From Eledone cirrhosa (Eukaryota): a DNA stretch of 64,000 nt. Under the pieces are notes generated by a model, which was given only the letters and a program-made list of their open reading frames with translations, searched no databases and was not told where the DNA came from. Shown here one piece after another: positions 1 to 64,000 of the stretch. The stretch is taken from contig OZ024741.1 of NCBI GenBank assembly GCA_964016885.1, positions 176,886,001 to 176,950,000 on the forward strand, read 5' to 3'. The position numbers were made by a program, and so were the translations under genes. The number at the start of each line of letters is the position of its first letter. Within the stretch, counting starts at the first letter, position 1.

Positions 1-1404
1 CATCAATATTACACTATGATGTGTGAACTTCGACAGAAATAGCAATAAAACAGATTTTATTCATACAGAATTACGGAGAGAAATATAAGATGGGAGAATC
101 GTGCAATACAGTGTAAACAGTGCCTTCAACATTAGTGACACGAAATATATAAAGAGTTCAACAATAGGATCACTCTCATATTGAGCGTGAGTGAACGCAT
201 CAAAGTGGCAAATTGCTGATGAATGTTTACAACAGTACAATAATGAGAGAACATAAAGTGTTCAAAATCAAACGACAAATTGTTGATTGATTTATAGTCT
301 CATTAGTTGGAGTCTTAACAACATTTATAATCTACATACCAATCAATAGTCATACGTTGAGATAGGGAGTATGACTCAAAGATTAGAATCTAACAACAAA
401 AAATAAATTCAGATATTTGATATCCTTTACAGTTTCAGTGTAAATATTTGAATTAATTTAATTGATGCAATCATAGTACTAGTTTGTATTGCTTGATGAT
501 GCGTTGCAATCTAAATAAAGAAAATAATTATTTATTAAAAATTGCATGCATGGTCACGTAATTCGTGGGGTAGTCGTATTGATATACGTCATTTCTAGGG
601 CATTTTAAAACCTGGGGGAGCTCAATCCTCTCCGCGTCTAAATATATCAGATTTATTCCAGAGAAGGAAGGGGAGGCAGAGAATGGAATTGAGAAAGAGA
701 TATAGAGGAAGAATTGACCCCAGTACTAGACTAGAACTTATTTTTATCGACCTCGCATGGATGAATGTCAACGTTAATATCGGCGTGATTTGAACGCAGA
801 GTGCAGAGAATCGAAACAAATACGCAACATGTTCTATCCAACGTTCTAATTATTGTCAAGGCGCAGCCTTATTTATTAATATGCAAACCCATTTTCATTA
901 AAGGAAAATGCTATGGTCCAGCACACCTCAGACAAATGTTTTTGAATTTAAAACATTCCTATATTTCGAATGATTCTTATAATCAACATCTTCGTCTTAT
1001 TCGTATATCGGTGAGTGCCTGGAGGGCAGACACCTCCTACACGCACTACAAAGGGTCCTTTCGGAAGCAAGTCCTTCGAAATGATCCAGTTGGATCCACA
1101 AGTGAGACTAATGGAACATATGTGTTTTATGCAAACTTTGTGTATGTGTTTTTATGTTGATTTTTAATTTAGGCAGAAGACGAATAATTGAGTGGGTGGG
1201 ATCTATTCGATCTCCCCCATTTTGTACACAACTGTTATTTTACTCGCCTCGCCTCCAGAAAGATGAACGAAATCTTAAAACTGAGATTTGACATCAAAAG
1301 CTAAAATGTCATAAAAATTCCGTGAATTATTATTTTTGATGCCCTAACGCATCTTTCAAATCCATCCACTAACCTCTCCCCCTCTCGCTCGCTCTCTCTC
1401 TCTT

Positions 1405-1712
1405 CCTTTCTATCTCTCTCTCTCTATATATATATATATTTATATATCATTCTCTCTCTCTCTTTCCTAATTTTATATATACATATAAATACGCATCAAA
1501 ATCTGAGGAATAGGATATACAAGCCCCGTAATTGGGAGGATTACAGTCCTGACCAAGCGTGCCTTAAAGTAATTTTGAAGACGTGTATCTGATACTATGT
1601 ATTAAAACCCACACATATACACACACACAAGCACATACATATATGTAAATGCGTATATGTACATATATATTCATATATATGTATAATATATATATATGTA
1701 TATAATATATAT

Positions 1713-1772
<60 letters not shown>

Positions 1773-1844
1773 TAAATAAATGAATGAATAAATGAATGAA
1801 TAAATAAATAAATATATATATATATTTATTTATTTATGCATATG

Positions 1845-1891
<47 letters not shown>

Positions 1892-1913
1892 ATGTATGTT
1901 TGTATGTGGTGTA

Positions 1914-1947
<34 letters not shown>

Positions 1948-1950
1948 TGT
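1405..1950. repeat. Compound (CT)n/(TA)n/(TGAA)n/(TG)n microsatellite region
   Basis: Directly visible tandem repeats; explains the low-complexity ORFs. Confidence 0.9.
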
Positions 1951-2359
1951 ATTAGCCTGTAGATGAAAGCAGGATTCAAAGTGAGTAAACAGAAATAATA
2001 GCATCTCTCAGTATATCTCCTCAATGAGATGAAATTAGTTTTCACACGTTGGTTAAAAGAGTACAAGAATGAGTTCACTTACATGAGAGGATTGAAATAC
2101 GATAACAGACATAATAAATATGTCGTTCTAGGTGACAAATATTGGCGATTGTTATAACACATTATCTCTTCATGAATTGACAATGAATGCACACGTTAGA
2201 ATAATTAGACTCTCAAGGTTTTACATTGCTAATAATTAGTGTGACAGCTACGAACTGGTTAAAGTCGTTACTTCTCATCTCAAGAGAGGCTGGTTTCGCT
2301 CTTTGGTGTAAAATATATTATGAAATGTCTTCGTTACTCACGAGCGCAAACTGGTACGC

Positions 2360-3285
<926 letters not shown>

Positions 3286-3330
3286 AATAAAATCTGGAGA
3301 AGGAGTACATGGATTGGAATATATATAATA

Positions 3331-4394
3331 CTAGCAGAGGTACCCGGCGTTGCCCGGTTATTAAATAGCAGTTGTGTATATAATTTATGTCAATACTTCA
3401 GTGCTACTTCGAAAACTATACTTGTACAATATCATCGGCTTTTTCCAAAAGTGGGTTCCTGCCCCCAGGTATCCCTTACTCAATATATGCCATTTCTGAG
3501 AGTTGACATTCATCTGTAGGACAAACGTAGCCCATGTGTCAAGGTTTGTAAAAATCGGTTGCGAACTCCAGAAGTTATGACGTTTTGTTGCATTGCACTG
3601 CAGTTCTACAGTCGACTCCAAGGAAGTGGTTAAAGGGGGTTATCTGCCGGGAGGCCCTATAATCAATATCTGTAAAAATGAAAGTGCCCATGACCATCCG
3701 GAGTACATAAGTAACCTATGTCTTAAGTTTTGTGAAAATACTGTAGAAATGCATAAGGTTTATACACGCGTGCGCTCGTGCGTGTGAGTGTGTGTGTGTG
3801 TGTGTGTTTGTGTGTTTATTTATGTATGTGTGTGTGCGTATGTATGTGTATGTCCGTCGGGGCATACGTATGTACTGGCCTAAATCTTCACTATTTACTT
3901 TTACTATTTTAATAACCTATGTCATTTTCGTTTTCAATTTTATTTACATCATTCTTAAACTCCGGGGCTGGAAATCATTCTGTTATGTTAAATAGAATAT
4001 TAGTCTAACGACTCCATTTATACCATCAACTTTGTCTTGTCTTTGCATGAAATTGTACTTCACGATCCACATAACGACGTATTATCCTCGCTTTTTTCCG
4101 TTCCTTGCCAGGGAACGTCTTCACGAACCAAAATATCGTCTTCCTGTTTACGTTCGGTTGGAACGTTTCTCGAAATAGTTACTTCTGCGTTCACAGATTA
4201 CTCTCAGCTCAATTTGAATGGGAAATTCTTATTTCATCGATTGTGCCCTAAAAGTCGACCCAACGCTTCCTCGGGTCATTCTGCATAACTGTGTAAATTT
4301 TCGCTGCATTCCACCAAGCCGTTTCGACGTTTATCCGACTACACCTACTTACTTAAATATACAACGTCCGACCACTTCCAATTCATATGGTAGA
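3331..4394 (-). mobile_element. Probable non-autonomous Helitron-like element
   Basis: Minus-strand 3' end CCGGGCAACGCCGGG hairpin followed by ...CTAG|T at 3331-3358; internal (TG)n; candidate 5' TC terminus near 4394. The 5' boundary is uncertain. Confidence 0.45.
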
Positions 4395-4519
4395 AATATA
4401 TGAAAATAGGGAGAAAAAGACGATTTTTCTGGGTTAGAAAATGTTTAAAAAAATATATTTTACTTTGTGTGAAGTGTTAATGTATTAGTTAATTTATTTA
4501 TTAATTAACAATGGCATTT

Positions 4520-4875
4520 ATTTATCTATTTATATATATAATAATTGTCTATTACCGGTTTCAGCATTTTATGCATTATCAAAGGGGGGAATTTGTATCA
4601 GTGTAAAATGTTGGTGATGTTGAACATGTTAAGAAAATGGTGAAGAAAGAATAATGTTATTTACAAACAAGGTTTTTGAAGTGAAAAGAAAAAAAAGTGG
4701 GTAATGTGGAACATGATAAGGTAATGGGAAAGAAAAAAACATATTTACACATAGTTCTTGAGGATAATCATTTCAAAATGTGTTATTATGGCAAGCGTGC
4801 TTATTTGATCCATGATGGAGGCAAATGGTAGGCTGGGTTTGATATGATTTCCCTTTTTAGAGAGTTAATATTCCA
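4520..4875 (-). mobile_element. Penelope-like element 3' fragment with decayed hammerhead
   Basis: Minus-strand peptide NINSLKREII..YHLPPSW* resembles the end of a PLE GIY-YIG domain. Downstream motif UUGAUAA-UGCAUAAAAUGCU-GAAA-CCGG-UA at 4553-4582; helix I has decayed. Confidence 0.5.
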
Positions 4876-4877
4876 CA

Positions 4878-5540
<663 letters not shown>

Positions 5541-5734
5541 AGGGAAAAAAATACTGATTGAAACTGCACCTAGTCTTTATATATAGATATCAATTTACTG
5601 CACACAACGAAAATGTCTTCATACAAATATATGAAGTGAGGTGTCTTGCTCAAGAACATATTTTGTGGAGTCTTAATGTATATTGTACAAAATATAATTT
5701 AGAGATATATCAGATGAAAGAATGGTATTTAACT

Positions 5735-6075
5735 AATGTATTGGTATGCGATGGGGCCCACCCACAGCCCCGGCGGGCAAAATGGAGAAGGCATTTCCCC
5801 CGACACGGCAAGGGAGACGCGCTGGAAAAGCCACTCCAACTCGCGGGGCTCACACCTGCGTCTGGCCTGTTCAGCGCCTATGGTGGTGAGTAAGGAGGTA
5901 GCCCTGGGGCCGAGGACACGAGAAATCTCCACTGCCAGGGGTACGACCGCAAACCTGTCGGAGAGCGACCGGTATTTGAGGAGTTTGGTCCCCTGAGCCC
6001 GACGTGCAGCAGGACCTGGGTCAATCGCAGACTGCACCAGGCTGCGGCTGCAGAAAGTGTCAAATTCATTCACTC
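5735..6075 (-). mobile_element. CRE-type (restriction-like endonuclease) non-LTR retrotransposon 3' fragment
   Basis: K..KYRSL..F.VVPLAVE...LGP.A..LL..IG...EPRELEWLFQRVSLAV, typical of the RLE C-terminus of CRE-like elements. Confidence 0.7.
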
Positions 6076-6157
6076 TTCGTTATATATCGTGTCTACGATT
6101 AGCATATCGTCCACTGTTGTAGATGATGCTACAACAACAACAATAACAACAACAACA

Positions 6158-6192
<35 letters not shown>

Positions 6193-6334
6193 ACACAAAC
6201 TCCACTATCACCACCACCAGCCGACCTACAGGTGCATGCTCACATATGCCTATTCACTTGAACAAATTAATCAGGGATTAGCCGAATAGAACAGTTTCAG
6301 TCTCCTGTCGTTTGAACCACGGCTAACACAGAAC

Positions 6335-9030
6335 CTCTTTCTTTGCGGCCACAATACAGTGAAAAGCTGCTTGCCCTCCTCATCCAAAGAGGGCGGGGTG
6401 ATATTCACCCTGGATTCGGTCGATAACCGGATCGAACCCCCACTCGATAACGGTTGTTCGTCATAACCACATATGTCAGTAATTCATTGACACTGGACGA
6501 ATGCGTGCACAACGGGTTCGACGTACTGCGCGCATCGTGGGCAGGTCCGTCTGACCGTACTCCCTTGCCTGTAGAGTTTATATGGATCCGGCAGAGGCCT
6601 CCGGTAGCATTACCAAGCGAGGGAGTTCTGGAAGTAATCCATAGACCCCGGAACAGAGGTAATGTTTGTTTCGTCGACGCCCTGGGAGATTCCAAGATCG
6701 TCGTAGACCTTGCCTACCAGTAATCCACTATAGAACACTTTAGTGGAATTTCCACTGACCGTATTTCTCGTCTGGAAGAGGGGAATGAACGGCTGGCAAC
6801 ATTACAGATTCCAGGCGCCCAGTCTCGGTTTTTTCTTCATCTAATACTGCAGTTCAGTCAAAGAGACCAAATGCAGAAAAGCCTGTCTCATAAACGCTGA
6901 CTACACCTGTTCACCGTTTACGCATACCTGAAGATGCCGTAGCTTCAGCGCATCAGCAGCAGGCGGACCACATCACCAATGGAACCCGCATCTCCACAAG
7001 CAGGCGAAGAGCAGAGGTTCCAACGTGCTGCTGCGTGTATGGGGGCGAGGCACAATAATCACGCGTTAGTAGATGACGTATGTGATGTACGCGTTTGCAG
7101 CCGCCACCCTATATTTCAGGGAGAGCTTCCTCTCGGTTGATGAGATTGGCCCTTCGCAGCACTCTGCATTGGCTTGGAATAGACGCGGAAAAAACGTCGA
7201 AGAAGGAACTGCCGTCTACCACCATCTCTGATCGGTCCCCCTCCCTGAACAGTAGAACAATGTGCTGGCGAAAGGCTGCAAATATGTGCACCGAATCATT
7301 CAAAACGCGTTCGTTGCGGTCCGTCAAAGACTGGATCGTGGTTTTGTTACCACGCTGCGACTCCATCACACACGCTCATTGACCCCTTTTCATCCCCTCA
7401 TTTCTTAGCGCACGCGCGTTCGTTCTGGCAATGCATACTTCGTGTATCGCATTAAATATATAGTCTAATGCCATTCTCGGTGCGAGGTCGTAGGCTGAAA
7501 TTTCATTTCTAATCGTCTCGTCTAATTTGGCTTCCAGTTCCCCCTACTTTCTATCATTTCTAACTACCTCTTTATCAAAACATATTGACACTACCCTAAT
7601 CTCTTTTGTTGTTGACGAAAACCTGTAAACGTACGCTCAACTAAAGTGGGGTTACGGTCACTGTAAACTATACGCGCAGTGAATGATATGTTGAGCTTCC
7701 AATAAGTAGGTGCTGGCCTCTAAATTTTATCTAGGTCGACCATGCAGAACACAAATTTGGGATGTTGATACTCGACGGTTCGAAAAAGTGGACAATTCGA
7801 TTTTTGTCCAGGCCTCTACTGGCGCATTAGGGATATCAAGTCGGTACCTGTAAGATAGTTGCAACTCCCACACAATCCCAGCATGCGTCTAAAATGCCTT
7901 CCAGTCCAACGTTAACTGTAAAGAGCTAGACATTCCCGGAAAAAAGCTTTAATTGCTCACGTCCAGGACCACCAACCTACCGGCCGCGTCCAGGAAGATC
8001 TGTCTTACTTCGAGATCCAGGCCTTCCCTAAACAGCACTGCCACCTCACCTCCCATTTCCGGTCGACTACGTGTTGCGAAGATCTGACAGTCATCGAACC
8101 TGGAATCTAGTCCGCACGACTAGGAAATCCTAGTCCCAATGACGGCAGTCATACCCATATTTAATGACCTGAGGTCGATCAGCAAGTGACTCTGCTTCCA
8201 AGAAGACTGCATGCCACGACCATTTGCATTATTTGCACGGCTATTTCTTTTTAAATATCCATGTTGGCTAGTTGATCGAATGAGAAAGATTTACCATCCT
8301 TCCGTGTGCTTGTGGAGGTCGGGCGGATCCACCTCCATGTTTCGTGTAGTTTCTTCAAAGTTTCCCACGTCATTTGGAAGCTCTCTTTAATGCCGTTGTA
8401 GGCACCCAGCAACATTCGTACTGCATCGAAGTGTGCTGATGCCAAGTATAACACACTCCTCTGTGATTTCTTTGCTTCGTGATACAAGGACAATCAATTA
8501 CTCGTTTGGGTGATTGTGGTAGCGGTGTTGATATTGTTGTTGTGGATGTGTCACTCTTTGTTGTGGGTGAAGTGTTTGTGTACGTGTATATTTTGTTTTC
8601 ATTTTCATAATTTTTGTCTGTCTGGATTCTGTTCTTTTAGGACGTTGTGGTAGTCCCTCGTCCTTGCTCCGAAAGGACAAGGTTTCTATCTCTGATTCGG
8701 AGTATTGTATATTTGTGTTTGTCTGGCTGTTTATGTGTATGTTTGGGGGAGAATAGGAGAGTGTTTCTCGTCTTCCCCATGGACTGGTTGTGTCTTGGTT
8801 GTAGATGCTTATGCTGTTTCTACGGTAGCAGCTTCCGGTGCTGATATCGCTACTTCCGGGGTTTTACGCCCCGTCACTTGTGTTTGCAGCAACGGTGGTT
8901 TTCGACCCCCTACACTTTTCAGCTGAGAGCAGAAGTTTCACTGATAAGTTGCATCACCGGAGACAGAATAATTGGCCTTCTACCCTCACTGACTAGTTGT
9001 ATGGAGGACCCCTCTGAAGGCGCACATGGA
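6335..9030 (-). mobile_element. Decayed Tx1/L1-type LINE (ORF1 remnant, APE endonuclease, RT and C-terminal fragments)
   Basis: 8235-7720 is homologous to the APE region of the 49.5 kb copy (GE-VAVLFR, RLVVLDV, RYRLD.P); RT-region pieces at 7380-6900; 3' end TTGTGGCC..AAAGAAAG like the other Tx1 ends. Confidence 0.8.
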
Positions 9031-9043
9031 CACGTGTATGTCG

Positions 9044-9096
<53 letters not shown>

Positions 9097-9130
9097 TTTC
9101 AACCACAGAGTAATCTAAACAACCATTATT

Positions 9131-9240
9131 AATCCCGTCGAGGTTAACTTTGCCTTTCATCCTTACGGGGTCGATAAAATAAAATACCAGTAATTCACTG
9201 GGATAATTGCTGGCCTCGTGCTAAAAGTAGAAACAATTAT
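9131..9240 (+). mobile_element. SINE family A (Nin/Deu-type core), 5'-truncated
   Basis: GCCTTTCATCCTTACGGGGTCGATAAAATAAAATACCAG core. Confidence 0.85.
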
Positions 9241-10143
9241 GACGACAGACCTCATCGTTCTGACTCCGCATCCAATACAATAGATAAACGACAACAAAAA
9301 CAAATTCCTCAATAGAACAGATTTGTAGGACAATAGGAAAACTTGGTGCAAGGGAGCCGTTAAAACAGCAAAATGCCGTCAAAAGAGCCCTTAAAAAATA
9401 TGTAAAATATAATTCGTAGGAAAATGGAAACTCGGCGAAAGAAACCTGTTAAATCAGCAAAATGCCGTCAAAGGAATATAATTCTTACATCAAAGGATGG
9501 AAAGGGATATTAGATTTAACTCAAAGGAGAGAAAGGGGTATAACCTTTACCTCAAATGACAGAAATTAGCGGCTAGCCGTGAAAGGAAGAAGAGAAAACA
9601 GGAAGTAAATGGACAGGAGAATGTCACACAAACATTTGAAAACTCTCATCAGCTTTTAGACCCTCCTCCCTCCTATCAGTTCTGTGGACCAGCGCATTGT
9701 TAGCCGCTGATTTCTATCCTTTGGGGTCAAAAGTTTACTCAAGCTTTGACGGCATCTTACTGAACTTGCGTTGAGTTTTCCCTTTTTCCTACGAATTCCA
9801 ATACACACGCGTCTCAAACTCGATGTATATGTTGTATATATCTATTTACAATATGTTTGTATATATGGACACATAACTCTTTAGAGAGTCGTAGGGAAGC
9901 CATATTAACATACATCGTTTCTAGAGCATGTTAAAATGGTGTCTTTAACGGTTGTTCTGGCGATGATTGTTATATGTATTCAAATACACTCTTCCTTCAT
10001 CTCGATCAGATACAACGTTATTATAAATTTATCATAGCTATGATTTCCTTTCTATTTAGGACAGGCACCTCAGCTTGAGATCCACCATCCCATTATTTTC
10101 GTTTCTTTGTTTTATTTCGTATTTCTATTTGTGCTGTTTTTTA

Positions 10144-10145
<2 letters not shown>

Positions 10146-10217
<72 letters not shown>

Positions 10218-10282
10218 ACATACACATACGTACACACACACGCACGAACACACACACACACACACCCACCCCACACACACAC
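10146..10282. repeat. (CA)n microsatellite
   Basis: Visible directly. Confidence 0.95.
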
Positions 10283-11049
10283 ATCATGCCAGCAGAAAGA
10301 TTTATTTTTCTGTTGTACGATCCAGTATTTTAAAACGGTACTCTCAATTAAATCGTGTGAAACCATGTTGCTGGTTTGGTAGCTGATAAGGAAGAAGGTG
10401 TATGTGTAACCTTATACTAATAATAAATTTGATTCTCCGTATCGTATAGCATCTTTTTTCCACTATTTGTTTTCATTCCTTTCAACTGCAGACGTATTGG
10501 GGATTTTATTTCTTAATTGTCTATCACAGATTCCATATTTGGTGATTAACTGAAAAGGTAGATGTTTACATTCATTATTTTCAACTCACTGAAAATAGAA
10601 TATATATATTGGTAAATATACTTGTGTTCCCTTTTTAAGGTTTCATAGCTAATGATTTATATGAATGTTAAGCGACAACTATATATTGAAGCTAATTATT
10701 CAGCACAGTCCAAAAGAATTGAACTTCTGACTAGTTATAATATTATAATTTAGTATCTCAGATAATTATAATGAATTGTTTTACTTGGTTAAATAATATT
10801 GGACACTTTTTCTTTTTCTTCCACCACTCTACTAATGATGCCATCAATTCTGATATAGGTGTAGATACTTGTTAGCTAGGTACAAATGAATTTGTGTTTG
10901 AAAAGAAGACAATAAAATAGAAAAGCCTTTCGATTGAGCATATATAGAGACAGAAAATATTCGCTCATCAACAGAGAATTGAATATGATTTCATTCTTGT
11001 TGTTGTTCTTGTGTTTGGACGTCTTTCGTTTCCAATGATTAGCGCCCCG

Positions 11050-11335
11050 GTTCATACTTTTAACGAAATTATATGTTCGTAAAATTACCACGTAATTTGC
11101 TGAGCATTCCGGAGACACGTGCACGCTTAACATAGTTCTCTGAGATCATCGTGACTCAATGTATAACAAATTGGTCCTTTCAATTACAGGAACAGTTCAT
11201 TCCTCAGTTGAGTGGACTGGAATAACGTAAAATAATATGTCTTGTTGAAGGATACACAAACGGGCCGGGAAAAGAAATTCTGACCTTAGAATTGTGAGCC
11301 CAATCCCATAGCCATTATGCGATGCACGTTCACAT
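11050..11335 (-). mobile_element. SINE family B, decayed
   Basis: Reverse-complement similarity to the copies at 31612-31885 and 59410-59680. Confidence 0.55.
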
Positions 11336-12984
11336 ATACATCGTTAACTTGAGATTTAAAATCCCTATTTCTCAGCTCAGAATGTTTTTCCCATATCCAT
11401 CATTGCAAGGTGTTAAGCAAACTCCCTGGAGTATGTGGTAAAGTGACTTGCGTCATTTTTTCCGGATGTGTGCCCTCTAATTTCAAATTCATGTGAGATC
11501 CAATTTGAATTTCAACATTTCAGAATCATAATGAAAATATTAAACAAATGCTTTTGTAGCCATCTCATGTTAGAGCTGACACCTCATGGATGATCCCCTG
11601 GATTAATATTGGTATTGTTGAGAGTATATCTTTACTGTTCACTAATAAAAGAGCACATAAAATCCTAAATGAAACATGTTACAGGCTATTATTCAATCTC
11701 TGTTGACATTGACGGCCATGCTATTTTATCGCAAAACAAGAATTTTCCCAAAATTAGGGTTGAGAGTGCAGTTGGATGTGATCCATATTTTATTTTTCAG
11801 TTAAATCCGAAAGATGTTTGTGTTTACATTAATATGAGCAATGCAATATACACTTAGAACCTCGAGTTTATTTACGTAATTTCTAAACGTTATCAATACA
11901 TTTATGAAGTATGATCACCACAACAGTAATATTTCTTCCACACAAATATAATTCATGCCTTTATTGCGTATATGATAGACGAGTGCCGGTATTGCGATAT
12001 GAAACATCAGTATAACGGCTTGTAGCTCCACACATTGTAATTTGGGCAGTATCAACTGTTCATTGGTTTTATGAAAACACACCAAATATACATTTTTATA
12101 TCTAAAAAAATCCACATAATTTTTCCTTCCCAATTACGTGCTCTTGGCCTGGATTGATACTTGTGTAGGAAATTTGAAGGATAATATTTTTCTATATTAA
12201 ATCGATAACCCATATTCAGAAAACAAAAATGATAAATAGAAGTGAAATAATAATTATGGTTTAAGTTTCTCACTTCTTCCTTTGGAACTATTTTATGATT
12301 GCAAGCAAGAGTGATCTAGAATGCTTATCTGCAAGGAATATATGTTGTAGGTTTTCATTTGTCTTGAATATGAAAATCATTTAAAGGATCGTGACACTAT
12401 GACTGTCATCACTTCAAAACTGGTTATGAAGGATCTTCGGTTCATTTCCATTTGACAACTGACATTTACTGCTTTTGATTTATCCATCGTTAAACTGAAA
12501 CGAGATGGAAGCAGTCGTATAATAAAATTACTTGATGTTTCAAAACGTCAGTAGTCTTGGCAGGAATGATAGATTAACACAATAAATGTCTCACATTTCC
12601 CTATATTGAGTTCAAATGGCATCGAGTTCAAAGCTACGTTTCACCCCTGAAGTTTCAAGTTTAATAACATGATAACAGTAATATACTCTAGGTGATTTAA
12701 TTGACTTTCGCTCCATCTTAACAACCATACTATGTTGCTGATAAGGTCACTGCCAATTCAGGGCTTACTTAATACCATAATCAAGTCTTGGGAACCAGAG
12801 CTTCCTATTCAGTTTCGGTTTATAGTCAATACAGAAAGTAAAGAGTGTGTTTTAATGCAGTGATCATAGATGGCTTTGTGGCTGAGAGAAGTACGTTATG
12901 TGTAGTGAAGGTTTAAATAGAGAATGCACATGTTTGGAGGTCTGAATCCTACAACATATTAGATTACCACAGAAATAGCGTATA

Positions 12985-13565
12985 CTTAGTAAATAATTGT
13001 TTCTACTTTTGGCACAAGGCCAGCAATTATCCAGTGTGTGACTGGTACATTATTTTATCGACCCCGTAAGGATGAAAGGCAAAGTTAACCTGGGTGAGAT
13101 TTGAACTCAGTTGATAAAGGGCTGTAACTCTTTGCTGCAAAGCATGGCGTCCGACCCTCTATCGATACTGCCAATCCACTGCCCATCCTTAGTAAATAAT
13201 CTTTTCTACTTTTGGCACAAGGCCATCAAATTACCAAGTACATTACTGGTACTTTATTTTATCGACCCCGTAAGGCAAAGTTAACCCCGGCGGGATTTGA
13301 ACTCAGACCGCAAAGGGACGTAACTATGCTGGAAAGCATGGCGTCCGACACTCTACCGCCCTAGTAAATAATTGTTTCTACTTTAGGCACAAGGCCAGCA
13401 AATACCCAGTTCATTACTGGTACTTTATTTTATCGACCCCGTAAGGATGAAAGGCAAAGTCAACCTCGGCGGGATTTGAACTCAGATCGTAAAGGGACGT
13501 AACTATGCTGGAAAGCATGGCGTCCGACCCTCTACCGATACTGCCAATCCACCCTAGTAAATAAT
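12985..13565 (-). mobile_element. Tandem array of three family A tRNA-derived SINEs
   Basis: Complete units have A-box TGGCAGTATCGG, B-box GAGTTCAAATC and the Nin/Deu core; units are delimited by (C/T)TAGTAAATAAT. Confidence 0.92.
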
Positions 13566-14371
13566 GTACTATATTTAGACAAGTACCAAATAGATCCTTA
13601 CAACCGAAGCACGTGTTGAATTTAGAGACCAATCTATAATCATATATATGAGCTGTATGTTTCCTTGTACAAATACATCGATTGCAAAATTGAGACATCA
13701 ACATCTTGGTAATAGATGTATGGCATCGGTGGTGATTCTGTAAATGTATGCCGAAACTATTATCTAAACTATAATAAAGTAAGAAGCGCGGGATTGCGTA
13801 CAATTTATAATTTGTTATCCCCTTAGTAAAATAAATTGGATTATTTTGAATAAATAATGAATGAATATTACATAATTTATCTACTAAATTTCGTGGCTGT
13901 TCATTAAATATATTTTATTATTTATTTAAAGATTCACTTCTTTAAACTTTTCAAATGACAACATTTCCGGTGGCGATCGCTTAAATACATACTCATATAT
14001 TTCCGTCACTAATTTTCTCCTAATGCAGTTTATATATAATATCGTCTTTTTTTTATGTATCATGGATTACATTACTGATTAAATAAGACAGTGTAACACA
14101 GTCTTCGTTCAATTTCTGTGTATATTGTCAATTACGATTTTATTTGATGTATCATATCAACATTTTTATATTCTTGCGTAAAATATCAATATACACACTA
14201 CTCATGCCAGCAGAAAACCAGCCGAAGGGTGGTTTTTCTGCTAGTTGATATAACTACACACATCTATCTGATAAGGTTCTAGGATGCAATAAAATATATA
14301 GCAACAACTCAAAACAAAATATCAATTTTGCCAAGATCTAAGAAACAGAAATTACTGTAGAGTTTACCTAA

Positions 14372-14896
14372 CTTTTAAATAATTGTTTCTACTGTTTTTG
14401 GTACAAGGCCAGCAATTATGTCAGTGCATTACAGGTACGTTATTTTATCAACCCCGTAAGGATGAAAGGCAAAGTTAACCTCGTTGGGATTTGAAATCAG
14501 ATCGTAAAGGGGCGTAACTCTATGCTGCAAACCATGGCGTCCAACTTACTACAGATTCTGCCAATCCACCGCCTTCTTTTAAATAATTGTTTCTACTTTT
14601 GGAACAAGGCCAGCAATTATCCAGTGCATTACTGGTACTTTATTTTATCGACCCCATAAGGATGAAAGGGAAAGTTAACCTCGGCGGGAATTGAACTCAG
14701 ATCATACAGGGAGGTAACTGTATGCTTCAATACATGGTGTCTCACCCTCTACCGATACTGCCAATCCACCGCCTTCTTTTTAAATAATTGTTTCTACTTT
14801 AGGCACAAGGCCAGCAATGACCCAGTGCATTACTGGTACTTTATTTTATCGACCCCGTAAGGATGAAAGGCAAAGTCAACCTTCTTTTTAAATAAT
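14372..14896 (-). mobile_element. Tandem array of three family A SINEs (last one 5'-truncated)
   Basis: Same SINE; units are delimited by CTTTT(T)AAATAAT. Confidence 0.92.
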
Positions 14897-15747
14897 AATT
14901 CAACGTTAGAATTAGAAATGTTGGTGATTAGGGAACAACTTAATCTAGATATTTTTAGATTAAATTTCTAGATTATTTTTTTATAATGTTAGTCATTATT
15001 TCAATATCCTATGATGATTATTGACATACGTGACAAATGTCATTCCAAAATATATATGTATTACAAATTCCAGTTTATTTAATTACTATAAGATTTGTTG
15101 TGCTCACATAAAATATTCACCCATTGTTTTCCGTGCTGTATAATTATACCTAATTGTAAATTTAATTTACTTGGGTGGGGTATAACTCAAACAATCTTGA
15201 TGGCAGTATGAGATTGAATAATGTATATCTTTTTAGTGAGTAAATTATCTGCGACTGAATATTGGAACCGAATAGAAGCTTTATACAATAAACATGGTTT
15301 CTATTGTTGAAATCTAACAGTCAAAAATCTATCGGTTGTATAGACTTCAGTAACCAACTAGTGCATATGTTATGACCAGACGTGATGGAATGTTAAATCC
15401 ACTTTGATGGTATTTGAACATCACGCTCAAATGAATGTATTTCAATACGCAAAACCTAATATTGGGTAACTTTTAAAATTTTCATTAATAAGGGACAAAT
15501 AATGAACTATCTTATATATGGCTCAATGGAACGACAGAAAATTCATCCATTATGTTGGTAATTCTGTTTCTTCTTCTTCTTCTTGTTCGTAGTTACAACG
15601 TTTGCCCAGAATTCGAGAGTCATGGAATTCAAATTCTCCATAGCGGCTGCTGACAATTTTTTCTGACCCTACGGATATTTTACCCAACTTCTAAAGATAT
15701 ATATAGTAATCGGGTGTTGTTTCAGTTATTCTCTACGGTTGAAATTC

Positions 15748-15782
<35 letters not shown>

Positions 15783-16479
15783 CCCCCCCCCCCTATATAT
15801 ATATATATATATATATGATTATGCTTAGGAAATATGCTTAACAGGTGATGAATAATGTTTAAAAATTGTAATAGAATGCTTCGCGGTAACTTTTTGACTA
15901 AATAATAACAATATCCTAATAATTATATTTCATATTTGACTACATGGTGAAACTATCTGTATCTTCCATACTTTAATTAGGTTTGGGTACTTAATTAATT
16001 CTTGATATATGGAAGACACATCTTCCGACATAAAATGTATCTTCAATAAATAGTATGAGAGCATCTAGTACTATATATATATATATATCGGGTGAGTGTG
16101 TAAGAGGTAAAGTTCCACAGCTATGAAATATAGGAAAAAAACTATAAGTGAAAAAGCACAGGGATATATTTGCAGATTACATTTTGCTTTAATCTGACAG
16201 AATGAATATTTATTTTTAAATTGTTACACTAAATTGAGTTGATCTTTGTCAAATATTACTAATTTGATTGACTTGTCACGTTTAACAAATAAAACACTAT
16301 GTTCTCATATTCTGTGGGCAGTTATAATTTAGGTGAATTCTCTCTCCAAATTTATTTTAATATAAGGAATCTTTGTGATGGGATCAATGCAAAATTAATT
16401 TATTAGAAACGTCTTATGATGTAAATAGAAAGTTACTTTTCCATTTATAAATAAGGGATTGGATAACATTTCTTTCTCC

Positions 16480-17530
16480 TGTAGTGTGTGTTCGCGTGTA
16501 CACTTAGCTGGAGTTTTCTTGTGACAAAATGTCAAATTATTATCAGGGTTTGTAAGAATACCGGGAAATAGGTAGGAGTGGAGAAAGTTTTCTTTTGTCT
16601 TGTGCCGTGTATGTGTGTCTACCTGGTTTACATCAAATATATATTTAATGTTTATAAATAAAATTCAGTAAGAGGGGATGTAAAACTAAAATACAAGTAT
16701 ATGCATAAACATAATTGAAAGTTGTCTTTTGGTGGGAGGTGGGGATAACGTTTGTCAAATAATTGGTTTGTGGAGGAGTTGAAGGAATGAAAACTAGTGG
16801 AAACTAAAGGAAAGCGGTATTTAGTGGGGTGTTTTTTGCGAGTTATGGATTTACTTTTTATAATGTGATGTGTGTGATTGCAAATATATAGGTTGCGTGT
16901 AAATCGATTATTGTCATCCATAGATCACTATTTGTTGTCTAATGGCGGACCTTTACATATTTAATTGTGGCTAATATTTTTTTATGAATTATCTTTATGT
17001 ATTTATTCCCTGTTTTCACACGAAAGATTCTGAACATTTGTAGAGAGGATAGATTGTGAAGTTGGGTATGGCTAATCTTGCACATATTTAAGATGAATTG
17101 TCTCGTGTTTTCATCATCGATTTGTTGGCAGTGTATGGTCATTCCTTTGCGTAATAAAACACCCGTCTGTCCAATGTTCTATTGCAGACATGCACTGCCT
17201 TAAATCACATATATTAGATTTACCGCGTTTCAGGTGAGAGTTTTGTCCGTCCTTAAATGTGAAATTTGGTCCTTCAATTAGCAGTTACCTTCAATTTAAT
17301 TTTCCGCATTTCATTTGAGATTTCTTTGTGGAGTTTTGCCTCAGTAAGGATATGTGTTAGTAGTTTGGGCTGTCTTTTCCTGTTGACGAGTATGTATGTT
17401 TCTAGAAGTTTTCATGGTCCCACCGTCATATAGAATAGGAGGTTTTTGCGGAGGTGGTCGAACAGTTTGATATTTTCGGGATTGAAGATTTACACAAATG
17501 GTAAAATATTTCCCTGGTTTTACGTTTTGG
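16480..17530 (-). mobile_element. Penelope-like element 3' part (GIY-YIG endonuclease pseudogene)
   Basis: Minus-strand fragments RKRQPK.L..ILT.AK, LIYVI, IGQTG and MTIHCQQI; decayed hammerhead-like motif near 16510-16550. Confidence 0.7.
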
Positions 17531-18899
17531 TTTCCTTAGTTACACATACATATTCTAGGTATACAAATAAAACAATAAAAAATATGCTTTCTTCCTTACA
17601 GATAAATAATCAATAAAGGTAAAAAAAAAAAAAAAAAGAAATTGGTGATAAGAAAAGCTGAATAGCTGAAATGTCAAAGGCAATGTTGGACATCATATTG
17701 TGAATATTCGACGTGTAAGTGATAAAAATTGAATACTAATATGATCAAGCATTCTGCAAAAAAAAAAAAAGTATTAAGGAGAGAACTATATATGATTGGA
17801 GTTTGAACTTGCTTCTTATCTCTAACCGAGACTATGACTACATTCAATCATTCACTGAATAATATCAAAGAGGGGATCAAATTATTCAGTGGAAATCAGG
17901 AGAGGCTTTTCCCTTTTATATTGGTTTGTCAGCACCCTAGATTAAGTGAGGCATAATCACCTATTTGTGCGTACGTAAGTTACTACATTCATAAATCAAT
18001 ACATAAAAGCTAACATATAACGACATAGAGTAAATCGTACAAAACTTCTACAAAGTGTCATTTCAAAGACATAAACAAAACACTAAAATGCAATAAAGAT
18101 ATATGCAGTATTACATACCAGAATGCATGATAATATGATTTACATGGATAATAAACCAGTTACTTCATAGTAATGAAAATATGAAAATGAGGAAACAATG
18201 GTACGTAAATAATATTAAGAAATTGGGTAGATATTCAGTGAAGTAAATGTAACTGGACTTGTAAAGACGAAGAATAAATAATATATTGACAACGTACAAC
18301 GCGTCTTGAAAATGAAGGAATGTACAGGAGATATATAGACATATAATAAGGAGGCAAGGAAATGTGTTCTTGTGCTAAACTAATGGTCATGTATAAAACA
18401 TTTTACTGTTGTGTTTGAAGCCTGCCTATTTGCTGCAAGAAAAGATTACTGATGTAAAAAATAAATCAAACAACATAACATCAAATTTCATACTTCATGG
18501 GTCCATCAACTCACATTTATGGAAGTTATGGGTTTTGCAATGATAGAATTGTAGTGGATTTTGCAAATGAATACCATAAAGAGATACTGGAGGATTATAA
18601 AAGATATGAGACCTGATATCGCTTTGTTCACTGGGAAAGTAAGGAACGAATGGCAGAAAATGAACGACGAGATATGGAGATCAGGTAGCTGGATAATTTG
18701 CACTAAATACATCCGATTTGGAATTGAACATTTAATAAAGCCATATTACAAGTAGTAGGCACACATATAGTATTACAGTGGGCAAGGGGGTAAGCTTTGA
18801 AATTAACAAGGTAATTTATTGATATCAGGAATAAACTTTAAACGCGTATTCACATGAAAATAGTGAGATTAAATATACCTTCTCTCTAAAATATACAAC

Positions 18900-19110
18900 C
18901 TTGAGTGGTAGGAGAATTGGATTCGCATTCGTGAGGTTGTCAGTTCGATTCCTGGACCGGGCGATGCGTTATGTACTTGAGCAACACACTTTATTTCACG
19001 TTGCTCCTTCTACCTGGAGTTGCGACCGATAGATAGTATTAGCAATTGAAAAAAAACAACAGAAACATTGTTTCCTCGGTCAAATTTTACGAAAGTCGAT
19101 CGACTGTCGA
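18900..19110 (+). mobile_element. SINE family B (tRNA-derived)
   Basis: B-box AGTTCGATTCC followed by CTTGAGCAA.ACACTTTATTTCAC; closely similar to 34248-34460. Confidence 0.85.
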
Positions 19111-19140
19111 CATATATTATGCGTTCCAGCCGACAGGCTT

Positions 19141-19734
<594 letters not shown>

Positions 19735-20839
19735 GACCCGTTGTAAATTAGTACGTCAAATTTCAGAATGCATGTTGCCTTGTGGTTGTTTCCATGACAT
19801 ACTCGCTTCCTGATGAATAACAAACTAGGACAGAAAATCGATTAAAGATGTTTGTATTTTTGGTACATTTACATGTCCATATATACAGATGTGTATATTT
19901 ATATGCACATTGGTGAAATGTCGGTTACCCACTCTGTACAAATACCGATATAAATTTATCGTATACTTCGGCTGCTTGGTGCACTTCATAATATATAACT
20001 TAATTAAATACCACCAAGAACACAACTTACAGCAAGTTAGTACGTCCATTTCAGAATACTGTTATATATGAACGGGTATACATTTCCTTGTAATACATGT
20101 TTTCTTGTGGTTGTTTAGATAATATACATACGTTCTGATGGCCCGAAAAATCAGTTACATTTCTTTTAAAGTTTTTTAAACTTACAGGTTTATTCGTATT
20201 TTCTGCAATGTTTACATGTCACTATATCAAATGTATGTATTTCTATATAACATATGATCATTCTTTGTTACCCACAGGTATAAACTTATTGTTGTTCTAA
20301 TTGCAAGGGGCTGCTATCACCATCATATACAAAAGCCTCACGTATTTAATGTGATATACGTTTTAATACTTTATTTCATTTTTCTTACTTTTTAGTTTAC
20401 TTCTTTTCGTTTTTGATATATGTATCATACGTTGTACAATTCTACTTTTATTATTTTATTTTTGTTTATATCTACATTTATCTGACTTTCATCTCTTTAC
20501 CACCATTTTGTTTGACTTTTAATCTCCACTTTATATCTAATCAGATTGGTCTTAGTATGAAGACAACACTGTATGCTAAACTTACTACCTTCTGAAATGG
20601 CATACATGCAAGGCCTACATGCTATATAAAGGCAAGTTTGATGCTTTACACAAGCAAACATGCACCTAATCTCTTTTGCTCCTCATGACCTTTCAACGTT
20701 AAGGTTCTAACGTTAAGGTTCTAACTAGTTTTACTATAACTCAGCAATATTCTTTTCATCCTTATTTTTCATTGTATTTTACATTTTATTTATAATTTAT
20801 ATCTATTGTATAATAATTATTACTATTTTCATTATTACA

Positions 20840-21020
20840 AAGGTGGTGGGTTGGCATTATCCTTAGAATGTCGGACACCATGCTTCCCGCCGAGGTTAGC
20901 ATTGTCTTTCATCCTTATGGCGTCGATAAGTTAACATACCAGTAACACACTGGGATCGATTTATTCGACTTTACCCTACTCCAAGATTGCTGGCTTTCTG
21001 CCTGAATCAGAAACCATTAT
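20840..21020 (+). mobile_element. SINE family A, decayed
   Basis: tRNA-like head plus CTTTCATCCTTATGGCGTCGATAAG core. Confidence 0.75.
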
Positions 21021-22050
21021 TATAAACGTAAATGCGCGTGTAGTTATTGCTGTTAGTTGTGAGGCATTCTCGTTGCTTTTGTTATTATCTGAGCAATGGC
21101 ATAGCAAAGAAACATTTAACAGCAATAAACAAGAACAATGGATACCTGTTGCCCAGACACGATTGGTGAGAGAAGACACTATTTAACTTAAAGAGTTGGG
21201 GAAACACCATGAATAAAACTCGGGTACACAGCAATTGAAAAAAAGCAGACACGTTGGCTAGAAGTAATGAACATTACATGGCGACTTCAGATTCCACCAT
21301 TTAGAAAGTAGATATTTCTACCACACAAACACTAATGAGAAACTATATTCAGTGCGTCATATATTAGCTGAATTAACATTAAGATAGAACTAAATTACCT
21401 ATGTCATATCAGCATAACAGCATAATCACTTTAGTTACCTGTGCTAAAATGTGTGATGTTACAGTGGAACCAGTTGCTGATGTTTTTAAGGGAGGGTAAT
21501 TCAGAATTTAGCTATAATTAGATAAATCCTTTAAAGAATCTTAGGGAGGCAACTAACAAAATAATATTGGACTTATCCACCCTATGTCAATGGGACGAAA
21601 CCTTGCCCGGTGTGTAACTCGGAAAAGTGGCATATAAACTCACAACAGGGTTTAGAGAAATGATGCTTAAATACCCAACTCGATTGCTTTAGTTTCTGTC
21701 CTCATTAAACAACATTCATTCTAAAATTGGTACAGGCCGGATTAACGGAATTTATTTTTTTCGATTTCTCATCTTAACACTTTTTATTATTATATTCTTT
21801 AAGGGGTTAGCTAAATTCGGGATTACCTACCGGTAGAAACCTCAGTTGCATTTTCTAGAATCTTCTGTTGGGGGACCGATCTTTGTTTATATAAAAGGCT
21901 CGATGAGTTGGGTATAAACACAGAGATAATTAAATAACTGCATATGTTACTGTTCAAACTAATTATGCTTAACTCGTCGTATGGACTGAGTGTTCTTACC
22001 CTAAGATATTTATACCACATTTCTACTACAGTATATATATATATATATAT

Positions 22051-22475
22051 ATTAGTATTGGTGCTCTGAAATAACGATGTAGATATGAATATACGTATAG
22101 TACATTTAATAATATACTGTATGTTTATTTAAAACATTTTGAAGATTATTCGCTATGACCTTTAAATCAGTAACTAACGTTACATAATTAGTCTCGACAA
22201 TAGCAAAGCGGTGTAATCGATAGTCAACGTTTCTCACTTGTAAGTGGTTGTCAAGACTACATACCCCTTCACTTCTGCAGAGAGTTATAGTAGCTGGATT
22301 CTTATAGAATTTCTAAGTGGTATGTATTCTTCAAAACAACTTACAAGCGTTGCCTTTGCGGAGACTAGGTATGTGACGTTAGTCACTGCTTTAAAATTCA
22401 TACAGAATGGCCTTCAAAATATTTTAAAATAAACATACACTATATTATAAAATATGGTATACGTACATTCATATA
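22051..22475 (-). mobile_element. Fold-back, hammerhead-bearing non-autonomous PLE-like cassette in (TA)n
   Basis: Imperfect inverted arms at about 22085-22210 and 22345-22472. Tail 22051-22078 is shared with the 40 kb cassette. Hammerhead at 22221-22259. Confidence 0.75.
22221..22259 (-). ncRNA. Minimal type I hammerhead (U3-A8 variant)
   Basis: UAGUC-UUGACAA-CCACUUACAAGUGA-GAAA-CG-UU-GACUA; C.A mismatch at the base of helix II. An identical copy lies at 22939-22977. Confidence 0.7.
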
Positions 22476-22715
22476 TACACATATATATATATATATGTAT
22501 GTATGAATATTGGCTTCCTAAATACATAAGTGTTTTCCTCCTGAAAAATGTTATCATATTTCTCATTCTTTCTTCTGATGAAGGGCTAATGTGTAAAATG
22601 TTAAGACTCTCTCCTACGATATTAAGCGTTAAACTATTATATAACATCATTGACCTGTATTGTTCTACCTGTTTTATTTTTCATGTCGACTGATCTCACA
22701 AATAGACACACCCAC

Positions 22716-22787
<72 letters not shown>

Positions 22788-22856
22788 AAAAAGGGATGAA
22801 ATCGAAAATGCAACTGAAGTCTTATTTTTTTTAAAAATATATATATTTATTTGGTT

Positions 22857-22894
22857 CCTTTACCGGTTTCGCAGTTCTTCTGCTTTTCAAAAGG
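22857..22894 (-). ncRNA. Minimal type I hammerhead, inverted copy
   Basis: Exact reverse complement of 23175-23212. Confidence 0.85.
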
Positions 22895-23174
22895 TGAGTT
22901 GAGATGGAGGGTCTGTGGCTTTTCTCACATGTAATCGATAGTCAACGTTTCTCACTTGTAAGTGGTTGTCAAGACTACATACCCCTTCACTTCTGCAGAG
23001 AGTTATAGTAGCTGGATTCTTATAGAATTTCTAAGTGGCATGTATTCTTCAAAACAACTTACAAGCGTTGCCCTTGCGGAGACTAGGTATGTGACGTCAG
23101 TCACTGCTTTAAAATTCATACAGAATGGCCTTCAAAATATGTGAGAAAAACCACAGACCCTCCATCTCAACTCA

Positions 23175-23212
23175 CCTTTTGAAAAGCAGAAGAACTGCGA
23201 AACCGGTAAAGG
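23175..23212 (+). ncRNA. Minimal type I hammerhead (U3-A8 variant)
   Basis: CCUU-UUGAAAA-GCAG(AAGAA)CUGC-GAAA-CCGG-UA-AAGG, with AATAAA just downstream. Confidence 0.85.
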
Positions 23213-23384
23213 AACCAAATAAATATATATATTTAAAAAAAAAATAAGACTTCAGTTGCATTTTCGATTTCATCCCTTTTTCTTTATACTTCCACTCGTG
23301 TAGGACACCTCGGTTATTTTTCATTTTGTAAAAAAAACCTCACTTTCTAATATATATATATATATATATATCGATAGATTTTGA

Positions 23385-25040
23385 GTTTATGTTGGTTGTA
23401 TTCAGAACACCTCTACATAGGAGCCACATCAACGAGCTTTAAGGACCGCTGGTACAACCATCGCCATTCATTCAAGAAGGAGGCCAAAAGGAAAAGCACA
23501 GCTCTCTCCGACCTGATCTGAAAGCTTAAGCTGGACAGGACCCCATACTCTCTGGCCTGGTACATAATCAGGAAAGTACCACCCGATAAAGGGGGATCTT
23601 GCATATGCAAACTATGCCTGAACGAGACCCTTGAGATACTAAGAGGTGGAAGCGGCCTGATAAACCTCAGAACCGACTTCTTCGGGACATGCAGACACCT
23701 TAGAGCCGGGACCTTTCTCAAAATATATGGACAGTAGCAACACAAGAAGATGTGAACTCCCCTCAAGCTATAGGGACTTCTACAGAACATGAAAACACCT
23801 CTCGGCCAGACCTCCCTCAAGCTATACGGGCAATAACAACACCCTAGGTTGTGAACTCCCCTCAAGCCACAGGGAACAACCCAGGCGGAGCAGACACCAT
23901 GATAGCCTAGAGATAGAATCGGACACAGCCATAATAATTTGGCCAACATCTATAACACAAACACTTTTAATTTACCAGATTTCTGACTTTCAAGTTCCAA
24001 TCTTAAATCTTGATTTCTCCTTATTAATTTGTTATTTGTTTTCTGCCCTCTTCACTGTATCACCTTATATTTATTTTAAGTTGAGATAGGTTATAACACA
24101 AACACATTGAATATCTCATCTTAACATCTTGTATCATACCAATCTATCCAACATATTCTGACCTTGAGATTGGTTATAGCACACACACACACACTTTATC
24201 CTACATTATTTCTCACTTCTCCATATACATTATCATTACTTTTTCACTGATCTCTCATTTACTCTTTATTCTTTATTCTCTATTTATTTATTTATTTTCA
24301 AATTACACAAATTATATTAATTATTTTATTTTATTATATTATTTATTTATTTTCTGTTTTCTTCATTTATTGCCTTATATTTCTTCATATACATGAAATA
24401 ACCCCCCACCCACCCACCCACCACCAACACCACCCCTACGATGGTGGCGGGAGGGATGAAGAAAAAACACAAACTGGATACTTCTAAATTGTTAGCAGCA
24501 GCAAGATATAAGCTGACCACTACAACAACAACAGTATCAAAATAATGGTGGAGGTCAAATGTACTGAACAATAGCAGGCAAAAACACTACAGGGAGCCTC
24601 ACCCCAGAAAGAATTCTATAGACTTCTGACTGAGGAATGCTCTCAGAACTGAACAATGGGAAGTTTGACACTTTTTTTGTTATTTTGTTCCTTTAACACC
24701 TTGTCCCTTCTACCATTTTATCAATGTTTAAGCTAACTCCAACAATAACAACACTTAGAATGAGGAATGTTCTAATAACTGACCAATGAGAGGAGAAGGG
24801 GACCTGTGACACGGAAATTCGTTTGTTTGAATTCATATGACTCCAGTTCCCCAGTGAATTAACAACCCAACAAGGAACTGGGCATATCAGAGTATTGACA
24901 ATATCATACACCTAAATAACTTATGTACTTGTCTATACCATACTAATTCAAACTGCCTGAAGAGGTCACAGCCAAAGATGGCTGTCACTGAAATATATAT
25001 AGCAGTAATAAACGAAGCTAAATTTTAATCATTTGACTTT
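23385..25040 (+). mobile_element. 5'-truncated Penelope-like element (Neptune-like GIY-YIG end, long 3' UTR, terminal hammerhead)
   Basis: About 23410-23735 reads LYIGATSTSFKDRWYNHRHSFK..STALSDLI*KLK..CKLCLNE..GTCRH; bounded by (TA)n on both sides. Confidence 0.85.
24952..25006 (+). ncRNA. Type I hammerhead ribozyme at the PLE 3' end
   Basis: ACUGC-CUGAAGA-GGUCACAGCCA(AAGA)UGGCUGUCACU-GAAA-UAUAUA-UA-GCAGU, then AATAAA. Confidence 0.85.
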
Positions 25041-25050
25041 TATTTAACTT

Positions 25051-25115
<65 letters not shown>

Positions 25116-25125
25116 TATTATTAAT

Positions 25126-25280
25126 CATGCTTTGCAGCACAGTTACGTCCCTTTACGGACTGAGTTCAAATCCCGCCGATGTTAACTTTGCCTTTCATCC
25201 TTACGGGGTCGATAAAATGAAGTACCAGTAATACACTGGAATAATTGCTGGCCTTGTGCCAAAAAGTAGAAACAATTATT
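25126..25280 (+). mobile_element. SINE family A
   Basis: B-box GAGTTCAAATCC plus core and 3' GTAGAAACAATTATT. Confidence 0.88.
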
Positions 25281-25383
25281 ATTACTATTATTATAAATGT
25301 GAAGACGAAAATCTAAACAGGGCTTGATAGGGACAATATATATATATATCAAAATATATAAAACCATAGTGCAAATATTTATT

Positions 25384-25514
25384 AAAATAACAGATTAAAG
25401 CTTAAGCAAAGAGTCGCTGCTTTCACCCTTAACGGGATATTCTGAAACAGTATCAGAAGATCCCGTTCAGGGTGAAAGCACCGATTCTTTGCTTAAGCTT
25501 TAATCTGTTATTTT
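25384..25514. repeat. Near-perfect 131-bp palindrome between microsatellites
   Basis: AAAATAACAGATTAAAGCTTAAGCAAAGA... pairs with ...TCTTTGCTTAAGCTTTAATCTGTTATTTT. Confidence 0.9.
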
Positions 25515-25520
25515 GATATG

Positions 25521-25607
<87 letters not shown>

Positions 25608-26732
25608 ATGCGCGTGTGTGCATAGTAAATATGGCGGCGATATATATTTATGCAAATGTGTGCTAATGAAAATGTGTATAGAATACATCTAAAATTTACA
25701 TTTAAACAAGTAGAATACAACATACGATGTTAAAACCGCTCTCATAGTTTCATTAACATTTCCAACATCAGATCATATATTTCCGGAATGAAGTAAACTA
25801 TTAATAAAAGAGATATGTCATTTGCAATGTTTCAATACTAAAATCGCCTGAACGATTCTTGCAACCCATTCAAATATAGGGAATTATTTAGAATGTATTA
25901 GCTATGTTCTTCCTTTCTCCAACTTTAAAGAGTTCAGTATCACTTCTGGTGCCTTAGAAATCAAACAATCCAGTAACATCTCATCACATAAGAGCTAATG
26001 GCTAATGTCATAGACGAATTAGGTAGAAAACTAGAAAGCTTCATTCTTAATATTTCTTCATGTATTTATCTATCTATTAATTTATTAAAAGTTAGTTTCG
26101 TAGCTTTCCGATGATGCATAACAGAGCCAATGTATGCAAAAATGCTGCAAGATTTCCTTGAAATATATATGAAATATATTTAAATCGTCGACTGACTTAC
26201 AATTTATTGGTTTTATTGTGCTTTTTACACGGAGGCGACAAACATCGTGTTTAGTCGATTTCCACATTAATCAAAACATTTCGATTCATGCGCTATATGT
26301 TTACATTTGCTAGCATTCAACGAGGACATCACAAACTAGAACTATTCCCGTTTGCACTGCGGAATTATCACTTTTCAGTTTATAAACCGGCCAACCATTC
26401 CGGATCATTCATTCTCTTTGCAATTACCAGGTATGATCCCCCAAGACCTCAACTGTGCGTGATTATGAATTGCTAATAAAATCGAATTTGTAATGTGAAT
26501 TCATACTTGGAGTGGCACGGAATACACCTCTAGCTAATTGCTGGAATTTAACGTTTGAAGATTGCTATGAAAAACGGTCATTAATGTCGAACAAACATGT
26601 TAACATGCGAAGAGTATTAACGGTTCGAACTGCCACAAACTTGAATAAACTTTGCACAATATTGATTAATGGAATCAGTCGACGTTGTACAATTTCCTCA
26701 CTTTCATACTGGCACTGTGCCACTCATTATTT

Positions 26733-26830
26733 TGTTGACTTTGCCTTTCATCCTTATGGGGTCGATAAAATAAAGTACCAGTAATACACTGGGTAGTTGC
26801 TGGCCTTGTGCCTAAAGGTAGAAACAATTT
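26733..26830 (+). mobile_element. SINE family A, 5'-truncated
   Basis: Core and 3' end present. Confidence 0.85.
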
Positions 26831-27070
26831 TTTAAAATTATTTTCTTATTGTATATGTATATAGTTTTTTTTACTTTTCCACTGACCTATAATGACACGT
26901 TTGTGTGTGTGCTAGGTGTGTTGCTGGCTTCCGGTGAACCAGTTATATATCCTTCATATTTCTCTAGAATAAATGAAAAGGGGTTAACTGAAAGTAAAAA
27001 TACCATCTCAGAGAAAGTGTTTTCTAAGAATATACCCCTGCGATATGCTATTTTATCTGTAAAAATATAA

Positions 27071-29064
27071 TCAACCCTCTCTGTATTTAACTTCCGGATA
27101 GCGGCTAGGCAGATGATAGATACTCAATGACTCCTAAAATATTTACTTGGATTTTAACAATCGAAAGACTCTGACAGCAACAAGTGGGGAGCAGGATTCA
27201 ATGCATTCCCATTGTCCAACCAGACTATAACTAAATTCCTCTTATGTCATCGCTTCTCCGATATTGCAGTTTTGTTAATGAACTGTTGCTCAAGAGGTGT
27301 ACAATTCCCTTTACTCCCAGGTACTCGCCTATCTATTGTAATGTTGTTGTTGTAACCGTGAGAATGTAGGCATTGGTTCAGACAGGCTGATTACATTTTA
27401 TACATTACATTTTGGTATGCAACAGGTTGGTAGCATTTTGCCAAGTATGTGTTTTTGTATTGTGAAACCAATATTGTTGCTATTATTGTCAACCACGAGT
27501 GCTTGCTGGTAGAAGTTGATGAGATTCATCCCATACAAGGTCAATTGTTTTACCTGTACCCTACAATCAAATCTCAGCCTGGTCCATTCTTGAATTTTTT
27601 TTTCTTATCACTGACTCAAGGGTGTCATCATTTTATGTTTTTATTGTAATAATATAATAATGTTTTTATTGAAATAATAGTTCGTTTGGGTCTCTTTCGT
27701 GCATACATCATCTAGATTGAAATTTTTATGTACTTCAGTTCAACATATATTATTTGAATGAAGCGTACTACGTGTTTCGCATATGACCAGATTGAATCCC
27801 TAATCGATTGTAACATATTTCCTCTGGGATAGATTTTTTCGTCAGACACATTGGAGATCATAATCAGAATATGTTCCTCTCTGATGAATATGTTTCTCTA
27901 TCTTGAGATGTAAAAATTCCAATTGTGATATCCACTAAATCTGAGGAGCAAATCGATTCGAAAATCTGAGTCGTTTTTAACTGATTAAGTCTGCGAACTG
28001 GTCATTTCTAAATAGTCATAACATTATCATGACATTTTCCTAAATACTATATTCTTTAAAGAATGATATCTTGCACCACTGAATTTCATTGTAGAAATGA
28101 TATGACAATTAAGTTGTTTCTGTATTGATCCCATTGCATGGTATATTAGGCATGTGTCTCTTAAAATAGCGTTATGAAGACCAAAGACATTTGATTAAAA
28201 CTAGTTTCATGGAAAATACGTAGAGGGCCGTTTGAAGACCCTTTCTTGGGTAGTAAACTTAAACTCTCATCCGTTTCATCACCACCGTCTAAAGTTTCAG
28301 TGATATGGGTGGCCCTGACTTTTAAAAAGCATCTTTCCAGAAATCACGGAAACTGTAAAATGTTAAATAGTCGCTTTTCTTCCTCTCCTATGTAAATAAT
28401 TAAGAATATACATACATCTATTTCAATAACATATTTCCTCCAATAAATGTTATTCTCTTCTATAATTACTATGAATCAAAGAGTATAATGTCACCAGATA
28501 AAAGGAAGTCTTGTATTTCCAGAAGTGTACAACAGCTATTGTTATACAACAATCATTTTTAGACGAACAATATTTTCACGAGGACATTGTTGGTAAACAT
28601 GTTTCAGCGTCAATGCTTAGTCACCTTCCTCATTATTTTCAGTTCCATTTCTACCAGTATTTATTTACATTTTGTTCGGTATTATTCGAATTTACTGGAG
28701 CACACATTTGACAATGCACAACGGCTGTAATTGATTTATGTAACTATCAAAAATAATTTCTATCAGATTATATAACATACACTATTTGTTTATTTCGAGT
28801 AATTTAATCTTTGTGTATTTTAGTATTGTTTTTTCCCAAGATCGCGTTAATTTCATTCATACTCTATTAACTTTAAAGGCTTTATAATGATTCAATAAAG
28901 AACGTCAATAATGATATATCCCACACAAAAGAACAGTTTAATCCTGTACAAGATATTATATTGAAACCTATTGTAAGGAAGTAAGGCCAAGTCCATCAAA
29001 ACAGGTAAGATTATGTAAGATAAAAATTCTTACAACTTTGCCGCCTGACCAAAGAAAGGATTAA
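27071..29064 (-). mobile_element. Highly decayed piggyBac-like transposon
   Basis: Minus-strand remnants in piggyBac order: GRNGT..NIVR; DITIGIFTS (cf. NITxDNxFTS); YYNKN..DTL (cf. YNxTKGGVDTLD); TKM*CIKCNQPV (Cys-rich tail). Ends TCAACCCTCT and AAAGGATTAA resemble TTAA-CCCTT. Confidence 0.5.
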
Positions 29065-29089
29065 TTTTCAGTGAGGGGGATTACATATA

Positions 29090-29720
29090 TAATTGTTTCT
29101 ACTTTTGGCACAACGCCAGCAATTATCCCAGTGTATTACTGGTACTTTATTTTATCGATCCCGTAAGGATGAAAGGCAAAGTTAACCTCGGCGGGATTTG
29201 AACTCAGATCATAAAGGGAGGTAGCTCTATGCACCAAAGCATGGCGTCCGACCCTCTACCGATACTGCCAATCCACCGCCCTTATATCCACCGGATATTA
29301 CATATAAAATAATGGTTTCTTATATAGGCACAAGTCCAACAATTTTGGGGGAGAGGAAAGTCGATTAAATCGACCCCAGTGCGTGACTGGTACTTTATTT
29401 TATCGACCCCGTTAGGATGAAAGACAAGGTTAACCTCGGCGGGATTTGAAAGCAGATCTTAAAGGGCCGTAACTCAATGCTGCAAAGCATGGCGTACTAC
29501 TCTCTACCGATACTAATAATCCACTGCCACAGGTGCAGATATTTGGGTGCAGAGAAAAACGGATTATATCGAACTTGGTTTCTTATTTGTGTCCTATTTT
29601 ATCGACTCCGTAATGTGAAAGCCAAATTCGACCTCGGTAGAATTTGAGCATTGGGTGTCCAACACCAGAATACATGTTCTTCAGTTTTTATCTGGCTCTC
29701 TGATGACTTTGAAAATCGAC
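29090..29720 (-). mobile_element. Cluster of three family A SINEs of different ages
   Basis: Units at about 29090-29282, 29310-29530 and 29540-29720. Confidence 0.8.
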
Positions 29721-29744
29721 TACGCTCTGTAATACTAATAATCA

Positions 29745-30200
29745 TCTTCTTGTTTTCTTCTTCCCCCAGTTATTCCTGTAGATGTCGTAAAAGAAGGATC
29801 TACAATTCCCCAATTGGTCCGGCTGAAATCTCAAGCGAAACCAACCGAGCTCATGGATGTTATCCAACGTTCCTGTTCGAGGTCTACCGCAGGCCTCCAG
29901 CTGGTTAACTTTGCCCGTAACTTCTGTCTATTGATTCTTCCCTTAGACATTCTAGCCTAGTATTAGTGCAATGCTATCTAGATTCAGAGATAGTACCTCT
30001 ATGGTTTCCGAACTATGAATCTATCGACTAACGTGGCTCCCAAAACACTTCAGGCCTACGGGACTGGAATATGCAGTTGATATATTACTATTCAACTAGT
30101 CGGAAGGGATCTCCTACATGCACTGTGTAGGTATATTGCCGAGGTTTGCACGACAGCAATGACAATCAGTGTTGCAAACACTAACGCAGGCGTCCTTTAA
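29745..30200 (-). mobile_element. RTE-type LINE 3' fragment
   Basis: Minus strand shows a GRPRT..W-like motif and a (GAA)-rich tail; heavily decayed. Confidence 0.45.
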
Positions 30201-30519
30201 ATAAAAAAAACTAGGTCTAGCGCTTTGCATGTTGTGAATGTAATTCCATTAAAGCCGGTAGAGAAGTTCAATCATCTCGATGGCACTTTCACTAATAACG
30301 GGAGACAGGGGTGTAAATAAATGCAAGAATTGCAAACTCTGTTACAGTAATGCACCAGATTCAGCATTCGGTCATCAGAGGAAAGGAAGTAGGTGTAAAA
30401 ACTTACTGATCATCTTCAATTCAGTGTCGTGTCTACAGGTACGTATGTTTAAGAATCTATGTTAATGTCAGAAATTAAGTGATCACGAATGCAAGTGGCC
30501 GAAATGGAGCAATGCAAGT

Positions 30520-30740
30520 AATAATTTCTTATATTGGCCCAAGGTTAGCAAATTTAGAGAAAGGGCAAAATTGATTAAATCAAGCTTATTACTTGACTGG
30601 TACTTCATTTTATTGTCTGCGGAAGGATGAAAGGCATAGCTGACATGGGCATGATGTCAACCCAGAACGTATATCACCGGAAGCAATACTGTTAAGCATA
30701 TGTCCGACTCTGTAACGACTCTGTTAATCCACCACCAACT
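30520..30740 (-). mobile_element. SINE family A, old
   Basis: GACTGGTACTTCATTTT..GGAAGGATGAAAGGCA core. Confidence 0.7.
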
Positions 30741-31102
30741 TCAATACTAACAATTATTTCTTTATACTAATAATTCTAACAATAGAGTACACCCGCATAT
30801 ATATGATCACGAATGTATACAGATTTATATTTGATGTTAATATCAACTACAAGAACAAAAATAACCCTATGTCTGTAACAATTGTCTCGTAGGACTTGAA
30901 GATGAAATTTAACACGCATTTTTATTTACTGGATTCCATCGCTCAAAGCGGATGATATACAACATACAGCAGAGATAATAAACCAATCTGACGTAAGTAA
31001 GGTCCCTTGATGAATTTATACTTAACCCGTGATATCGTAAACAAGCATGCTGTAAAATCTAATCTTTTATAGAAAGAAACAGCGCATTGTTAGCTGCACT
31101 AG

Positions 31103-31310
31103 GAGGCGGTGAATTGGCATTATCGTTAGAATATATTGTGTTATTTGTTCCAGCTTTTTGCAGTTTAGCTAAAACATCCGCCGAGATCAGCTTTGCCTTC
31201 TACCCTTTCTACGCCAATAAAAATATATAAGTTCAGTATTGAGGTCGGTTCTTTCTCTATATCACTTCCTCAAATTCTCCCTCTCAATCTCGTGTCTCAT
31301 CTGGAAGAAA
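31103..31310 (+). mobile_element. SINE family A, old
   Basis: GGCGGTGAATTGGC head plus decayed core. Confidence 0.55.
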
Positions 31311-31611
31311 TTGACTGTGTTCCGACCTGGGGAATGTTGAACTCTGTCAGACTTTATAGAAATCTAAAGACACGCCGTGTGTTACTAAGACGTGCCTCCG
31401 AATCGATCGTACGCACCGTGGATATTGCCGTCTATTAAATAAATATACTTCGTGTCGTTTAGCAATTGAATTAACACTAATTTAGATACCTCCAACTGCT
31501 GATTTCAGTCATACATCCAAATTATTATAATTAGTATTGCTTTATGTTTATTCCAGCATGTCATCTTTGGAATCATGACGAATTCGTTTTTAAGACATAG
31601 TATAACTAAGA

Positions 31612-31885
31612 GTGAAGGCACATGGGATAATAGCTAGGAATTTCGACTCACTATCGTAAATTCCGATTCCTGGAGGCACGTTGCGTAGTTAAGCAAGACA
31701 CATTATTTCACGTTGCTCCATAATACTCAGCTGGCAAACATGAGTCTTACCTGTTATGGCACACTGAATCTCCGAGCGCTATGGTAAGGAGACACATTTA
31801 TGTTGAATTGCTCTGCAACTAGCACGTTAATTTGACAAGCAGGCTTTTCTGTTGTTTGATAAACTATGAAACACGTTGTCGAAAC
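31612..31885 (+). mobile_element. SINE family B
   Basis: GAAGGCACATGG head; AGCAAGACACATTATTTCACGTTGCTCC core. Confidence 0.75.
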
Positions 31886-32659
31886 AACATATTTAGAAAC
31901 ATTTTCAGGTTTCTGAGTTCGATTATTTAATATGTAACAACATATCTAGAAGCACCATATTTAATGTATCCGCTATTCTTTTTTTGACATTCTATCAAAC
32001 AGGTTGCCAAACTTTTCATTATTAAGGATCTATAATGAATCTTTATCCAGCAGTACTTATTCACGTCCCCGGTGTATATACCCCAAGAATTACTATCGAA
32101 TGAGAGAAATGTGTGTACTTACTGAAATATGGATATGAAATGCGATGTGCATATTCATTTGTAACGATGCATTATGGAAACCCACGATGGGAATAGCTTT
32201 ACTTAACTGTTAGTTGAAGATGATTTTGATTTAATCCTACAGATCGTGTGTCCTCGTAGACACTCCATTGGTTACATAACTTGTTAGTGTATTTCAGCAA
32301 ATTATTAAATTTTACAGTGTACATTTTACATTAGAAAAAGAGAAATGAAACGAGTCTTTTAATAATATAAACTAGGATATACGTGCATAATTTCAATAAG
32401 ATATTTAGTTTTCCCTGAAGTGCATCTACGTATAAAGCTGTGTGGCCGTCTGTTCTTTTGATAGGGACATTTACGTTTCAATTATCTACTACAAAAGCAC
32501 AATTTCAACGACAGTACATTCTCTATTATAATCGTTTAGCAATTTTGGTTTGTACATATAATAAAAGTGGAGCAATATAGAAAATATTATAATTATTTCA
32601 ATATCAATTGGGTCAGATTTCTTCAGTATTATTCCCAAAGGTATCAAAAACAATTAATT

Positions 32660-32790
32660 AATACGCACACGTTCAAATTTCATCTTGACAAATTTTTGCA
32701 AGCAGTTCCAGACAGGTCAACCACAACAATCCCCCTGCTTAAGGCACAATGCAAGACAATGAAATCACTTAAGAACATCATTCATTAATT
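32660..32790 (+). mobile_element. LINE (CR1/L2/Jockey group) extreme 3' fragment
   Basis: TFKFHLDKFLQAVPDR matches the FKxxLDKFLxxVPD terminal motif. Confidence 0.45.
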
Positions 32791-32894
32791 AGATAGAGCG
32801 ATTAAATTAGATGTAGCTTTGTCGACCGGCGGCTGAATCTTACCTGAAGTGTATACATTTAATCGGGCGAAAACACATAACACAAACACCCAAC

Positions 32895-32940
<46 letters not shown>

Positions 32941-33258
32941 GTATAAACATATATATATATAAACGCACTCATACGGATATATTAATAATTCCACTGAGAA
33001 GAATAAATACTGAAGCAGGAAAATTTAACATTTGCATACACGACAGTTTAAGTATATATATGTGTAGTATGAATGTTACTTTGTTTCAGTCATATGTGGT
33101 TTATGGAAATGTAGGTAAACTATTTCACACATAATATCGAAATAGGTTAGCAGACAATGGGCATTATTCATGCTGGTTTAAATATAAATGTTTAACAGAG
33201 AGAGGCAGATATTTTAACACACATACACACACACACAATAATCTGTATATATATATAA

Positions 33259-33306
<48 letters not shown>

Positions 33307-33331
33307 ATATATATATATATATATATATATA

Positions 33332-33377
<46 letters not shown>

Positions 33378-33801
33378 CATATATATGTGTGTGTGTGTAT
33401 ATATACAAAATCGTTTAACTTCAAAACAAATTTTTCTATACGAAGTTAATTAGAGGGAGTAAGAGATCAACATTGTAAAGCAATACTAACATTCGTGCCA
33501 TTCAGAAAAACATGTGACCAATTTCGAAAATTTATTTTTCATCTAAACAATGAAAATTAGCTAAATAAGTTGTCTTATTCAACAACTCAACTTCCCATCT
33601 GATCCAGTATTCATACAGACACATATCTCTAGCATAGGTATAGGAGTGTTTCAGCATACGGCTTTCTCTGACCCGAAACCGCATTAGAAGTTCTATCAGT
33701 GTATATATATATATATGACGAAGGAAGTGTGGTAAGGAACCAGGTGGACCATAACGCACCAGAGTACTCAATACTTAGGGTAGTAGAGTGGGATATAGGA
33801 A

Positions 33802-33908
33802 AATGTTCAAAAACCCGACGGCAGAGCTCAAGCCGTTTCGACGGCTATTTCTGGACAGAAATAGCCGTCGAAACGGCTTGAGCCCCTGCTGTCGGGGTCT
33901 TGAACATT
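33802..33908. repeat. GC-rich 107-bp palindrome with a 28-bp perfect core stem
   Basis: 33826-33853 is the exact reverse complement of 33856-33883. Confidence 0.92.
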
Positions 33909-33945
33909 CTCCTCCCCCTATACACACACACACACACACACACAA

Positions 33946-33976
<31 letters not shown>

Positions 33977-34153
33977 ATTATATATATATATATATATATA
34001 TATAATTATATATATATATATATAAATATATTTATATATATATATATATATATATATAATTATATATATATATATATATACATAATTATATATATATATA
34101 TATATATAAATGTATATTTATATATATATATATATAAATATATATATATAAAT

Positions 34154-34214
<61 letters not shown>

Positions 34215-34247
34215 AGTATAGATATATATATGTATTTATATATATAT

Positions 34248-34460
34248 GAAGGCGTGTGGCTGAGTGGTTAGAGAATCGGATTCGCAATCGTAAGGTTGTG
34301 AGTTCGATTCCTGGACCAGGCGATGCGTTATGTCCTTGAGCAAGACACTTTATTTCACGTTGCTCCTTCTATCTGGAGTTGCGACCGATAGATAGTATTA
34401 GCAATTGGAAAGACCAACGGAAACATTGTTCCACGGCCCGATTTGACGAAAGTCGATCGT
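34248..34460 (+). mobile_element. SINE family B (tRNA-derived), well preserved
   Basis: A-box TGGCTGAGTGG, B-box GAGTTCGATTCC, core GTGTCCTTGAGCAAGACAC-like. Confidence 0.9.
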
Positions 34461-34739
34461 TAAAGAGATATATATATATATATATATAAATACATATATA
34501 TATCTCTCTCTCTATATATATAAATACATATATATCTATCTATCTATCTATCTATCTATATATATATATAATATCGGAGAAAGCTTTTCAGCGATACTCC
34601 GGCCAATTTCCAACTCACTCAACAAACATTAGGAAATAAGTGATTATATTCCCAATTATGCGTTCAGGGTGCTAACTAAAAGTATTGCGTGGAAAATTGG
34701 CTGTATTATTTCTTATGAGACATATCAAATATATCACTT

Positions 34740-34866
34740 CCCAGACGGACGTCTCGTTTCATTATAGGATTCCTACAATTTGGGTTAAATTATACCAATT
34801 TATGTAGGAGCTTGTATACCATCAATAGATATATATTCAAGTGGGCTCCTATAATTCATCAGTGGG
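34740..34866 (-). ncRNA. Type I hammerhead with branched helix II insertion
   Basis: CCCA-CUGAUGA-AUUAUAGGA[~77 nt, two sub-hairpins]UCCUAUAAU-GAAA-CG(A)GACGUCCG-UC-UGGG. Confidence 0.8.
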
Positions 34867-35130
34867 TGCCCCAATAATACTAATATTGATAATCTAAACA
34901 ACATCAGTATTTAGCGATAATCATCATCTGTACCTGAGGCATCTGTCAGGTTGCCAGTCCAGCAGTTCTAAAGAAGTGCTCACACTGATTCAAAAATGAG
35001 GGAGTAAATTACCGCATGACAATGAACTCTAAAAGGAATTCAGGCCACGTGCTAAGCACTCAATAGGAAATTGAAAAAATATCTATGTGTGTACAACATT
35101 TAATGACACACAGATATTTTCTCGGGCAAA

Positions 35131-35161
<31 letters not shown>

Positions 35162-35169
35162 TATAGAGA

Positions 35170-37691
35170 GCGAGGTACAGCAGTTGAGGGTAATATCCGT
35201 AGTGGAAGAGCACGCAGTCCATGGGACTAGTTAGGTAGAAGTGCTTACACGACAGTTAGTTCACCATAACGAGAACAATTGTTTCATCTCAGCGGATCCC
35301 TAGTTCGTAAAGGACATGGTTATACGGAACAGGAAGGACAACCGTATGGACGGACGCGCATGCGCAGGAACGGTCACTTCACCCAGGCAATAAAAGAATT
35401 GCGTGTGAGGGGTGTCATCAACGTCAGAATGCATTTATACGAACTGGATTACTTCCTGAAGAATATTCCAACTCCACCCAACCATGTGTACCAAAAGCTT
35501 CTCCTACAAAAAGCGGAAGATGTCGTTAGACGCTTAAGATGGCGAGCCCTAGCTTTTGATGGCTCATTTAGAGGCACCAGTAACACCTTCAGCCTGAAAT
35601 TGAGAGCCTACTCTCCTAAGGTAACTGAACTTGCTCCTTTCGAGCCAGACCTTCTTGACTTAGTCGCTAACATTTCCTTTCGCAAACACCCTAACACCTT
35701 TCAAATGAAACTTAGAAATGATATTAAGAAATTTAGGTCTGCTAATAACACCTTCGTTCTTTCTGACAGAACCAATAATATTTACGATGTCGACAGCACT
35801 ACTTACAGCCACTTGGCCCCTAGCGCTAGTACTTCCAAATATAAGAAGGCTAACCCTATAGCCTACCACAACATATTATACAAAAGCCAAAGACCTTGCC
35901 GCCGCCCTAAGGTAGGTAAGAAGCTACAATCTTTAGCTAAGCGGGAGTCGTTTCTCACCCTGAAAGATCACAAGGTAGACTTTACTTCTAATCACACGTG
36001 TAAACTAATAAACCCGGCACGGACGGATATGGGACTACTCAGTAAGGCTATACTTATAAACATAGGTAAGACCATTAAGACCAAGTCCAACCTGTCCTAG
36101 TGAGTGAACAGCGACTCCGTAATTAAGTTGTTTAACACATTCAAATACAAAAAAAAGGCGAATTTGACGCAGTTTGACATTGTAGATTTTTACCCGTCGA
36201 TCTCAGAGACCCTGTTAAACAAATCGTTGGACTTTGCTATCACTTACACTACCGTCCATGTTTTAGACAGGGAAATCATCGCTCACTACCGGAAAACCCT
36301 CCTCTTCAACAACGGAGTAACCTGGGCAAAGAACTCAACCACTTCAGAACTATTATTCGACGTCTCCATGGGACTGTTTGACAGTGCTGTGACGCATGGG
36401 ACTTGGATGGCCTATTTATTTTAGACATATTACGTGTTAGATTCCCGGACGTCCACGCGGGGATATACCGCGACGATGGCTGACATTATCGATCCATAAA
36501 AGTGGTCACGATCTCGACTGGTTTAAAAAAGACTTAACTTCAACCATTAATGAGTTAGGACTTAGGATAACAGTAGCTACCAAGCTCTCTAGCGTAGAAT
36601 TTTTAGACATTAATTTAGACCTTCGCACACACACACCTACAGACCCATCCATAAGCTTAACGAAAAACTCATAAGGACTCATGCCACCCTCCCACTGTTT
36701 TTAGAAACTTAGTAAATAATATCAGTACTTGAATCTCTAACCTCTTCTCTAATAAGGCTATCTTTAACAGAGCGGCAACCTATTATAACACGGCGTTAGC
36801 TAACAGCGGCTTCTCGCAACCTATCACTTACACTCCCACTAGCAACAACAGCAATAAGAAAAGAAAGCGTAACAATAGATAAACTATCTGGTTCTCTCCT
36901 CCCTTCTCACTCAACGTTAAAACCAATGTAGGAAAAACATTTCTGGCCCTCTTAGATTGACACTTTCCCATAGCTCACAAATACCAATCCTTCTTTCACA
37001 AACACAAAGTAAAACTAGGATACTCCTGCGCTAAGAATATGAAGGCGCACATCACCAACAGCCCTAAGAGCAACGCCCCACTTGGGTGCTCTTGCCGAAA
37101 GCCTGAAGCTTGTCCCCTTCAACATCAATGCAACACACCCGCTGTAGTTTATGAAGCTGTGGTGACTTCCAACCGAACAAATCCACCACAGGAGGTCAAA
37201 TCGTACTAGTGTATGGCGGAGGTACGATTTAAGAACCGGTTCCTGAACCATCAGTCGAGCTTTAGGTACCCGGACAAACTATCATCCACGAAACACGCGA
37301 GCCACGTATGGTCCTTCAAAGACTCAAGTCTAGACTACTCCATTCAATGGAAATTCATCACTAAGTCAGATCCATACGCAAGGGTCAATCCGTCGTGCAC
37401 ACTATGTATTCTGAACGAATTAATATGGAAAAGAGATTACGGAATAGCGATTGCGTAAACTCTAGTCGAATTCTTCACACGTTGCCCACACGTCTGGAAA
37501 CAGCTCTTACATAACTACAAAGTTCCGGATTGAATTACAACATCCTAATTGTCTTATCAACTAGAAACTTTCGGAGTTTCGCAGTTATCTCCCTTACACC
37601 TCTCGCACGCAATTTGTTATTGCCTGGATGAAGTGAACGTTTCTGTGCATGCGCGTCCATACAGTTGTCCTTCCTGTCCTGTATAACCATG
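35170..37691 (+). mobile_element. Near full-length decayed Penelope-like retroelement (Neptune-like) with inverted pLTR
   Basis: Inverted repeat 35315-35415 vs 37596-37691. Decayed hammerhead on the minus strand at 35270-35314 (GAAA-CAAUUG-UU). Confidence 0.9.
35429..37530 (+). pseudogene. PLE reverse transcriptase / GIY-YIG polyprotein, disrupted
   Basis: DYFLKNIP, TLKDHK, KLINPA, QFDIVDFYPSI, FDVSMG, GIYRDDG, FLDINLDL, GYSC, VVYEA..FKNRFLNHQSSF, CTLC; multiple stops and frameshifts. Confidence 0.92.
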
Positions 37692-38289
37692 AGTAGAAAT
37701 ATATTTCTATGGTCTATATGTGTACGATTTTCTCATGTATATGTATATTAAGTGCAAGGCAGTCGTTTTTAGCCGATTTGTATAGGTTGCTAGACAGACA
37801 CCTTGATATGAAACGTAGTATTTCGATCCTTAATGTTTCGGTACGATTTGTCGGATATTTGTCTAATGTTTCTGGCTGGTCAAGGGACAAAAGATACGTA
37901 CCTCATTAACGGTTTCGTTTAGAGTCATATAAGTTGAATTCAAACCATATGCTGTCCCCTTCATTACTATTTTCAGAACTGGACGTGATATAGATTCAAT
38001 GAAACCATTGGCTGCCAAAATAACTAATCTGAGTCAGTTTTATCTCAACAAGTAAAATTGATATTCTCATAGTTCATGTAAAGTATGTATCACGTTCATA
38101 TCTACCATTTCTGTCTTGGGTTAAAAAATAACATGATAACAAACCAATTCAAGGTGTTTTGCAACGTATGTAAGCACTCTAGTTACAATCAAATTGAGAT
38201 GAAAAATTAACCAAAACATTTATGAGAAAGCAACATATTTCATGCAGTAAAAATGTGTTCCCTATATGCCTTTGCAATGTATGTAATAT

Positions 38290-39150
38290 GTTCTATATAG
38301 AAAGAGGAATATCCACACAGTATATACTTGCTTGAAACCGAGTGAAGCATGTTCAGCGCGGCAATATTTGCTTCAGCTGTTAAATGCTGCGGCCAAAAGA
38401 GTCTTGGAGTGGCACCGGATGGCAAGAAGTCCTCATGGTTCAATCAAGAGATCAAAGATGCCATCTGAGCAAATAAGGAGGCAAACAAAGCTGGGCTTGG
38501 AAATAAGTCCCCCTTCTTGCACTTATGATACACGCAGGCACTAATAATCACAGCAGAGACAGTAACGGATCTCCGCCTTACACTCGATAGATTTTGGGTT
38601 GAGTGCTGCATGGCTTAAATGGAAATCAGTGCTGCGAAAACTGAGAGACTCGTCCTCTCATTAAAGCCTGCTAAGTATACACTACATGTGAATGGAGTTT
38701 CATTGAAACATGTAGAGAAGTTAAAGTATAACGGGGCCGTGTTCACGAGTGAAATAAGGGAGGAGGCTGAATTAAGTGCAAGAATTACAGGAGATGTTAC
38801 AGTAATGCGCCAGCGTCAGTATTTAGTAATCATAAGAAGAGAGGTAGGCGTAAAAGTTAAATTTACTATCTACAATTTGGTTTTCGTGCCAACCCTTACA
38901 TGTGGTCTTGAATCTTGTCTAATGTCCGAAAGAATACTATCGCGAATACAAGCGGCGAGAATCGGGTGGCGAGGAGTACTTGGAGTAACGTTACTAGATA
39001 GTGTGCGTAGCTAGGAGATTAAAGAGTCACTCCATGTAGAGCTGCTACTTCTGCAAATTGAAGCTCTGATACTATTGGCATTGGATTAGAATTTCTCAGG
39101 AAATAATTGCTGGACAGATTTTACGGGTATATCCCGAAAAAGATGGTTCA
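38290..39150 (+). mobile_element. RTE-type LINE fragment (RT thumb and C-terminal region)
   Basis: MEISAAKTE..LKHVEKLKYNG..ARI..KFTIYNLVFVPTLTCGLES..RIQAA..GVTLLD.VRS. Confidence 0.8.
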
Positions 39151-39172
39151 AAAACAACCATGATCTTCGTTG

Positions 39173-39293
<121 letters not shown>

Positions 39294-39564
39294 TGTGTTT
39301 ATGTGTGTTTATGGCTGTGCCTGTCTGTGTTTATGTGCCTTTGTCTGATTGTGCGTGTGTGTGCGTGGCTTCCTTTGAGCGAATTTGTGATTTGGTGACT
39401 GTGCTTGCTATATACGTCATCATAATAGCAACATTTATTTATAAAATTATATTTTGAAAGGTGAACTATAACACCACAACTACTTGTAGAACCAAATGGC
39501 TATAACCCACTACTGCCAAAATGATATCTAAAGTTTAAATGAAAAGAACAAAAATCACTGGTCC

Positions 39565-39565
<1 letters not shown>

Positions 39566-39652
<87 letters not shown>
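39566..39652. repeat. (TTA)n microsatellite
   Basis: Visible directly. Confidence 0.97.
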
Positions 39653-39655
<3 letters not shown>

Positions 39656-40000
39656 ACTATATCGTATGTAACCGACTAAGTTGAAAGAAAGTGATATATG
39701 TATGGGTCTTAACCTACGAAGTTTGACAATTCTAGGACTAGGATGAAGATAAATCTATCACTAAATGTGTTAATACATAAATCATATAAAACAACTGGGA
39801 TTGCGAAAATCTCCAAAATATATGACAAGGTTACGAAGCAGATCAAGAATCAGGTGTTAGGGACGTGACACAGAAATCTTCGATATTTAATATTAAATAA
39901 TGATTAATAATAATATTTATTTAATTATATGTCTAGCGGCGTATACGCGTTTAGATTTGTATTTTTGTCTTTGAAATTATACATACATGCATACATACAT

Positions 40001-40115
<115 letters not shown>

Positions 40116-40130
40116 GTGTGTGTGTGTATA

Positions 40131-40192
<62 letters not shown>

Positions 40193-40319
40193 TGTATATA
40201 TAGTGTATTTTGCAATACACTGTATGCTTAATTAAAAGCATTTCGAAGACCTTACGCTATTGTTTTAGAGTAGTGACAGTCTCACTTACTTTAAATGTTC
40301 AGCAAACAAGGGGAGATAA

Positions 40320-40364
40320 AGCTGACAGAGCTCTGTTTCGTACTCTTTGGTACTTATCAAAGCT
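40320..40364 (-). ncRNA. Type I hammerhead, inverted copy
   Basis: AGCU-UUGAUAA-GUAC(CAAAGA)GUAC-GAAA-CAGAGCUCUG-UC-AGCU. Confidence 0.88.
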
Positions 40365-40617
40365 AAGTACTCCACATGTCTGCTGAAAATCATGAATGTT
40401 TGATTCTTAACGAATTTTATTAATAATCAGGAACTGATTATACAGAGCGGTTGCAGGTCAAGCAGAAATTGATATATGTATCGTTATTTCAGAGCACCAA
40501 TTCTAATTTTCAATTTCTGCTCGAACTGCAATCGCTCTGTATAATCAGTTCCTGATTATTACTAGAACTCTATAAGAATCAAACATTCATGATTTTCAGC
40601 AGACAGGTGGTGTACTT

Positions 40618-40662
40618 AGCTTTGATAAGTACCAAAACGTACGAAACAGAGCTCTGTCAGCT
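40618..40662 (+). ncRNA. Type I hammerhead (U3-A8 variant, GUC site)
   Basis: AGCU-UUGAUAA-GUAC(CAAAAC)GUAC-GAAA-CAGAGCUCUG-UC-AGCU; helix III is a 10-nt palindrome. Confidence 0.9.
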
Positions 40663-40823
40663 TTATCTCCCCTTGCTTGCTGAACATTTAAAGTAAGTGA
40701 GACTTTCACTAGTCTAAAACAATAGCGTAAGGTCTTCGAAATGCTTTTAATTAAGCATACAGTGTATTGCAAAATACACTATATATACATTCATATATAT
40801 ATATCGCTATTTCACAGCACCAA

Positions 40824-41203
<380 letters not shown>

Positions 41204-41871
41204 TTGGGTCGTCAAGTTTGAAATGTGTAGAAATTTGTCTTTCACTTCTACACATTCTACAAATGTTATACTTGATGACCCAACATATATATATATATAT
41301 ATTCATTAGTTAGGCAAAACAAGACCACATATTTCACAAGGAAGACATTATTAAAAGATTGTCAACATATTTTAGTTTGATGTAAGGAATGTAGAGAATA
41401 ATAATAATATTAATAATAATAATGTCCGTTTACAACTGTTTCGCTACTCCATATAATATTTCTGGATCAAATGATTATAGATCACTATTGATCTGGTTCA
41501 GTTGAAAATAATTAACTTAGGTAAAAATAGCGCAGCTCATCGGCATTTTAAAAGGAATATAAATTAAAATAAGGAAAGATTATTTTAATTTATTTTACTT
41601 TTGAAGTCCCGATGAGCTGCTCTATTTTCAATTATGTTAATTATTTTCAACTGAACGATTCAACTGAAAATTGTGGTCTTGTTTTGCTTAACTAATTAAT
41701 ATTTCCAGCTCTGTGCACCTAACCTCTGCATGAACCCAGCCACCTAGCTGCCCCCCACTGCATATTGCACATTGAGCACATGCCTTTACGTTTTGCCTTC
41801 TAACTACTTCACCAATATCTCTTCTCCTCTCATATCTCCATCTCTCTCTTTAAGATTGGTTACTCTTGAAT

Positions 41872-41911
<40 letters not shown>

Positions 41912-43041
41912 AGAACGAGGAATCGGTAATGTATCAAACCACAATTTATTAACATATTACATATGTTTCTCCGTCGATCAGCTCGAGGCTGTTCCAGATC
42001 GAACACGACTATATATATATATGGGTGTGTACGTGTGTTTGTTTGTGAGTGTGTGTGTGTGTGTGTGTATGTGTGTCTGTATGTGTGTATGTATTAGTGT
42101 GTATTATATATTCGTGTCTCCTGCTCACCCCGATTACTATAAGACGGACAAAGATAAATTCAGGGTGGAATCATTTATATAGGGAATTAAATTCACTGCC
42201 AGATGAAAGCTGAAGTTGGCCGCCTTTTGGCAGTTATATTTTCATTTTCATTTCTTCTATTTGAGTAAAAAACAAGATCTGTCCGTGCTCTAGGCCACCA
42301 GTCATATGTTCATGTAATGTTCTATTCACTGATCTATGGCAACATCCCAAAGCATCAGAATTACTTATGTATACAGCTTAAATATAAATGTTTGTTATCT
42401 GAATGAAATATTTTCAACGAAATTGGGAGTAGAATTTATCTATTTAACAAAACATATTTGCAACGTGAAGACCATTCTATTGTTGTTTTATTTCGTTCTC
42501 TCTCAAATTATTTCCCTAATGTGTAAGAATGCATTCTGGTTCTAATAATTATTGTTTTTACAAGTTAAAATATTACATTGAACTTTTTTCATTATAAATC
42601 TATTGTATAAATTCTATCTTATATTAAAAACTGCAGCTTCAATCTGTTTAATATGTTTCTGTTTCGTTTTTCAGAAACCTTCTATACATGTTGGTTTTCA
42701 GTGTTAGTAGTTTTGTTCTAGCTTTTATATGTTACCCATATGATGCAAACAACTTTACACATGAGATTATATTTGTTTTTGGAATACAACCTAAACACCA
42801 CTCGTTGTCAACAAATAAATCATCCTCAGCATTATCCTTAATAATAGTTTTAATATTAATAGTGTCGTGGATCATATAGTCTTTAAACAAAATCGGAACC
42901 ATTAGTGTATTTCATTGTCTGTAGTTACGTTCCGTCTTTTTTTTATAATACCCTTAGGATGCGAACATCTTCACGTCTGATATTCAAAATGTCATTTATG
43001 ATATATCCCATTCGTCACACATTTAGTAAAAAAATAAACCA

Positions 43042-43262
43042 ACATCATCATCCTCATTTGATTCTCCTCATCATCATCATTATCATCATCATCATCATCA
43101 TCACCACCACCATCGTCATCATCATCAACATCATCATCATCGTCATCATCATCATCATCGTCAACGTCATCATCATTATCAACACCATCATCAATATCAT
43201 CGGCATCAACATCATCAACATCATCGTCATCATTATCATCATCATCATCATCATCACCACCA
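43042..43262. repeat. Degenerate (CAT)n repeat
   Basis: Visible directly; source of the poly-D, poly-I and poly-M ORFs. Confidence 0.95.
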
Positions 43263-43703
43263 CTATCGCTCTTAGTATTAGATTTAGTACTAAAAGTGAC
43301 ATGGACCACATAATCTTCAGACGAAATCTCTTGCGTTATTTAACTAAATATCATTTTTTGTATTCAATTCCCAATCTGGTCAACTTCAGTTTTTATCGCT
43401 CAGAGGTTGGCAAAATAAATAACATTAATGTGCTGCAGTGAATTTATTTGAATATAAACATGCCACAAACTCTGTGGCTTTGCACCAAAGTGAGATATTC
43501 TAATTTTATAAACTGTGATGGATGGCCAACAGAGTAATGAGCAGGTATATTTGATTTGTATCACTGAAATCTGTCTTTTTAGCCAATATCGTTGTCATTC
43601 CAACTTCTCTAACATATGGAACTTCCCTTAATATAGTTTTAACCAATTTAACTGAGCTGGTTACAATTTCAAATTGAGCTGTTTCCTGCGTCAGAAAACA
43701 TAG

Positions 43704-43815
43704 TTCTTCTTCTTCTTCTTCTTCTTCTTCTTCTTCTTCTTCTTCTTCTTCTTCTTCTTCTTCTTCTTCTTCTTCTTCTTCTTCTTCTTCTTCTTCTTCT
43801 TCTTCTTCTTCTTCT
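43704..43815. repeat. (CTT)n microsatellite
   Basis: Visible directly; source of the poly-E ORF. Confidence 0.97.
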
Positions 43816-44989
43816 CCTACTCTTCGCCCTGTGAGAAGCAGCCCTTTACAACTGACCCGGCCAGTTATTCCTTGTTGTGTCGTGTTTTCATAATCCTCAA
43901 GCACACCTTCTAGCGAGACCTATTAGAGGTAACTGTTTTGTTCTTCAGCTGATTAGAGCAGGTAATCAATACCTGCATTTCTCTAGTGTAAACAAATTAA
44001 TTTACTATGAAAGGTAAGCAATCTCCTGTGAGACGGGAACACATGCGGAGAAACCTATCTCTTGTAAATAGTAACATGTCTGCAGGCTAGCTCTCTTCCC
44101 ATACTTTTTGTCTTTTAAATTTAAATATATTTTGTTACAGTGTGTTTATTGTTATTAAATTATTCTATGCAATTGTACATTTTATAATTCTTTCAAAGTT
44201 CACTTTACAACTATTCAATTTACAACTAATTGTACAATTCGTTTGTCTTTTACCACACGTATTTTAATGTTTCCTTTGAGGGTCCTATGATGTTGAAGTA
44301 TATGTGATTATAAATGGCTTATTATTATTCATGTGGCGCTGTATTGGCAATATTGTTCAAGTGTCGGGAAAATGCTTTGTAGCATTTAAATTGGGCCCTT
44401 TGCATTCTGGTATCTAATCCGCCGAAACAAAAGGTTCTTCCTTGGGGTGTCGATACTCAGAAACCTTTATTATTGTACTTGATGGACTTTATTGCTGGGA
44501 AGTCGGAATAAATGCTTCGCATTAATGTGATGAGGTAAAGTCCCGTCAGAGTAAAATTTATCTTTCATTTTTCCAGTGTCACTAAAATAAGCTACCAGGT
44601 ATGTAGTGGAAACGTCTTAATAGACGTTCTCATTCTTCCAAAATGCTGGGCTTGAGGTGATATTGCTACGAAATATTAAGGGAAGTTAATTGGAAATATC
44701 GGTATTTATTTACAACATTCTACATTCTGAGTATTGCTTTACATAACACCTTTTCGATTTAATCAACTTACACTTTTCCTCAAATGTCGTGCCTTCTGCC
44801 TAAAATAGAAATTATTATTGTCATATTGTCTCTCTGGGGCTGTTCTGTTGCATATTTACTAAGCCAGGAGACATGGCCATAATCAATGATCAAGGAATTC
44901 TTGTTTATTTCTCTTGGGATTAATGTTCCAGTCATCCTTCTCAAAATTCTAGCTGTTCATAAGAGTCTCCTTTTTTGGAGGACTATTAC

Positions 44990-45445
44990 GGTTACCTGAA
45001 ATGTGTGTGTCCTTTCGCCAGCACTTCCCTCGGTTGGGTTTTCAGAGACGGTAGCGCACTCAGTCCCTACCTCGACGGCTTGCTGCGCCTCACCACGGCT
45101 GAGGCGTAGCGCTGGGAAAGGCCGATAACTTCAGCAGAAATGCAGGATGACCTTGTAGTCTCCCCGAGGTGCAAGTCACCCGGTTTGGAGGGTCTGCCCT
45201 ACGAGCTTTACTTAAATAATCCAGACTTGTTCTCCGATTTTCTCGAAGCGCTCTACTGAAACTGGCAGCAGAACAGGAGTATTCTCAGTTTTGTGAGCCA
45301 AGGCGTACTGAAGTGACGCTGATAAGGAAATACGAGAAAAAGAGGGACCTCAACACAGTGTTTAAGATTTGGGCCAAGGTGTTAGTGAAGAGGTTGGCAC
45401 TTGTCGTCGAAGATTTGGTTGGGGAGGCACAAACTTGTGAAATCC
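44990..45445 (+). mobile_element. Tx1 LINE RT-region fragment
   Basis: YLDGL.RL, KSPGLEGLPYELY, FKIWAKVLVKRLALVV..LVGEAQTC; homologous to 50730-51210. Confidence 0.85.
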
Positions 45446-46640
45446 AGATCAAGTTCATATATGTTTTGTTTTTGTCCATTTGTATACCATTTAAACAGAT
45501 TAAATTTGACCTTAATTCACTGATCCAATTCTTCCATCACTTCATTCAAATATTTCAACTTTGGTTTATGTCCATGTATCGTTTCGCCCCTACCTTGTAC
45601 TTTTCCATTCTACTCTATGCCATTCATCCATTTTACCTAGATCTTTCCTGACCTGAGTTATATATCATTCTAATCTTATCACCCTTAAGTGTTCCTTACT
45701 GTTTTCCCTTTAACTTTGCTTAATACCTAATAGCTCACCCACCAATACTCTTGCAGCCTGAATTAACTTTCTCAAGTCGGTGATACCATTGGTTGTATGT
45801 CCATTGTTGGATAGTCTATTTCAGTTGCTAAACAACGTGTCCCTATATTCCGAAGATTCAGCAGTGTCTTATTAAATCCAGGGTCATTAAACAGATCTGT
45901 CAATATTTTGATGATTAATCTAGTTTCTTCCTTTTCTTCATTTTCATGTTTGTACACACTGTCAATGTCCGCATCATCAATCACTTGATTCTCCATTCTC
46001 TTCCCATTTAGTAGTTTCATTTTCATTATGATCGCTATGATTTCCACTTTCCCCGTCATCTAATTAACCTTCAGCATTAACATTCATACTTGGCGCTTCA
46101 ATTTCCAAGGCCTCTAATTCAACATTGCTGAACCAATTACTCCTCCTACTTTTCATCTGAGCCATCAGATTGTACACAATGATTTCAAATATTTTGAACC
46201 TTTTTCCAAAGCTGAGGCATCCGTTGCCCCACACAACGTGTTCCTCATTCTTTTGCAAAACTTTGACACTTGATTGCGATTTTATTATCGTCTTTGCTCC
46301 ATTTCCTTCTGACTCTGGCTCATTGCGACATTTTGTTTTCTGGGGCTATAAAATTGTAGTATATTTTGTTATACAGCTGCACGATAGGTCCTTATGGATG
46401 CATGTAGCTTCTGAGATACAGGTCACATTGACCTTGTTCGACGTTTTCACCTCTGGTTGCCAAGCGACTCCCATCACAGTTTTAATTCATATTTGCTTTC
46501 TGCATAAATTTCATTTTTGAGGATGCGCAATTACCAATGCTTGTATTGTTTACACTATGACTAGGAAGGTCACCAAGACTAAAATTCCCTTTCTGGCCTT
46601 TTGATTGTTACTGTTTCCGCCCCTGCTGTGGCCTGTTCCA
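45446..46640 (-). mobile_element. R4/Dong-type LINE N-terminal fragment
   Basis: NWFSNVELEAL motif and a KYK..LNEVMEEL segment resemble R4/Dong N-terminal regions; heavily decayed. Confidence 0.55.
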
Positions 46641-46644
46641 GTTA

Positions 46645-46920
46645 TCTCTGAGGTATTGAATATATTGGTGTCGCATGCCCATGAATGGTCAGCGCACTCG
46701 TCCAGTACCCGTATATTGCTGACTTATAGCAATATGTCGAACAGCTGTTATTGCGTGTTGGACTGATCCCGCTATTGACGGAGGCCATAGTGAAGTATGG
46801 CCAAGATGAGCAGGCAGTTTTCCTCTGTTAGATAGCTGTAGCGAAAGAGGTTCTGTGGTGGACGCCACAGAAAGGTCTGAAGACAGACACTTTCCTATGC
46901 AGCCAAGCCCACGTCAACTT
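46645..46920 (-). mobile_element. Tx1 LINE RT-thumb fragment
   Basis: Reverse-complement similarity to 51590-51880 (SVAS..AISNRGK, SVQHA, DI/ISQQY). Confidence 0.6.
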
Positions 46921-46984
46921 TTTCAAGTGGAACTTGAAAAGGAAGATGAGGGTGGAGAGAAAAATGCTGCCCGACAGAACATAA

Positions 46985-47326
46985 TGTGGAATGCGTGGTA
47001 TATATGGAATTTGTGGAGCGTGGAATATATGGAATTTGTGGAATGTGGAATATGTGGAATGTGTGATAGAAATATATGGAATGTTTGGTATGTGGAATGT
47101 ATGGAATGTATCAAATGTGCGAAATGTGTATGTTTAAATGTAATTCTCAGATATATTCAGCAGTGTACGCGTCAATGTAATTCTCAGGGAGATTCAACAT
47201 TCCATACATTCCACACATTCCATATACTCCAGACGTACATAGTCAAGACGTCCATAATTTTCATGCTGATTCACCGTTCCACACATTCTATACATTCCAT
47301 ACATTCAAAGCATTCCATACATCCCA
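46985..47326. repeat. Inverted ~9-bp minisatellite arrays (TGGAATGTR)n ... (YACATTCCA)n around SINE-B fragments
   Basis: Left array 46985-47125, right array 47198-47326; the spacer contains TAATTCTCAGGGAGATTCA. Confidence 0.75.
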
Positions 47327-47344
47327 CGCGTTAAGAATATTACT

Positions 47345-47655
47345 TAAAAGGTGGGTGATTGTTGCGAGGAGGGCCCATGATAATGAGCCCACTCAGAACA
47401 TGCGTCTCGAGGCTGGAATAATCGAAACAGGGAGGGGCAGTCTCCCAGTGTACTCTTGGATATGAGGGTGGGTTGGGATTTGTGGGGCCCATAACGTCAC
47501 CCCTGGGTGGTATGCCTCCCTATTGGGGAATTCTATTGTTTTGTTAATTGTTTTCGTTCATAATTTTTACTCTAATATATTTTACTGACTGAACTCTGTT
47601 GTTGTGTTGTCCTCTATCTTCGGCTCTTGTGGCCAATAACAAAGAAATTCTTACT
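47345..47655 (+). mobile_element. Tx1 LINE 3' end
   Basis: Ends CTCTTGTGGCCAATAACAAAGAAA, like CCCTTGTGGTTAATAAAGAAAG at 53150. Confidence 0.55.
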
Positions 47656-47659
47656 ATTA

Positions 47660-48905
47660 TTTTTGTTCTTTGAGTCTCAGTCATTGATGTTATTTAACTG
47701 GAAAGTTTGTTGTAATGAATATGAAGCCGCTACCTGCAGCCTCAGATATTCAGGACGTATCGGAGGGTTATTGCTGTTCCCAGCAAGCATGCCTTTTGAA
47801 GTGTTTCAAAAAGCGGAGCTGCACTAATCTTTTTTAAGCATCCTTGGAAACTCTTTGAGATAGTACCTAGTGCGCCTATGACAATCGGGACGACCTTGAT
47901 TCCATGGCAGTTCCAAATCCTTTTTAACTCCCAATTTAAGTCCTGGTATCGCTTAATTTTCTCCCTCTCCTTTTCTTGCACTCTCGCGTCAAATGGGCAG
48001 GCTACATCTACAATCAGGCACGATCATTTTTCCTTGTCCAAAACCACCAGGTCAGGCATATTGTCTTCTAATTTCTTGTCCGTCTCTAGCCTAAAATACC
48101 ATAGCACCTTCTCCTAATCGTTTTCTATCACCGACTCTGCTTTATGCTCATACCACTTCTCAGAAAGTAGTAAATTGTTTACTTTGCATAGATGCCAGAG
48201 GATCACCCTGCCTATCACATCATGTCTCCAGCCTTTATAGTGAGTCTGGGCTAGGTGTTTACATTCGGATACAATGAGAGTCACAGTCTCCTCTTTCTCT
48301 CTCCACAGATCCTACACAGTGAGCTAGCCTCCCCCTTGTCAACATGGTATTTCACCCACTTCGTTCTGAAGGCTTCCTCTTGCGCAGACATTAGCATTCT
48401 TTCTGTAGCTTTTTTAAGGTCTCCTATTTTTAACCAGTTCGATATCTGTGAATCTCTAAACTCCATTTTATTAAAGAAGGTACTATGAAGGGATTTTTCA
48501 TGAAGGCTGCTCTTACTCCTTGTTGTTTTTTCCTCCTTGGACATCCCCTGGTCTATTGTCTTCTCCTTCAGTACAATTTTGAGCATTGGCTCCCTACTCT
48601 CAATCACGTATTTGAGCAGGTAATTTTTCTCCATCTGAACACAGTCCTCTATGCTGATAAGATCTCTTCTACCTTCAGATCTCCTTAATTAGAGTCTATC
48701 GACATCACTCCTCTTGTGGGACATGTTGTAGATAGTCACTACCTCCCTAGTCTTCCTATCCATTTCTTTTGGTTCAGCAACATTCCATTTCAGAATTCCC
48801 GTAGTGTACCTAATAATAGACACAGCTCGGGGATTCACTGCACTTATGACATTCCTATTATTATTTAGATATGATTTTAATCCGTTTCTTACTCTCCTTA
48901 TGTAC
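47660..48905 (-). mobile_element. R4/Dong-type (RLE) LINE 3' part
   Basis: DRKTR..DVDRL, LKKATE..MSAQE, CRICG, WRHD, PDLVVLD, IVDVACPFD, EKIKRYQDL, VVPIVIGALG, LQKACLLGT. Confidence 0.9.
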
Positions 48906-48932
48906 TCAGATATTATTATTATTATTATTATT

Positions 48933-51900
48933 ATCTCTTCCACCGCCCACAGAACCAATGGAAAGCATACCCCTTCCTGTTATAGCTAAATCGGACAAGG
49001 AATGCGATGAGGCCGAAGAGTGGAGAACTATTCCAACAAAAAAAGGAAGAGCTCCCTACAATTACGCCCCCTCCCCAAACAAGAGGAAGAAAGAACCCTA
49101 AAAAAAAAGAAAATGAAAACTACTCTACCTCCTCCACCACCATCAAAAGCCACACCGCCACAACCACCTACACAATCACCGCCACCACCACCAACACCAC
49201 AACCACTGCCGACCTTAGCATCTACCCCATCGTCACCTCCAAATTACATTCAACACCACATCAAGATCACAGAAACAAACTACGTACAAACCACCAAAAC
49301 TGCCCCCCCCCCCCCACAAACATAAACATAATAGAAATTACACAAAAAACGTACATAACATTAAAAAAATGGTCCCCACATCAATTGGAGACTACCGAGG
49401 GAACATCACCTAAAGAATATTCACGGATATTCTCGTGGAGAAACCCACCAATGGTCGGAAGGATGTATCACCCACCCCCTTCCTAAAGAAGAGCCACAGG
49501 TAATTTATTTGTACCTCTCCTCCCTCACTTGTTTTCCTCCTCTCCTAGCCAACATGGCTTCTTTCAGAATAGGTAGCATATATGTACACGGCCTGGGGTC
49601 GTCTTAGAAGCAGGGCAACCTGCTGAACGATATCAGGTCGCTAAATAAAGATGTGGTGGCCATCAGCGAGACCAGAATATCCGAGGCACGGGCATTCGCA
49701 CACATTTTCGGCGGCTACCAGGTGTACACATCTCCAAGCCGTCCCGGATCTGGCGGGAGAGTGGCCGTGTTGTTCCGAAGATGTTTGGATCTCGCTATAC
49801 GGGCCGTCTTCTTGGACCCAGAGGGTAAGTTGGTGGTACTAGACGTGACCAGCGGAGAAGGACAAGCTTTCAGACTATTGGCCGCCTATTCCCCAACAGG
49901 AGCAGGACGGCCTGAATTCTTCCGGCGCCTGGATACCTTTCTTGGAACGTCCCACTCTCTAGTGTTAGTGGGCGACTGGAACGGGATCTTAGATGGACGC
50001 TGGGATTGTGTGGGATTAACGGATAGGGGAGGAGTGTGTTTAAGCCTCGCAAACCTGCTCAGACGATTTCAACTGTCTGATAGGTACCGTCTGGATTTCT
50101 CGAATGTGCCAATGTGGACATGGACAAACCGCATCGGGTCATCCAGATCATATGTAAATAGGGTATTTTGTAGGGAAATAGATATGTCTAGCATAGGCTG
50201 TGCACATTTCAAATTAGTCGCCTACACAGACCACAAATTCCTGATCTGTAAGGTTCACTTAGATAGGCTTCATAGACAGGTACCGCGCTACTGGAAGCTA
50301 AACGCGTCATTAACAGTGCGCAACGCCTACAGAGACCGGATTAGCGAAAGAGTTAAGCGGGTATTGACGGGGGCCTTCGTCAACAAAAAGTGGTGGTTTG
50401 CTCTGAAAAGAGCGATTCAAATAGAGTCCATTAGGTTTAATAAGGCTTTAGCAATAGAGAAAAAATAGAGCAGAGGGAGAACTAGTTAGAAAATTAGACG
50501 AGGCGCTTAGTAAAGGCATCGCGACCGACCTACTTACGGCGAAATAGGCCCTTGACCAATTCTTCAATGCAAAGCACGAAGGCTACGTTGTCAGAGCTAG
50601 GGTGCATGATCTCAGACACGAGGGGACGAAAGCCGTTCAATGGGCTCGAGTGGCGGAGGCGCCTTGTGGCAACAAAGCCACGATCCGGTCTTTGGTGGAC
50701 CACGACGGGCGCATGCTACTCGATCCCGGGCAAATGTGTGAAGCTTTTCAGCGACACTTCGCTCAGCTGTTCGAGGGCAGCGGCGGGACGGATCGAGGGA
50801 TGGGTTTTAGTGCCTACCTCGACGGACTGCCGCGGCTCTCGGCCACTGAGGCGGAGTGTTGCGAAAAACAGATAACAGCAGATGTAGTACGGGAGGCAAT
50901 GACTGGCTGCACAAGTAGTCAATCGCCTGGTTTGATGGTCTGCCCTATGAACTTTTCGTACAGATGCCAGACTTGTTCGGAGACCTCTTGGCGACGTCTA
51001 CTGCAACTGGCAACAGAACGGGAGAATTGCCAGCTCTGTGACCCGAGGAGCGGTGGCGCTGCTGAGAAAGGATCCAAACAAGGGGGATAACATAGATAAT
51101 TTCAGGCCCATATCTCTGCTAATCACAGAGTTCAAGATTTTGGCCAAGCTGCTAGCAAAGAGTTTGGCGCTTGTCGTTGGTGGTCTGGTGGGAGAGGGCA
51201 GATATGCGCCATTCCAAACATATCCATCAACAACAACCTCCACCACATGCGATGCATCGTAGAGGGGTAGCAGGGAACATGGCACGAGTGGGTCCTTGAT
51301 CAATTTTGATCAGTCGAAAGCTTTCGAAAGGGTCGACCATCGTTATCTGGCGGCAGTCCTGATGGCGGCTGGCTTTGGGCTCCTCTTTAGAGGCTGGATC
51401 GCTGCCATGCACAGCGACATCTGCTCTGTGGTGAGAGTGAACGGTCACCTTTCGGAACCGTTCAACATCATGGGCTCGGTCCGCCAAGGATGTCTCCACT
51501 CGTCCCTCTTGTACGTATTGATCTGGAGCCATTACTGCACATACTGGAGACGTTGAGGGGTTCCCGCGCGAACTAGCATGCGGAAGATCCGTGTCAGCAT
51601 ATGCGGACGATGTTACCGCAGTGGTGTCGAACGCCAAACACATCGTGGCGATCGGCACCACACTAAGAGAATACGAAGCGGTGACAGGAGCAATGATGAA
51701 CCAGGAAAAGTCGGTGGGCCTGCAGCGCGGCACCTGGAGAGGCAGGTTCATGCCGTCCAACAGCGTCGTCGGTCGCTGGACGGACGGACCGGTTACATTG
51801 CTAGGGGTCTGTTTCGGTCCGGACCCCCAGGCGGACAAAAACCTTGACGAGGTGACGAGCAGGGTGGTTTCTCTCACCCAGAAATGTGCGGAGAGGAAGG

Positions 51901-53175
51901 TATCCCTGAAAGGTCGAGCGGAGGTGGCTAACGCGTACATCGCGTCCGTCATCTACTACTGCCTGACCATCGTGCCTTGTCCTAAGGCCCGCTTGACTCC
52001 GCTGGAGCGTTTGCTCTTTCGCTTTTTGTGGAAGAGACGCGCTCCGATGGTCAGGCGGTCCATATGCTGTCAACACCCGCTACATGCAGGACTGAGCATG
52101 CCGTGACTGATAATGCGCAGACACGCGCTAGGGATACGACATCTCCATTTGATCCTCGACGGTGATCAGGTGTGATCGCCGTTTGTTAGACGCGTCTTTC
52201 CCCAGCTCGTCTCCTTGACGGAACTGCAGTCCTGGGTCAAGCGAATCCCGAGAGGGGGCGCTTGGAGACTGGAATGTCTTCAGGCGCTCACAGCTCTCGA
52301 CCAATCGGGCAATGTGATCAGTGGAAACTCCACCTTGGCGTTCTATAGAGGTTTAGTGGAGGGGAAGAACAAGGACGTACTTGGAGAAACTCTAGGCGTC
52401 GTCGAAAATCAACTAGCCAATCTATTCGGAAGTAATTTCGAGCCGGGCCCTATGGACACCTTCCAGAAATCCCTGGCCTGGCAGTGCTATGAAGAGCTTT
52501 GCCAATTCGGGATAAACTCTACAGGCATGGAGGTGCCGTCAGCCGGACATGTCCGAGATACGCGCAGAGCGAAGAAACCGTCCTGCTTGCACTCGTCCTG
52601 TATCCGAGCATTGCTGACTTGTGGGTTTATGTCGAACACCTACTGTCGCGTGTAGGACGGATCCGGCTATCAGCTGAGTCCATCGTGAGGATTGCCCCGC
52701 CCTCTTCCTTTAGCCGGGAAGGGCATGTAATTTTTATCTGTCTCGTGTCCATGGCGAAAGAGATAGTATGGTGGACGCGTTTGAAATGGCTGAAGACGAG
52801 CATTTACCTCTTCGGTGATGCCGTGATTAATTTTTTCAAATTTCTTTTAAAAAAGGAAAATCAGGGTAGAGAGGGAAGTGCTCTCTTCGCAGCATGTTGT
52901 TGAAAGATGGGTGAGAGAGGCAATAATGGCCCGTGAATGTGATTGTAAATTGAAGGTGGAAATCTGTGAGAGGGCACTTTCCCTGGTGGTCAGGGTCACC
53001 GTGGCTTTTTTTAATGGGCTTTATCCACGAATGTCCATCGGAAGTCTCCGCCCTATTTGGGGAATTTTTCATTGTTTCTTTTTTTGTTACACCCAGAAAT
53101 GCCCATTTGAACCGTCCTGTATTGTCCTTAATATCTACTTTATGTAAACCCTTGTGGTTAATAAAGAAAGCATTA
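48933..53175 (+). mobile_element. Tx1/L1-clade LINE (ORF1 3' remnant, full-length disrupted ORF2, 3' UTR) flanked by (ATT)n
   Basis: (ATT)n at 48910-48932 and 53172-53190; AATAAA at the 3' end. Confidence 0.93.
49554..52960 (+). pseudogene. Tx1 ORF2: APE endonuclease, reverse transcriptase, Cys-rich C-terminus
   Basis: AISETR, GDWN, YTDH, WKLN, SPG, NFRPISLL, DQSKAFERVDH, VRQGC, AYADD, CPR..EET; several frameshifts and stops. Confidence 0.93.
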
Positions 53176-53191
53176 TTATTATTATTATTAT

Positions 53192-53238
<47 letters not shown>

Positions 53239-53263
53239 ATAGTAGTAGTAGTAGTAGTAGTAG
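53172..53263. repeat. (TTA)n(TAG)n microsatellite
   Basis: Visible directly. Confidence 0.95.
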
Positions 53264-53844
53264 ATTGACAATATTTAACTACATAGTTTTGAAATTCTTC
53301 TGAGGGTGACTTCTGTCTCCCTCAACTCCGATACGACGTAATATGTCTCAATCAGGTACTGCGGTCGATAATATCGTCTGTTATACTCTCCTATAGTATG
53401 TAGTTTCCTTTATTCAGAAATCGATATTGTGGCTATTCTGGCTTCCAGATGACCTTAACATTCATTTCATAAATTGACATGAGCAGACAATTTCAACACT
53501 CTGCAAACTCAACTGAAATGTGACATTGCTCTCCTGTGCCAATTAAGACTATTAATTAATTATTCTCTTGTGAAAATGAAAAATGGGATTGACAATGAAA
53601 TATTTCATTTTCATAATAAATTGAAAACCGGTGTGAACTCAATTGTACAATGTGAATGAAAAAAGCATAAAAGTATTTAATTCAATACTTAACATAAAAA
53701 TTGCATTTAATCTACCTTTTTCTAAGATGTTACTCAATTATATGGAGTAGGTGGATTAGGTGGGATACGTTACAGTTTTGTATAACCCACGTTGAATGAT
53801 TACGTTTATGTAAGTTACATTTTTCTTTAATACATCATTGGTCT

Positions 53845-54405
53845 GGGGTGGTGGATTAGAAGTAGCGATAGCGCGTCGGACATAAAGCTTTGCCGAATTG
53901 ATTACGATTTTCAACGTTCTGAATTAAAATCCCACTGGTGTCAAATGCAATTGGCCCTTGTCGATAAAATAAAATACCAGTTTAGTAAATGGTCGACATA
54001 ATCTACTTCCCTTTCTGATAAAATCGCTCGCCTTGTGCATAAATCATAAATTAATACGGAACGGTGTGTAATGATTGTACTAATGGAGCATCATTTTAGG
54101 TTTTGAAAGTCTACCGGTGACATCATTGTTTCCTCGATGAAAGATGTACCAGTAAATTAGAGATGTAAATCAGTTTTGGTTTTGAGGTATTTTATGCATG
54201 TCAGGAAACATTACCAAATATTATTTCGGTGGATTGGCAGTATCGGTAGAAGGTCGGACGCCATGCTTTGACGCATAGAGTTACGGCCCTTACCATTCTG
54301 AGTTCAAATCCTGCCGAGGTTTACTTTGCCTTTCATCCCTACGGGGTCGATAAAATAAAGTACCAGTAATACATTTGGCCTTGTGCCAAAAGTAGAAACA
54401 ATTAT
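53845..54405 (+). mobile_element. Two family A SINEs (53845-54050 old; 54228-54405 young)
   Basis: A and B boxes plus core. Confidence 0.8.
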
Positions 54406-54567
54406 TTTTGTCTAGCTTTCAGTCATTGCTCTGCCATGTCATGTCACGGGACCAGAAATAAAAATTAAATCGTACGGATTCTGTAGTAATACACGATATG
54501 TTTTGCCCATTTATACCTGGAAAAGCTCATACATTTCCATATCTGATACAACCTGTTTCTTGCAGAA

Positions 54568-54623
<56 letters not shown>

Positions 54624-54779
54624 CACGAGAAAAAAGATTATTGTATGGAAATTGTCCCATTGCTGTAATGGTAGTTTATTGTTTGAAGTGATCCAAGGCA
54701 ACATTGACGTAAGCGGAATTTGAACGCAAGATCAATTCGCTACTGTCTGATTCCCATTTTCTCATATTATATTTTGCAT

Positions 54780-54950
54780 AGACCCACTTCCCTATTCACC
54801 ATCATCAATACAGAGGTGGCTACACGCAGGTGTGAGCCTCGCGAGCTGGAATGGCTCTTCCGGTGCGTTTGCCGCACCATCCTCCAGGGAAACGACTTCT
54901 TTATTCGGTCGGCCAGAGATGCGGGGTGGCCAACGCGTAGGGCCCCATTT
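54780..54950 (+). mobile_element. CRE-type LINE 3' fragment
   Basis: RRCEPRELEWLF..ILQGN, the same family as 5735-6075. Confidence 0.7.
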
Positions 54951-55464
54951 GTTTAGGGAGTGACGGAGAGAGGGGGAGAGGCAGAGACAGTGACTGTGGG
55001 AGTTTGTGTTTAGACCTGGTGTATATATATATATATGTATTTATTTAACACCCCATTTTATCGTACACTTTGATTGCTTGGTGCATTCCACACTTTTCTA
55101 CAAACCATTCATCCATTCATATTTTCGACACAGTACAAGCCTTCTTTATAAGAATATCACAGCTGCTATCAATCCTTATATCCTCTCTCAGATTAATGAG
55201 ATAGCCGTATACATGAAGATTTGCGGCAGCTATTCAGCTCTTAACAAGACATTTCCAGTTCCAATTTTCCAGTACCACCTCCCACTGAAAGGGTTTGTAT
55301 ATTATAGCTTCTGGCTAATGAATATAAGTATGAAACTGGCGAAACATTATGTTTGTAGAATTTCGGCTGATGTATATGTCTGCGAAGAAGCTCTGCCAGT
55401 TTCGGCCTTTGGCGTTTCCGTTGTTAAATTAAAAAAAAAAACGAAACCTCCTATTTAAGAGCTC

Positions 55465-55660
55465 AATATGCACAGATGCGTGTATCCTTAACATAATTCT
55501 CAGGGCGATTCAGCTACCTTTCATGTTTCCTAGCTGAGTGAACTGAAACAAAGGGGAAAAAATGAGAACTGTTTACGGACACAACGCGTCGAGGAGAATC
55601 AACAAGCTCAAAAAATTACGAATGCCAGCCAGGCAGCCTGACTACTAAACTAAACGCTTT
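55465..55660 (-). mobile_element. SINE family B, decayed
   Basis: CCTTAACATAATTCTCAGGGCGATTCAGC, reverse complement of the 59410 copy. Confidence 0.55.
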
Positions 55661-55992
55661 CATTTCGTCATATGCATAGTCGGCTATTGGCACGAATCTC
55701 ATATTCAGTAATGTGATATTTGGAGCAATTAACTCCACGTTTTAGATTATAATCCATAATATTATTCTACTAGAATCTATGCACGTAATGAATAAATATA
55801 GTTTGAAAATGAAAAATTAATTTATTATACATAAAGCATTTATATTATACGTAGCCAAACTGACCGAATGGAACGGAATCATTGAAATAATATTTATATT
55901 ATCGGTAATATTTGTATGACAATTGTGTGGGATGAATAATTTAAATCAAATGTCATATACACACAGAGACAAACACAGACATACACACACAC

Positions 55993-56052
<60 letters not shown>

Positions 56053-56359
56053 TTATATCTGTGTGAATATATAACTTTGATAACATAATCACTATTGGAA
56101 TACGAAGAAAATTTAAATATGTTTAAGAAGTTCTCTAAGCAGCCATGTGGTTCCTAGAGCGTTGCACCTTGGAGAAGTGCGTGGAAATGGTAGACAGAAG
56201 CACTTCCTATATATTTATATTTATGAAATTTACACTACCTTTAGAATTAAGCCGCTCGTAAAAATCTAAATTTATGATAATTTATGCATTTCTAACAAAT
56301 ATGTAATTTCCAAAATAACCCTGAAATGTTCATGTTTATTTCTAGGGTCGATTTCTAGC

Positions 56360-56550
56360 ATCAGATAACTTGCTATTGCGATATTTGTTATGCTTGTTTG
56401 CGGTCTAAGTTCAAATCTCGCCGAGGTGAGATTTGCTTTTCATCATTACGGGATCAATAAAATAATGTACCATTCAAGCACTGGCTTCGATTTAATCGAC
56501 TATCCCTCCCCAAACTGGATGGCTTTGTGCCTAAAGTAGAATAAATTATT
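56360..56550 (+). mobile_element. SINE family A, old
   Basis: AGTTCAAATCTCGCCGAGG plus core. Confidence 0.75.
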
Positions 56551-56599
56551 GATACTATTTGTAACTGTTTTGTTCTAGTAGTTGTTATACCAACACTAT

Positions 56600-57128
56600 A
56601 CAAAAAGAGGGAGCCATAGCCAATGCCCAAAGTTCCTTTGGGCTATTCCCTCAATTTCAAATTTCCAACAATCTTCTTAGAGTTCTTATTGTCCGCAACA
56701 AGGCTATTTCCTGCAAGAATCCTGTCCTGAGGGTAATTGCTAGCTTCTAAACCCATGCATCCAACATTCTACTGACTTTTCTCAGTGCGACAACAACAAT
56801 CGGTACCAGTTCTATCTGCCTGATTCTCCACAGTTTCCTGATTTCCCCCTTCAGCCCTTGGTATTTCTCAAATTTCTCACTTTCCTTCTCATTCACCATG
56901 TGGTCCCACGGTGGAGCAATATCCACAGTAAAGGCCATGTTACCCTTCTTTTATATGAGAACGATGTCATACTTTCTAGCCATAATAGAATGGTCGCACT
57001 GGATGATCATGTCACACAAGATATTAAACTATTCATTTTCAGCCACCCTTTCCGGTTGGTGTTCATACCACTTCTCATTTCTTCTCAAGTCATACTTATG
57101 AGGAGCTTTCAATGAAATAATCGTGACT
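56600..57128 (-). mobile_element. R4/Dong-type LINE 3' fragment
   Basis: KWYEHQP..VAENE..KILCD..IQCDH; TVDIAPPWD..EKFEKYQGL..LW..LVPIVVVAL. Confidence 0.85.
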
Positions 57129-57145
57129 ATTATTATTATTTTTCA

Positions 57146-57274
57146 TTGTTATTTTTTTGTTACATCCTCTGTTTTTGTTTTTTACACGCAGAAATGCCCA
57201 TTTGTACCGTCCTGTATTGTCCTGCACTGTCCTTAATGTCTACTTTATGTAAACCCTTGTGGTTAATAAATAAA

Positions 57275-57275
<1 letters not shown>
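57146..57275 (+). mobile_element. Tx1 LINE 3' terminal fragment flanked by (ATT)n
   Basis: CAGAAATGCCCATTTG..TCTACTTTATGTAAACCCTTGTGGTTAATAAA, closely matching 53093-53165. Confidence 0.9.
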
Positions 57276-57349
<74 letters not shown>

Positions 57350-57727
57350 ATATTATCATTATTCTTGTTATTATTACATTTCGAGAGATTGGGCAAATAA
57401 ATATTGTGCAAAAAACACTTGACAGTCAATGAGATCCACATGAAATCATTTTCAACGGTCAAGATACCGGAAATTACGGATAAACTGCTTACGGTGTATG
57501 CAGGAGGGAGATAAATGACGTTTTCACCTGAATAGATAATTCAATTGCAATTGTTTAAAGTCACACATTATATACAAAAACATGTCGCGGAAAAAAAAGG
57601 AAGTAAAGAATGAAAGTAGTTTCCGATACACTGGATAGGATAAGCGAAGGTATTTACGTAGCTATCGAAAAACGAGAGAAAGGCAGATAAATAAAAATAT
57701 AAAAAGATGGGTATAGCTGTTCGAATA

Positions 57728-57775
<48 letters not shown>

Positions 57776-58296
57776 CTGTAGGACTAGCACAACGTGGTGC
57801 ATAACAAGAGTGTATATGAAGGCATATACGGTATAGTTTTGTATAATAAATATACGAGTATAAAGCTATGAATATTATGAGCTGTGACCATGTAATAGCT
57901 AGTCTTAGTACCAACTATCAGAAATGTGTTACTGGATTTTATACACCATTGGTGACATTTATCCACTCGGTATTGAGACAAGAAAAAGCTTACACATTTT
58001 TTCAGAATGAAACAACACCTTTTATACTTCATTGGCATATAGTGAGAAATTGAATGGATTGGGTAAATTTGCAGTAGCACTAACTGAGTGTGTTTCATAA
58101 TAGATGTTTAATTATACATTATACACAAGAACATCAAATGTGTCTTCATAACATTATTTTTAAGTAGATTATGTTGGTGTTACAGCCAACACACACACAC
58201 ACACACACACGCACACACACGCACACATACGCACACACACGCACACACACGCACATACCCACCCCCCCACACACAAACACATACGCACACACACAG

Positions 58297-58327
<31 letters not shown>

Positions 58328-58499
58328 GGAGGTGAGTTTTATTGTAGTACAATAAAGCAATGCAGATATCGGATAAGAAGCACTCTACAATGTGTAGGAC
58401 TGAAGTATATAAGAGTATATAATATACTGGAGTATATATAATATATTGAAATGCGCATAATAAAATACATGTAACTCTTTTAACCATCTTTTGATCTTA

Positions 58500-58574
<75 letters not shown>

Positions 58575-58577
<3 letters not shown>

Positions 58578-58860
58578 AAGACGTAAAATAAAAAAATTTG
58601 AAAAAAAATTAAAGATTAACTTACTTACTAAAATTTTCACTCCAACTAATTAGTTTCTGTAATGGGATAAAGTCCCTAGTGTCCGCGCATTGCCTGGAGA
58701 CTTAGCTGAGAATAGACTCCCTGATGACGTAATGAATTCTCGATGGTTATATTACGTAACTATCTTTATCCCATTACAGAAACTAATTAGTTGGAGTGAA
58801 AATTTAGTATGTAAGTTAATCTTTAATTTTTTTTTTATTTTCTTATTTTACGTCTTTCAC
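58575..58860 (+). mobile_element. Fold-back hammerhead cassette next to (TA)n
   Basis: Inverted arms 58575-58672 and 58764-58858. Confidence 0.85.
58716..58797 (+). ncRNA. Type I hammerhead with extended helix II
   Basis: ACUCC-CUGAUGA-CGUAAUG[37 nt]CAUUACA-GAAA-CUAAUUAG-UU-GGAGU; 8-nt palindromic helix III; C.A mismatch at the base of helix II. Confidence 0.8.
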
Positions 58861-58970
58861 ATTATTGTTCTGCATCCTCCTGCATTGAACCACCTAGGTA
58901 CTATGACATAACCTATGTATTTGCTAGCATTAGTGTACATCTGTACGCATATGTTGGTAGATATACTAAA

Positions 58971-59064
<94 letters not shown>

Positions 59065-59268
59065 AAATGTTACATTATTATGAGAGAGAATGGGGAGAGG
59101 AAGCGTTATAGAAGGAGACGATAGAGATAATTAATTGCCAATAGCAGGTGCATTTGTGCTCGATATTTGTGCAGACAGAGTTAAATATGAGAAGCATTAA
59201 TATTTAGTGTAAGAGCTTCTTATAAATACATTTTAACGGCTTGCTTCTCTTTCATATATTTCTTCAAT

Positions 59269-59301
<33 letters not shown>

Positions 59302-59409
59302 TCATGTTGATCGAGACCAATTAGATTACAACTGTAACACAAATGACCAGTCATATCACACACCATCTCATGCTGATTCTATCTTGAGTACATGTGCCTG
59401 TATTCTGCT

Positions 59410-59680
59410 CAGAATTGAAAGGCCGTGGGTTCGTTTCCTGGAACAAGACACTTTGTTTCACGTTGTTCCAATCTACTCAGCTAGTTAAAAGGATTTTTAT
59501 CTGTAATTCGAAGAGCCAGCCTTGACACATTCTGTGTTACGCTGAATCTCCCTAAGAACTATGTTAATGGTACGCGTACATGTAGAATGCACAGACACTT
59601 GCACGTTCATTTCACAAGCAGGCTGTTACGTTGATCGAATCCACTGCAACACTCGTCGTCGTAACCGGCGGAGTGCCAGT
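59410..59680 (+). mobile_element. SINE family B
   Basis: GGTTCGTTTCC B-box, CAAGACACTTTGTTTCACGTTG core and full 3' region. Confidence 0.8.
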
Positions 59681-59864
59681 CAGTCACATGTGCCTGTAGA
59701 ATGTCTAGTCACTAGCAGGTTCATCCTGAGCTAGCAGTTCCGATGGTCCACCATACACTGACATTCACACGCACAAGTCAATTGCCTAATAGCTCACCCT
59801 TAGGATAAGCTGTCTCTATATACGTGTCTCGTATGGCGGTATATGCTTTGTAAAAATATACATA

Positions 59865-60060
59865 TAATAATTGTTTTTACATTTGGCACGAGGCCAACAA
59901 TTATCCCAGTGCATTACTCGTGCTTTATTTTATCGACCCCGTACCGACGAAAAGCAAAGTTAACCTCGGCGAGATTGGAACTCACAAAGTAAAAGGCCAT
60001 AAATCTACGCTGCAAAGCATGTTGTCCGGCGCTATACCGGTACTGCCAATCCACCACCAT
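59865..60060 (-). mobile_element. SINE family A
   Basis: Full-length match to family A. Confidence 0.85.
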
Positions 60061-60989
60061 ATGCACATAATAATGTACAATAAAGTATTTAAAAAAAATC
60101 TGTATATAATTGTGTAGATGGCGATATCATGATTATTTTTTTACATTGCTTAAAAGTGTAAGAAATTAGTAGCAATAAAGACAATTACATGAAAACAATG
60201 AAAATGATAGTAATAATTTGCACTATGTTTATACATGAACCAATGTTAATAACACGTTATTATCTATTCTAGACAAGCATCATTATATTGTCTATTATAT
60301 AGTCTCGTAAAAGTCTCACTCTCTATATTATATTACATGACAATATTCTCATAAATTTAAGTTGAACATATTGTTCCAGTTTTGGATACCTGAACGCAAT
60401 TCCCAGTTCCACACCATTCTATTTCACATTCTCTGCTTTCTCAAATCTTTTTTTGATCACTACTTTCAAAAATTTGCATTTTTACATTTGTTTATCATTA
60501 TTAAGCTCAAGTAAAGTACCAGTAATACACTGGTTAATTGTTGACCTTGTGCCAAAAGTAGAAACATTATTAAGCTCAACTATGGTTGATTGAGTCGCGA
60601 TGAATATCGGCGAGATTTACGTTAAGATTAAACATACCTATAAAAAAAGTTCAATTATTTACATATTAAATTCCGAAAAGTATGTACCCTCGATCAAACA
60701 ACTGAAGCAAACGACTCCTCGTCGAATCCACGGTAGTAATACCTGTTAAACATTAGTGTCTATTTTTAAATCAGTTATCTTTAAAAAAAATCAAATATGA
60801 TTTTAAAAATGTGCAAACACCAAGAAACAATTAGTTTTGAGGGCATACGATATCATACAGTCATTCGTAGTTCCCCAGCTTAATGTTACATGCGAAAAAC
60901 AAACTTGATATGAATTTACATCTGAGGTTTAGAAAGTTTCCAAACATTTTATGAGAATAAATAATACATATAATTCACTGCCATAGACT

Positions 60990-61045
<56 letters not shown>

Positions 61046-61589
61046 CTGTTTCAATGCATGTTATTTTGGTATATTTTAATGGTTTTCATATTATATATTT
61101 ATGGCTCATGTCTGTTAGTTCATTGAAAAGTGGGTAACCAAGCAAAAGCCTAATTTGATCAGAAAATATTTTTTCTTTCGTTATGAACTCATAAGGGATT
61201 TGAAAACTTTGCAGATAGAACTTCATGATATATAGGAGCAGAGATTTGGGGAATTACATTATTTACTTCGAAACATCAGAATTTATCTTTGGTATGTAGG
61301 TATAAGTATATAGATATTATAAATCTATTTGTACATCAATATGTGCCCTCTTAGATCACATCTATTGTTAGAACACCTGAAGTGTATAATAGTTCTAGTG
61401 TAAAAAAAATAGATGTAAAAGTAGTGATACAATATACATGTTAGTAACTGTTATATTTAATATTTCATTATTTAGTGAGAGACACCAATATATATTTCAC
61501 AAATAAAAGGAACGAGAACATTTTGTACGATTACTTATTATTATATACATTTGTATTTTCTATTTGTAGATCTTTCCATTACTCAGCAT

Positions 61590-62770
61590 TTCCCTGGTTA
61601 ATCTTTACTCATGTCATCACATCGTATTCTTCGAGATCAGATCGTGGTTTTGTTTCCACACCAAGCATCTGCCACTCAGGCCCATCGAACAGCTTTGGTC
61701 AACTCGTGTCTGAGCGCACGCGCCATAGTTCTTACAATACAAACGTCGTGCTTTGCGTTAAAGAACTGGCCGAGAGCCAATCTCGACGCAAGAACGTCGG
61801 TCGCGACGCCTTTACTAAGTGCCTGGACTAATCTTTTAACCAATTCTCCCTTTTACACTATTTTACCCTATTGCTAAAGCCTTACTGAATCTAATGGACT
61901 CTATTCAAATGTATGATCTGTGTAGTCGAGTATCTTGAATTGTGGACAACCTATGCTAGATCTATCGTCACAAAATACCCTATCGGGATATAATTTGGAT
62001 GACGCGATGTGCTTTGTCCATGTTCATATTAGCACATTCGACCAATCCAATCGGAACCTGTCAGACAGTTGGACGCATCTGAGTATATATGCGAGGCTTT
62101 AACACCTCCCGTTTCTTATCCGCTAGAACCACACAGTCACAGCTTCCATCCACGATTCCGTTCCAATTCCCCATTAACCTTAAAGGGTGGGATTTTTCCA
62201 GGAAGGTCTACAGTCGCCTGAAGAAATCAGGCCGTTCTGCATTTGGCAGCGTATAAACACCCACTAGACTGAACGCATAGCCATCGCTGTTGGTCACAGC
62301 CAACGCCACCAACTTACCGCGTGAGTCCTGGAGGATTGTCCGTATCACGAGATGCAGGAATTTCCGAAACAACACAGCGATTCCGACCACAAATGCCAAA
62401 CGGCGTCGTAACCGCCGAAAATGGGTGCGGGGCCGTTTGCCTCGGAAATTATGGCCTCGTTGATGGCCATCCCATCTATTTTCATTGTCCTGAGATCGTT
62501 GAGCAGATCTTCTTGCTTCCATGACGACTCCAGGCCAGGAGCAATTACACTGCTTACTCTGTGTAACGCCATGTTGAAAGAATAGAAGGAAAGGGTAGAT
62601 ATGACCACTTACTTCAGTCCTGTGGAGGAAGGAAGATTCCCCATTCCTTTTGCTGGTTGTGGCTCTCTCTCCGAAGGAATTATTTGTATATCCGTCCCGA
62701 AAGAGTTTCTCGGAAATCTCCAATGCCACTGAGGGATTTTCCTTGGATGGCCTATATTGCAAGTTATTTG
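61590..62770 (-). mobile_element. Tx1 LINE fragment (ORF1 end, APE endonuclease, linker)
   Basis: WKQEDLLNDLR, GKLVALAV..AFSLVGVY..RPDFFRRL, MGNWNG, DRFRLD; homologous to 49554-50600. Confidence 0.85.
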
Positions 62771-63104
62771 GAAACTACAATAATACAAATAAGGATGTTA
62801 AGTGAGCCACTGGGTCAGATATTTCGGGAGAAGGGAATGACGATTACATTGATCACAGAATTTACTAGTACTTAATGTTATCAAGCCGGGGATGATGTAA
62901 GACTACGTTTGCCTCAGTGAGTTTAAAATTCAAAACGCAGAGAGCAGAACAATTTTCGGCTTGTATGCGACGCACCAACATATTTCCTATAGACACGCAC
63001 AGAAATACGCAAACACACGCACATTACCCCTATATAAATAAATAAATATTTAAACATATATATGTATATATATTTTCAAGACCTCCTTCTGTCAAGGCTG
63101 ACCA

Positions 63105-63662
63105 TGGGTAGTATCCTGTTGTCAGCTCAGCTGGAGCAGCGTCTCCCTTGGCTAAACAAACCTATACGTGAGTGACAGTCTCTGTCACATTGGACACATA
63201 TGTATATGGTCTCAGATCTGTTGGATTTATTGCACTCCTTTCGTCGGGCTCTCCCGTCCACTGCTGCAGTCATCAAACTCTCCTCCGCTGATTTGAGGTG
63301 TTGATTCAATATGTGTTTCTCCATCTTGGCCGGTCAGCTGCGAGGCCTTCCCAGCACTCTGTATTCATCTCACTGGCCTTCATATCTCTCTTCATAATAT
63401 CCTTGTATCACAGCCGAGGTCGACCGGTGGCTTTCTTTCCAGAGGCCAGCTCACCTTATAAGATGTATTTTAGAATGCAGCGATCATTCATGCGCTGGGC
63501 GTTTCATAGCCAGCGAAGTCTGCACTGCCAGAGCAGGGTAAACATGCTGGGAAGGCCAGCGCGAATAAGCACATCGGCGTTGGGTACTCTGTCCTGCAGG
63601 GATATACCCAAGATACGGTACAAGCTTAACAGATGGAAAGTATTGATCGCATCTCCTGACTA
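63105..63662 (-). mobile_element. RTE (BovB/RTE-1-like) LINE 3' part
   Basis: LR.ILGISLQDRVPNADVL, ILKYILYGELASGKK.TGRP.L*YKD, WEGLAADRPRWR, CVQCDRDCHSRIGLFS. Confidence 0.9.
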
Positions 63663-63695
63663 ACATATGGGAACCATAACGCACATGTGTTATTT

Positions 63696-63885
63696 GCGGT
63701 GGATTGGCAGTATCGGTAGAGAGTCGGACACCATGCTTTCCAGCATAGTTACGTCCCTTTACGATCTGAGTTCAAATCCCGCCGAGGTTGACCTTGCCTT
63801 TCATCCTTACGGGGTCGATAAAATAAAGTACCAGTAATGCACTGGGTAATTTGCTGGCCTTGTGCCTAAAGTAGAAACAGTTATT
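63696..63885 (+). mobile_element. SINE family A, young full-length copy
   Basis: A-box TGGCAGTATCGG, B-box GAGTTCAAATCC, core GCCTTTCATCCTTACGGGGTCGATAAAATAAAGTACCAG. Confidence 0.93.
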
Positions 63886-64000
63886 TAATCTTCTATAAAA
63901 CATAGTAGTGAGGTAAATATTGCAGAGAGTAGTCGTTGAAAAGCACCTCTTCAGAAATGCTATTCACTGAATTTGGCGAAACAGTTCTACGCGTAAACTG

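What the first reader, a model, noticed from the sequence alone, without database searches (positions are those of the whole stretch)
22781..23350. Fold-back ribozyme cassette has captured a 211-bp copy of adjacent DNA in its loop
22930-23140 duplicates 22212-22422, 718 bp upstream, with three substitutions by eye. The copied piece includes the other cassette's hammerhead and crosses that cassette's own fold-back junction, so it was probably copied from this locus. It lies exactly between 150-bp inverted arms of an unrelated hammerhead family. Inference: RT template switching onto nearby target DNA during integration created a chimera with three ribozymes, and this is a route for shuffling sequence.
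Basis: partly seen in the sequence, partly recalled or inferred. Interest (0 to 1): 0.75.

Follow-up and report, generated by a model that had tools for sequence, protein, structure and literature searches.

The report
Penelope insertion patched with nearby DNA
Two back-to-back ends of a Penelope-type jumping gene enclose a 211-base copy of DNA lying about 360 bases away, and at least 13 other copies of this element do the same with their own neighbouring DNA; the patch was likely copied while the insertion was being closed, a rare by-product with no sign that it spreads further.

Summary
In detail: 22930-23140 copies 22212-22422 (3 changes), crosses the older cassette's junction (found only at these two places in the genome) and sits between 150-bp inverted arms. 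The arms are the ribozyme-bearing 3' end of a young, high-copy Penelope-like element with RT and C-terminal GIY-YIG. They join at the element's predicted RNA start, 30 nt behind a TATA box. Capture recurs: in 17 of 22 hand-picked foreign loops the own flank was the best match among 59 loci (14 strong, this one included). Sources lie on either side, in either orientation, at a median of 521 bp and none under 295 bp. Loops are as old as the arms (1.8% divergence each), and I estimate about 1% of fold-backs carry one. Likely mechanism: both cut ends prime cDNA on one RNA, and one cDNA end copies nearby DNA before the two join. Whether RT or a host polymerase does this is open. The three ribozymes are incidental and predicted to fold shut; no further spread of a loop was seen. 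L1 has similar templated insertions, reported much closer to the cut. This scan noted single cases in other genomes; the statistics are what this locus adds.

The parts
22078..22479 (.). Older, decayed fold-back of another hammerhead-bearing family (arms 67.7% alike; junction near 22311); donor locus
22212..22422 (+). Source of the copied segment, 359 bp from the insertion's left edge
22220..22260 (-). Type-I hammerhead motif (U3-A8 core) of the older cassette
22719..22784 (.). (TA)n target tract, left part
22781..22930 (-). Short arm: 3' end of the Penelope-like element, from the predicted RNA start to the inner end point (arm position 150)
22855..22896 (-). Type-I hammerhead motif (U3-A8 core) in the short arm
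22930..23140 (+). 211-bp templated copy of 22212-22422; about 1 nt and 2 nt shared with the arms at its two junctions; three T>C changes
22938..22978 (-). Copied hammerhead motif of the older family
23139..23288 (+). Long arm: same 150 nt of the element, sense on +
23173..23214 (+). Type-I hammerhead motif (U3-A8 core) in the long arm
23289..23350 (+). 62-nt one-sided tail, ending at the outer end point (arm position 212)
23350..23371 (.). (TA)n target tract, right part

Best explanation
This is a short head-to-head insertion of a Penelope-like retroelement into a (TA)n tract whose two halves enclose a copy of nearby DNA, likely made by the element's reverse transcriptase during integration. 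[quoted passage not shown] Inferred: a short RNA starts at the hot spot; both target strands are cut and each 3' end primes a cDNA on the same RNA, one at each fixed point; both cDNAs run to the RNA's 5' end; here the right-hand cDNA then annealed by about 2 nt to the + strand at 22422, copied 211 nt, and joined the left-hand cDNA by about 1 nt; second strands were filled in. In most insertions the two cDNA ends join directly. The captured ribozyme is there because the neighbour happened to be another such element.
For: Family: 10,256 exact copies of a 37-mer from the arm; a 775-codon open frame with RVT_1 (E 1.3e-6, just under Pfam's cut-off) and GIY-YIG (E 2.9e-6, above it) lies upstream of the same arm in L164. 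Ends: 77 of 97 arm pairs end at positions 150 and 212. One RNA source: arms agree at a subfamily site in 91 of 93 pairs, against 55% by chance. Two cDNAs rather than one cDNA folding back: the short arm outruns the tail arm by over 20 nt in 13 of 90 pairs, the reverse in 10. Hot spot: 1,584 fold-backs with a 0-44-nt spacer, 239 with 45-400 nt, 6 at the ribozyme cut site; TATAAAA starts 30 nt upstream. Local capture: own flank was best of 59 loci for 17 of 22 loops; 14 of 17 sources lie within 1 kb (P 2e-7 against uniform). Timing: loop against source 25 of 1,379 differences, arm against arm 27 of 1,473. In vitro a Penelope protein cuts and extends both strands and starts at two sites that bound the tail (PMC11167929, parts 1-2 of 4 read).
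Against: Nothing here identifies the polymerase. Four of 22 loops have no source within about 4.8 kb (L096, L101, L102, L169), and for L181 another locus scored slightly higher on the trimmed loop. Loops were picked by eye from patterns anchored at the hot spot, and simple-repeat loops were dropped, so captures of adjacent (TA)n would be missed. Arm concordance could also come from later conversion between arms. All four substitutions in the left arm and loop here are T>C, which this model treats as chance or polymerase error. The RNA start is inferred from DNA only.
Confidence: 0.55

Rival explanations
1. Same two-cDNA intermediate, but a host repair polymerase (polymerase theta or microhomology-mediated template switching) copies the flank while joining the two cDNA ends.
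For: Junction matches are 1-2 nt. All four side and orientation classes occur about equally (4, 4, 4, 4, 1 unassigned). Templated insertions are a known scar of such repair (search listing and abstract starts only). The L1 study PMC11702581 attributes similar inserts to processing of break ends and leaves the enzyme open (passages).
Against: Loops reach 200 nt with no more differences than the arms, and no source lies nearer than 295 bp (P about 0.02, threshold chosen after the fact). From recall, polymerase theta patches are usually shorter and closer.
Confidence: 0.27
2. The arms first joined directly; the perfect palindrome later broke at its tip and was repaired with a templated patch.
For: Direct joins are the common form (1,584). 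Long perfect palindromes are fragile (recalled).
Against: Both arms here still reach within about 3 nt of the hot spot, and loops are no younger than arms (1.8% against 1.8%). Repair soon after insertion cannot be excluded.
Confidence: 0.08
3. The RT jumped onto a local RNA, a minus-strand transcript through the older hairpin that had been A-to-I edited, so the loop is a cDNA.
For: All four substitutions are A>G on the minus strand with A or T on their 5' side; the source base is the older state at all three loop sites by the partner arm, one of them in a gappy stretch. Earlier notes report edited RNA copied into this genome (e1-8806526, e1-8673030; not checked here).
Against: Only 6 of 25 differences in the other 16 loops are T>C or A>G, and 12 of 181 one-arm variants are A>G. 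Sources lie on both strands and both sides, which would need transcripts everywhere. Four events, noticed after the fact.
Confidence: 0.08
4. Assembly artefact.
For: The region is repeat-rich and holds a long hairpin.
Against: Copy and source differ at three sites, the arms at one, both junctions fall at the family's hot spot, and 16 other loci show the same build.
Confidence: 0.02

Closest known systems
Inverted-pLTR insertions with one-sided tail of endonuclease-bearing Penelope-like elements (PMC8557442, PMC3846280; passages read)
   Same: Head-to-head 5'-truncated copies, tail on one end only, (TA)n target, hammerhead in the pLTR, TATA box in the pLTR. PMC3846280 also reports unrelated DNA captured between pLTRs and host-derived spacers.
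   Different: The tail is 62 nt against the 30-40 described. The passages read do not trace captured DNA to the insertion's own flank; PMC3846280 proposes self-priming for the inversion, whereas here either arm can be the longer.
Poseidon element PAc in vitro (PMC11167929; parts 1-2 of 4 and passages read)
   Same: Cuts and extends both strands, starts at two internal RNA sites that bound the tail, does not need ribozyme cleavage.
   Different: How the two products are joined is left open in the parts read; no flank capture is described there. The element here has the Neptune/Nematis-type linker.
L1 templated insertions and twin priming (10.1101/2024.08.27.596794, passages and section 4 part 1 of 2; PMC11702581, passages)
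   Same: Genomic DNA under 250 bp duplicated into the insertion; two target ends prime on one RNA; rare (22 cases beside 3,598 truncated L1s, about 0.6% by my division; about 0.8% estimated here).
   Different: L1 templates are said to lie typically within 15 bp of the site; here 295-3,815 bp, median 521. Here both cDNAs copy the same RNA stretch, giving a palindrome, and the patch lies between them. The preprint's supplementary figure on distances could not be seen.
Hammerheads of metazoan Penelope-like elements (PMC4209133; passages)
   Same: Type-I motif, short palindromic helix III, U3-A8 core variant, pairs of motifs 100-700 bp apart on opposite strands.
   Different: That work does not address what lies between the two motifs in the passages read.

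Membership tests
EN+ Penelope-like element (parent of the arms) | One ORF with RT and C-terminal GIY-YIG endonuclease | tested here: met
   775-codon frame in L164; RVT_1 at 295-441 (28.7 bits, cut-off 29.6), GIY-YIG at 682-772 (27.9, cut-off 22.6); DKG and YLDD motifs; same arm follows it at 99%
EN+ Penelope-like element (parent of the arms) | Partial tandem pLTR and inverted 5'-truncated copy | tested here: met
   L165 holds an inverted arm, a partial tandem and a full copy
EN+ Penelope-like element (parent of the arms) | Tail at one end only | tested here: met
   77 of 97 pairs end at 150 and 212; 62 nt, longer than the 30-40 described
EN+ Penelope-like element (parent of the arms) | Hammerhead motif in the pLTR | tested here: met
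   Descriptor match with U3-A8 core; no Rfam hit at gathering score
EN+ Penelope-like element (parent of the arms) | Ribozyme self-cleavage | not testable with these tools
   Needs an RNA assay
EN+ Penelope-like element (parent of the arms) | Target-site duplication | tested here: inconclusive
   Both ends lie in (TA)n
Neptune/Nematis type | CX2-5CxxC linker and CCHH motif in the nuclease | tested here: met
   Linker at 645-653, two Cys inside the GIY-YIG core, His 711 and 728; features from PMC8557442
Neptune/Nematis type | Placement in an RT tree | not tested
   No tree was built
Hydra clade | Lacks the CCHH motif | tested here: not met
   Motif present
L1-type templated insertion | Genomic template under 250 bp duplicated into the insertion | tested here: met
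   211 bp here; 17-211 bp over 17 loci
L1-type templated insertion | Template typically within 15 bp of the insertion site | tested here: not met
   359 bp here; minimum 295; simple-repeat loops were excluded
Pack-type DNA transposon or MITE | Symmetric terminal inverted repeats moving the same cargo to many loci | tested here: not met
   Ends are asymmetric, arms are a retroelement's 3' end, this loop is at no other locus
Non-LTR retrozyme | Direct tandem units, each with a hammerhead | tested here: not met
   Motifs in the arms are inverted and point outward; definition recalled

The most novel reading that the evidence does not exclude
The Penelope RT itself, holding both cut ends, reaches back onto looped duplex DNA about 0.3-0.9 kb away on either strand and uses it as a bridge between its two cDNAs. 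The roughly 1% of insertions with such patches would then be a genome-wide ruler of the integration complex, and direct evidence for how the two cDNAs are joined, the step left unexplained in the in vitro work.
Probability: 0.25. Interest if true: 0.65.

Novelty: new variant of a known kind. Interest (0 to 1): 0.4.

Why it matters
How Penelope-like elements build their inverted ends and close an insertion is an open question. This family gives countable evidence: one RNA source for both arms, either arm can be the longer, joining at the predicted RNA start, and a minority of joints patched with DNA from a few hundred bases away. The distance pattern differs from what is reported for L1 and can be tested with the published in vitro system. 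As a source of genome change it is minor: small local duplications in about 1% of fold-backs, with no sign of further spread.

Tried and rejected
Read support: 14 runs listed, best share 0.39, no RNA holder listed. Laid runs were short-read contigs plus one RAD-seq run; no listed piece bridged either loop junction, and one 72-nt contig followed the source allele and the source's continuation. Contigs drop variants, so this shows neither an empty allele nor an artefact. An empty orthologous site could not be sought: no relatives are held. DNA search of the arm returned nothing because common words are skipped. The 39-mer proved to be linear family sequence, not the junction; one search replaced it. 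One search found nothing and is not used. Family-wide A>G bias (editing or error-prone synthesis): not seen. Ribozyme cut site as joining point: 6 cases against 1,584. Single cDNA folding back on itself as the general route: contradicted by 13 of 90 pairs. A fixed side or orientation of capture: not seen. Enrichment of capture at the hot spot: cannot be claimed, the sampling was anchored there. The simple-repeat mask was too aggressive and was redone with much the same result. L041's loop against the family's protein: only a 10-residue match, E 0.035, no Pfam hit. Searches for a published account of flank capture in Penelope joints found none; the library lacks most subscription journals, and bioRxiv supplements were closed.

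Full report
1. Observation. 22930-23140 repeats 22212-22422 at an offset of 718 with three substitutions, each T in the source and C in the copy. It lies between arms 22781-22930 and 23139-23288, which differ by one substitution (22919) and a shift in a T/A tract. The source belongs to an older fold-back, 22078-22479, 67.7% alike between arms. Two relatives of that older family stop matching at 22311, so the copy crosses its junction. A 32-mer over that junction is found at 2 places in the genome with up to 3 mismatches, both here. My descriptor finds three type-I hammerhead motifs with a U3-A8 core in the insert and the parent motif in the source; Rfam finds none at gathering score. The U3-A8 variant and opposite-strand pairs are described for Penelope-like elements in PMC4209133 (passages).

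2. What the arms are. A 37-mer from the arm has 10,256 exact matches. Longer copies lead upstream into a GIY-YIG frame, and many places hold an open frame of 775 codons. [quoted passage not shown] By the features in PMC8557442 (passages) this is a Neptune/Nematis-type element, not Hydra; no tree was built. L165 shows the usual build: inverted short arm, partial tandem, full copy. The window's insert is the shortest common form: two outward-pointing copies of the last 150 and 212 nt in a (TA)n tract.

3. How the family inserts. Of 98 loci given, 97 yielded an arm pair; the set is enriched for short fold-backs. 77 of 97 end at arm positions 150 and 212. Arms share subfamily letters in 91 of 93 pairs at one site and 90 of 93 at the next, against about 55% by chance, so both come from one source. 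Among 90 pairs with a clear long and short end, the short-ended arm reaches over 20 nt further 5' in 13 and the tailed arm in 10. A single cDNA folding back on itself cannot give the first class. Genome-wide, 1,584 fold-backs have a spacer of 0-44 nt between two fixed anchors, 239 have 45-400 nt, and 6 join at the ribozyme cut site. The hot spot lies 30 nt behind TATAAAA, the usual spacing to a start site (recalled). I infer a short RNA copied twice, once from each cut end. PMC11167929 (parts 1-2 of 4 read) shows in vitro cutting and extension of both strands, two start sites bounding the tail, and no need for ribozyme cleavage.

4. Do other copies capture their own flank? Yes. In the first 50 listed of the 239 long-spacer fold-backs, 3 held a copy of their own flank (L055, L069, L082), 1 held foreign DNA with no local source (L096), 2 had 13-15-nt oddities, and the rest were element sequence or simple repeats. 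Extrapolated, that is about 14 of 1,823, or 0.8%. Patterns aimed at foreign loops gave more. I picked 22 non-simple loops by eye, this one included, dropped simple-repeat loops, and compared each with the flanks of all 59 loci held at 8-10 kb. The own flank was best for 17 of 22; 14 of these are 27 nt or longer at 94% or more, and 3 are only 15-21 nt. L181 matched another locus slightly better on its trimmed part, though its whole loop matches its own flank at 91%. Four had no local source. For the geometry I used 17 loci (L181 in, the 15-nt L168 out): distances 295-3,815 bp, median 521, 14 within 1 kb; tail side or short side, direct or inverted, 4 each, 1 unassigned, with the side label unreliable in three loci. 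A quarter of non-simple flank within 1 kb lies under 290 bp, so 0 of 14 there has P about 0.02, with the threshold chosen after the fact. Loop against source differs at 25 of 1,379 sites in 16 other loci; arm against arm at 27 of 1,473 in 14 of them. The patches are as old as the insertions.

5. Mechanism. Shown: local origin, recurrence, equal age, position at the joint. Inferred: two target-primed cDNAs reach the RNA's 5' end; one end anneals by 1-2 nt to nearby DNA, copies it, and joins the other. For this locus the simplest path is the right-hand cDNA copying the + strand from 22422 to 22212. I favour the element's RT (0.55) over a host polymerase (0.27), mainly because the patches are long, accurate and distant; this step is untested. 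The equal use of both strands and the gap near the cut would fit looping onto duplex DNA (optimum near 500 bp, recalled), but dropped simple-repeat loops weaken this.

6. The four T>C changes. All four substitutions in the left arm and loop are A>G on the minus strand, and the source base is the older state by the partner arm. This could be edited RNA. Against it, 6 of 25 differences in other loops and 12 of 181 one-arm variants (A>G in the sense strand) are of that kind. One other loop has three C>A changes. I leave it at 0.08.

7. Ribozymes and shuffling. One motif lies on + and two on -. An RNA across the insert is predicted to fold as one long hairpin (about -304 and -311 kcal/mol) that pairs both arm motifs and most of the captured one. 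The loop takes the place of the TATA box, upstream of the predicted RNA start, so the family's short RNA would not carry it. It is at no third place.

8. Relation to what is known. The fold-back with tail is standard for this class (PMC8557442, PMC3846280; passages). PMC3846280 reports unrelated DNA between pLTRs without tracing it to the flank in the passages read. L1 makes templated insertions, typically under 250 bp and within 15 bp of the site (10.1101/2024.08.27.596794, passages and section 4 part 1; supplements not seen); PMC11702581 reports three more (passages). Searches found no paper on flank capture in Penelope joints. My reading was fixed before the look-ups; the scan has noted single such cases in other genomes and the two-end model in this one (unchecked notes).

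9. Verdict. Real, recurrent, mostly explained: a new variant of a known kind. The locus itself is a by-product. The value lies in the family statistics, which bear on an unsolved step of Penelope integration. Interest 0.4.

Noticed in passing
window 2798-3294, 25380-25518, 33797-33913, 39978-41021, 41496-41656, 58572-58862, 21477-21845: Further fold-backs in the window; the one near 40.2-40.8 kb has stretches related to the older cassette's ends.
   Followed up: no
L041/L101 loop 1515-1704 (G000:C5:57.328 Mb): 190-nt loop with no local source; reads as an open frame on the minus strand with a 10-residue match to the family's protein, possibly a piece of another Penelope-like ORF taken up by a jump between RNAs.
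   Followed up: partly
L096 4908-5063 (G000:C2:51.058 Mb): 156-nt foreign loop with no source within about 4.8 kb.
   Followed up: partly
G000:C27:4048420-4049234 and L048: Tandem arrays built from the joint itself, with 130-bp and about 54-bp units; repeated template jumps or later slippage.
   Followed up: no
L056, L063, L070, L084, L086, L089, L093: Many joints hold short reiterated pieces of the element's own 5' end, as if the polymerase restarted several times on the RNA's first bases.
   Followed up: no
L034/L181 loop: Three C>A changes within 55 nt of a captured loop, a second case of clustered same-type changes.
   Followed up: partly
L053 and L054 (G000:C1:76.405 and 76.410 Mb); G000:C12:25.358 and 25.361 Mb: Near-identical complex fold-backs 4.6 kb and 2.9 kb apart, probably local tandem duplications.
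   Followed up: no
L172: The two arms differ at subfamily sites, so this insert may come from two different RNAs; its 38-nt loop has two local copies.
   Followed up: no
all loci held: Several other hammerhead families with C3-G8 cores and palindromic helix III occur in the flanks.
   Followed up: no
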